From: Pelomyxa schiedti
Lineage: Eukaryota; Protista; Evosea
Length of the DNA stretch: 49,670 nt
Direction of reading: 5' to 3'
NCBI GenBank assembly: GCA_020536535.1
Contig: JAHLWZ010000088.1
Location: 1-49,670, forward strand
The notes beneath the pieces are model-generated. The model was not told the DNA's origin, searched no databases, and saw only the letters and a program-made list of their open reading frames with translations. Positions 1 to 49,670 of this stretch are shown here, one piece after another. The position numbers and the translations under genes were made by a program. Within the stretch, counting starts at the first letter, position 1. Each line of letters begins with the position of its first letter.

Positions 1-236
1 AAATGGGAGAGTACCGCTTGCTCCTCCTCACCACTGGCGGCATGGCCTCCCCTCGTCGATTTCTTTTGTGATAATGAAAAGACACAAGCCACTGAACAAT
101 CGCCAAAACCCATTTATGTCAAGGCCGCGCAGCCGCGGCGAGACCCGATTCAACGAACACACACACCGCGGCAACCGGCCCCGCGGCACAAAACATCGCC
201 ACATTCCGGCCACCAGCACCTTTGAAACGGGAAAAA

Positions 237-2085
237 TCACATTTTAGCTACCAGAACCAAAACAGCAGCAAAAATCAGGGATAGGACTATGGGAATCATC
301 AACCACTTGGGCATTGGGTCACGGGGTGCCCCAGGCCTCCTCTGCAAAAGCAGCCCTGCTCTAGGTGAGTACACCCAGGCAGTCCATTTCCAGCAAGCTG
401 CCGTGACAACAACAGCCATCAGCATGTCCACAGAGTAGTGGTGGTGTGTAAGAATGTCCCTCACAGAGGTCTGTGCAACAACAACCCACAGGATTCCAGT
501 GACAATCTGGGCCCAGGGCCGCGGTCCTGTGTAGAATGTGCCAAACATCAGAGGAGCCGATGCCCAGAACACACAATGGCCACTTATGATCAGGTCATTG
601 CACCCGCCACCGCCTCGGAGATGCGTTGATGCGGCAAGAATCATCTGCCATAGTGATGAACCATCCGGAGGTTGTTGGTTGATTGGGAACCGCTTGGTTA
701 TGCACTTGACACGGGGGTTTGGAAGTACTGTCACTAGGAACCCAATGGTGCGAACAATTCTGGTTGTTGTAAGAGTTGCAAAGAAGCGTGACATCATCCC
801 TAGGGCACTATAGGGTACCTTGAAGTATGTGAGACTGTTATCCTAACATTAGAGGTGGAGTGCCCACACCTGCGAAAAAAGTACACTAAAGGCAAGAGCG
901 AGAATGGCAAGTAGAAAGTGAGTGGCAGTCGCCCATGTATATTTGGAAATTAAATCCCCAAAAGCCCCAAATTTGGCAAAAAAATCAGGGAGCAATAAGG
1001 CCAAATTGTCTTGCAGGCCTTGGATTGTGAGATCGTACTTGGAGTGGTATGAGTAGCTCACAAACCAAATGAAGAAGTTTTCAATGAGCAGTTCAGAGCA
1101 AAGGGCAACCCACCACCAAAAAAACCGCTTGGCATATGGAAGCTCATCCCCCCATCTTTTGAAATACACCAGTTGGTAAAGTACAGCCAACATAGAACCA
1201 GCCAACACAATCTTTGAAATCCAGAAGGCAAATGTCTGCATGGTAGCAACATCACTTTCGTATTCACCACTAGTAAACACGCTCGGATTGAAGTAAGCAA
1301 TCACTCGAACCAGAATCTTCACCCAAGTTCCCATATCCAGAGGGCCCAATAAGAACATCACCACCAAAACTGCCACACCCAACTGCGGTCTACACCTCTC
1401 CTTTGCAGCCTATATCTATCATTACGTCTGCATAGACATCTATTAATTACGCAAACGCACAACAATGGAGGGAAGTTGGAAATGAGAGGCGATAAGCTTT
1501 TGGCAAATTTAAAGCCCAACGCCTTTGCCGAATTTAACATCAAACCAAACCAAACATAAACTGAAACAAAGAAGGAACCCAAAAACTAACCTCGGGGGGA
1601 GAATCGCCATGGCAATGGGGGCATAATCCCCCGAACTTTGTGGCAATAGTTGCCTGCGCCGCCGCTCGTGAGACGTGGTCCACAGGGCCCCGGTCGTCGT
1701 AGTCCTCGTTGTCGGGGTCGCCGGGAGCCTCGATGTCGCCCTCTCCCCCGGATTCGTCGTACTGCTGCCGCCTATGGCTCACGGCCCATCCCCCGCGGTG
1801 GTCCTGATTATGGGACTGTGCCCGCCCTGCCGACACCGCTTCCGCCACCGTTTCTGGAGCATTCGAATTCGAATTCGCAGTTGCACTCGTGTGACGTCTG
1901 CGCGGCGGAGGCGGGAGCACGCCGTTGAGGTCGTGGTCACCCCCGATTGTGGGAGGCGAGGCGCCCTCGCCACCAAGTGGCGGCGTGCCCAAGTTAGTAC
2001 TGTGATCTCTGGAGCGCGTGATTTGCCGATTGGGGCGGGAGCTGTCGTACGCGACGAAAACGAACCCGTCGTCTACCATGCTCAT
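237..2085 (-). CDS. Sphingomyelin synthase / IPC synthase family (PAP2_C) multi-pass membrane protein, multi-exon
   Basis: Last exon has CNDLIISGHC and HHYSVD, matching the SMS D3/D4 motifs (CGD..SGHT, HYTxD); hydrophobic helices in 849..1382; ATG at 2085 starts a hydrophilic, acidic N-terminus. Internal splice sites not all resolved. Confidence 0.85.
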
Positions 2086-2261
2086 TTTTTTTTGTGATTG
2101 TTTCACCGAAGGAATTTTCATCATTCGGCTGAATAAAATAATCAACAGACCGGAACGCTGTCCTAATTAATTTAATTAATTAGTAATTTTCGTTATCGTC
2201 GGTCAGTATCCGCGGTCTGGTGTTTTTTTTATTCCGCCATTCTACAGTCCCATGGCATTTG

Positions 2262-3904
2262 TTAATCCTGTGCACTTGTTTGGTTGTAGGTTTGTTGAAG
2301 AGCTCGAGCTTCCTTGATGAGTGTTGCTATGGGTGGATTGTCTCGCTGTGATAGTGGCAGTTGAAGCTGGTGCATGACTTGGTCCATGGAGAGCTCAAGT
2401 AAACCGGAAAAGTGTGACAAGTAGCTGGCAAACAGAAACGGGAATATGTCGGCGGAAGTTCCTCTAGAGGTGCGAATTAATTCGAAAGAAAGCAACCAAA
2501 ATGGGAATGAGTTACGCGCTTCCTGTGGCAATTATAAAGTCCCAGAGAGCAATTGAGTCCGGCAGGGAATATTCCCGGAGCAACAGGCATGTTGCCCAGC
2601 TAAATCCAAAGTGGTACATGGTCATACCCAGCCTTGAAAAATGTTCGGCAATGGGTTCTAGGAATGTGATCTAGTTATACAGAGGACATGCCAGACGTAC
2701 TGTTGGTTTTTGTGAGGATGTCATCAAGTTTGTTCAGCAACACTTCAGCATGAAGGGGTCGCGACTCTCCTGGAGGCTTTGGATGTATTATGTGTGACGT
2801 ATGCTATAAGATTGGAGGATACATAATACTTCTCCAAAAGTTTAGTTGTACAATAATATACATCGGCTTCAATTTCAATCATCGCTTCTGGGGATAGGGT
2901 GTTCACTTGGTCCATACGCCCTAAGTTTAAGTAAGCATTTCATTTCACTACTGTCCGCTTGCCAAGAAGGTACGAATGTAAAAATACTGCTATAAACATA
3001 GTGGGAATCTCATTAAGACTTTGAAGAAGTTAAGTCCAAGTTGGAATAGGTTAATTCAATCGTATACCCTTGAAAATATGATATTTTCGAATTGGTTGCT
3101 GCCCACAGGAATAATATTCTCTCCAATGCCAATTGGATTGAACGGATGTTGAATATATTATACAAACCAGTAGGATGCGTTCGAAGGACGTCCAGCTTTA
3201 TTTGCTGTAACATGACACACAGTGGGTCTTTACCACGGTCCCCACAAGCTTCTATTGGACTATACACTGTTTCTACCAGCCTGATATAATCTGCAGGCTT
3301 TGGAGTTGGATAAGGAACACGGCTGTAAGCGGAAAAATTAAAGTGCAGTCTTCAAGAGAACTGATAATCACCTATTTTTTGGCGGGATATACCCTAACAA
3401 TAGTTGCCACACTCGCGCACGTAGCAAGCAGGGTACACCTTGTGTGAGCAAATTTTGCAACGTGACTATACAGATTTGTGGAAACATCAGAAAATGGCCA
3501 AGAGTTTCAATTAAATGCACACCCAAGTCACATTCTGGCTTCATAAGCTCACAGGTGTATAGCCTCTGAAGCCTCATCAATTGCGCAAATTCAGCGTTTC
3601 GCCTGTCCCTATTGGCCTTCGTCGCCCCCTGCAGTTGCACTGCGTCGGCCGACGACGACGTGCAACTGCCGCCGTCGGCGCCGAACCGCCGCGCGTCGCA
3701 ACAGCACAACCTCTTGCACAATTCGTCGTCACCACCGGCACCCGGATTCATGAGCATGTCGTAGCCGGACCCGGATTGTGGGACAGCCGACGAGGAAGTC
3801 CTCGACGCGCTGATGTTGACTGAGCCCCCACCCTTAGAGTTAGTAGATGACGGCGACATCATGGACGTGAGTGCCTGTTTCCACACATTCCCGACGTTGG
3901 TCAT
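2262..3904 (-). CDS. TBC-domain Rab GTPase-activating protein (TBC1D22/Gyp1-like), multi-exon
   Basis: GVPCLLRARVWQLLLGYIP, IKLDVLRT (Arg finger IxxDxxR), LERILFLWA and YFQG (Gln finger); probable ATG at 3904 (MTNVGNVW). Confidence 0.85.
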
Positions 3905-4139
3905 TGATGGCCTTGTTTTTTTTTTTTCCTTTGTAAGGTTTTTCGCGAGCTTCCGTCTGATCGCCCCTTTGATGTTTCGGGGAACTTGAACTAGTTTTGG
4001 GCTCCCTTCTGTTTCGGCTTTCGGTGACTTGACGCATTCCGCTGCACGTCGTTGAAACTGATCTCCTGGTTTTGGGGAACAGCCAGAGGAGAGAACAGAA
4101 AACAAAAAAAAGAAAAAAGAAAAAAAAAGAGAAGCACCA

Positions 4140-6708
4140 ATGGGCGGTGGGAGACTGTGGTGTGTGGCCATTTTGATTTCCGCCGTCGTGGCGGCTGTGG
4201 CGGCTGACAAATGCACTTTTTCTACTGGAGCCATTGTTCCTTTCGATGATGCACTTTCCTGCATACGAGGGGTATTGACCCGCGCCTTTTTTTTCTTTTT
4301 TTTTTTTTTAAGGCGTGCTTCTGAAATCTTCTTCTTCTTCTTTTAGGTTCCTTTTGACCAGGACATTTTCGTTGAGACCCTGGATACTGTGGAGAAGTCT
4401 GTTCCTCTATATGTGTTTGTTGGTATAGGGTCTTCCTTGGAGTGTGATACCATTTTAACGTACCTTTAGATATTGCTCAGGATTCTCCTGACCCCGTCAA
4501 TTACCCTTCTCAAGTCAATCTCTATAACTCTGTGGAATCCATACGAGAGAAAACGTTTGCGTGCGATTACGATTTTCAGCGGGCTGTACAGGACATGTTT
4601 AGGCCACTTCATGATGGGCATACTCTTTATTATATGCCGTCTTGTTATACAAACTTCAAACCACTTCAACCACTGGTAGGTTTGCTATCTTCAATTTGTG
4701 TTGATGTTTTTCCGCAAAGTTATTGGTATCCTATGTGGAGAATAATGAAGTCAAAATTGGGATATCTGGCTTAGTGGCTGGCATGGCTGATGCTTACTCT
4801 GATATCTTTAATATTCAACTTGATGAGCTGGTCTTAAAAATTCTCCAACACAACTCCATAACCAAATTCCAGGTTGGAGGTGTTGTACTGTCCATCAATA
4901 AAACCAATGCTGTAGATTATATATTCCAGTTTGCAAATACTTCTGTTGGGTCAGCTAAGGATGTCAACATCCGTTACAATATCGCACTTACCCGCTACTT
5001 AAAGTATCTCTTACTTACCTTTCCTCTCTTAACTTTTTTTTAGCACGTCGGCCTACACATTAGGAAGTTTTACTTCTAGAACATCTTCTCCTGCCCCCGT
5101 GGTACATTTGCACCATCCCAATGCTCCATATCCTTATCTTTTCAGATGGGAGAAACAGTTGAATATGTTATTCAAACTGGAGCATCAACAAAAACGATTT
5201 ACATGCCGTGGGTGGCCAGTGTGATTGATGCCGTAGATTCTTTTGAGGCCTTCTCAACTTGGTGTTTCAGTCCCGCTGCTTCACCATCTGCAGGTAGATT
5301 TTATTTGTTACTTTTCAATCATACGTTAACACCTTGAAGAGAGAGTCCGCCAAATTGAGAAACAGGAGGTGTACCATACATCTCCACACCCAAGTGAAGC
5401 AACTACAGGATTTACTATTACCCCTCTTCATATTGGCCAAGTATCATTCTACCAAATTGCTCCGAGCACGGGTATGTCATTCTAAGAGCTACATTAGAGT
5501 TCTTATAGCCATTCCTTTCAGCTGTAATGGTGATTCCTACCTTTGAGCCATCCAATTACGTTCAGTTCGGGAAAGATCTTGAGATAGGCCTGGAATTGCT
5601 TGTCACACAAAACTTACACCGTTTAATTGTCGATGTATCCAACAATGGTGGTGGGGACTTATGCTTGGGCTATACAGTAGTTGAAATGCTCTTTGCGGAG
5701 TTCTCACCTTATGGTACATTATTACTTTATTCCCTACAATGTATTCTTACTTTCCACAGGAGCTAATGACAGTACATTCCCCGTACCCCCTTTCCTTTTT
5801 TCTTCTCCTTATCATTTCAAGTGAACCACAGTCCCCTGGCCATAACACTTGCTGAGAAGGCTGTAGAACTTGGCATTACTGATACATATTGGTCACCTCA
5901 AAAGTGGATCGATTACTACACAAATGAGACTTTCCCGCCTACAGTTGATTGGTTTATCCCCGGCATTCCTCACGTGAGAGGTGGAATTCCAGGAAATTAC
6001 TCTCAACTTTTCCGAGATGGATGTGACATTTACTTTAAGCTTTTGCCAGTGAGTAAACCGGTCTTAGAGCCTTATTACTTAATTCCAATGCACAGCAACC
6101 AGCTGGCATACACTACAAACCGTCACAGTTACGTATACTTTCAAACGGATATTGTGGCTCAACATGCTCAGTATTTTCCAGACACATGCAGGAATTTGTA
6201 TGTTTGCTTTGTTGAAGACTTGCAATGACTTTAAAAAGGATGGTGTAAAAACTGTTGCTGTTGGTGGTCTCCCCTCTATGGTCCTTAGTGTCTCGTAGGC
6301 ATTTCCGTTTTCTCTTCCTTGAGACTCACAAATGACAGAGCCACCCCTGGTGGGCAAGTAGTGGAAGTAAGTGAAATTGTAGGAATGATAGAGGAATTGG
6401 GTGAAGACAAAAACCCTCTTTCCCCTCAAAACTTCCCTACCACCGCCGTAATGAGTAAGTTTTGGCTTGTACACATTTAAACTTGCCCCACTTTTCCACT
6501 AGGGTTCACACTGAGAGAAATTTATCCCTTCAACCCGTTTACAACAGAAGTACCATTGGAATTTTACTATGAAGAAGCAGACTACCATATTTCTTGTAAC
6601 CTCCATCTTGCTTCTTTCACAGTTTCCTAAAACCAAATAGATAACCTTGAAAGTGCCTCTAACCCGGCACTTGTGTGGAAAGATGCACTCAAGACCTTTT
6701 TTAACTGA
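4140..6708 (+). CDS. Secreted peptidase S41-family protein (fungal/amoebal type), multi-exon
   Basis: Signal peptide (LWCVAILISAVVAAVAA); IVDVSNNGGG; GYCGSTCSVF at ~6145-6175; GVKTVAVGG; C-terminal LREIY..PLEFYYEEAD..NPALVWKDA; TGA at 6706-6708. Confidence 0.75.
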
Positions 6709-6769
6709 GGAATCCAAAAATAATAGTTTTTTTTTTACATTTTCTGTCTTTGGGGAAGTGTCCACAACC

Positions 6770-7903
6770 TCAAGTCTTTTTTGGGAGCTTGTCCATTGCC
6801 TCAGCAGCAACACTCACAATATGTTTGAACCTAAAGTAAATATAAGTTACCTTTGCCAAAGGATTCCTTGTGCTTTGGATTATACCTTGCAGGTCCCAGA
6901 TGAATCCCACCATACCAACGGGTGACCATAACAACTATATCAGTCTCCTTTCGTTGGTCCAATAACCAAATGAGCTTGTTGCTGGCTCCTGTTTCACCAT
7001 CATCATTTCCCTGAATGTCCTACAAAAGGGTACAGAGTGAACTAACGATTGATGCTTTTTCAGGGATAGAATCTTCCTACATACAAGTTGTCCATTGGGA
7101 AGCAAAACGCGGTGAGCTACTACATTGTGAGTAGCAGTTGCAATTGACTTATCACTCTTCAACACTTGAATGAATTCTTGTACTTGACTGGAATCTGATA
7201 TTCGTGCAGCATGTGCTATGAATTTGCCTAGACTCACAAACTAAGTCGAGATTCTGTATACAAACATAGGTTTCAAACACATCACAGACAGACTAGTATT
7301 ATATGGAGGAGGGATAGACATACTCTTGCGATCTAAAATAGGTTCACTGTGAACGATAGCCATATCAGTGAGAGGAATTGGAGATGGTGTAACCTCTGGT
7401 GTGGTACTTTCTTCACACTGGAGGAAAGCATTTTCTTGAAGCCTGAAGAGAGTTTTAAAAAAAAAAAGTCTGTCTGCGAGTTATTGAGTTATATTTCGAA
7501 CAAGAGCCACTCACCACTGTGCCCAATTGAAAATGGTGTTCTCACCAGGTACGAATTGACTCACCAGTGTATCACTTAGAGCTTTTATCTGAGGTGCAGT
7601 GTGTGAACTGGACCGAATAGAAAACACAGGAGGCTCTATTTACTTCTATATTAGAAAAGCATAAAAACCCTTCTTCCCACAGCAAAGTCACTGCACTTGT
7701 GAGAACGTTCACTGTGACATGAGAGGTTAATAACATTTACCATTTGGATATGATTCTGGAAAGTGGAAATGCAACACGAGCTCACGCCGTCCGCGCTCGA
7801 TTTTGATGTTTTGTGATCCAGTGTGGTCCTGGAAGAAATCTTTGCCATAGATTGCCTGCAGCGCTTCGATTTCGCTCGTCACCGCCGCAGATGTTGCCGA
7901 CAT
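6770..7903 (-). CDS. IMPACT: Protein IMPACT/Yih1 (RWD domain + UPF0029 domain)
   Basis: ATG 7903 gives MSATSAAVTSEIEALQAIYG..FPESYP (RWD); then SKFIAHAA..ATHNVVAHR..DDGETGA..VTRWYGGIHLGPARFKHI; TGA at 6770-6772. Confidence 0.9.
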
Positions 7904-7989
7904 TTAATTAAATCGACGATTATGTTTTGAAAAGCTCCAATCAAATATCTTTTTTGTTTGGCATTGGCGCGACTGAAGGCGAACTGTAA

Positions 7990-10959
7990 TCACATTACGA
8001 GGCACTTGGACTTGTTTTGAAGAGCAGTGTTGCAGGTGATGGGAAGATACTGGCAAATTAAGCACAGAAAGCAGTGAGAACAATGAAAGGGTTTGGTTGC
8101 ATTGAGTTACCTTGAGCCGAGCAAGTTCTAAAACTAGAGCTATGAAGGCTTCCTCTATGTTGGTCCTGTAACCATTATGAGCTTCAAAAATATATGTACT
8201 GTTCTGGCCTTTTCTTTGCTGATAATTCAAGGTATGGGCACCCAAATTTCATGGCGAGAGCTATTCCATCTGCTGCAGATATAATCCGGGAGTCAACCAA
8301 GTCACACTTTAGGGGTGCCGTTACATTGGTATAGAAACTACAAGGAGAATGAATGCAAACTAGCCTTATTCGCGCAGATCACAACTCCGGGCCAGCCTGC
8401 TCCATAAGTAGCGGTTCTGGAGGAAGAAAGATCACGAAGGATATTTGCGGCCTCCTTGAACGATGCCGCATCCGTGACGGAGTAAACAACAAGGTATCCT
8501 TCCATCCTTTCCAGCCATTGTTGACACCACGGTGCACTGCCACTGTATCATTATCAGTGATCTTCGTATGTGACAGGAACTATGCGGGATTGGGCATACT
8601 CATGAATATCAGTTCCTGTGTCCAGTACATCTAACCTTTTCCTTGTTAAGATAATGTGGTGAGGAGAGTTGGTCTTACATAACAGTTGAGCCAAAGAGGC
8701 ACCATTGCTTGCGATAGCTGTCTGTTATAGTCGGGTCGTACTCATCTATCCTGTTAATGGAACTAAGCTAAGGTCCTCTTAGGTGTGATAATACATATGA
8801 TTGCAAACGAGTTGAATAGTAATTGCCGACTGTACTCATGTTAAAAATAACAAGAAGAGGTGAAAACAAGGAAACCTTTCCAACATTCACGTAGCCTGTA
8901 ACTCGTGAAATAGTGTTATTAGAGAAAAAATATGATACCAAGAAGTGCAAGTCTAATGCAATCTCTCTTTATAACCTTCTCCTCAGCTAATTTCCTCATC
9001 AGCTCTTTCTTGTGTCTGTGGCGACCTTCGCAGTAAAAGGAACTGGAACGTCTGATCTGATAATAAAGCTCGCGAGAGAAAGATTCTTCAAGCAGCAGAG
9101 TTGATAGTAAAGAGTGATTTTCAGGGAAGTGGAGGGAGAGATGTTTTCTCTTGTGGACCATAACATTAGGAGATGTGTGCAGAGAAATAAAGGGATACAA
9201 GTAGAGAAACTAGATGATATCGCCAAAGACTGGGATCTGAGCCAAGTTTTTGGAATCGCCGGGAAACGCGGCACACTTTTCCAAGGTCTATCTCCCTTTT
9301 AGGGATGAAAGGGTATTTGTGTAATCACACAACACACGTGAGCAAAGAAAAAATTGTTACAACAACGTCATCTGGTAGATCAGAAAAGGAATCAGCGGTA
9401 GTTTGAGAGAACCTTGGGCCATATCCAGGGGATACAAAAATAAGTTCACTTGAAGTACCGCGGGTGCCAATGCCTCCAAATAAACAAATACCATGCTGGC
9501 ATTCTACAGAAGTAGAAAAGTATAGTGCTGGAATTGGGTCTTGCATGGACGCAACCCCCCAGGAATTTAAACGAGGTTGGAAGTACCATACATCGTTTGA
9601 AATACCTGTCTTCGAGAAAATTAGATGAAGATAGCAGGTACATTTAGATACCTTCATTTTACCACCAAAGAAGGCAATAGTGCCTTCGAAAGAAATACAG
9701 GTAGTGCCCCGCAGAAGCCCCAAAGCAGGAGGAGATTGCATATTGCTCCAGCAATTACTTTCCAAGTCAAGACAAGAGAATGTGTTGGCATTGGTACTTG
9801 TTTGAGATCCTACTTAGCATTACAATTTGGTAAAAAGCTGAAGAACACACCAAAAAATACAAACACTCGAGACTCTAACCTTGCTGCACAATGAAACATT
9901 TGTGGTGGGGGTGTCAACTGTGGTGATTTTATGCCAAATCCTTTCATTGAAAACGAAGCTATATCTAAGACCCTTTACAAATGGAAGGTAATTTTAGTAA
10001 GTGCCCTACAAATCTGATGTGGGGCCTGCAGCGGTATTCCCTCCAAATATAAACATGCTTTCCTTCACAATGTATTACTTACAATCCCCAAGCCTTTGCG
10101 CGCTATACTTTATACACACAAGCTGAATGACCCCAGCTAGGCGGCGGGGAGGCCCCAGAGTACTCAACTTGGCTCCAACGGGTCCTTTGGTTGTAACACC
10201 ATAGCTCGTTTGTCAACCCTTTAGATTCACCAAGATCACCACCAAACATGTATACATCCCCCAGGTAAGTAACGCTGCTGGAGTGCATTCGGCCTGAAGG
10301 AAACTGTTGTCTCTTGGAAGCAGGGTGAATCTGTGTGTCATATAACTTAGTTCAGCATAACACAGGTATCAGGAAAAACTCAAAGAACTTTTTTCCAAGT
10401 CCCAGAGGAGAAGCTGAACTCCAGGGTATCAGATAGAACCCCGCTGTCTCCATTGCCCCCAAAAACCAACAGATTTCCTCCCACAGTAACACCTGCAACC
10501 TGTCATAAAGCCAAACGCACCGTGAAAAATTCACTCATCACAACCCGTTGTATGACGTAGTGGTGGGTTGTTTGAAACAATAATAACATTCCCCCCTGCC
10601 CCCCTTCTCCCACAATAACATCACCGAAACACAAAAGGCGAAGCGGCAACTAACGTGGGAGTTTCTGGGGCACGGCCACAGCGCCGCCTCTGCGTGCCTC
10701 ACGATCTCCCACTGTCCCTTGAGTCTCACTGTGCCATCCGACCCACCGGGTGCTGAGTTGGAGGTAGTTGTGTGTCTACAAGACATTCCAACCCAACCAA
10801 CAACGCTCCTCCGCGTCTAAAACCAACTTTTCCTGAGGAAAGACTGAGAACAAGTTGGTTTTGATCACGGAGGAGGGTCGAACCCACTTCGCCAAATTTC
10901 TTTTCGGTCACATTTCTTAATCTTTCAATCAGCTCTGGTCTGTGGCCCTCTGATGGCAT
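7990..10959 (-). CDS. Kelch-repeat / F-box / Ras-GTPase fusion protein with C-terminal CAAX (CLVM)
   Basis: Kelch blades (WPCPRNSH, VYMFGG..NELWCY, PPPSWGHSACVY, CLFGG); F-box FSDLPDDVVVTIFSLLTEIDLGKVCRVSRRFQKLGSDPSLWR; Ras [47 protein letters not shown]..KCLVM*. Domain junctions use phase-compatible introns. The 5' start is tentative. Confidence 0.75.
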
Positions 10960-11118
10960 TTGCAGCCAATCTCTAATGTCTGCACAGTGAACTTTTTTTG
11001 TTCTGAGGTCACATGGACCCCAGAAGGAAGAAAATAATTAAGGAATCTCCACTTTTTTTTTTTGCGAACTTTGAAAGTAGAAAACTTTGTTTTGGGGCTT
11101 AGACGTAGCGTGGCTTTC

Positions 11119-12950
11119 TCAAAACAGCAAGGCGCGTACGACCTTGTAAAGGAGGAACAGCAGGAAGGTGACTATGACCAACTCGGGTGCGAAAAAGCCA
11201 AACCAGTTATAGACCGTACGCGGAGTGATTTCGCGAACACCCGGAGTATACGGCTGACGGCTGGACAACATTGAGATCCACCCGTAATCGACGGCCATGT
11301 GGAGGTTGCCACCGAGAACGTAGCTCCATTGGGGAATTGGGATTTTCCAGCGGGCACCTGTGACGGGCTTGCCAACTGCATTTCAAATGTGAGTGTTGGG
11401 TTGGAAGTGGAGGATGGGCTGTTGCCCTACCGATCATATCAGACACGGCTTGGAGAATCTGACGCTGAAAAATAGGGGCCACTGGATGGTGAGGAACTAG
11501 GGGGCCACTGGCGTAGCCTAAACACCAGAGTTAGAGGCTGAGTGAAGCTATATTTGTTGGAATAGAGTGTGGTGTGCCAGTACCTGTCCAAATGGCATTA
11601 AGTGACTTTGTCCACAGTTTCACTTGACCAATGGCCGCCAGCCCAATTTCTGGATCATACAACGCAAAGTGAGAAAGTGCAAAAACTTTCAAATCTGGCC
11701 GTGGTCCATTGGCGGAAATTTCGTCCATGATTGCCAGTACAAGGCTGGAACAGGAATAAGCAAAGCAAATTCAGAAAAGGTGTTAAAACTTACCCAGGGC
11801 AAGAAAAAAAGTAAATAGGAAAGATGAGTATGATTGTGTCAACTGATTTAGTTGCCACTGCAACTTTAGCAGGATCATTTCCAGTTATAAGATCCACATG
11901 AACATCAGAATGGTTTTTCTGTAAAAACTCTGCCACCTGTTGTGACACCACTGAAGTCAAACCTTTCATATTTCTGCTGGCTGCTATAATCAAAACCCTG
12001 GTGCAACTTAATTATTGCCCAACAGGAGAGTATACCTCTGAGAGTGCTCTGAAGGAGATGGAACATAGGTATCAGCTAACTCCCTTATAAGAGGCACTAA
12101 AGGAGCATCTGCCACTCCCTGTTTGAGTGTATCACACACTTGTACTATTTCTCTCTCAATCTGAGCCGAATTCCAGGTTGTAGAGATAAAAACTGGAATA
12201 CAACCCAGTGGAAAATGATTCCCAAAGACTTTAATAGCACATTCAAATACTTTCTTTTCTTCTTCACTGTATTTGTGAGAATTGAATGACAGAACAACGA
12301 AAATGAAAGGCTTACATAACATCTGGGGGAGCAAAAACAATTGGTAGTAGTCCTCTTTTCTTGTAAGAACGCAGTGGGTGAAAAGTTAAACCATTCTTGG
12401 CGACAATAGAGGGGTGAAGAGTTGCGAGTAATCTATCTAAGCACTATAGGAGATTAGTAACAACTCTTGTTGTAAGAGGGTGACCAGGAGGATAGGAGAG
12501 GCTTAACTTTCGAACATACCTTCTTAGTAAATTGATTTAGAGAACCATGCACCAAAGGCGAAAGTAGAACAAGAATATCTGACTGAGCTTCCTTCACATA
12601 TACGTCTTGCATGCAGTCTCTAAATATCTCCATTAAGGTACAAACAGAAATAAACCAGACCAACTTTATGGCACAACGACCAGAGCTGAAGCAGGTCTGG
12701 CAAGAAGCGCACCAGGTGATCTTTTTTGCGTTAGACACGCAAGACAACAAAAAAATGAAGTAACGGAACCCACAGGTGCTTTGGCAGTTTGAAAGCGGTC
12801 TATTATGTTGTAGCAGTGACTTAAAGAAGAAACCACCGACTCAGCAATGCTGACTTCTGCCTCCGTTTTCCCACACCCTGTTTACACGATAAACGAACCT
12901 CATATGGAACGTGGGCAACAAACCATCAACCACGAAAGCTGTTTGCATTT
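11119..12950 (-). CDS. Hypothetical multi-exon protein with C-terminal transmembrane anchor
   Basis: Several exon-like ORFs bounded by GT/AG (12454..12750, 12008..12340, 11790..11993, 11531..11728); last exon ends APELVIVTFLLFLLYKVVRALLF* at 11119. No family recognised; start unresolved. Confidence 0.4.
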
Positions 12951-13262
12951 GTACGGCGTCGTCCTGATAGACCCAACAACAAGAGAAAGAACACAATGAA
13001 TTATGATAAATAATAATCTTGAGATTGAATTTCCTCTCATGTACATATCAGACGAAACACAAATCCACCTCCTGACACTTTTCCTTTTTAAGCAATTGCA
13101 AATTGTGGGAAGAATTGTTGTTTCTTCCGTAAATTCAGGTCCTACGGGAAAAAATTTTTTTTGTGAACAGCCTCTTCACAACAATTGATTGGCTCAATCT
13201 AGATCAAAACAATCCAATCCTGCGAACAAACACCCACCATCCCAAAAAGTCACCTCCAGAGG

Positions 13263-15621
13263 CTACGAATGTTGTTCAACAACAGCGGCGTTGTCGAGGA
13301 GGAGGGTCTGGTACATGCCAGAGTCGAGAAACACCACTAGGAGCTGGTTGGTGGCGGGCAGCCACGAGGTGAGGTAAATGATAGAACCAGGACTTGTAGT
13401 TGGGAGTGCGTTGCGGTAGCTTCCGTCGTACTCGTTCGTGGCAGTGTCAAACACTCCGTCTATTTGCTGGAGGCTATTGCCATTGGGACTGCCAAAGTAG
13501 AACCTGCCACTGACTGCAAATGCGAACCCGGTCTGCTTCTTGACACGTGGAACCACCCACGTCTGTTGCAGGGCCAGTGTGCCAGGGTCCACAAGGCTGA
13601 TGTGTATGTTTCCCTCGTCGGGTGGGGGTGGTGCATACACAACGTACAACACACCGCCAGTGTCAGCAAACCAGCATATGTCAGTGTTTCCACCCCATAT
13701 CCAATGTGATTGGTTCGTGTGCCCGGCATTTGGCAGGTTAGCTGATGCTACCATTGCTCCATCAGACAGGCGCGCCTTGGTAATCGTGGCAGTACGGTAT
13801 TGGTTGCAGTAGATGTGCCCATTGAGTACTGCCTGGTACGTGCCCTCGGGAAATGCCGAGATTCTAAGGCAGAACGCTCGTGGATTGACGTTGTTCTCGA
13901 AGTCGGTCAGGTTTTGAAACTCTGTAAGGTTCATACGGAAATAACTGGCGTCACAGTACACTTTGCCCGTCGTCTGGTCAACGAACACTCTCAGTCCCTG
14001 ACGGGGTGTGAGTTGCTGCACGGATTTGTCAAACTGTTTGAGTTTCATCCTCCCTGTATTTGGTGTTGGCACCTTCTCCATGTGTGTACTGGTTGAGCTT
14101 TGAGCAAGTCGTCCCAGTGAAGAGACGGCTTTGCAAACTGCAGCTGAATCACACTCAAACCTGACCTTGTGTGGGTTTGTTGTTTTTCTTTTATGAAAAG
14201 TATGTGAATGCATACCTCTAGTTGTTGGGGTGTTGCGACGGCATCCCTGGAATTGCAGAGCTTTTCAATTTGTGTAGTGAGGGCCTGATTCACTGATACA
14301 ACTTGGAGGTCAGACAGGCTAGTAGTTACCTGCTGTGCGTATTCTTGTGCTTCTTGTGCAACCTTCAACATCCAGTTGCACCAGTCAATGTGTTCTTGGA
14401 AAGTCTTTTGTTATTGTGCCAGTTTAGTTTTTCTGGGATTGAGAATAGAGCTGTTTGAATATTCAAAGCAGCATGCCTTCTGTGCGGTTTCTATGATTGT
14501 TTTTACTTCCAGGAGCAACTGAGCCTCTCTGGCATTAACCAGAGAAATGATCTTGGCAAATTCAGAGTGTATCTCTGACTCCACTTTCTCTGAAATTTCT
14601 TGTGTATTTTTACAGCACTCCTTTTATTGTTGAGAGGCAAGGCAATATAAAGAAGTTGGAGACAGAAACGCACAATTGCTGCCAATCTTGACGTTGAAAT
14701 TTTCTCCAAATGTAGCCGCAACTTGGAACTGAGTGAGGAAATGGTCTCCTTGAAATTGGAACTCAGGTCCGACACAAATGCAAAGTCATGGTTCTTGTGG
14801 TCAGTCACTCTTTATCGGAGGGTATTTGATTGAGACTATCGATACATTGAAAACGCAACACACTCACAGGTGCAACATATCATGGCCTTGTCAGTTTTGC
14901 AATGCAGCTTCAGTTCCTCCAGTGGATGCTTGGGGCAAAATACCAGCTTGTGCACAGTGGGATTAATTGTTATTCTTGTTTTGAGTTCCTCCACGGTCAC
15001 AACCTGGTCTGTATGTTGGCGATTTTTTGTTCCAATGAAAATTGAGCCAACCTTGTGGCAAGCTGTCCTCTTTGCCCGCAAGTGGTGAGCCTTGTCATCT
15101 GGGCACAGGAACACACCACAGGTGGTGCAAGTCCACGCTGCATTGTGGGAGCCACACTCGGAGCACTCTGGAGGTGGTGGTGTGGTCGTGGCCGGCGACT
15201 GTGCACCAACCAGAGGGACCAAATCCAGCAGGGAACTCTTCCACAGGTCAACTGGGAATCCGTTGCACCCTCCGGTTGGAATTGTTGCCTGTGTTGCGTA
15301 ATGGTTTGGTTGTTCGGTGGTACAGTGTAGGTGGCCAGTTGTTGTCACAATATGTTTGACGTAACAATGTACACCAGAAGCGGGGGTGAATGAAACATAC
15401 CAACGAATGGCACACAGGGCACTCCACGTAAGAGGGTATCGTCACGTGCTTGGCGATGCACTCGAGGCACATCGTGTGAAGGCACGGCAGCAGCCTTCAA
15501 GCAAAGATTGAGGGGTCAGGAAATATTACATAAAAAAAAAACGAATTGGGGACCGTGGGTCACGGAGGAAACAGGAGCAACAAGGGCATGTTATTTGTGC
15601 GACCACTTGGCTCTTCTCCAT
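13263..15621 (-). CDS. TRIM-like RING / B-box1 / B-box2 / coiled-coil / olfactomedin-domain protein (copy A)
   Basis: ATG 15621: MEKSQVVAQITCPCCSCFLRDPRLLPCLHTMCLECI..CPVC (RING); CSEC..CTTCGVFLC..HH (B-box1); CPKH..CKTD..CCTC..HKNH (B-box2); helical linker; OLF-like WGGNTDIC.FAD.GGVLYVVY..GNIHISLVDPGTLALQQTW..K..GFAFAVSGRFY. Confidence 0.85.
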
Positions 15622-16067
15622 GATTATCTGTTAGTGGGGCGTTTTTTTGTAAGCAAGTTGCGTCACATCAAAAAGCAGTGTGTTTATGCGGTTTTTCGTA
15701 GAAAATCCATTCTTGCACCATTTTTGACACCACTAACTTCAACAGCTTGCACTAGTTCTCCACATGGTTTGGGGTTGGAGTTGGGGGTGGTGGTCTGCCA
15801 TAATGCTGTGGCTTTCTGTTTGTCAGCTGCTTTAGCTAACAGAACTTCATGCCCTCTTGGGTGGTGGAGGGGCTTCCTCTGTTGTGGAACAAAAGTGCAA
15901 GTTGTTTAATTACACTGCTCAGCAGGCAACTGGTTTCCCTGTGGTGATTTTGACTTCAAAGATGAATGGAAACCCATTTTTCAAGCAACACTCATGAGTG
16001 GTAGGTAGGTTGTGTTGGTACCCAAGGCTCCCAGCATTGCACACCACAGTGCATTTCTGTATTTCTG
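15195..16067. repeat. Segment duplicated at 46482..46928 (part 15195..15621) and ~48830..49670
   Basis: Direct sequence comparison of the three loci. Confidence 0.9.
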
Positions 16068-16270
16068 GCACTTACAGTTGTGATATGGGTAGGATGACCT
16101 CTTTTCTTTTTCCCACAACATACAATTTTTTTAGGTGGTGGACCTTTCACCTCACATTCACCTCACATCCACAGTGGCCACAGAACCTGCTGCACACCTG
16201 GGGCACAGTTGTCAACCCACTGGGAGTGCATGAAGCTGGGTGCATGGCACCCTGGCCCCTGTGGTTACAG
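15684..16270 (-). CDS. 3' exons of an unidentified upstream gene (Cys-rich segment; last exon EEALHHPRGHEVLL...FLRKTA*)
   Basis: Exon-like frame open for ~64 codons ending TAA at 15684; the duplicate near 49290-49480 differs by an in-frame 3-nt deletion, consistent with coding. 5' end not resolved. Confidence 0.35.
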
Positions 16271-16978
16271 TAATCATCATCAAGTTCTATTTATTTTCTT
16301 CTGTTCTTTTCTAAGAACTCCAAAAAGGTTCCAACAGCACAGCATCACATGGCAAGATGATCCAAAGACCCAAAAAATTACAAGTGTAACAACACTGAGG
16401 TGAGGCAAATCATGGGATAAAACAGGTTGAGGCAAAGTAGACAATTGCACAGAGGGAGTGGGAACAACAGGATGCTGTTCTTTGTGTTATTTTTTGGGAT
16501 TACAGCATTGATTCTGATTTTGGGAACTGTGACTGAAGTTGAAGTAAGAGGTTAGGGTGGTAGAGAGGGGGGAGAGGGAAGGCGAGGGGGGGGGACCCTC
16601 TACCTCTCTCTCAGGCTCCTCCTCCTCTCAATGAAAAAAGAAAAGGAAAAAAGAAAAACCTATTTTTTTTGAATTTTTTTTCAAGGAGGACTGTAAATTT
16701 TGAACCGTAAAATTGAATTGTTGCCTCATGGGACAAGGAAGACCCCTCTGAAGAAATATGTGCCCATAAAAAAGGGGCTGTGCAGGTGGAGGCAGCTCAA
16801 AGCGTTTCTGCGCTGAGAACCGGAAGAGAATCAGTCTACTCTGACATTGATATCAGATATCTGGAGATATCGATGATAAGGTCTTGGTTTTTCATCCAAA
16901 AAGCATCAAACAAGAAAAATGTTTTAATCATCAAATAATTTTAAAAAGTACGTCGAGGCGATAGCACCGCCAACGCGA

Positions 16979-17644
16979 ATGAGTCTGTGGAATCAAGTCG
17001 GGGGGAACTGGACGTGGGAAGAGAGAGATTATAGTACGCAACTCCTTTACAAAACTTTGCTTGGTGTTACTTTTTTCCCTTACACTTCATTCAACTATTA
17101 ACACCAAGGCAAGTGGGGCAGAGAGAGACTGAAACAGTTGCTCACCAGCCCTCAGAAGCAATTCGCAGGCACATTCACCGTCGAATCCTCCCTCGAATCT
17201 GCTGAGGCCACTCTGTTGTTCCTTCACGGCAAAAAGCGGCCCGGCTACGAGTTCGAGGATGTGAAGCTCAAGTTCACGTGCACCGAGGGCGGCCTAGTCA
17301 TCAAAGGCTTGGTCGTGTGCCCTTGCATAAGCAGTAATGAATCATGGGAGGTAAAATGCTAACCCATCAGCCCCACATATAAACAAACTTACTTATTTAA
17401 GTTTTTGCTACTTAGTACTATTAGCTGTTACATTTTATGCGCATTCACTAAATTCACACCGCGCATACTCTCTTCTTCAATTTCCGTTTCTATCCGTTTG
17501 CTAACGAACTTTCTTTAACTGCAGATAAGAGCATCACTGGATAAGGGTTTTGAGCCAAATGAAGACCTTCTAAGGCGAGTACGTGCTGCTGTGAGGGAGT
17601 GCGTGCAACAGTTTGGTGATGAACTCAATGCTAAATTGCCTTGA
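16979..17644 (+). CDS. Activator of Hsp90 ATPase N-terminal domain protein (Aha1_N only, Hch1-like)
   Basis: MSLWNQVGGNWTWEERDYSKWGRERLKQLL..AEATLLFLHGKKRPGYEFEDVKLKF; three exons; TGA at 17642-17644; no C-terminal AHSA1 domain. Confidence 0.75.
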
Positions 17645-17750
17645 GTTTGATTCTTAATAGAAAAGTTTTGTGTACAAAACCATTGGTTTTTTTTTTTGGT
17701 TCCTCCTCTCAAAATCATTCCTTTATGAGCTTGTTGTTTCAAACACAAGA

Positions 17751-20125
17751 CTACAATAAAGGCACTGAGGGATCCAGGGTGGAGAACATTTTGTAGATAC
17801 GAGTGGAGGCAACAGGTCCCACAGTTCTGTGTGTTTTCTCGTTCACGATGATTCCGGCTAGAAGTAGTTCCTTTGCACGGGTATCAAGTTCGGAGTTCGC
17901 GTAGAGAGAGACTAGGCTGGTGGGTGTAGGGTAGTGCGCAGCTACAGCTTTGGCAATGGCCTCGCTCACCTTTGTCATAATTAAGTCTTAAACAAAAGTT
18001 CCGAGGCGAAACTTACACTTGGTATTTGGTTGAGTTGGGCTATCCATATGTCAGCTTGGGAGGACAGTGTATGCTTTGGCTTTACTTGCTCCTCACAAAA
18101 AGGCAGGGAAGATGTATTTTTCCTGTGAAACGTTTGCGTGTGGGTTGCCTGTAAAGGTAACAACCTGTAGGGTGCTTCTGAGATAGTTTCGGTAATACGT
18201 ACTAAATAATTAACAGTATCCTGAGGGGTATTTGTGAGCTGTGCATTAAGTTAAGAGGATTAAACGGGAGCCATGACGAATACTTTGACATTGATGTTGT
18301 GCTTCATTTGCCAATACACAAAGACTGGGATAATATCCTCCATGGTGATTGGAATGGGAGCAGCACCTCCCGCAGCAATCCTCTGTTGATCGCGGATAGC
18401 CAGTTTTCTAGGAAAAATGAGAGTCTACAACAATCATTATGTACCTTAGTCCGGACTCGAGGGCTTCAATTAAAATAGTCAGTGAACATGGGGGAAGGGC
18501 GCCAAGTGTTTTTTCGGCAAATTGTGCAAAAGATTTCTCTTGGATAATTCGAAACAGTTCACTCTGACAAGGGGTCAAATGGAGGGAAAAGCAAATAAAG
18601 CATACAGCTGGAACTCTTCTCATTACAAAGCCAGTGAAATGATTTCCCATCTCGGCCAGGGAAAAGTCCCACTTAATAATTTGCCTGGAGAAAAGATAAA
18701 GGGGTTGTGAGTTAGCTTGCCGGCTTGTAGGTGGGAAGTTAACCTAACAGGTAATGGCTTGACACAAATACGAGCTTTTGTTTTTTGCAGTTGGAAAAGA
18801 ATCTCACCTCCTCCATCACTTTCAATGAGGTTTGTATCAAGCTCTATCAGTACACTCGAGAGCAGTTCCTCCTGTGTGCGCTTTCTGTTAATCAGTGAGG
18901 TGGGTGCAGTTTTTCCATTTCGATTCACTCACTTCTTCCTTGCTGGGGGCCGAAGTTGAGAGAGTTGTGAATCAGCGGAGGATGATTCCTTTGGGGAAAT
19001 TAGGGTGTTTGATGTCGTTTTCGAAGTATTGTTACGGTATTTGAACATATGGGTAGACCTTGGCGGGATGGTGTGTCTCCAGGGTCAGCTACTGTTGTTG
19101 CTGTAGCTTGCTATTTGTTACTCATTCACAATGACGGAAAAAGAAAAATAAAGACATATGCATCATTAAACATACATGTGAATCTGGTGGATCTCGCGTT
19201 AAGTCAAAGGTTGCCTGCCCTTGCAATTCTTCATCAATAAACGAATTTTGCCTGTTTCTCTGCAGAGAAATTAGTTGTTTAGTTAAGAGGTGGGAGAGTA
19301 AAATACCTCACTGTGGGGTGAACTGGAACATGTGTCAGTGGGGCTAAGACCATCCCCGTATGTTGGAGATGTAGATGTGGTGAGGTCATATGGAGAAAGG
19401 TTCGCAATTCTCAGAAGTTCTTCAAAATCATCGTCATGTGAGATGTCACATGTGGAAAGGTTGTCCAAAATAGTATCTGTTGAACAAGTTGACGGCCTTG
19501 CCGATTTCGAGATCGATTTCGGGCTGGTGCCGCGAATCAAAGGAGGAGGAGGGGTCCTCGGCCCACCGGGCACAATGAGGACGTCTCTTTCAGAGTCATT
19601 AGCAGTGAGGCCCCATTCCGGGTGCTTCCCCGCTTTCGCAGCAGCAGCAGCAGCACTAGGCAAGCTCCTCGTCAAGTCGAAACACTTACGGCCCTGAATA
19701 CCAGGCGACAGATGATAGTAATCCCCGGCGGCAGCACCCTCGTCATCGTCATCGTCATCATCGTCACCACCCCCATCGGCCACCGTGGCCGTGACTTGCA
19801 ATTCATCATCCTTGTACTTGTACTTGTCCTTGTCCTTGTTCGCGTTCGCGTCTGAGTCGGCGATTTGCGTCACAGCAGCAGCGGCAGCAGTGCCATAGGC
19901 CGTAGTTTTGGTGACGAATCCAACGCCGAAGCCAAAGTCCACAGTGTCCTCCTCCTCTCCTACGGCCGTTCCATCGCCGCCCCGCCAGCGCGCCGTGGAA
20001 GGCGGACACGAAGTGGACGCAACTGAAATGGGGTCAACGTGTGTCTTGCCGGCACCGTGTTGAGACCTCACCTCGACTACAACGCAATCGTCCTCACCCT
20101 CATCTACTGTTTCCCCGGCCGACAT
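17751..20125 (-). CDS. EME1: Crossover-junction endonuclease non-catalytic subunit EME1-like (ERCC4 + HhH)
   Basis: VLIELDTNLIESDGGGEILFQLQ and C-terminal AIAKAVAAHYPTPTSLVSLY..LLAGIIV..RTVGPVASTRIYKMFSTLDP resemble EME1; long acidic low-complexity N-terminus. Start at 20125 or slightly upstream. Confidence 0.75.
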
Positions 20126-20432
20126 TGCGTAACGTACTGTTCTGCGTTTTCGTGGAAGGCTCAGCGGACGCAACAATGCGAAAAGATCCCTTGTGGGAGC
20201 TTCGTGGGAACCCACGACACCCAGTGCCACCATTTACTCCGGCCAACGTTGTTAGTCTCAGATTCGACACGGCGTCAGCAACGTCAACTTCTTGGTGTGC
20301 AGACGACGCTACTGTTGATTCTTCCTCTGAAAGCGTTTCTCTATCGGTAATTCGAGAGATCGAAATATAGTTAGTCGCTATTGGTTGAGGCTGGCTTCAC
20401 TACTGTGTTCACCCTTTCTTCTCAATTCCATT

Positions 20433-21099
20433 ATGCAACAAGTGGAGACAGAGATACCAGGGGGCGATGGCGAAGTACTGAAGGTAACATTCCTATTCCT
20501 GGAATATGAACAAAAACAGTGGCAGGAACAGGACCATCGTCACGGAGAAAGGATGCAGTACCTCGCACTCGCTGGCGTGATGCTCTAGTTGAGATTGTCG
20601 AAAGAGACGTCTTAGAAATAGTTTCTCTAAAAAGGATAAATGTTGTGAGGTCACTATGGTACTACGTTCTAATCCAAATACCGCATCCATATTAGAAGAC
20701 AGAGAAAGCTGAGAAGAGAAATAAAGGCATCCTTCTCATTTCCAGTCTGCAACGAATGGAGACACAGATATCATAGAGCTATGAAGAAGTACCTGATGGA
20801 ATTAAAGGTACTGCTATTTGTATTTAGAGGATTCATTGAAACAATAGTAGTACTATGCCGTAAACAGCAGCAGTTGCGAGTGCATGAAAAATTGCGGCAC
20901 ATATCCGAACAGCTCAGAAAAAGAACTCCAGCAGCAGGAACGTGAACGCTGGTGGCAGGAAAATGAACGCCGGCGACAGGAAAATGAACGCTGGCGGCAG
21001 GAAAATGAACGTTGGTGGCGAGAACATTCAGAAATTGGTGTTCAGGGTCAGCAGAGACAACCCCCTCGGGTCCGACCTTTACTACATTACTTGTGCTGA
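20433..21099 (+). CDS. Possible small hypothetical charged/coiled-coil protein
   Basis: ATG 20433 followed by a GTAACA donor; charged exon-like frames including QENERWW repeats. Model not resolved. Confidence 0.25.
20935..21018 (+). repeat. Four tandem imperfect 21-bp units (CAGGAAAATGAACGYYGGYGR)
   Basis: caggaacgtgaacgctggtgg / caggaaaatgaacgccggcga / caggaaaatgaacgctggcgg / caggaaaatgaacgttggtgg. Confidence 0.9.
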
Positions 21100-21434
21100 C
21101 TTAGAAACAGAGGGAACAGGATAAGAGCTGCATTTTGTTCCAACAGGGAGGAATCCACCAAATTAGAAGATACCACAAACCTAATGGCCCACGAAGTGAG
21201 CCAAATGGCTAAAGAAAAAACCAGACCCATCCTGAACGATGATAACGAAAATGCATGAAATTTCTCTTCTTAAACTGGGTGTGCTATTTTCGGGATCTTC
21301 GTGTTCCGAGAAGATTGATCGGCCGATCTTTTTCTCTTTGCAGAAAACCATTCTTGTCGTGCGATGAACACCGCAAACTAGAAGAATAAGATGAGGAACA
21401 AAGGGAAAAAAAAAGCCGACACACCAAAGCCACA

Positions 21435-24400
21435 ATGAACGAATCCAGCAACCAGAGCTCGTTTTATATTCCATCGTCCAGTGGTGGTTCTGGGAAGTGG
21501 GGGTGGTACGAGATATGTGGCGTGGTTGCCGCAGCGTGCCTTGCGTGCGTCGTGGTGGGTGCAGCTTGCGTTGTTCCTTTTTACTCAGTGTCTATGTATG
21601 ACACTCTAGGTTGCCGGTTTTCTTTTTTTATTTGGTTTTTTTTTTTGTTTTGCCCGTGTACTTTGATCTTGGAAGTGAGGGAGGCACTAATTTTTGGTTG
21701 TTAAAAAAAACAAACACCAGCCAACAGGACAAGTGCGAGTCTAGTGGCCACGTCAAAGGATGCTGCATATCAGATAAGCTCCAAGTTGGGTGAATACCAA
21801 TCGATGCTGGAGATGTATGGCGATGCAGTGATACAGGTAAAACCCACTAGTTGTGACTTTGGCATCTGCTTCGTCACGAATATGATGTGACAACATTTGA
21901 ATAGGATCGCGCCAACACTACAACTCTTCAACCTGAAAGCTGCTTTTCATGGGGAATGTTTTTTGGACTGCTGCCAGTGTATTACATCAACTCTTCAGAA
22001 TGCAACTTGGGATTGAGTGTTTTTCTTACTGACCGTCTTGGGCCAAGTGACCCTGGATACAGTACACTGATGAGCAAAATAAGACATCTAATGTGGGGTC
22101 AGAGCACCCGTCCCAACATTTTGGCACTCTCGTTTATGAGCAAATATGAGATTGCCGTTATAGCCAGCATAACAAGCGATGGAGTTGCTCGTGTTGCCCC
22201 TTGGTGGAATATAGAAGAAATATCGCAGGAAAAAATTGATGTCTTCAGAGGTGTACAATCACACATTGGAATCACAGAACCCATGTGGACTCCCCCACTC
22301 AAAGACCCCCGGTACAACGGGTGGAAAACTAGGCTCTTTATCCCCCTCCTCCAGTCGAACATCACGCTTGGTGTGGCCACACTTCAGCTAGCTCCCAAGT
22401 CCGTTAGTTCTTACATTTATCCCATTTCCTGATACCTCCTCCAGTGACATTATGAAATACATTGGTGAAGTGAGTGAACTCATGCCCTATAAAGGTTACT
22501 CAATGATTGTGTCTTCCAATGGTACTATTCTCGCCCTCCCAGAGAAGGGGTGGCAAGACTGGTCTCTGGGAAACAGTACCTTTAATTTCACGCAAGAGAT
22601 GAACAAAGACTCCTTTGACCCAATGTTATGGAATATTTTTCAAGTGTGTATGTGTAGAGTCCGGTACCTCTATTTAAATTGCACTATTACAGAATGAAGA
22701 GTTCACACAAGTAGGAGATCCAATCCGACACTCTATAACGGCAGCGAATGGCACAGCCCTTGCAAGTGGGACTCGCACTACACCGTTCAGAGGCGAAGAG
22801 ACCATCATTTCATGGAATCAAATCGAAACAGCCAACTGGATCGTGATATCTGTGACGAACAAGCATGAAGCTCTACGTGCCCAAGAGACGGCTCTAATCA
22901 AAGTGATCACGATGTCGTGCATTATGGGTTTCATTGTGCTTACAGTTTCAGTCTCAATTGCTATTTACTTAGCAGTAAGAAGACAATACTCACACCTCTC
23001 CAACAAGGTTTCTTTCCTTTTTTCTTTTTCTTTTTTTTTTTCTTTCTTCTAACACCACTAGGTTGCTGATCTGCATATGAAACTTGAAAGGGCAGAATCA
23101 AAAATCAATAAGCTCACAACCACTGGGGATGACGCAGCAGGAACAACATTAACCTCCGGACTTGGAAAAGTATGGGAAGAAAATGTAACAAGTCACTAAC
23201 CAATAAACACAGGTCACTGCACTGATTTCAAGACTCGTTGAGAGCCCAAGTGAACCAATAGGTATAGAAGACGTGGAGGTGCTCAAAACGGCACAAGTGC
23301 TCCTTATGACAAGGAACTTCGCAACTATAAAATTACAGTCAGACTTGACTGAGAATCAACATCAGTTCATCCTAGATTGCGGAATGCAGGTAGATGAGAG
23401 GAAAGTTAGACATAGGACACAGCGCGGGAGTGGGCTCCTAATGCATCGTGGTATCAGAAGCACTAACTCGAGCTTCAGTGGTGCCTTAGGAGCGTCGAGG
23501 GATGAATCTTGGGAAGCCCCTGAAATCATTCCGGAGATCAGCGAATGGAGTTTCAACATTTTCACAGTATTCATCTCTAAAAAAATCTCTGTAGTAAGGT
23601 ATACTCCAGGTTGATGAACACTTACGCACAAAGGGAGATGGAGGAAACGTCCTCAGTGCAGTTGGTTTTAACATCCTTTCAGCAAACTCCCTTCTCCCGC
23701 AGCAATCCACTGCAAATATAGAGCTTGACATGACTAAGTTTTTTGGATTCACCAACCGCCTCAAAGAAGGCTATTCAAAACATGCAAACCCATATCACAA
23801 CTGCCTACATGCAGCTGATGTTACGCAAGCAATGCACGTTCTTCTTAAAATGGCGTGTGAGGGGCTGCCTGAGTTTGCTGCATGCCTTTCCCCCCTGGAC
23901 AAAATTTCCTGTGTACTTGCTGCGCTGGCTCATGACTACCAGGTATGCAAACCGAATCCGCTTAGTTTTCATGCTCACTAGAACTTCTCACCATACAGCA
24001 CCCAGGATTGAACAGTAACTTCTTGAAAGAGACCCTGAATCCGATTTATGTGCAGTATGGTGACTCTGTTTTGGAGCGAATGCATGCAGCCACGGCACTG
24101 AAGACACTTTACTTCCGGCAGAGTTGCCGTGCTTTATCTATGCTGTCACCAGAGGACCAGTTCCAAGTCCATTCCACTATGATGAGCCTCATCCTAGCTA
24201 CGGACATGGCTAAGCACATTGATATAATTGAGACCATGAAGAGTCTTGGCGTCGGCACTAGGACAACAGCAGCCTCTCTCTTTATAAGTCTCACAGGCAG
24301 TGGACCTGATGAGCAACAAGTAAAGACAAACAAGCTGCTGGTATTGAAAGTTCTCATGAAGATCGCCGATTTGTCGAATGTCATTAGAGACTGGCCAGGT

Positions 24401-24866
24401 TTCTTTCTTGCTGTTTTCCTATCTGCTCGCCTCTTCTGATTCCAACAACAAACAAAAAAAAGTGTGTCAGAGATGGACATATAACCTTGTGAAGTAAATT
24501 CCCAATCTCCTAATATCCTACCCTCGACTGATAGTTACGCAGTGAGTTCAAGCATCAAGGGGAGGAAGAGAAACTACAAGGTATTCCTACCAGTAAGTTC
24601 ATGGACGGATCCACAACTCCACAAGAAATGCAAAACACGTATGACTTCTTTCCTCTGCACGCAATCAATTGAGCACGCCACTGCACCTTATAATACCACA
24701 TTTCAGTAGTATTAATACTATGAAAGTAATGATGTTCACTAGGTTCATACCACTAATTGTGATCCCGCTTCTCAAGACTATCTCCAGCCTCTTCCCCAAC
24801 TTCAGTATTTTGGAGCAACGTGCATGGGACAACCTTGAAAGATGGAGGTCCCTTTCCCACACCTGA
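21435..24866 (+). CDS. Membrane class I cyclic-nucleotide phosphodiesterase with extracellular Cache-like region (TM-Cache-TM-PDEase_I)
   Basis: YHNCLHAADVTQ, ALAHDY, LERMH, LILATDMAKH, LMKIADLSN; TM helices at ~21500-21590 and ~22900-22975; WTPPLKDPRYNG and YSMIVSSNGTILALP between them; TGA at 24864-24866. Confidence 0.9.
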
Positions 24867-25110
24867 AAAACACCAAGTCTCCTATCATTTCCCTGAGCGT
24901 TTTGTACATATCAAGGCACTTTAACAAAACCCTAAAATGTACACGTATGTAAAACAGACGTAATTTAACAAATATCCCAAAATATACTGCCACTGTTGCT
25001 CCCTGTTGCAAACAAAAAAAAAATGACGCCCAACGCTTGGGGAACAAATCCTCAACCCTCTGATTCTCGAGGCATTCCCCGCCTCATTTCGGCGTACGTT
25101 TTTATCCGAA

Positions 25111-27299
25111 ATGTCCCATCACGATCAGGAAGACGCCGGCGACCCCACGCCAGCCAGCAGCGTTGCCGTCGGCACCGACGAGAGCGAGCCGCTGCTTACG
25201 GGCACAGCGGAGGCCCACGGCGACGCGTCGGCGTCCGTGAACGCCGAGCCCGGCGACACTGTGAGAGATTCGTCGCCCTCGTCGTCGTACTCCTCTTACA
25301 CATCGTCTTCTTCGTCGTCTTCGTCTTCGTACTCGTCGTACACGTCGTCTTCATCGTCTTCTTCGTCGTCTTCGTACGACAGCGACGACGATGACGACGA
25401 GAAGGGCGGGGACAAGTCAGAAAACAACAAGACGAAGGACAAGGGGGACACGGCGACGTTGTTGGACGTGGTTTTGTGCAACACTAAAGGGAAGGGCGCC
25501 ACTGTTTTCTCATCATCGGTCAACTTGTCAAACGCAATTCTGGGATCTGGCTTACTCAGCCTTCCTTTTGCGATAGCTTCTGTTGGTCTGATTCCAGGCC
25601 TAATGTTTATCTCTAACTTAACAAAAACACAAACACAAACAAGCGAAACAAAATAACAAAAAAACAAAAAATCAAGTCCATTTTTGTGACATACTTAGGT
25701 TCATAGTAATATTTGGAGGATTGGCATTTTTGGGTGCACACCTTTTAATGTGCACATCTCGCACACTCGAAGAACTTCATCGTGGAAAAGAGTTTCCAGA
25801 AGTTACTTTTTACACTGTTGCCGTGAGGATTCACCCGAAGTTACCTTACTTGGTTGATCTTGCTGTAATGATCAGTAATGGTTTTTCACTCACAGGCTAC
25901 TTGATAGTTATAAGTGAGCCACCCTTTTTCTTTTTTATTTATAAACCTTACATTTCTTCACCGAAAAAAAAAGGTGATATGCTTCCAGACATCATCAAAG
26001 CACTTTGGCCATCATGCCCAGATTTCATGGACTCCTATAAATTTTGGCAACTTATGGCAATACTGTTCATTGGACCTCTTTGCTTCTTCAAGAAATTTGA
26101 CTCTTTCCGATTTGCCTCGTTGGTCCTTTCTATTTCCTTCATGAAGAATTCTCACTTAATAATTACACTTCCTACAACAAAAGTATTGGCGCAATGGTTG
26201 CTGTGTTTTATCTTGTTGGCCTTACAATAGCAATGTACTTTATGGCCCCTGCAGAGGTAGTTAGGGAACCAATTCAACTTGTGGCCATAAGCACAGATGT
26301 GTTTTCATCAATGCCCATTTTCATATTTGCCTTTGGCTGTTGCACCAATGTATTTGTTGTCTTACCCAATACTTGTTTGATTTGAACTCTAGGTGTTCCC
26401 TGTGTTTTACGAGTTGAGAACCAGACGATACTTCAAGGCAAACTTTGCGTTAACAAATGCTATTTTTTTCACTGGAGGTGAGAAAGGACACTTTCTCCGT
26501 TTTTTTTTTTGTTCTCTATTTCTCAGTTCTAGCTGTGCCATTTATGTAGGTTTCCTTTTCTAAACCCATGTTTAGTTATCTATGTGATTGAGGGAAGTTT
26601 TGGATATGCCTCTGTTGGGCCCAATGTTGACTCCAATGTTATCAATTCTTGTACCTACAAACTTCAAGGATCAACACTAACGAATCTGCAAGATCCCGTG
26701 GACATGTTGTCTGTTACATTTGCCCGAATATTCATGGTCTTTCTTGTTTCTTTCTCTTATCCTGTAAGTCACTTTCTTAGTGCAAGCTTTCAAACAAACA
26801 AATGAAACTATATAAAAGCTGCAAGTCTACCCCATTAGGAAATGCATTGATTCCACACTCTTTGCGGGGAGGAAGCCTGACAATTGGTACCCCAATGTTA
26901 GACATGTACTGGAGACATTTTTCTGGCTTATATTGACCTTCTTATTTGCCTTCTTTTTCCGGGAGCTGGATATTGTAACTTTTCTCATGCCTTCTTTCTA
27001 AAAAAAAATGTGCATTGTAATCTGCGATTAGGTTCTTTCTCTGGCCGGCTCATTGGGCAGTACACTTACTACCTACCTTCTTCCCGGTGTCTTTTACTGG
27101 TATATTGTAATATCAATCCGTTACATAATATAAAACTTCTTCCCCTAGCGAGGTTCTTACCACTAAGTTTAGGTTCTATCACCAGAAACCATATTGGCAC
27201 TTCCGTAGAATTGTAGCACTATCCATTGCTCTATTTGGCGTATTTGGTGGTCTGCTTTGTGCCACCTTCACCCTCCTCAATGAGTACCTTTTTACATGA
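25111..27299 (+). CDS. Amino acid transporter, Aa_trans (SLC38/AVT) family
   Basis: ATVFSSSVNLSNAILGSGLLSLPFA, PLCFFKKFDSFRFAS, PIFIFAFGC, GSFGYA..GPNVDSNVI, LVSFSYP; Ser/Asp-rich N-terminus; TGA at 27297-27299. Confidence 0.9.
25276..25398 (+). repeat. TCG/TCT-rich low-complexity repeat encoding SSSYSSYTSSSSSSSS twice, then a poly-Asp run
   Basis: Seen directly in the N-terminal exon of the transporter. Confidence 0.8.
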
Positions 27300-27415
27300 A
27301 ACGCGCACAAGACAGACCCTTCTTTCTTCACAAAGTTAACTTGGCATTATTAATAGTAATGCCAAAAGACCGAAAGGGCACAATCAGAAGTGGCACTGTG
27401 ATTGATTAGGCGAAA

Positions 27416-29044
27416 ATGAATTACAGCAGCAGTGAGTCGTCGTTGAGTGACGATGACACCTCAGGGGTAATTATTGGTTCTGTTGCCCTCTCAGTCTCCG
27501 TTATGGGATTCGGAACGTTTTTGCGTATGTACGGAATGTTTCGTCGAACGACACCCACAAACAAATTGTCCAATTACCCTCGCTTGCTTTGCCACTCTAC
27601 CAGCTGTATTTTGTTGGCTAATTACATAGGAGATAGTCCCGGTGAAAAAAGTACCCACTGGTGATGGGTATTGTATGAGCTTACTGTTCCTTTCTGGGGG
27701 TGACATTGTTTGTACCTAGGGTTTTTTTCCAATGGGTGATGTGTTGTGGGATTTGGTGTGTTGGACTCTCGGCAAATGCCGCTGCTGGATTTCCTAAATT
27801 TGAGCCTCTCTCTATGCTTGGTGGCCTACTTTGGTGCACGGGTACAGTGTCTGTTTTCCGTTTTGTTGTTTTGGAACTGCAACTTCCATACTGATTACTT
27901 TCTCTCCCGCCAATATAGGCAACGTTTTGGCAGTACCAATCATTAAGTTGATTGGGCTTGGTTTAGGTCTATGCCTCTGGGGAGTGGTAATTTTTTTGTT
28001 GGATTCTTTTCTCCTCTTTCACATTTCCTAGACAGGGTTTTTGATTGGGTGGATGGCCGGCACATTGGGGCTTTTTGGTATCAACCAGCAAGAAGGTATC
28101 TCAGTTTTTATTTATCCTCTTTCCAATACTTCATCACAGTCAAAACCCCAGCATTCAATTATGTTGGGGCTGCCTTGAGTGTCTGTGCCATTTTATTGTT
28201 TGCTCTAATCAAAACACAACCTTCAAACGATGCAAAAATTTTCAGCTCTCTAAGAACACTACTTAGAAATAGAAGTGGTGTGACTTATACTTTCATCCTT
28301 TCATTTACTTCATTTAAGCAACCGGAGACACAACGGCTCTGTTGGAAAATGTCAATATACAAACACCCCCAAAACCCACTATTAGTGATTGGGCACTTCT
28401 GGATAGACTTTCTCCCCTCCAAAAGGTTTTTTTTCACGAAGCTGAGACACAAAGACTAAATTCAGGGAACAGAGAATTTGTGGAGTGGTGCTTGCTCTTC
28501 TTAGTGGCGTGTTTTATGGCTTAAACTTCATTCCATCCCAATACCTCATTGATCATGGAGACGGTGGTTTGATACACAGTTCAGACGGGATTGACTATGT
28601 ATTTAGCCATTTCAGTGGAATTTTGGCGGCAAGCACTCTTTATCTGCTCCTATACTGTGTGGCTATGAAAAACAAGCCCGTGGTATTTGAAAGAGCTGTG
28701 CTACCTGGTACCCAGCAATGGATAAGATTACCTTTGCTAACTTTACAAAGGTGCAATTTCTGGTTTTGTAAGTACTATGCCAACCTTACAAACTGGAAAG
28801 TAATTTGCATAACCAGATGTTTGGAATCAGTGAAGCATGTATGTTTGTAGCCAATGTGAATCTTATGCTGGTTGTTACCTTCCCCGTTGCTTCCACTGGG
28901 CCTGCCATTGTTGGAACACTGTGTGGAATTATTCTATTCAGGGAAGTGACGGGAATATTTCCACTTGTGCTGGTTGCCATTGCCTTTAGTGTAACTCTTG
29001 TGGGTGTGACTTTCATCACACTGTCACAAGTGGTGGCCTTGTGA
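27416..29044 (+). CDS. TMEM144: TMEM144-like drug/metabolite-transporter superfamily protein
   Basis: FFQWVMCCGIW, FEPLSMLGGLLWCTG, AVPIIKLIGLGLGLCLWG, ALLSGVFYGLNFIP, DYVFSHFSGI, FVAN..TFP..STGPAIVGTLCGIILFREVTG. Confidence 0.8.
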
Positions 29045-29121
29045 AAATTGTAATCTTTGGGATTTCAATCACAAAACTTTTATGGAATTGCTATCGTCTA
29101 TTGTTTTAAATTTGACGTTAG

Positions 29122-30321
29122 TTATTGAACATGTGCTGTAAGGAGCAAAACGCCTGTGGGGTTATAGATACACCACGTTTTAGTGTTGTTTTGAATGACA
29201 TTTAGGAAGCCATGTGAAGCAAACACTATTGGTTCTTCCTCATCCAAACGCAGCACAAAAAAGCGGTCAGCAAAAGAATTGCATTTGGGGAGTGTGTAGA
29301 AAAGCAGCTCTTTCTCTGTTGGCTTGAGAACAAAGTGGTTGTTGTCTATGCGAACAATGAATTTGACTGAACGTGATAAAGTTGTGGATCCCTGCATTCC
29401 GGGGTAATATATCCTGCAGGACTGAGGAACGGTGTAGTTCCACCATGAAAGAGCAAAAGTTTCTGTGGACAGAACAGTCTCCAGAATTGCTGGAGTTACA
29501 AGTGTAGTTTCAGATCGATAGATGAGTGTCATAGCTGGGGGAACGTTGTTATAGGCTCTGTCAATTTGAAATTTTATCAGTGCTACCCCACCATATCCAT
29601 ATGCTTCCTGGAAAGTGAGGAGTTCATCTCCACCCTCTGAAAACTCTGTTGCAAAGCTATTCAACATACTCGTTACATATCTTTCTTGAGGGAAAGTCTC
29701 TGGAGTGCCACCTGTCACCTTTTTTTTTTTAAAAAAAAGTTTATCCTACGGAGAGAGCAGTTTAATATTATAAGCTTAAAGGTATTTCAAGAGAACCTTC
29801 CATATGAATATATGCTGGGCCCTGCCAGGCATGGCAACCACCCACTTTGAGTTACACATCATTCTGGGAATGTCGCGTCCGAGTTTTTTGAACTTCCAGT
29901 TCGTCAACTGACTGCGAGTGCAAAAGTTCCACAGAAATGCCCGGTCGTCGCCCATCACGAGGGCAACGCCAGCGGCGCGATCCAAGAAGCCGCAGAATAC
30001 GCCGGGAATCTGTCCCCATGCGATGAGATCGGGATCTACAGTGTGGGTAACTAGATCTGGGTCGGCAGTGGAGAAGGAGGAGAGGCCGAGGGTGGGCGAG
30101 ATCGAAGCGGCGAGAAACAGGCTGTCGTATTCGAAGACGCAGATCTGGCGAGAAGATCTGTGTCCCAGGACCCAGGTGCGTCCGATGTCGCGAAGTGTGT
30201 CGCTGGGTATGTGACGTGCCGGACTCGTGCCACCACACCGCGGTACTTGTGCGCAACAAAGTGCCAAGATCTGAGCCCTCGCCCCTATTCCCCGTATGTC
30301 CCGCAACCCACTCACCCGCAT
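29122..30321 (-). CDS. Hypothetical two-exon protein with lineage-type N-terminal motif and beta-rich (propeller-like) body
   Basis: ORFs 29776..30321 and 29122..29718 are separated by a T-rich intron; N-terminus ARAQILALCCAQVPRCGGTSPARHIPSDTLRDIGRTWV. Confidence 0.55.
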
Positions 30322-30975
30322 GGTTTCTTTTTCCCTTGTGTTTTGTTAATTGCAACGATACAGGCCCGGACAATCACCTCTTCTGAAGAAGTGCTCACAC
30401 TGCAGATCTTGGACAAGGTGTGTGAGGAAGATGACGTGACACGTGGTCCCAATTAATTGTGCGATGTGGGGAATCTGGGGTGCAGGTGGGAAAGGAAGCT
30501 CTGATTTGGGGAAGCAGATAGAACACTTTCTTTCTAGAGGGGGCCCGAAAATGCATCGAACTTCTGCGAGCTACGTCACAAGTCCACGAATATGCAGCCG
30601 GTTGAGAATTGACGAATCTGATCCACAGAGTCAAGTGATTGGAATCAACAGCGTGACAGGCAAATTCCGTCAAACAAGCGGAAGAAGAATTTTTCCCTTT
30701 CGCCAAACATACCAAATTAAATCAGCTTCGGGTCACTAGGCAGGTCACCACACAGCGGGCGGTGCAATACACAATCTCCGCTCTCGCCAGATCCAAACAC
30801 CTCCCCGGCTTGTTGTTTTGGATCTCCTCGTTACTTTCCACTACTACTCTACGAGTCGTTGTTGCACACATACTTTTCCCTCTTCCCTCTTGCTTGCGGG
30901 GCCCCAAGTTACGAAGACGCACTTTCACACCCGTAATCGTGGCATTATCGAATCTGTGAACGCCTTTCCAGCGTG

Positions 30976-32391
30976 ATGTCGATAGACCCATGTAAAGCAA
31001 ACCCAGATGACCCTTCCACATCTGGCTCTGAGCTCCAGCAGTGGCTAAACATTCTCGTAGAGATGAGTGTACCAAAGGAGGTTGTATATTCGTTACTCGT
31101 TGCATCGGTCGCTATTGCTGTTGTACCGCAGGTGCGCCTTTCTCCATTCCATGTAATATACTTATGCTCATGATAGCACGTGAAATTCTTCAGAAAACGA
31201 ACACACGAAGGTGTGAGCATGACTTCATTACTGATGCAGAACATAAAGCTGTTTTCTGTAGCTGCCAATACAAGTAGCGTTGCATAACTGTTATCTCTTG
31301 GAGCTAATTAATAATCCAGTTTTACTAAAACAACAGCAAATCAAGGCTTGCACGTTTGTGGTATGACCTTATTGTTTTTCTCTGTATTTTAATATCGTGC
31401 AGGGCATAAGCGAATGTATGCCGTCGTTGTTTTCTCTGTTGCAAAACACCTTTGCTTGGATTTTTTGCTTTCCCTTGTATGTAACCAAAATATTTACTCG
31501 GCTCTAATCTCCACCAGCATGGTGTACTGGGTTATCTTCTTCAAGTCGCCGAAGCGAAATCCCAAGCACTTTCTTTTTGGGATATTTTCCTTAATTGGAT
31601 TTCTAGTTTTCTTTATTATCATTTCTGGCGTTGGAGTTCTGTTCAGGTTCATCCATTTTCTAGTCCAGCTCCGGCTAATGATTGTGATAGTGTACATCTT
31701 GGTCCCTGTGCAAACCCCACTCTTTATCTTGCTAAAAGTCTTGGTATATTTGCAGCTATGCTCACTGTGATTGAGTGGGCCCCGCAAATATGGACAACTT
31801 TTTGGACTAAGGTCTGTAACACTAGTGCTAGTGTTTCCCCTCTCAACCTTTTTAGGCAGCAAGAACACTTTCCCTCCCTATGGTTTGTGTGTTTGCGCCT
31901 GGTACACTGGTTGGAGCTGGGTTCATGATCTTTGTATCCAAAGATACATGGAGTACATGGCTCCCTCAACTTGTATCAGGAATTCAATTATTCATTCTTC
32001 TCGGTTTACTGTTCTACTTTAGCCCTCAGGTTTCCACTCCTGGTTTTTTTCTGTTTTATCCTCATACACATTGCAGAAAGAAAAAATGGGCAAATGCTTG
32101 CAGAAACTTTCAAAGAAGCCCACACCTACGGATTTAGCTGGATGTGGGGTGGGTGACGTGGAACTAAATGAACTACCTGCTGAGGTGCACAGTCAACCTG
32201 ACAAAACCATTAAAGTGGGAGAAGCTGGCGGTGGGGCTGCAGAAGTTGCAACTGGTGGGGGTGATACCGCACAAGAAAAAAAGGATGATAGTGAGCCCAG
32301 CACAGACAGTAGCAAGGAGGAAAAAGTTATTGTGCAAATAGAGAACACTGGCACCACAGGTGACACAAAGGCAAAAACATCAGAGTGCTAG
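30976..32391 (+). CDS. PQ-loop repeat membrane protein
   Basis: First loop AIAVVPQ|HVKFFRKRTHEGVSMTSLL; second loop VIEWAPQIWTTF; intervening TM helices; acidic C-terminal tail to stop at 32391. Confidence 0.75.
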
Positions 32392-32523
32392 AAATAGCAT
32401 TTTGTAACGGCAGAACCACACTCACACCTCCACTTATTTATAAAATAAACATAAGCAAAATTTTGTTGTAACAAATTGGCTATTCCTTTGTTTTTTTAAC
32501 AAAAATGATTTTCGTTTATTTTT

Positions 32524-33678
32524 TTAGTGCTTTGGGTCCCAGGTGGCTAGAACTTCTTTCATTTTTTTTACTTGAGCGGACTGTTTCTTTATCATAAAGT
32601 TAATGAGCCAGGCTGGAATCCATCCCTTTGGGTCAGCATCTATAAAAAAAAAAGCCCGGTTTGAGTTGATTCTATCGTTTGGGATTGTTGCTTACGGCCA
32701 ACAGTAGTCACTAGGGTCTTGTTCTCCTCAACGGATTGGAGAGTACAAGCTAGGAGGAGTGTTATAGCACGCAGGAATCTGAAATTAGAAATTGGAAATG
32801 AGGAATAAGCAAGAGGAGAGAGGAAATGTGAACATACCCGGGGGTTGCTGGTACTGAGGCATGCTCACAGGAGCACCTGATGCGAAATGAGAAATAAGCT
32901 GTGACAGACGAAAATATACCCATAGTAGGCGGCATTAGGGCCGGAGCGTTTGTGCGATGTTATCAACAGGGATTCACGGGAAGACATTGGCCAGGGAAGG
33001 GACATCTTCATTTGAATAACCTTTGTTCCGGTTACGAAATTAAGGAGACAAAAAAGGGCACACCCTGAGTGTTGGACTTAGTTCTTCAACAACTCGATAC
33101 GCCTCCAATTCGGGTGACAGTCTGAAGATAACATAAGTGGATACTATGGGGTGTAGGGATGTGTACTGTTTCCTAGTCTCAAAGTCGGCATCCCACAGGA
33201 ACTGGAGCTGTTCAAGAGTCAGAGAGCGATTTTTGCTCTCACAAGAGAACAAAGTCATACATACCATTTTGTCAACGGAAACATCAAAAGTATAAGCTGT
33301 CTTTACAGCCAAGAAAGAGCTCCCTGGTAACATTTTTTGCCACATTTTCAAGGTAGGCAAAGCTGTTTGTATAAAGGCAGCATTAGAACCACAAGAATAA
33401 CATAATTGGAAAGACAGTTGCACAAAGTCAACCATCCCATAAGTATGGGGAGCCAAAAATCACGTACACTTCTCGCCATGGTCTATTTCGGCCCAGCCCT
33501 CCAGTGACTCGAGGATTGGGTCCCCGCGAGCCTGCAATTGGTCCACGATCACCTGCGCCTGTGTAGCGTCGCTCACCACGGGCGGCACAAACACAGTTGT
33601 GGGACTGGCAGCGGTGGAAGTAGTAGTGGTGGGGGCAGCAGCGGACTCTGACGACGAAGCAGCTGACTCGGTGGCCAT
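32524..33678 (-). CDS. START-domain lipid-transfer protein
   Basis: LEGWAEID, AVKTAYTFDVSVDK..LWD, VVEELS, C-terminal DPKGWIPAWLINF followed by an amphipathic helix; TAA at 32524-32526. Confidence 0.75.
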
Positions 33679-33982
33679 TGTGGGTCGGTTCTTTTGTTGT
33701 GTTTGTGAGGGAAGGAGACGAGGGTGCCTTTATAACTGCAGAAGATTGTTCCTGCTGTGAGGGTTTTCTAGATCTTCTGGATTTCGCCAGCGGGGAAATC
33801 TTGCACTTACCTTAGAGTTAATTGGGAAGTGGATGTAGGGTTCGTCCTCCATTTCCCAATGATGTTCCAACTTCCTTGTGTTGTTGCTCACATCGGTCAG
33901 AGGTGACGAGACCTTCGCCTCAAGAAAAGATCGCAAGGAACCTGAATATCCCGTTCGGTAATTTGAGCGGCCGAGTGCGGAA

Positions 33983-36900
33983 ATGGCGGCGTCTCGGTCG
34001 GCAGGTGGAGCAATATCTTCGTGTGTGGTGCCTGCATACCCAATTGTGGGATCACCCAGTACGTGTGCCACGTCACCACCACCCCCGCCGCCGTTTTTAG
34101 TCAAGCAGCCGCGGCGCGCGGTCATCGAAGACGTGGAAGTCGTCACTTACACGAACGGGGATCTCGGATACGACGTGGTTTTCGCGGACATGCCTGGGCC
34201 CCAGTGCTCGGCGTGCATTGTGTTTCCGACTGAGCCGGTGTCGGACAGAGGAGAGCCCCACGCCGTGGAACACTTGGTGTTTATGGGATCAGCTATCACA
34301 CCTTTTAAAGGGTAATATCTTTTAGTAGGCCACTTTTTTGTGTGTTTTGTTTGACCTCTTCCCATTCCCCTTTTTTTTTTTTTTTTTTTTTTTTTTGTGG
34401 AATTTATTAATTGCTTGTAGGTACTTGGACCTACTGGCTTCTCGTTGTGTGACCCCTGGGACCAATGCGTATACAGCAGAGGATCATACATGCTTTTCTG
34501 TGGAGTGCGCTTCATCTGACGGCCTCCTGCACATACTTCCTGCCTACTTGGAACATCTCCTTCACCCCCAGATCAATGACAGCACACTGACAACTGAAAT
34601 ATACCATGTAGATGACAAAGGTACTTTTCTCGCCTTCCAATTTGTAGTTTTTAGAATTATATAAAATACAGGTGCAGAGGCTGGTGTTGTATTTTGTGAA
34701 ATCCTCTCTAGAGTGAGTTGTTTCAATATTCGAGTTTATACCCTAATTTAAAACAGGAAAATTCTGAGCATGATATTTGTGAGACCAAGGTTCATGAATT
34801 GCTTTTCCCAGGAAGTGCTTATGCACTTAACAGTGGAGGCTCAACAAAAAATATTCGCAGTTTGACTGTCGAACATTTAGTATGTTTCCACAGCAAATTT
34901 TACCACCCAAGGAATATGACAGTCATTCTGCTAGGCAGTGTAAACCACAATGCGGTTCGTTTGTCTATGTTTACTAGATTTATCTTATTCATCACTACAG
35001 ATGTTGCAGCGCTTGCTGTCTGCTAAGATTAACCCGGAACAATTTGCAACTCAGTTTGACCCTCCTTGGCTACAACCAATCCCTGCTTTGACTGAAGACT
35101 GCTCCTCTACAGTGCGTTTCCCAACGTCTGATGATAGTGTCGGGTCACTTGTCTTAGCTTTTCGTGGGTATTTACCTCTCATCCCACTTTTTAACACCTT
35201 ACATTGTTGTATCAGACCACCATTTTGGGAGATAGAGACCTGCGTTGCCTTAGAGATTTTATTCCGAGCACTGTCTGAGACAGCATCATCTCCTTTCCAA
35301 AAATAGTAAGTCAGGTCTTTCCTGTTGTTACCTTAGGTGCTCTGTGCTTTTTGTTTGCAGAAGTCTCAAACTACAATTAACCCCAAATAAGCTTTGTGGA
35401 GTCCAAATGCCCGCTTGCCGCTGGTGTGGACATAGATATTCTGTATTTCAAGGAAACAGCTATTGATCTCACATTTACTGGCATTGATGCTACTGTGGCC
35501 CTCAGTGAACTGAAGGAGAGAAAAGAAGAGACTGACAGTGAAAATGACGATGTGAACAGTGAAGAAAATGAAATACCTGAAAGTTCTCCACAAGACCTCA
35601 GTGAGAAATCTGAGTCGGACATTTCAGGAAATGAGGAAAGTGCAAGCCAGAGTAGTGATGATGGAGATTGTACTGGTTCAGACATCAAAGGTGAAACAAC
35701 AGAAGAGGAGCATGGCAATTTACTGGTCCCAGGGAAACTCTTATTTGAAGTGAAACGTCTGCTGCATAACCTTTTTTTTGCACCCTCAGACAAAATGAGT
35801 TTGTCTGTTATACACTGTGCCATTGCACGACATAAGGTCAAGTTATTGGAGGACTTAGAAGATGAACCACACAGCACTGTAAGCGAGTGTCTTGTTGTCG
35901 AGTCTACATTGAAGCCTACTGGAACTGGAAAAATAGGTGACCACCTACAATGCATTTTGCCAGCCCTGTCGTCCTTGGAGGAAAAACCATTTATCTATTG
36001 GGCCACTATTGTTAAGAAATGGATTTTGGATGCTCCATGTGTCGAGGTTGGTTTCCAAGACATTGTTTTTACTCTCATTTTCCGCAAATGTATGTATTAC
36101 GCTTTTTCAAGGTTATAGCGATTCCCGATGTTTCCCTGTCTAAGCGGACCCATAAAGCAAATTCAGTACTTCTCTCAAAGAGATGCTCTGATCTCGGATC
36201 TGATGGGTTGGCTGGCTGCCATCGCAAGTTAGAGGTAGTTTTAAAGAAATCGGTGAAGGTGTGACACACTCACAGGAAGCAATTGCTCGTAACAATCAAC
36301 CTATACCTCCTTCACTCCAAATGTCATTACCTACCGTTCCAAGCGCACTTAGCATACCTCTAGCTTCTGTAAGAAACTTTGTTGCTCATCCTGAAGGATT
36401 TTTCCCTCTCCAGGTGAATATTTAACTTCAGTTTGGGACTAAAAAAAAACAAAAAAGATTCTGGAGTTGAGAACCCACTTCTATCATGTGAGATTATGTT
36501 TTGACATCTCACATCTCCCAGACCGTCTTCGGCCTTACCTTGTTTTATTTCAAGAACTACTTTTTTGCTCACCTGTTAGAGAGATGCCTACTGGTCATAT
36601 CATTACTTATGAAACAGTTGTGGCACACTTAGCTGAAGCTTTTGTATCTGTTGAATGTGGTGTGGGATTAGGAAATTCACTATTTGACTGTCAACCACCA
36701 TCCCATTTGGTTTCTATCTCTGCAACAATTGAACGTTCTAAGTTCTTGAATTCATGTGGCTGGTTGCCAAGGATTCTTGCAAACGCTATTTTCACACAAG
36801 CTCGTTTGGTCTCTCTTATTCCTCAGCTCATTTCTGACCTCACTGATTCTCTCCGAGATGGCTCCACTGTTTGTGACAATTTGCTCTCTCATGCTGGGGG

Positions 36901-38100
36901 CTTAGCAAACCGCAAACATGGTGCTTGTGATGCAGATATAAGCTTATTCTCTCAATTTGTACTGCTGAAGAAAATCAAAAAGTCCATTGACTCAAACCCG
37001 AACTGTTCCCTTAATGATGTCATTTCGGCACTATGTGAAATACAAAAGTTCCTTCTTGCCGATGATAGCAGAATATTTGGTCAAATTGCCGTGCCACCAG
37101 AAGAACATGCATCCGTGTTGGGGCAGTTTATTTCCTGCTGGAAACCTGAAATTAAAAGTCGCACACGGAAACGAAAACGACCTTCGCACCCAAACTTCAT
37201 GTTACCCTATTGTCACCCAGCCACGCAGTCTTTACCCCCCTTTTCGCTGCTCATTCCCATAAAAGGAGTTGACACTTCTTTCTTCAGGTACTCGATTCAC
37301 AATTACTCTCTTAATGCTGCTTAGCCAGTCCGTAAGCTGCTCTATAACAGTCCGGCACCCTGATTACTTTCCCGTCTGTCTCCTCAATGAAATACTTTCC
37401 CGTACAGAAGGACCTCTCTACTCAAAGGTAACTAAAAATTGTGCATCCACACAGAAAAATAAACTGTTCTGTCATTAGATTCGAGGAGCTGGATATGCTT
37501 ATGACGCCTCCATTTCTTTGCAGCTTACATCGCAGCAGTTAGTTTTTGTTGTTCAGGACTCGACTTCTCCCCACCAGGCAGTCCAAGAGTTTTATGAAGT
37601 TCTGAGGTGCATGAACTCAACTCCTGAGACGTACCTGTCAGAATTCGCTATTGAATCCGCAAGGTGCACTTCTAAGAACGGTGCCCAACTAACAGGATGA
37701 AAGGTCTGCACTACTCTACCAGTTCCACAGTACACAGTTTACAGCGCCAAGTCTCATAACAGCCTCCCTAAGAAGCCTTCTTAAGGGGTTCCCCTCTTTG
37801 GCAGAGGAAACCGCAAACTGGCAGGTTTGCCACTTCACAACTTTGGACAGTCCTTCCTTCCTCTACTTACCCTTACTGCAGTTGATGGATAAGGTGCACC
37901 AGTCAGACATATTGCGTGTATTCCACTTGTACTTCACACAGTTTTTGAGAAGTGAGCATAGAACCACAGTTGTGGTGACTGATCCCAGTGCCGTAGAGAA
38001 TTTACTCTCTGAATTTGGAGGATCAACAACAAACCCCACCAATTTCACTGTTCACAAGTATGAAACCGTTGCCTTACACAACAACATTTTTGGACTATAA
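33983..38100 (+). CDS. M16 (insulinase-like) zinc metallopeptidase, M16C / yeast YOL098C-like, multi-exon
   Basis: GEPHAVEHLVFMGS (HxxEH), TNAYTAEDHT, YLEHLLHP..TEIYHVD, GVVFCE, LNSGG..IRSLT..FHSKFYHPRN, RPYLVLFQELLF; stop at 38100. Confidence 0.85.
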
Positions 38101-38145
38101 TCGAACACAATAATTACACCATCTTTTTTTCTTTTCTTTCCCTAT

Positions 38146-41100
38146 CTACAATCCATTTATGATATTTTCTATCATAAGTCTTCGAGCTACTTGGAGTTTG
38201 CTAGCAAATTCCACGCTCGAGTAGCAGACACGTTCCCCGTTGATAGCTGAAAAATAGAACATAAGGATGGTTAAATGATTTGATAAAAAGGATTACCTTT
38301 ACAAAGGATGAAGTCCCGGAAATACTTCAAGGAATCTCCCTTGAAAATGATGGGATTCTGCAGCTCGGGATGAAAGGAGGGAACACCAGCCTTTGTGGCT
38401 ATTTCACATCTGCAAAGTTTTGGTTTAGGCTCTTAGAAACTTGACAAAATGTAAATGGGAACTCACTGGTATCCACCACTGTCGAGGCATCTAACAACAA
38501 TGAAAATGTCTGTGGAGGGGTGAAAAATCTTTGGAATGTTGGTGAAAGTTACAGTTAAATTGTGACAGCATGATTTCGGGTCTGAAAACAGGTGTACCTT
38601 CGTAAAACAGAATTACAACGATGTCATTTCCTATATGCCTGCATTTTTATTGTGTTATTATGTGATGGCTAGAATTAAAGTGAATGTACCGCTTGCGTTC
38701 TACTTGCTGAGGGTCGTATTCAGACCAGGGCAGAAGGGTAGAAACATGAAACATAAGTTTGAATCCCCTATATTCTGTATACACTGAGTGGGTACCAGTG
38801 GAATTGCCTAAAAAAGGTTAGAAAACTTAATTTAAAGAAGAGTACTTTTAACATCCAGCCCTGCAGCGAATCCTGTGAAGCCTTCGAGGGGAACTTGCGT
38901 ACCAAGGAGATTTAGGAACTGTGTGAACTGTGCACTTCCAACTTCTAATAGTCAGTTAATGGTTTTTTTTTTTTTAATCACTAAGGAAATTCGGTTCGTA
39001 CTGTTTGAGTAAAAGTGCTGATCTTGCGACTGGTGTGGTTGGCAATATATCACACCAATTTTTAGACACTTGGAAATCTAATCAGGGTGAGAAACGATGA
39101 AACTACGGACATATTGCCTGTGAATCGTAGAATTTTAGTAAATTTTTTGTCCAATTGCCGAATTTTGCAGAGGGTACTTCGTTGATTGAAATTGGGGATG
39201 TTGTTGGGGAAACAAGTTTGAGAATCTGTTTGATGGGGACAGAGCTACTTGTTGTGCGGGGAATCTCAATTACCCCCTTGTAGTCAGTCTAAAAGAGTTG
39301 GTTAGATGTTTTCTTTTTTTGGCGGGGGTTGTACAGCTTTAGTGCTTAAAAGGACACGCATAAATTCAAGTCGTGATGTCGGAATCACAGATACAAGGAA
39401 ACTTTGATCTGACTCGAACTTCCCAAAAAAAATACTGTGGCCTTTGTAGGGATAAGTATAACGCATAATCAAACATATTCTCACTTTGTCCCATAAAATG
39501 TTCGCGGTACCAGTTTTCCTTTGATGAGAAAAGTGACTAGGGGACACCAGAAAAGGGAAAAACATACAAAATAGAGAGGATCAGCAATATTGATTGTTCC
39601 TTCAGAAAGGTCGGCGATTCTCTTTGGTCCAATGTATTCTTGCACAATATAACCCTTGCCAGCTTCAATAAGGGGAGCTGGCCACAATTTAGAGGGAGGC
39701 ACTCACTAACTAGTGACTACCAAAGTATTCTGGAACAGTGTTGTTACTAGTATCTGCATCTAAAAGCTCTTTTTAACAATAGCTTTTAAAAGGAAAAAAG
39801 ATCCGTACTCTGGTCTTGGGAGATAGGAAACAGATCTAAACCTTCAAAATTTTAGACTATGGCAAAGGGGGGGCGGGGGAATCCATACAAATATTATCCC
39901 CAACAGTAGGTAGTATGCTTCCACTACGAGATCTTGCTCGGACAGGGAACGATGCATCTAGTGACAATTCAATTGTGGAGAGATAAAAACCTCTCAACCT
40001 GCACGCACTGGTACTTGTTTCGAAGAAGCAACTTTAAGACTCTTACAAAGTGAAGAAAGAGAATCTTGCAGGTCTTGCTTTCCAGACTTCATTGTTTGGA
40101 AGAAATCCAACCGGCAGGCATTTGCAACTAAAGAGTATTAAGCTAGCAATGATGATTGCCCACTACCTTTACGTAATAGTAAAAGATGGAAGCTGGGTTC
40201 TAAGTTTTCATCTATCAGTGGCATTTCAAAAATTGGAGGGAATTGTGGAGTCCCAGGTCTACAAATTACATTCAACCGGTATTTTAGTTTGGGAGACAGT
40301 GATGCATAAGATATATGGAAAATAACACCTGAAGCCAACTTAGTTACGTACGTAGAGTGAAAAAAAGATTTACAAGCATTGGGGTAAGTTGTAAAATCAG
40401 GTTGCTTGTTTGGAGAAAACACCACAAGCACTTTTTTGGTAGAATTTCCAATCTGGTAAATGTGAAAAAAGAAATCTCTTGGAGAGTATACTCAACATGA
40501 AAGTTAATTGGTGGTATCATAGTCCTTTCAAAAGGAGCAGTTTGAAACTCGGATGCCGTATCAGATAAAGTGGACCCAGCCAAAAATTGTAGAAAGTGAT
40601 GAAATCTCATTGAAGAACCAGTTCCTGCATATTTGATTGGAAAACAATGGATTTTCAAGAATACTTACCCTCTTCACCATCTAAAACAGAAGCCCACAGA
40701 GTTGATGGGAATAACAAATTTTCAAATTCAGCGATTTTAGCAGCCTGCTTTAGGTTACTCCTGCACCTCACAAAATTTAATGCCCTTGATAAAAGTTAAA
40801 TAAAATCTCATTGAACGTATTCCTTTGACCTTGTTGACGGATCCAACGCTTGGAAACTTCGGTGATTCGTCCTAGGAGGCAGTAGTAGTCTGCGAGACCC
40901 TTCTTTACTGAATAAAATCGACTTGACGGGTACTGAGTCACTACTATGTTCACTTATGCACAATAAGTATGGGCTGTCCCCATCTTCAGACTTAAATATA
41001 TGTTGAGCTGAATGGTTGTTTCTAAAAAGAACTCATAGGTATAAAACTTACATCCAGCTGGTACAAAGTAATCCCGATAATAGTGGAAATGAAGGTCTGG

Positions 41101-43790
41101 TATCCAAGCAAGAGGGGAGGGTGACGCAGACTGGAACTGGGGGTACTCAAGTTGTGTCAAATCCAAGGAAGACCAATAATCAATGCCGATATTGTTCCAG
41201 GTCAACACTTCAAGCATTTTTAGTTCCTCATGCATTGTAGAAAGTGTTGTAACACTGAGACAATTATGTTAGGGCACTTTCCACTTGCATTCTAGCTAGT
41301 ACCGTCTTGGCAGAGGTGGCATGGTTGGTGTTTCATCTGCTAAGGTGCACTTAGGTGGCGGAGTCCCCATAAGGTTTTGAATTTCGATAGCAACACCAGA
41401 GGAATGGGGTCTTTTCTCGGGGTCATCCTCCATGCATTTCCTTAAGACACTCAGAAATACAGGGAAATTAGACTGAACAACTTTAGAAGCCCCAAGTATG
41501 CCAAACTGAACGCCTTTTCAACTGTACCCAAGGAAGAAAGAAAATCTTAAACTTTGTTATTGGGTCAGAGCCTGGTGGTTGGCAACCTGACTCTAAGTCT
41601 TGGACCGGCCGCAATTTCGAGAACTCTTTCCAAGTTTGAATTTCCCATAACACTGCGTCCGTTTACTTGGAGTAAGTGATCTTGAAAATACTTACCAATC
41701 CCAAAGGCGAGTACATCGGATTGTAGTGAGATGCCAGACTCCGCTGGATTAAGTGATCGTGTCTAAAACAATTGGGTTACAAAAAAGGGGGGTGATCAAA
41801 GGACACTTTAATGATTGGTGAAATCTCAAAGCTGGCATCTGCGATTTTGGCACGCATCTTTGCTGTAACCTTATGATACGTTATATCGAGCAAAAAGCCT
41901 CTTTGTTACCAGAATATTTTCACTGGAATAGGGTCAAGTAAAGAAATGGTTTGAAGATATTTTACCTTTTCAGATTTCCATGGAGAAAAGTAAATGAGTG
42001 CAGAAACTAGATACTTTGAATATAGCTACCAGTTGGAAAGTACTATACCTCCAAACCACTTGCGATATCATATGCAAGCTGGAGTTTAGTGTTATTTTTT
42101 ACATCTAACGAGGAATCCTGCAACAAGCTTCTTAGACTAAGAAATGTAAGATACGAATTTTAAGTCCTTGAGAGCAAAAGAAACCTATGAGGCTCAAATG
42201 GTGTGATGAAGCCAATCGCATCAGGGTAAATACAAGTTCCAATAAGGGGCACAACGCAAGGATGTAAAAAATGACTAAACTCAGTGAACATAACTGGATC
42301 ATAGTGGTTTGTATCTTACGCTCTCATTCTTGCAAGCCCTTTTACCGCTCCAACTGATATTTCAGTCACAGGGAATTTCTTCAATATTATATCCCTGCTA
42401 TGCAGTACACCTCTGTGCACGTTTGCAAACTCCAACAAAAAGTAAACATACTTGTAAGTCATTTCTGAGCCGAGTTGATTGAGGGATTTTATGTCACATG
42501 GGAAAATTTGTTTGTATGCCTCTACTGATGGTGACTCATTTTGTTCCAGAATATGGCATTTTACAACTCGAGAATCAAGCCCTTTTGTTCATTCAGAAGT
42601 AGTGCAGCAAGTGAGATGTAGATACTAGTTGGATATTTTTTCCTTGCCCATTCACTAAAAGTGGTTGTTGTCCTCTGAATGAGCTCTTCGAGGTCATTGC
42701 CCTATAGTTTTTCTAAGAAGGAGTAAAATAGAGACAGTTACCTCTGCTGGGTAAATCTTCGCTCTCGTTGCAAGCATGCATTGCAATCTATACTAAATCT
42801 CCTTTAGGAAGATATAAAGATATTCCACACATACACGGGGGAGTAAGGTATTCAATCGAGATTCTGCTTCCTCTGGTGATATTTGGAGATAGCGCAAAGT
42901 GACACCCGTAGTTTTACTCAAGGTGTGAGTTATTACAGCAATACTTAGGGACTGTGATCCAAGAAGCCAATACTCTTTCCGAAGGTGCACTGGAGGCAAT
43001 AAAAGTATATGTGCAAAAGCCTCCACAAAGTCAGATGTGTCAATCCAGCGAAACCCCTCCTCTAGCATAGGCATACACACAGTCCTGGAACATTTACATA
43101 CGATACGGAATAGAGGAAGGATCGCTAACTTTTGAAAAAGTACAGTAAGATACGTGAAATCCATCATGGGGTTATCAAAGGGAAGCTCATGATGTACAAT
43201 TGAGTAGGAAAATTCCGATTCAAGTTTCAAAGTCTGATCTTGGTTGAAAAACCTTCAACGGTGTGGGTTTACCTGTTCCATCTTACTTTGGAGATTACAG
43301 AAAATATGGGTGCCAGAACAAAACTACAAGTTCTTCTTCAGAAGAGGCAGAAAATTATTTTCTCACCTGAATTGGGAAAACACAGTGTACTCTACAGCTA
43401 GTAGCTACCTTGATAAGGTACTTCATTTGATCCTCTGAAATACCTATATTCATGTAAGTGGAATTCTAGTCACTCACCTTGGAAACCTGACTCTTGGAGG
43501 ACTGGTGTGCAGAGGAGAATACTTGCACCAGCAAAGATTTGCTGGAGGTCTCCCGGGGCCAAGGGATTGTAGGGAACTACGGAGGTAGTTGAAGAAAAAT
43601 CACTCAACTTGGCTGCAGTAAATTCTTGAAGAGATTAAGAGATTCTTAGAAATCAACTCATACTAACCTACAAATTCTGGTGGCTCAAAAATTCGAAGGT
43701 GCACTCCTTTCTTTGCTAAGAATAGTACAACTCTCATCGCGTAGGGAGAGAGATGGGGATATTGCACAAGTATATATGAAGATGGAGGGA
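38146..43790 (-). CDS. NmrA-like domain / pseudokinase / degenerate RapGAP / RapGAP multi-exon protein (probably the C-terminal part of the oxidoreductase gene)
   Basis: NmrA-like: WIDTSDFVEAFAHILL..EYWLLGSQSLS..LSKTTGVTLRY..SPEEA, LIQRTTTTFSEWAR. Kinase fold: YKGVLH..LHPCVVPLIG..LAYDIASGLEFLH..HGNLKS..AKIADAS..SDVLAFG..CMEDDPEKRP. RapGAP: KIGVIYCQ..FLNLLG..GLD..FHVSTLLP..RKRHIGNDIV..SQFN; TAG at 38146-38148. Confidence 0.7.
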
Positions 43791-45958
43791 GGACTGACGG
43801 TTTCTGCTTACCTTTAGTTTGAGGAAGTTAAGAGGCTTTCTCACTTGTATTCTGTTGTCACTGAAACAAAAGCCATGATGAATTTGTTTTGGGAAGAGAC
43901 ATTTTAGTGTAGTGTCTTGCAGTTTGCGCATCTGTACAGCCTTCTCACCAACAGCAACAACAGAATAATTTGTAATGGCAATGCCATTTTGAGTTCCTAA
44001 TCCAATAACAAGAGGTGGGATATCTCTTCATTTTTTTATGAGGTAAACTAAGGGAAAAGAAGAGGTGCATACTTTTTACCAATAATACAGGTTTTTAATG
44101 TCTGTCCTCGGAGTGACCGCTTTATATTCACTATTACTGACTATGTACTAACTCAGTGCTCATAGAAATATTGTAACCCTCCCCACAAGTGTGATGGACT
44201 CAAACCTGTGCCTGTATCATAGCAACTGAAGCCAGTTTTTCAGTGTTACTAGAAATTGCATCCCCACAAGCAAACACTTTATTGAAGCCCTGCACTTGCA
44301 GTTTATCATTGACCTACACCCCATCTCAAATTAGAACCCAATGAAAACAAAGCAAAAAATACCCGGATGTACCCTTCATCGTCCAAAACACCCTCATGAG
44401 CCTTGAAAAATTGGGTGTTTGGCACAACGCTTCTGCAGTCATAGCATCTAGTGCACTTTTTTTTTTTGACGAGAGGTCAACAAGTTGTAAGAGTTTCGAG
44501 TAAAAAGCGCAGATCAGCAAAGAGAACTATGAAAACACACTTTGAAGACTTGACCAGACTCGCAGGTGACAATAAACCCACATTGAGGCTCCAGTTGATA
44601 AACAATGCTCGTCACGATGACGGAACAGAGCAACTGCACATTTTTGGATACCATAAATTTCGTGATGTATGTTTGCACCTACGAAACATGAGATGAGTAC
44701 TTTGGGTAAAGGGTTGGGAAGCCGTTACCTCTGGGGGGAGTTGATGAGCTATTGTCTTCCTTTTCTCTATGATGGTGACTTGCAATTTGGGGAAGCATTC
44801 AGCTATCCATGCAGCCATTTCGAGACCTGTCACCCCTGCCATAATTATCCTTGGGTTAGAGCAGATGTTGGTATTTAGCTTCCGAACCTCCTCCAGCGAT
44901 AATAACTGACTCCGAACAAGCCAGTTCTTCTACTTCATTCTTGATTGCATTTATTCGCGTGTGGATTGATGGAGGAGGACACTTAAATAGCGGACAGTAT
45001 ACTCCAGTGCACACAACTAGATAGTCGTAGGGGAGAAGGCCTACACTTCTTTCTTGTTCAATATATACACCCGTTTTTTGAATTGATGTGACCTGGAAAG
45101 AATCAAGTTAGATAGTTCTACAACTATTTAAAGTGACAACCTTCCCCATTATAATTTGGCCATTAGTGATTGTTCTGCTATGCGGAAGATGAAGTGTTTC
45201 CACTTCATTCCCGTAAGAAGGAAGTAAGTCAGAAACTCCAAGAAAATAGCAAGCGGAGAGGTACATGGAGGAGCCGAGGAACATCCGCAAAGATGAGGTG
45301 GCACCGCGGCAGTAGCCTCCAAGTATTCCTTTATATCTATCAAGAATACCTTGTACTTCTTTGGCTTCTGGTCCAATGCAGCAGCCACAGTTAACCCAGC
45401 AACACCCCCTCCAATAACAACCACTCTAGCTGGATGTGGTGTATCTGATACACCAGAAACAGCAGAGGACGATGAGGCTGAAGACCTGAGGAAGTTTCTA
45501 AAAATGGGCTTTGAAGTCCCACCTGAGTTTTCAGAGGGTGTTGGGAGGGTTGGAAGTGATTTTCGGGCAATGGAGGGTGCTTGAGACGACGAGGATAGCA
45601 ACTGAACCTGAGTGGTAGAGTTTGTCATTGTGGGAGGGCAGACTGAGGGGCAGGAAACGCAGAGGGGCCCTCGGCCTCGTGCGGGCTCTGGGAGGCTGAG
45701 AACCGGCATTGTGGGATGCAGTAGAGGAGATTGTGGTTGAGTTGAGTTGGAGGGGAAGTTTGGCGATGTTGCTGGGCTCGTGCTGAGGGAATGAGGGGTA
45801 GACAGAGGTGGTGCCATTGTGGGAGAAGGATGATCATGTGCGCGGTGAGTGTGTTCTGGTGTTGCAGCCATTGGAGTAAGGTGTTCGTTATGGCGCAACA
45901 AGCGTTCAGTGTTTTTTTCCCTGTGTCCGCTTTGGTAAAAGCTCCTGTTGTTTCTCAA
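43734..45958 (-). CDS. FAD-dependent pyridine nucleotide-disulfide oxidoreductase, AIFM2/FSP1-like, with Ser/Pro-rich N-terminal extension
   Basis: RVVVIGGGVAGLTVA (FAD GxGxxG), GVTGLEMAAWIA (NAD site), VNDKLQVQGFNKVFACGD, IGLGTQNG. 5' end uncertain and may extend toward 46250; 3' end may splice into the NmrA exons. Confidence 0.8.
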
Positions 45959-46381
45959 ACGAAAAGCCTTATCTGAAGAAACATCAATTTGACCCGGGAA
46001 CTCCGTGAAAACCCAGATGGGGGTTTCCCATCTGCCGGTTCGTCAAGAGAACAACTCTCCCGTTTCATGGACGCGAGTGAAATGACACTCGCAGTTTCCT
46101 CCTCTGTGACAGTTCCTCCTGACAATGTTTGCCAAATGGTTTCCCAGACTGTCAAGTCCTGTCCGGTACTTGATTCTCAGGGGCTCTGTGGTTGAAGATC
46201 TCTGAACCCACAGTTGCCCTGGTGAGGGAAAACATCAGGAAAATCTGATGAGAACTGGGCTTATTGGACGTTTCAGTCAAAAAACGGGCAAACCAATGAA
46301 AAACCAAATGAAATCAACACAACCATTTTTTTTCGCTCAAATGGATTCCTTTTTCCGCCTAATGGATGTCTTTTTCGGCTC

Positions 46382-46481
46382 NNNNNNNNNNNNNNNNNNN
46401 NNNNNNNNNNNNNNNNNNNNNNNNNNNNNNNNNNNNNNNNNNNNNNNNNNNNNNNNNNNNNNNNNNNNNNNNNNNNNNNNN
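46382..46481. other. Assembly gap (100 N, placeholder length)
   Basis: Run of exactly 100 N. Confidence 1.
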
Positions 46482-46928
46482 GCGACTGTGCACCAACCAG
46501 AGGGACCAAATCCAGCAGGGAACTCTTCCACAGGTCAACTGGGAATCCGTTGCACCCTCCGGTTGGAATTGTTGCCTGTGTTGCGTAATGGTTTGGTTGT
46601 TCAGTGTAGGTGGCCAGTTGTTGTCACAATATGTTTGACGTAACAATGTACACCAGAAGCGGGGGTGAATGAAACATACCAACGAATGGCACACAGGGCA
46701 CTTCACGTAAGAGGGTATCGTCATGGGCGTGGTGAAAATTAGGGGGGGGCACGTCCTCACGTGCTTGGCGATGCACTCGAGGCACATCGTGTGAAGGCAC
46801 GGCAGCAGCCTTCAAGCAAAGATTCAGGAAATATTACATAAAAAAAAACGAATTGGGGACCGTGGGTCACGGAGGAAACAGGAGCAACAAGGGCATGTTA
46901 TTTGTGCGACCACCTGGCTCTTCTCCAT
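46482..46928 (-). CDS. Partial third copy (C) of the TRIM-like gene: RING exons, cut off by the gap
   Basis: Near-identical to 15195..15621, from ATG 46928 through the RING to LVPLVGAQS, then Ns. Confidence 0.75.
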
Positions 46929-47072
46929 GGGTACACCGTCAGTGCGACTCGCTACCTTCAACAAACTTCCAACTTGGAATCCCTTGCTTGAAGCACAGCA
47001 CCACCTCCTTGAAAGAATAGCTTAACTTTTGTTTTTGAATTGAAGGCTTTCTTGAGAAGGGCGCTCGAATCT

Positions 47073-49228
47073 CTAACTTCGATATCCCGTAGTGGTTGTG
47101 GTCTGGGTGACGTCAGATTGACACGGCGGTTCCGTCGCCAATCCGTTTTGCCCCTGGTGAATGTTATCACATGGTTGAGCCACGTTATCAAAGAAGAAGC
47201 ACTGGTACTCTCCGAAAGTGGAGCTCACAACGAGGAGCTGGTTGGAGGCGGGCAGCCACGACGTCAGTAAGATGCGCTCTGGAGTGAGCGGTGTCGGGAG
47301 CGTGTTGCGGTAGCTTCCGTCGTACTCGCCCGTGGCAGTGTCAAACACGCCGTCGATTTCAGTGGCATGCCTGCCAAAGTAGAACCTCCCCCACACCACG
47401 AACGCGAACATGGTCTGCTTATTGGCACGCGGGACCACCCACGTCTGCCGCAGTGCCAGTGTGTCAGGGTCCACGAGGCTGATGTGTATGTTGTCCTCGG
47501 TCGGCGGTGAGTACAGTAGCCACAGCACACCGCCGGCGTCCGCAAAACAGCCTATGTAGGTGTGTTCGCCCCAGCTCCATGGTGATTGGCTGTTGCTCCC
47601 GGCATTTGACAGGTCGGCTGATGCGACCACGGCTCCATCAGATACGTCCGCCTTGATTATTGTGGCGGTGCCGCGCTGGTTGCAGTAGAAGTGCCCGTTT
47701 AGTACTGCCTGGTAAGTGCCGGCCGGTGGTCCACCCAGCATTTCGTAGTGGAAATACCTTGGGTCGATATTCTCCCTGAAGTTTGCTACGTTCTCGAACT
47801 CTGAAAGGGATTCGCTGCCCCAATCGGAGTTCCAGTACACTTTGCCTGTGGTCTGATCAACAAACGCACGTGCTCCCTTACGTTTGACTGACGGCTCCAT
47901 TGATCTGTCGAGCTCTTTGAGGGTCAACCTCGTTGCAGTGTTAGGAAATCCAAGCTGTGCGAAGCAATGAAGCCGTCCCAATGAAGATGTTGCAGCTGAA
48001 TCACACTCAAATCTCACCTTGTTTGGGTTAGTTGTTTGGGTTTTGTAGATATGTGGATGCATACATCAAAATTCGGGGGTGTGACAACATCTGCACAGAG
48101 CTTCTCAATTTGACTTGTGAGTGCCTGATTCACTGAGATAACCTGGAGATCAGACAGTCTCGTCATTGCCTGCTGCGCGTAAGCTTGTGCCTCAGGTGCG
48201 ACTTTCAACTTCTCGTCACATCCATTAATGTGGTCTTGAAAAATCTTGATAGTGTCAGCACTGTGGGATTGGTATGGCTTGCCTTTTTTGCGGATTCCGT
48301 GTGTGCTTTAAGTTGATAGATTAACTGAGCCTCTCTGGCATTCACCAGAGAAATAATATTGGCGAATTCGGAGTGTATCTCAGACTCCACTTTCTCTGAA
48401 ACTGCTTGGGCGTTTTTACACCCCTCCTTTGCTGTTGTTTAGAACAACAAGGAAAAGGGCTGGGAACGCACGATTGCAGCCAATCTTGAAGTTGATATTT
48501 TTTCCAAATTAGGCACAACATATGAGACACTTGTCAGTTTTGCAGTAGAGCTTTAATTCCTCCAGTGGGTGCTTGGGGCAAAATACCGGCTTGTGCACTA
48601 TGGGGATGGTCGTCGCCTTCGTTTTGAGTTCCTCCACGGTCACAACCTTTCAGAGTTGGATTTCCTTTTGGGGTGAGAAAGTTGAACGCACCTTGTGAGA
48701 AGATGTCCTCTTTGCCCGCAAGTGGTGAGCCTTGTCATCTGGGCACAGGAACACACCACAGGTGGTGCAAGTCCACTCTGCATTGTGGGAGCCACACTCG
48801 GAGCACTCTGGAGGTGGTGGCGTGGTCGTGGCCGGCGACAGTGGGACCAAATCCAGCAGGGAACTCTTCCACAGGTCAACTGGGAATCCGTTGCACCCTC
48901 CGGTTGGAATTGTTGCCTGTGTTGTGTGATTAATTCCGTTCTTACTAGTTGTTGGTAAATGACGCGTTCGCTCACACCAACGAATGGCACACAGGGCACT
49001 CCACGTAAGAGGGTGTCGTCGTGGACGTGGCGGAATTGGGGGAGGGGCACGTGCTCGCGTGCTTGACGATGCACTCGAGGCACATCGTGTGAAGGCACGG
49101 CAGCAGCCTGTCCGAGTGATTCAAGCAGTCAAAGAAATGAAAAGGCATCAAATTGGGAACCGTGGGTCACGGCGGAAACAGGAGCAACAAGGGCATGTTA
49201 TTTGTGCGACCACTTGGCTCTTCTCCAT
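47073..49228 (-). pseudogene. TRIM-like RING/B-box/olfactomedin paralog (copy B) with B-box2 deletion and premature stop; probable pseudogene or truncated allele
   Basis: ATG 49228; RING and B-box1 intact; in-frame TAA at 48509-48511 after ICCA, where ~155 bp present in copy A (14714-14867) are missing; OLF exon 47073..48062 still open. Confidence 0.6.
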
Positions 49229-49670
49229 GATTATCTGTTAGTGGGGCGTTTTTTTGTAAGCAAGTTGCTCACATCAAAAAGCAATGTTTTTATGCGGTTT
49301 TTCGTAGAAAATCCATTCATGCACCATTTTTGACACCACTAACTTCAACAGCTTGCACTAGTTCTCCACATGGTTTGGGGTTGGAGTTGGGAGTGGTGGT
49401 CTGCCATAATGCTGTGGCTTTCTGTTTGTCAGCTTTAGCTAACAGAACTTCATGCCCTCTTGGGTGGTGGAGGGGCTTCCTCTGTTGTGGAACAAAAGTG
49501 CAAGTTGTTTAATTACACTGCTCAGCAGGCAACTGGTTTCCCTGTGGTTATTTTGACTTCAAAGATGAATGGAAACCCATTTTTCAAGCAACACTCATGA
49601 GTGGTAGGTAGGTTGTGTTGGTACCCAAGGCTCCCAGCATTGCACACCACAGTGCATTTCTGTATTTCTG
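49151..49670. repeat. Segmental duplication of 15544..16067 (first RING exon, intergenic DNA, 3' end of upstream gene); runs off the window end
   Basis: Near base-for-base identity with a few substitutions and 1-3 nt indels. Confidence 0.95.

Follow-up and report, generated by a model that had tools for sequence, protein, structure and literature searches.

A TRIM-like protein of the anaerobic amoeba Pelomyxa schiedti with a predicted C-terminal olfactomedin propeller

Introduction

TRIM ubiquitin ligases with two B-boxes are treated as an animal invention, and we know of no TRIM classification that lists an olfactomedin (OLF) domain at the C-terminus. In the animal TRIM-NHL proteins (TRIM71/LIN-41 and TRIM2/3/32; class C-VII), RING, B-box1, B-box2 and coiled-coil domains are followed in this order by a C-terminal β-propeller that binds the target. 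The TRIM-NHL subfamily has been regarded as animal-specific, and all other TRIM subfamilies except the TRIM37-like one have been described in the same way (Marin 2012; PMC3503706). The TRIM37-like 'subfamily A' is the sole TRIM group reported outside animals, with one gene in Dictyostelium (PMC3503706, PMC5758549). Its members are RING and B-box ligases with one B-box and a MATH domain.

The animal olfactomedins noelin/OLFM1, myocilin, latrophilin and gliomedin are secreted or cell-surface proteins with a conserved disulfide and, except for gliomedin, a buried Ca2+ site, which is therefore not universal among OLF domains. In noelin and myocilin, the OLF domain follows immediately after a coiled coil. 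OLF domains are regarded as extracellular animal modules, and their role is poorly understood, even in the glaucoma protein myocilin. Bacteria have OLF domains as well, in secreted proteins from MAGs of Myxococcota and further groups (for example, MSP62909.1 and a Polyangium sp. MAG), which have bacterial leaders and Stig1-like Cys-rich or Ig-like repeats and lack RING, B-box and coiled coil. Among protists, they are found in B-box–B-box–coiled-coil–OLF proteins of ciliates (Nyctotherus ovalis; nanochromosome with C4A4 telomeres), where an unassigned part of about 95 residues stands at the N-terminus instead of a RING, and in BTB-BACK-OLF proteins of the rhizarian Mataza, where a Cullin-3-adaptor-like BTB-BACK region replaces the RING–B-box–coiled-coil (RBCC) block. 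A literature search found no paper on bacterial or protist OLF domains, none joining Pelomyxa with olfactomedin, and none joining olfactomedin with B-box and RING in the sense of a TRIM ligase.

The gene described here belongs to Pelomyxa schiedti (Archamoebae), an anaerobic amoeba. Its predicted product shares the RING–B-box1–B-box2–coiled-coil order of the TRIM-NHL proteins; however, it ends in a five-bladed OLF propeller rather than a six-bladed NHL propeller, has no filamin domain and comes from an amoebozoan host. Like subfamily A, it is a RING and B-box protein of a non-animal, here as there including Amoebozoa. It is set apart from the described architecture of subfamily A by B-box1, B-box2 and OLF, and also by the best matches of its paralogue P0005, which are TRIM71-like, TRIM33 and TIF1 proteins.

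Gene Structure and RNA Support

The gene lies on the minus strand of a window of 49,670 nucleotides, which is the whole stretch of DNA analysed. It runs from the ATG at 15621 to 13263, the last base of the stop codon, and its eight exons encode a product of 636 residues with the order RING, conserved linker, B-box1, B-box2, coiled coil and OLF. All features below are on the minus strand.

Exon 1 (15554..15621) contains the start codon and the first half of the RING (Cys-12 and Cys-15), and its last codon is split in phase 2. Its peptide is 52–100% conserved among paralogues and always lies just 5' of the second RING half. Once intron 1 (15495–15553; GT..AG, 59 nt) is removed, the RING is whole and in frame, with exon 2 (15401..15494) supplying the second C3HC4 half (Cys-27, His-29, Cys-32, Cys-35, Cys-48 and Cys-51). 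Intron 2 (15289–15400; GTATGT..AG) is a prediction, and the sole RNA contig over it is unspliced. Exon 3 (15052..15288) encodes the post-RING linker (IPxGG..FPVDxWKxxLL..PL), a Pro/Thr-rich spacer and B-box1. A shorter exon 3 starting at 15198 was dropped in favour of the long form starting at 15288 because every paralogue conserves the 30 added residues in frame. The resulting 79-residue frame is unbroken in 14 paralogue loci and agrees with the NCBI model of the paralogue P0005. Intron 3 (15004–15051; 48 nt, in frame) is predicted because its 16 residues are absent from paralogue proteins.

Exon 4 (14862..15003) encodes a spacer and B-box2 as far as C-x2-C-E, and exon 5 (14674..14807) encodes the end of B-box2 (H-K-N-H) and the start of the coiled coil. 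Intron 4 (14808–14861) is assigned as GTGTTG..AG because only this choice gives the C-x2-C-x4-H-x2-H spacing of the paralogues P0002, P0003 and P0005. The coiled coil continues through exon 6 (14477..14620), which is 60–73% conserved among paralogues, and ends in exon 7 (14216..14404), which also encodes linker helices and is conserved in paralogues. Between them, intron 6 (14405..14476; 72 nt) is of the GC-AG type, its plus-strand ends being CT..GC. A GTAAAA donor considered for this intron was replaced, since RNA contigs of the runs X1 and X2 show the GC donor and the joint 14404/14477. GC-AG introns make up 1.59% of the introns of the P. schiedti genome (PMC8887013). Intron 7 (14166..14215; GT-AG, 50 nt) is spliced out in RNA contigs from both X1 and X2. 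Exon 8 (13263..14165) is an intron-free exon of 903 nt encoding a low-confidence linker of 55 residues, the five-bladed OLF propeller and the stop codon.

RNA contigs cover 13258–14592 in spliced form and 15108–15478 in unspliced form with intron 2 retained. The X2 contig spans 14477–14592 of exon 6 and is spliced to exon 7, exon 7 is covered by contigs of X1 and X2 with both of its sides spliced, and exon 8 is covered by contigs from X1, X2 and X3. RNA contigs from two single-cell libraries thus join exons 6, 7 and 8, so that the gene is expressed and the splicing of its 3' half agrees with the model. None of the RNA contigs over the gene covers any of 14593–15107, and none is a spliced RNA joining the RING and B-box exons.

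RING, B-Box and Coiled-Coil Domains

The RING has the pattern C12-x2-C15-x11-C27-x-H29-x2-C32-x2-C35-x12-C48-x2-C51, and all eight zinc ligands, read from exons 1 and 2, are intact. Because introns split both the RING and B-box2, these domains were scanned against profiles in halves; the exons of the gene were searched singly, and full-length checks were carried out on the public paralogue P0005, which is about 55% identical. In Pfam, the RING half in exon 2 matches zf-C3HC4 with 25.1 bits (cut-off 21), and the complete RING of P0005 scores 21.7 bits. B-box1 (residues 96–132; C-x2-C-x7..C-x2-C-x4-C-x2-D-x3-H..H) reaches 23.1 bits against zf-B_box, 1 bit below the cut-off of 24.1. B-box2 (residues 156–187) has the pattern C-x2-H-x8-C-x7-C-x2-C-x4-H-x2-H, and that of P0005 scores 44.5 bits. 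The zinc ligands of both B-boxes are intact as well. The RBCC block of P0005 (residues 1–345) matches TRIM71-like proteins carrying filamin and NHL Pfam domains, TRIM33 and TIF1, with a best E-value of 2.6e-25 and a coverage of 80–97%; its identity to TRIM-NHL proteins is 22–30% over 80–97% of the length. The exons of the window gene are 42–77% identical to those of its paralogues. A reading of the locus from its letters alone (hereafter the sequence-only reading) had described a complete RING, B-box1, B-box2 and coiled coil followed by an OLF-like domain, and the ligand patterns and Pfam matches agree with that order.

The coiled coil is encoded by exons 5 to 7. A model of two copies of P0005 residues 165–350 has an ipSAE of 0.59 against 0.00 for the best control, a value that may reflect memory of solved TRIM coiled coils. 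In calibration, 21 of 30 homodimers with solved structures attained this mark, compared with 0 of 23 solved structures of single chains. The P0005 runs have at least 89% of their contacts in common, and the pLDDT of the partner is at least 84. The residue numbers of the contact pairs sum to nearly 537 (i+j), and therefore the predicted arrangement is antiparallel.

No 19-residue window in any exon reaches a Kyte-Doolittle value of 1.6, the maximum being 1.47. Hence neither a signal peptide nor a membrane segment is predicted, in line with the sequence-only reading. Other RING/B-box genes without an OLF domain are present in the P. schiedti genome.

The C-Terminal OLF Domain

The OLF exon matches PF02191 with 83.2 bits (E = 2.8e-23; cut-off 23.9) over profile positions 29–205 of 246, and a profile search against PDB sequences finds noelin (4.4e-27), myocilin and latrophilin. 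The AlphaFold2 model has a pLDDT of 87.9, a pTM of 0.84 and about 20 strands, with the propeller at about residues 395–632. In a Foldseek search with this model, the best 50 PDB matches are all OLF domains with TM-scores of up to 0.83, among them Olfm1 (6qm3; E = 9e-20, target TM-score 0.81). Since all of the best 50 matches are OLF domains, an NHL or other propeller is excluded as the C-terminal fold, and Pfam names OLF alone. A better fit to NHL or another propeller would have overturned the initial assignment, which stands after the Pfam, AlphaFold2 and Foldseek searches.

The Pelomyxa domain thus shares the Pfam family and fold of the animal olfactomedins, and the coiled coil before it recalls noelin and myocilin. 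However, the positions of the myocilin Ca2+ ligands Asp-380, Asn-428 and Asp-478 align to Cys-500, Phe-554 and Ser-603 (motifs TDIC, GFAF and LTSW), GTY replaces GTG, and the domain falls in another clade (100/100), on a protein without the signal peptide of the secreted family members. The position of the disulfide cysteine Cys-433 of myocilin is occupied by Ser in the studied copy and by Cys in most paralogues. The motif TDICWFADT occupies residues 497–505, where animal OLF domains have SDIDxxVDE. The full Ca2+ triad is absent throughout the bacterial/protist OLF clade, of which the bacterial member P0014 retains the first Asp. The sequence-only reading was right that the acidic stretch differs from that of animals; it was mistaken in treating it as an altered animal OLF, because the whole bacterial/protist clade lacks the animal Asp/Asn/Asp ligands, so that TDIC is the normal state of this clade.

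A Gene Family in P. schiedti

The genome contains 23 OLF profile matches above the cut-off. The genome-wide copy count proposed in the sequence-only reading gives at least 22 OLF copies in total, including at least 10 complete RING–B-box1–B-box2–coiled-coil–OLF genes. At least 10 paralogues, with an OLF identity of 50–57%, repeat the eight-exon arrangement of the studied gene, a recurrence that is far beyond chance as judged from the exon comparisons. Six NCBI models of paralogues, 634–656 residues long and named "TRIM71" by the NCBI pipeline, combine RING and B-box with OLF. Upstream of two divergent OLF copies (C4 and C867), no recognisable domains were found.

The copies are spread over many contigs, which are as long as 467 kb, and two are in the window besides the studied gene. 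A tblastn search with the exon peptides located a second complete RING–B-box1–B-box2–coiled-coil–OLF gene at 47178..49228 on the minus strand (OLF Pfam match at 47322–47852). It is the closest paralogue of the studied gene and its sister in the tree (100/93). Of a third copy, also on the minus strand (46483..46928), exons 1 and 2 and the start of exon 3 are present before a run of N at about 46390–46490, marked by a run of X in the open reading frame translations; its exon 1 is 100% identical to that of the studied gene and its linker is identical.

The median dN/dS among paralogues is 0.22 for the RING, 0.18 for the B-boxes, 0.22 for the coiled coil and 0.41 for the OLF domain. With dN/dS below 1 in every module, the codon comparisons indicate that the family is under purifying selection. 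Positive selection was not seen among the paralogues, where pairwise dN/dS is below 1 throughout. Variation between paralogues is concentrated in the B-C and D-A loops of the OLF domain (1.22 versus 0.51 bits, p = 2e-5), with loops assigned to the top or bottom by strand order from the DSSP string rather than from coordinates. As a separate observation, dS of the OLF exon is low among paralogues.

Origin of the OLF Domain

The phylogeny against animal and bacterial sequences that the sequence-only reading had proposed places the Pelomyxa domain in a bacterial/protist clade, apart from animal-type OLF domains by a 100/100 split. Its other members are Myxococcota-like secreted bacterial proteins, the ciliate B-box–coiled-coil–OLF proteins and the rhizarian BTB-BACK-OLF proteins. 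From these alignments and trees, the OLF family consists of an animal-type clade and a bacterial/protist clade without the calcium site. An animal origin of the Pelomyxa OLF was rejected, since animal-type domains lie across this split and score at about 1e-22 or worse; metagenomic proteins of the bacterial type match at 5e-63. The bacterial OLF domains, the closest outside Pelomyxa with an identity of about 36–45%, share its signature motifs FxDxxTGKVYW, GTY, WGGxSDIC and GFAF. Within the clade, the Pelomyxa, myxobacterial-like, ciliate and BTB groups form a polytomy (83/38), and a placement of the Pelomyxa OLF as sister to bacteria has a support of only 85 in a quick tree.

The ciliate proteins also carry their OLF domain at the C-terminus of a TRIM-like scaffold; however, their B-box and coiled-coil parts are 23% identical to those of Pelomyxa. 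In comparisons of these parts, no special kinship between the two was found, the identity of 23–26% being no better than that to animal TRIMs. GC3 gives no signal of recent transfer (0.59 for the OLF exon and 0.56 for the RBCC exons). Probably, an RBCC scaffold already present in the genome acquired the OLF domain as one exon without introns, and tandem and inverted duplication followed.

Proposed Function and Alternative Explanations

The product is probably a cytosolic, dimeric TRIM-like RBCC E3 ubiquitin ligase with the OLF domain as its predicted substrate receptor. The RING would recruit a charged E2, and the coiled coil would form an antiparallel homodimer, as in animal TRIMs, that places two OLF propellers along the rod. 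A substrate held by one face of the OLF propeller could then be ubiquitinated; the putative binding face carries the B-C and D-A loops, which are the most variable between paralogues. The occurrence of the same OLF type on other protist scaffolds, namely BTB-BACK-OLF of Mataza and B-box–B-box–coiled-coil–OLF of ciliates, counts toward the receptor role. One possibility for the target, put forward tentatively, is the surface molecules of engulfed or cytosol-dwelling prokaryotes. Intracellular defence or symbiont control, as suggested in the sequence-only reading, would be a hypothetical role of the family.

The scaffold may instead serve a housekeeping role in RNA or cytoskeleton regulation, as TRIM71 and other TRIM-NHL proteins do, with the OLF domain binding an endogenous partner and having no link to prokaryotes or defence. 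The likeness of the RBCC block to TRIM71-like, TRIM33 and TIF1 proteins, the dN/dS values below 1 in all modules and the lack of defence genes seen adjoining the studied gene speak for such a role. However, such a partner would not readily account for a family of at least 22 copies that includes tandem and inverted duplicates, the variation is focused on one face of the propeller, and dN/dS of the OLF domain is twice that of the RBCC block. A housekeeping role is rather unlikely.

The substrate-receptor reading presupposes a fused protein, and the gene model could be an artefact in which a RING/B-box gene adjoins a separate coiled-coil–OLF gene. Such an artefact would fit the stretch of 14593–15107 left unbridged by RNA contigs, the unspliced state of the RING-side contig and the shorter NCBI models of the paralogues P0001–P0004 (322–523 residues). 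However, these short models are attributable to contig ends or missed small exons, and six other NCBI models are full-length. Exon order and spacing are kept in at least 10 paralogues, and purifying selection acts on the exons for RING and B-boxes. Moreover, since B-box2 begins in exon 4 and ends in exon 5, which continues into the coiled coil, there is no space for a gene boundary, making an artefact very unlikely. Separate transcripts for RING and OLF had been named as what would refute the initial proposal: in RNA, the OLF exon is spliced to those of the coiled coil, which goes against this, and on the RING side the RNA contig is unspliced. That RING and OLF belong to one gene is supported by comparative evidence, namely the exon order of at least 10 paralogues, the six NCBI models and dN/dS below 1.

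To our knowledge, all characterised OLF proteins are extracellular, and the closest bacterial relatives have signal or lipoprotein leaders and Cys-rich repeats, as would be expected if the Pelomyxa protein were a secreted or surface lectin or adhesin. This is highly improbable, because no exon encodes a signal peptide or hydrophobic segment, the N-terminal half contains three zinc-finger domains of a kind usual in cytosolic or nuclear proteins, Ser replaces the disulfide cysteine of animal OLF domains, and the Ca2+ site is absent. Although the assembly comes from amplified single cells carrying prokaryotes (PMC8887013, PMC10579272) and the nearest OLF domains outside Pelomyxa are bacterial, the chance that the contig or its OLF part is foreign DNA from a bacterium or animal is negligible, in view of seven short spliceosomal introns, of which two are spliced out in RNA contigs, the spread of copies over many contigs as long as 467 kb, the closeness of GC3 in the OLF exon to that of the RBCC exons, and an identity to bacterial OLF proteins of only about 40–45%.

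Conclusions

A full RING–B-box1–B-box2–coiled-coil family in an archamoeba widens the range of two-B-box TRIMs beyond animals, and its OLF C-terminus is in line with the suggestion of the sequence-only reading that the protein represents an unrecognised TRIM subclass. The presence of OLF at the substrate-receptor position of TRIMs and BTB-BACK adaptors suggests that its basic function is the simple capture of a protein or ligand.

Bacteria and archaea live free in the cytoplasm of P. schiedti (PMC10579272), and therefore the family is a concrete candidate for the discrimination of residents from prey. A broader reading, unlikely as it stands, is that the bacterial-type OLF is a prokaryote-surface module repeatedly joined to ubiquitin-ligase scaffolds (RBCC in Pelomyxa, B-box/coiled coil in Nyctotherus-like ciliates and BTB-BACK in a rhizarian), and that the Pelomyxa TRIM-OLF family polices intracellular prokaryotes. 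It concerns anaerobic protists with cytoplasmic prokaryotes, in which bacteria and archaea would be marked cell-autonomously. If true, the family would be the protist equivalent of the immune TRIMs, and it would offer a clue to what OLF domains originally did.

Gene structure and domain organization

The gene under study lies on the minus strand, from an ATG at 15621 to the end of the stop codon at 13263. Its exon model was assembled manually, guided by GT/GC-AG sites, reading frames and the proteins of paralogues, and consists of exons 1 (15621-15554), 2 (15494-15401), 3 (15288-15052), 4 (15003-14862), 5 (14807-14674), 6 (14620-14477), 7 (14404-14216) and 8 (14165-13263), with a total length of 1,911 nt that gives 636 codons followed by a stop and contains no internal stops. 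The seven introns of 48-112 nt have a lower GC content than the exons, and the intron set agrees with the genome-wide figures of 7.4 introns per gene, with 1.59% of introns being of the GC-AG type (PMC8887013). The assembly, with a size of 52.4 Mb and 5,337 contigs, equals the published values (PMC8887013). Searches on this gene were run exon by exon, the joined exons were checked for frame continuity, length and composition, and whole-protein checks were carried out on P0005, a full-length public paralogue. At 15168-15181, a DNA run (X4) and a single-cell RNA run (X1) both carry an in-frame 3-nt insertion relative to the assembly (TGG on the plus strand), adding one Pro to the Pro run preceding B-box1, and also differ from the assembly at two bases; the probable source of this variant is an allele or the collapse of a near-identical copy.

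The order RING, B-box1, B-box2, coiled coil and olfactomedin (OLF) domain, proposed by the sequence-only reading, is borne out by exon reading, Pfam and zinc ligands. The eight zinc ligands of the RING (C12, C15, C27, H29, C32, C35, C48 and C51) are divided between exons 1 and 2, and the exon 2 half is above the Pfam zf-C3HC4 cut-off. A conserved post-RING linker motif, IPxGG..FPVDxWKxxLL..PL, is found in every paralogue. B-box1 (residues 96-132) has the pattern C2-C2-C-D-H-H and scores 23.1 bits, 1 bit under the Pfam cut-off. B-box2 (residues 156-187) is interrupted by intron 4, for which the splice choice giving C-x2-C-x4-H-x2-H was adopted because it is the only one matching the paralogues; B-box2 of P0005 scores 44.5 bits. 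The coiled coil is encoded by exons 5-7. Hydrophobic 19-residue windows sought in all exons reach a maximum of only 1.47, indicating neither a signal peptide nor a membrane segment, and so the predicted cytosolic setting of the protein holds.

The last exon matches Pfam OLF with 83.2 bits (E 2.8e-23), and a profile from five Pelomyxa copies matches the solved structures of noelin (4.4e-27), myocilin, latrophilin and gliomedin. An AlphaFold model of this domain, based on a 70-sequence alignment, has a pLDDT of 87.9 and a pTM of 0.84. Pfam, AlphaFold and Foldseek thus agree that the C-terminal domain is an OLF domain. An NHL or another propeller is excluded, since a Foldseek search of the PDB with the model gives an OLF domain for each of the best 50 matches, at target TM-scores of up to 0.83.

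Evidence for a single gene

If the RING and OLF exons lay in separate transcripts, the proposed ligase would not exist as one protein. The locus is present in single-cell RNA libraries of P. schiedti. RNA contigs show removal of the GC-AG intron at 14405-14476, which joins exons 6 and 7, and of intron 14166-14215, which joins exons 7 and 8, and a single contig of 1,220 nt extends from the 3' end through 14592. Therefore, the coiled coil and the OLF domain share one mRNA. The sole RNA contig of the 5' half, which covers the RING and B-box1 region (15108-15478), is unspliced and retains intron 2, and no contig of these libraries covers 14593-15107. Because all RNA is polyadenylated in these libraries (PMC10579272), the unspliced contig may plausibly derive from pre-mRNA or from carried-over DNA. 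Separate transcripts are thus contradicted by spliced RNA for the coiled coil and OLF, but not for the RING.

The link of the RING to the OLF domain is supported by three independent lines of evidence. The eight exon peptides occur in a conserved order and at conserved distances in at least 10 paralogues, among them two head-to-head copies on C1061 and the second complete copy of the window, and six full-length NCBI models of 634-656 aa, named 'E3 ubiquitin-protein ligase TRIM71', contain RING, B-box and OLF. Median dN/dS among paralogues is 0.22 for both the RING and the coiled coil, 0.18 for the B-boxes and 0.41 for the OLF domain, indicating purifying selection on every module. B-box2 straddles the junction of exons 4 and 5, the latter of which continues into the coiled coil, leaving no room for a gene boundary.

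Family members in the genome

The genome contains 23 OLF matches above the Pfam cut-off, corresponding to about 22 copies, some of them truncated at contig ends, and all strong B-box matches are on contigs bearing OLF. A second complete RING-B-box1-B-box2-coiled coil-OLF gene at 47178-49228 (minus strand) is the closest relative of the gene under study (tree support 100/93); in NCBI, this second gene seems to be represented only by a 348-aa OLF fragment (P0004). A third copy begins with exons at 46483-46928 (minus strand) that run into an N-gap at about 46390-46490, and its exon 1 is 100% identical to that of the gene under study, so that this copy is either a truncated duplicate or reflects an assembly gap within a tandem array. 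Two divergent OLF copies (C4:418225-418755 and C867:34251-34766; L034 and L035), with 42-49% identity to the gene under study, have upstream regions in which, over about 3.5 kb, neither a RING, a B-box nor any further Pfam domain is recognisable. P0006 (KAH3766200.1; G000:C167:38653-39219), a 1,061-aa 'Ras guanine nucleotide exchange factor' model, starts with the final 165 OLF residues and probably results from the merging of two genes where a contig ends.

Pelomyxa genes with a RING and/or two B-boxes and without OLF are present at G000:C804:78189-78461, C93:116234-119654 and C840:11326-11598 (L061-L063); two of them lie in tandem on C93, and the frames that come after show a weak match to Gly_rich_2. 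These genes suggest a wider TRIM-like repertoire in P. schiedti, and so the scaffold appears to be resident.

Relationship to TRIM proteins and other ligase scaffolds

Residues 1-345 of P0005 show 22-30% identity to TRIM71-like, TRIM33 and TIF1 proteins over 80-97% of the query (E down to 2.6e-25). When two copies of P0005:165-350, from a paralogue about 55% identical to the gene under study, are co-folded, the score is 0.59 and the best control 0.00, although the model may be reproducing solved TRIMs; among solved structures, 21 of 30 homodimers and none of 23 single chains attain this mark. The result thus supports a putative self-association. Partner pLDDT is no lower than 84, and at least 89% of the contacts are common to runs. 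For the top contact pairs (274-263, 278-259, 296-238 and 256-281), i+j is near 537, indicating that the modelled pair forms an antiparallel coiled coil like that of solved TRIMs.

Outside animals, Marin (2012) reports only TRIM37-like genes with one B-box and a MATH domain, the other subfamilies being called animal-specific (PMC3503706), and Dictyostelium is said to have one TRIM37-like gene (PMC5758549). P. schiedti is an anaerobic archamoeba and was correctly called a protist. Its protein is a predicted TRIM/RBCC ligase outside animals, with a C-terminal domain class absent from the TRIM catalogue.

P0020 (from the rhizarian Mataza sp. D1, MMETSP) and P0019 are BTB-BACK-OLF proteins. They share the BTB-BACK layout of Cullin-3 adaptors, whereas OLF replaces the usual Kelch repeats. 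P0018 and P0029 belong to the same set. P0097 (Nyctotherus ovalis), P0143, P0068, P0133 and P0147 have the order B-box1-B-box2-coiled coil-OLF without a RING. P0147, with an unassigned N-terminal stretch of about 95 residues and lacking a RING, is the sole gene on a 2.25-kb contig (L058; GC 57%) with C4A4/G4T4 telomeres at both ends, indicating a ciliate nanochromosome; L057 and L059 are also tied to it. The BTB-BACK and B-box-coiled coil scaffolds independently support a putative receptor role of OLF inside the cell.

Relatives and origin of the OLF domain

A profile searched exhaustively against 1.84 billion representatives yielded 411 matches. The best ones after the Pelomyxa copies are metagenomic proteins of bacterial architecture, with P0008 at 5e-63; they include P0010, with ten Stig1-like repeats, and the Myxococcales MAG protein P0011 (MSP62909.1). 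P0015 and P0017 combine lipoprotein-type leaders with Ig-like repeats. Animal OLFs appear only from near 1e-22. In a bacterial genome scan, the closest OLFs are from Myxococcales and Polyangium MAGs, and next in rank are those from further delta-proteobacterial MAGs and from Flavobacteriales MAGs. The OLF domain of the gene under study is 40-45% identical to these bacterial OLFs and 23-30% to animal OLFs.

OLF trees show a two-way split (support 99 in the quick and 100/100 in the careful tree) that places Pelomyxa opposite the animal-type clade, and so the view of this domain as an altered animal OLF is not borne out. The Pelomyxa side also holds a myxobacterial-like group, an Eisenbacteria-containing group, the five B-box-OLF proteins and four sequences around the two BTB-BACK-OLF proteins. 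With the animal-type clade as outgroup, one of the two earliest branches on this side contains a Candidatus Eisenbacteria MAG protein (P0106), and the other is a metagenome protein (P0021). The branching order among the groups has a support of 83/38, a value compatible with different numbers and directions of transfers.

The Pelomyxa/bacterial-type clade is marked by GTY for GTG and by an aromatic residue at the animal Ca-binding Asn/Glu position. At positions aligned to the known myocilin Ca ligands D380, N428 and D478 (cf. PDB titles such as 6ou0 and 6pke), the gene under study has C, F and S, and the disulfide cysteine position is Ser. The altered 'TDID' stretch that had been noticed is therefore real, but it is typical of a separate OLF clade and does not reflect degeneration of an animal domain.

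The OLF part is one intron-free exon of 903 nt, and the remaining 1,008 nt of the gene carry seven introns. This is what a recruited prokaryotic module would leave; nevertheless, GC3 of the OLF exon is already host-like. Bacterial metagenome proteins carry both OLF types, animal-type (P0042 and P0077, which fall on the animal-type side of the tree) and protist/myxobacterial type (P0008-P0017). The bacterial animal-type OLFs score 241-246 bits on Pfam OLF and are fused to Stig1 or MopE-like Cys-rich repeats, raising the question of the source of the animal domain.

Implications for function

Across 12 paralogues, the OLF propeller varies mainly in its B-C and D-A loops, which share one face (mean entropy of 1.22 bits, versus 0.51 for the A-B and C-D loops and 0.63 for the strands; Mann-Whitney p=2e-5), and dN/dS of the OLF exon is twice that of the RBCC exons. 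These patterns fit a putative diversified binding face, although no ratio is above 1. At 12 loci (L023-L032 and the window), median dS is 0.52 in the OLF exon versus 0.98-1.19 in the RING, B-box and coiled-coil exons, with dN alike, for which gene conversion is one possibility.

TRIM-OLF proteins are already public under automatic names, and a literature search for Pelomyxa TRIM-OLF proteins found no paper describing them. In P. schiedti, Ca. Syntrophus and Ca. Methanoregula live unenclosed in the cytoplasm, and Ca. Vesiculincola occupies vacuoles (PMC10579272). A speculative candidate role of TRIM-OLF proteins would be the marking or policing of intracellular prokaryotes. This idea is attractive because of the cytoplasmic prokaryotes of P. 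schiedti and because N. ovalis, with its B-box-OLF protein, also hosts methanogens.

Follow-up and report, generated by a model that had tools for sequence, protein, structure and literature searches.

A candidate Rap-family GTPase-activating protein of Pelomyxa schiedti with an FSP1-like oxidoreductase domain

The question raised by this locus is whether a chain of short exons in the genome of Pelomyxa schiedti encodes a single polypeptide, in which a flavin-dependent oxidoreductase is joined to regulators of small GTPases, or several neighbouring genes. The DNA analysed (referred to here as the window) comprises 49,670 nucleotides of contig JAHLWZ010000088.1; all positions are those of the window, and all features described below lie on its minus strand. 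The original prediction, made from the sequence alone, read positions 38146-45958 as one redox-sensing protein composed of an AIFM2-like oxidoreductase, an NmrA domain, a pseudokinase and two RapGAP domains, an architecture considered attractive if the host was an anaerobic amoeba, which P. schiedti is.

A single predicted gene of 49 exons

Exact codon-by-codon mapping placed the deposited protein KAH3767040.1 (“GTPase activating protein”, 1832 aa) at 45871..38149. Its coding region (38146..45871, with the stop codon TAG at 38148-38146) is divided into 49 exons by 48 introns of 38-85 nt (median 44). The previously noticed exon chain lacking any intergenic-looking spacer matches this model, as does the proposed domain order: an FSP1/AIFM2-like oxidoreductase, an NmrA-like domain, a TKL-type pseudokinase, a divergent RapGAP module (GAP1) and a canonical Rap1GAP-like module (GAP2). 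The first three domain junctions are formed by single GT-AG introns, namely intron 9 between the FSP1-like and NmrA-like domains (43804..43844, 41 nt), intron 17 between the NmrA-like domain and the kinase (42582..42625, 44 nt) and intron 28 between the kinase and GAP1 (41255..41302, 48 nt), and the linkers between the domains are about 12, 30 and 40 aa long. Introns 17 and 28 are exactly the two phase-compatible introns that had been proposed from the sequence.

Spacing and start codons both bear on the number of genes. The longest non-coding gap inside the 7.7-kb gene is 85 nt, whereas annotated neighbours on the contig that require a promoter are spaced by 512, 655 and 1202 nt; convergent neighbours lie 46-133 nt apart. 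The exon downstream of intron 17 is preceded, 10 nt upstream, by an in-frame stop and offers no usable ATG before the G-loop, and neither this exon, which encodes the kinase N-lobe, nor the first GAP2 exon contains an in-frame ATG. For the NmrA-like domain the sole possible ATG is situated within helix A; starting there, a separate NmrA-like gene would lack strand 1 and the following loop. Retention of intron 28 would end the reading frame at TAG 41301-41299, and GAP1 has in-frame ATGs of its own 64 nt past an alternative stop. Because the gaps are so much shorter than the promoter-bearing spacers, and because the kinase and GAP2 have no start of their own, the locus is most economically read as one gene. 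In addition, the predicted splice junctions at introns crossed by unbroken homology to FSP1, CTR1 and Rap1GAP are validated by that homology. Protein searches with candidates of 253-805, 375-1190 and 1008-3206 aa found neither a transcript-derived fragment nor a relative covering any junction. A home-made dynamic-programming gene model proved too greedy and chose wrong frames, and the deposited model was preferred. Scanning the window for Rfam families and tRNAs gave no matches.

Five domains of unequal conservation

The protein begins with a Ser/Pro-rich extension of about 148 aa (45428..45871) without a recognisable domain; no Pfam match starts before aa 133. It is followed by the FSP1/AIFM2-like FAD/NAD(P)H oxidoreductase domain (43845..45427, 9 exons, aa ~149-515), in which Pyr_redox_2 matches aa 149-439 with 118 bits. 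Among solved structures its best relative is FSP1/AIFM2 itself, aligned over its full length (97 bits, E 1e-26; 9-360 against 6-351, 352 residues), and the structures 9IFT, 8YO8 and 7XPI correspond end to end to aa 148-500. The closest FSP1-like proteins in the databases are just ~26-28% identical to the Pelomyxa domain; they come from a plant and a chytrid and stand alone, whereas the latter is fused to signalling domains. Both GGGxxG motifs (GGGVAG and GGGVTG), the Glu of LEMAA and the Asp of CGD are retained, and with these cofactor motifs intact the domain may be a working NAD(P)H-dependent flavoenzyme. Animal FSP1 is targeted to membranes by N-terminal myristoylation. Such an anchor is impossible at the internal position of the Pelomyxa domain, since the Ser/Pro-rich extension precedes it. 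P. schiedti possesses RquA and hence makes rhodoquinone (PMC8887013).

The next domain (42626..43803, aa 524-817) appears to have an NmrA-like, atypical SDR fold. Pfam NmrA (PF05368) reached 15.9 bits on one exon, below the gathering score, and the spliced region had no match at E 0.01. In a phmmer search of 1.8 billion representatives, the sole non-self matches of the NmrA-like exon were genuine NmrA-family proteins (E 1e-6), with which the domain aligns co-linearly along the whole fold. An AlphaFold2 model (pLDDT 72) resembled its top Foldseek matches, triphenylmethane reductase, SimC7, HSCARG and NmrA, with a TM-score of ~0.6; all seven rows of the input alignment were NmrA-family sequences, and the model is hence not independent of the sequence comparison.

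NmrA and HSCARG (NMRAL1) are NAD(P)-binding, non-enzymatic regulators in which the glycine-rich loop is retained. The Pelomyxa domain appears to share their overall fold, but the dinucleotide-binding GxxGxxG loop is replaced by QYPHLSP: ILVQYPHLSPYA lies opposite ILV-LGPTGNVGSA, with no glycine kept. Judging from this substitution, NAD(P) binding by the domain is unlikely, and the idea of an NAD(P) redox sensor is weakened accordingly by the missing loop.

The third domain, a TKL-type pseudokinase (41303..42581, aa 818-1101), scored above the gathering thresholds on the spliced protein (PK_Tyr_Ser-Thr, PF07714, 82 bits; PF00069, 52 bits). HRD is replaced by HGN (in HGNLKSEN), DFG by DAS and the G-loop by GSEMTY, and the Lys of VAIK is present. 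We classify the domain as a pseudokinase, as originally proposed, because the catalytic Asp, DFG and the GxGxxG loop are missing. The best solved relatives are CTR1, TNNI3K and ILK of the TKL group (48-56 bits), with which it has the VAIK Lys and the KxxN Asn in common. It differs from them in the replaced catalytic Asp, the degenerate G-loop, a short activation segment and its placement between an SDR fold and a RapGAP. On single exons the kinase was wholly missed by Pfam, and it became visible only on the spliced protein. An apparent in-frame TAA in this region prompted us to consider a ciliate-type reassignment of stop codons, which was rejected, as stop-free stretches were unbiased toward any one stop; given the correct acceptor, the TAA sits in a normal 45-nt intron (42319-42275).

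Both predicted RapGAP domains were recovered, with very different degrees of conservation. GAP2 (38149..39677, aa 1481-1832), which comprises Rap1GAP-like dimerisation and catalytic domains, matches Pfam Rap_GAP (PF02145) with 210 bits (cut-off 27) over positions 2-184 of 185, and Rap1GAP 1SRQ with 178 bits over chain residues 15-323. The catalytic Asn thumb is preserved (ERKRHIGNDIV opposite QRKRHIGNDIV of 1SRQ). The dimerisation domain is covered by the 1SRQ alignment from chain residue 15 onwards, and scores 19-21 bits with Pfam Rap-GAP_dimer, below the cut-off of 27. On these similarities GAP2 is a complete Rap1GAP-type unit, which should switch off a Rap-like GTPase. The whole crystallised dimerisation and catalytic construct of human RAP1GAP (1SRQ, 3BRW) aligns with the C-terminal 310 residues of the Pelomyxa protein. 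The latter differs from Rap1GAP in its additional ~1500 N-terminal residues (oxidoreductase, NmrA-like domain, pseudokinase and degenerate RapGAP), and in lacking GoLoco and any other accessory region of the animal type. GAP2 also matches RalGAP alpha-2 and tuberin.

GAP1 (39999..41254, aa 1102-1433) is highly divergent. It remains below the Pfam Rap_GAP cut-off of 27 (20.6-20.9 bits, profile positions 80-171 only), and a custom HMM of RapGAP modules gave just 8 bits, on the C-terminal motif. Alignment with hhalign against RapGAP modules yielded a probability of 92% (E 5e-7, 274 columns), pairing NFHIGNS with RKRHIGND and YRLNVICRPGTPQFPP with the Y.v..k.vP.F.P motif, and BLASTP found a co-linear match to GAP2. 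HIGN is kept at the Asn-thumb position; the GGLD and FHVS motifs are missing. An AlphaFold2 model of GAP1 made without an alignment (mean pLDDT 35) was unusable. In the RalGAP alpha/beta and TSC2 complexes a catalytic Asn-thumb RapGAP domain is similarly paired with a RapGAP-like partner; RalGAP has a degenerate beta subunit. Unlike in these complexes, both Pelomyxa modules are placed in one predicted chain.

One gene or a merged prediction

The weakest link of the gene model is the junction between GAP1 and GAP2. The exons flanking it (40127-39999 in GAP1 and 39677-39568 in GAP2) are connected in the deposited model by three mini-exons of 69, 33 and 39 nt (39721..39957), which are its least secure part. 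An in-frame path across this 321-nt gap was obtained in 286 of 300 shuffled sequences (95%); arising so readily by chance, the mini-exon bridge has no evidential value. At the three single-intron junctions the same test offers, by construction, no discrimination. It is therefore conceivable that the predictor over-merged in part, so that the FSP1-like and NmrA-like domains, the pseudokinase and perhaps GAP1 belong to one gene, and GAP2 (39677-38149, with a start near 39957) to a separate gene in tandem. Without splicing of intron 35, GAP1 would stop at TGA 39997-39995, and from ATG 39957 the GAP2 exon can be reached via short introns, which makes a start there structurally possible; moreover, Rap1GAP-like proteins usually start near the dimerisation domain. 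Set against this are the distance between such a stop and start, just ~38 nt where promoter-bearing spacers of the contig measure at least 512 nt, the absence of an ATG from the GAP2 exon itself, and the public annotation, which was built with Augustus, PASA and EVM and keeps a single gene here (PMC8887013). We regard a separate GAP2 gene as unlikely, and as the most serious competitor of the deposited model.

More radical divisions of the locus are much less probable. Predictors can chain neighbours in compact genomes, convergent genes on this contig are very close to each other, and GAP1 owns an ATG; three to five independent genes (oxidoreductase, NmrA-like, kinase, GAP and GAP) might have been wrongly joined in this manner, but the single 41-48 nt introns and short linkers leave no room for UTRs or promoters, the kinase N-lobe exon is preceded by a stop and offers no ATG before its G-loop, and the NmrA-like gene would be truncated at its sole ATG, all of which makes this arrangement very improbable. 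Still less credence can be given to an assembly chimera, in which unrelated loci were brought together during multiple-displacement amplification or scaffolding and the architecture is absent from the cell. The assembly was indeed made from single cells after whole-genome amplification, with RNA-seq pairs used for the subsequent scaffolding (PMC8887013), and a gap of 100 N precedes the start codon by 510 nt; inside the gene, however, there is neither an N run nor a break in composition, and all junctions are regular 41-48 nt GT-AG introns that keep the phase, four random joins of this kind being rare. On balance, we consider it most likely, by a modest margin over even chances, that one P. schiedti gene encodes an 1832-residue Rap-family GTPase-activating protein. 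The single deposited model, the spacing and the missing starts favour one polypeptide, except at the tentative link between GAP1 and GAP2. As the most economical reading, one polypeptide rests on gene prediction, spacing and start-codon logic.

Possible coupling of redox state to Rap signalling

Searches of protein databases holding billions of sequences revealed no second protein with this architecture, whether orthologue or paralogue, and a literature search found no mention of it; the original prediction likewise knew of no described protein of this kind. With no relative of the same architecture found, the fusion has no support from conservation.

If the chain is continuous, the two RapGAP modules may pair within it via their dimerisation domains, forming a pseudo-dimer of one active and one degenerate module, with precedents in the homodimers of Rap1GAP and in the alpha/beta pairing of RalGAP. 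The pseudokinase and the NmrA-like domain would act as non-catalytic scaffolds, and the FSP1-like domain could either position a quinone or membrane reductase at sites of Rap signalling or signal to the GAP which state its cofactor is in. That the GAP is under redox control is speculative. The most explicit form of this idea is a flavin-gated Rap switch, in which the FSP1-like domain would report its redox state or NAD(P)H occupancy, by way of the degenerate NmrA-like domain and pseudokinase, to the built-in RapGAP pseudo-dimer, and Rap-controlled adhesion and motility would be set directly by quinone, oxygen or NAD(P)H status. We think this improbable; if true, it would be the first case in which an FSP1-type oxidoreductase is directly coupled to the regulation of small GTPases.

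Should the model prove to be a merge, the finding would shrink to ordinary neighbouring genes. If the fusion is real, it would be the first case of an FSP1-family enzyme within a signalling protein, and also the first in which a single RapGAP chain carries two GAP modules. Rap signalling controls the cytoskeleton and adhesion, and the protein would then provide a testable candidate for tying redox state to Rap signalling in an oxygen-sensitive anaerobe.

The deposited gene and its genomic setting

The window is eukaryotic and intron-dense (~42% G+C). Comparison of the longest stop-free stretch of its putative NmrA region with 1.8 billion representative proteins identified a near-identical protein of 1832 aa (P0001, KAH3767040.1) and four further matches, all of them weak. 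P0001 is a Pelomyxa schiedti protein encoded on the window contig, which confirms the guess of the original prediction that the host is an anaerobic amoeba. It has been deposited, but under a generic name only ("GTPase activating protein [Pelomyxa schiedti]"); its 90% cluster has a single member, and the one contig on record, of 49670 bp, is the window itself.

P0001 could be mapped codon for codon to the minus strand between the ATG at 45871 and the TAG that follows the final codon (38149). The model is split into 49 exons, and its 48 introns measure 38-85 nt (median 44). In this mapping, 47 of them have GT-AG boundaries, and the remaining one (39078-39117, minus strand, 40 nt, GCAATA...GATTAG) is of the GC-AG type, with no other boundary mappable. 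GC-AG introns are reported to make up 1.59% in P. schiedti (PMC8887013). The introns previously proposed to join NmrA to the kinase (42582..42625) and the kinase to the GAP region (41255..41302) correspond to introns 17 and 28 in the deposited model. Stop-codon reassignment, suggested by what looked like an in-frame TAA within the kinase, was rejected, since this TAA lies inside a regular 45-nt intron when the correct acceptor is chosen; no sign of pseudogenisation was seen in the gene. Three annotated minus-strand introns are stop-free and divisible by three in length: 43085-43129 (45 nt, NmrA-like region), 42413-42451 (39 nt, kinase N-lobe) and 40329-40373 (45 nt, GAP1, the first RapGAP module). 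They would preserve the frame if retained, so the exact sequence of these three regions is ambiguous without transcripts.

The assembly was obtained from whole-genome-amplified single cells and scaffolded by RNA-seq pairs; its annotation (Augustus, improved by PASA and EVM) made use of Smart-seq2 transcriptomes (PMC8887013). P0001 is absent from the text of that paper. The sole N run in the window (100 N, 46382-46481) is placed 510 nt upstream of the P0001 start codon, and separates this gene from the upstream gene on the same strand. If RNA-seq pairs were what linked the two sides, the gap may be bridged by a transcript, in the form of either a long 3' UTR belonging to the upstream gene or 5' exons of the P0001 gene missing from the annotation. 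The 348-aa product of the upstream gene (47073-48166, minus strand) contains an olfactomedin domain (OLF, PF02191), which is unusual outside animals. On the other side, just 46 nt lie between the P0001 stop and the end of a plus-strand gene convergent with it (annotated 1063 aa, Peptidase_M16_C; window 38100-38149), so that the 3' untranslated regions of the two genes can only be overlapping or very short.

Domains of the predicted protein

Pfam analysis of the spliced protein revealed Pyr_redox_2 (aa 149-439, 118 bits), PK_Tyr_Ser-Thr (aa 888-1070), a weak Rap-GAP_dimer (aa 1520-1589) and Rap_GAP (aa 1644-1821, 210 bits). FSP1/AIFM2 structures match the oxidoreductase over their full length (97 bits, E 1e-26), the next-best family being CoA-disulfide reductases at E 1e-8 only. 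Conserved in the domain are the two GGGxxG motifs, the Glu that follows the second of them and the Asp of GD; its closest database relatives, from a plant and a chytrid (26-28% identity), are stand-alone eukaryotic proteins. The kinase is closest to TKL kinases (CTR1, TNNI3K, ILK) and retains the VAIK lysine, but has HGNLKSEN for HRDLKxxN, DAS for DFG and GSEMTY as its glycine loop, motifs which bear out the predicted pseudokinase. The C-terminal RapGAP module (GAP2) covers the whole crystallised construct of Rap1GAP 1SRQ (residues 15-323, 178 bits), and its ERKRHIGNDIV matches the Asn-thumb helix of Rap1GAP.

The NmrA-like region scored under the Pfam cut-off in one exon (15.9 bits), and Pfam found no NmrA match in the spliced region. 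All four non-self matches to this exon are genuine NmrA-family proteins (32-153 bits), with which residues 520-820 of P0001 are co-linear along the whole fold. An AF2 model (pLDDT 72) matched triphenylmethane reductase, SimC7, HSCARG and NmrA; since it was built from a small alignment of NmrA-family proteins, these matches add no independent evidence. QYPHLSP stands in place of the glycine-rich GxxGxxG loop, which makes canonical NAD(P) binding unlikely and weakens the earlier proposal that this domain senses NAD(P).

GAP1 was also under the Pfam cut-off (20.6 bits), and a PDB sequence search with it gave no match. With hhalign, GAP1 matched an alignment built from ten RapGAP modules at 92% probability over 274 columns, spanning the YYRDYF start, the FHHFLQFL motif, NFHIGNS (opposite RKRHIGND) and the C-terminal Y..V....P.F.P / LL.K..NA motifs. 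GAP1 is a real second RapGAP module, though a degenerate one, in which the Asn is retained.

One gene or several

No transcript-derived fragments or relatives extending over any junction were found among proteins of 253-805, 375-1190 and 1008-3206 aa, and P0001 is on record from the genome contig only; the case for one gene thus rests on sequence logic. The widest non-coding interval in the 7.7 kb of the gene is 85 nt; promoter-requiring spacers on the contig measure 512, 655 and 1202 nt, and close spacing (46-133 nt) is limited to convergent 3' ends. From FSP1 to NmrA, the conserved domains are ~12 aa and a 41-nt intron apart; the corresponding figures are ~30 aa and 44 nt from NmrA to the kinase, and ~40 aa and 48 nt from the kinase to GAP1. 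An in-frame stop lies 10 nt upstream of the kinase N-lobe exon, in which no ATG precedes the glycine loop; the sole ATG open to the NmrA-like domain lies within helix A, and the first GAP2 exon contains no ATG. Given this spacing, the short linkers and the lack of start codons, the FSP1-NmrA-pseudokinase fusion is well supported and probably real.

GAP1 has ATGs of its own, 64 nt past an alternative stop, and might in principle be a separate gene, although such a gene would have no promoter space. The weakest link in the chain is that between GAP1 and GAP2, a gap of 321 nt crossed by three exons (69, 33 and 39 nt). Of 300 dinucleotide shuffles, 286 also contained an in-frame bridge, and a separate GAP2 gene could start at the ATG at 39957, just 38 nt past a TGA.

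A singleton RapGAP protein and its possible role

In the literature searched, we found no paper linking RapGAP with NmrA, describing a RapGAP-pseudokinase fusion or dealing with RapGAPs of Archamoebae. Protein database searches revealed no second protein with this domain combination, and in every long relative the similarity is confined to the C-terminal RapGAP module (12-20% coverage). P0001 is a protein of the RapGAP kind, currently a singleton, resting on gene prediction.

Motif comparison showed that the predicted protein carries a catalytically equipped Rap1GAP module and a degenerate GAP module with Asn, in addition to a pseudokinase, an NmrA-like fold that lacks the dinucleotide loop and an FSP1-like domain whose cofactor motifs are intact. 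Dimers of Rap1GAP form through its N-terminal domain, and in RalGAP a catalytic subunit is paired with a degenerate RapGAP-like subunit. Because of these precedents, we propose that GAP1 and GAP2 may form an intramolecular pseudo-dimer. The pseudokinase and the NmrA-like domain, both dead, might serve as scaffolds, and the flavoprotein could act as a local NAD(P)H-dependent reductase or as a GAP modulator.

Among eukaryotic proteins, the nearest relative of the NmrA-like domain is one of the four NmrA-family matches above, a 463-aa protein of another amoebozoan, Pellita catalonica (P0004, EukProt), which combines an NmrA-like region with a PH domain. Folds of this type joined to signalling domains may therefore be recurrent in Amoebozoa. 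RquA and quinone-linked enzymes are present in P. schiedti (PMC8887013). Redox gating of the GAP activity of P0001 is an attractive hypothesis, albeit one of low probability.
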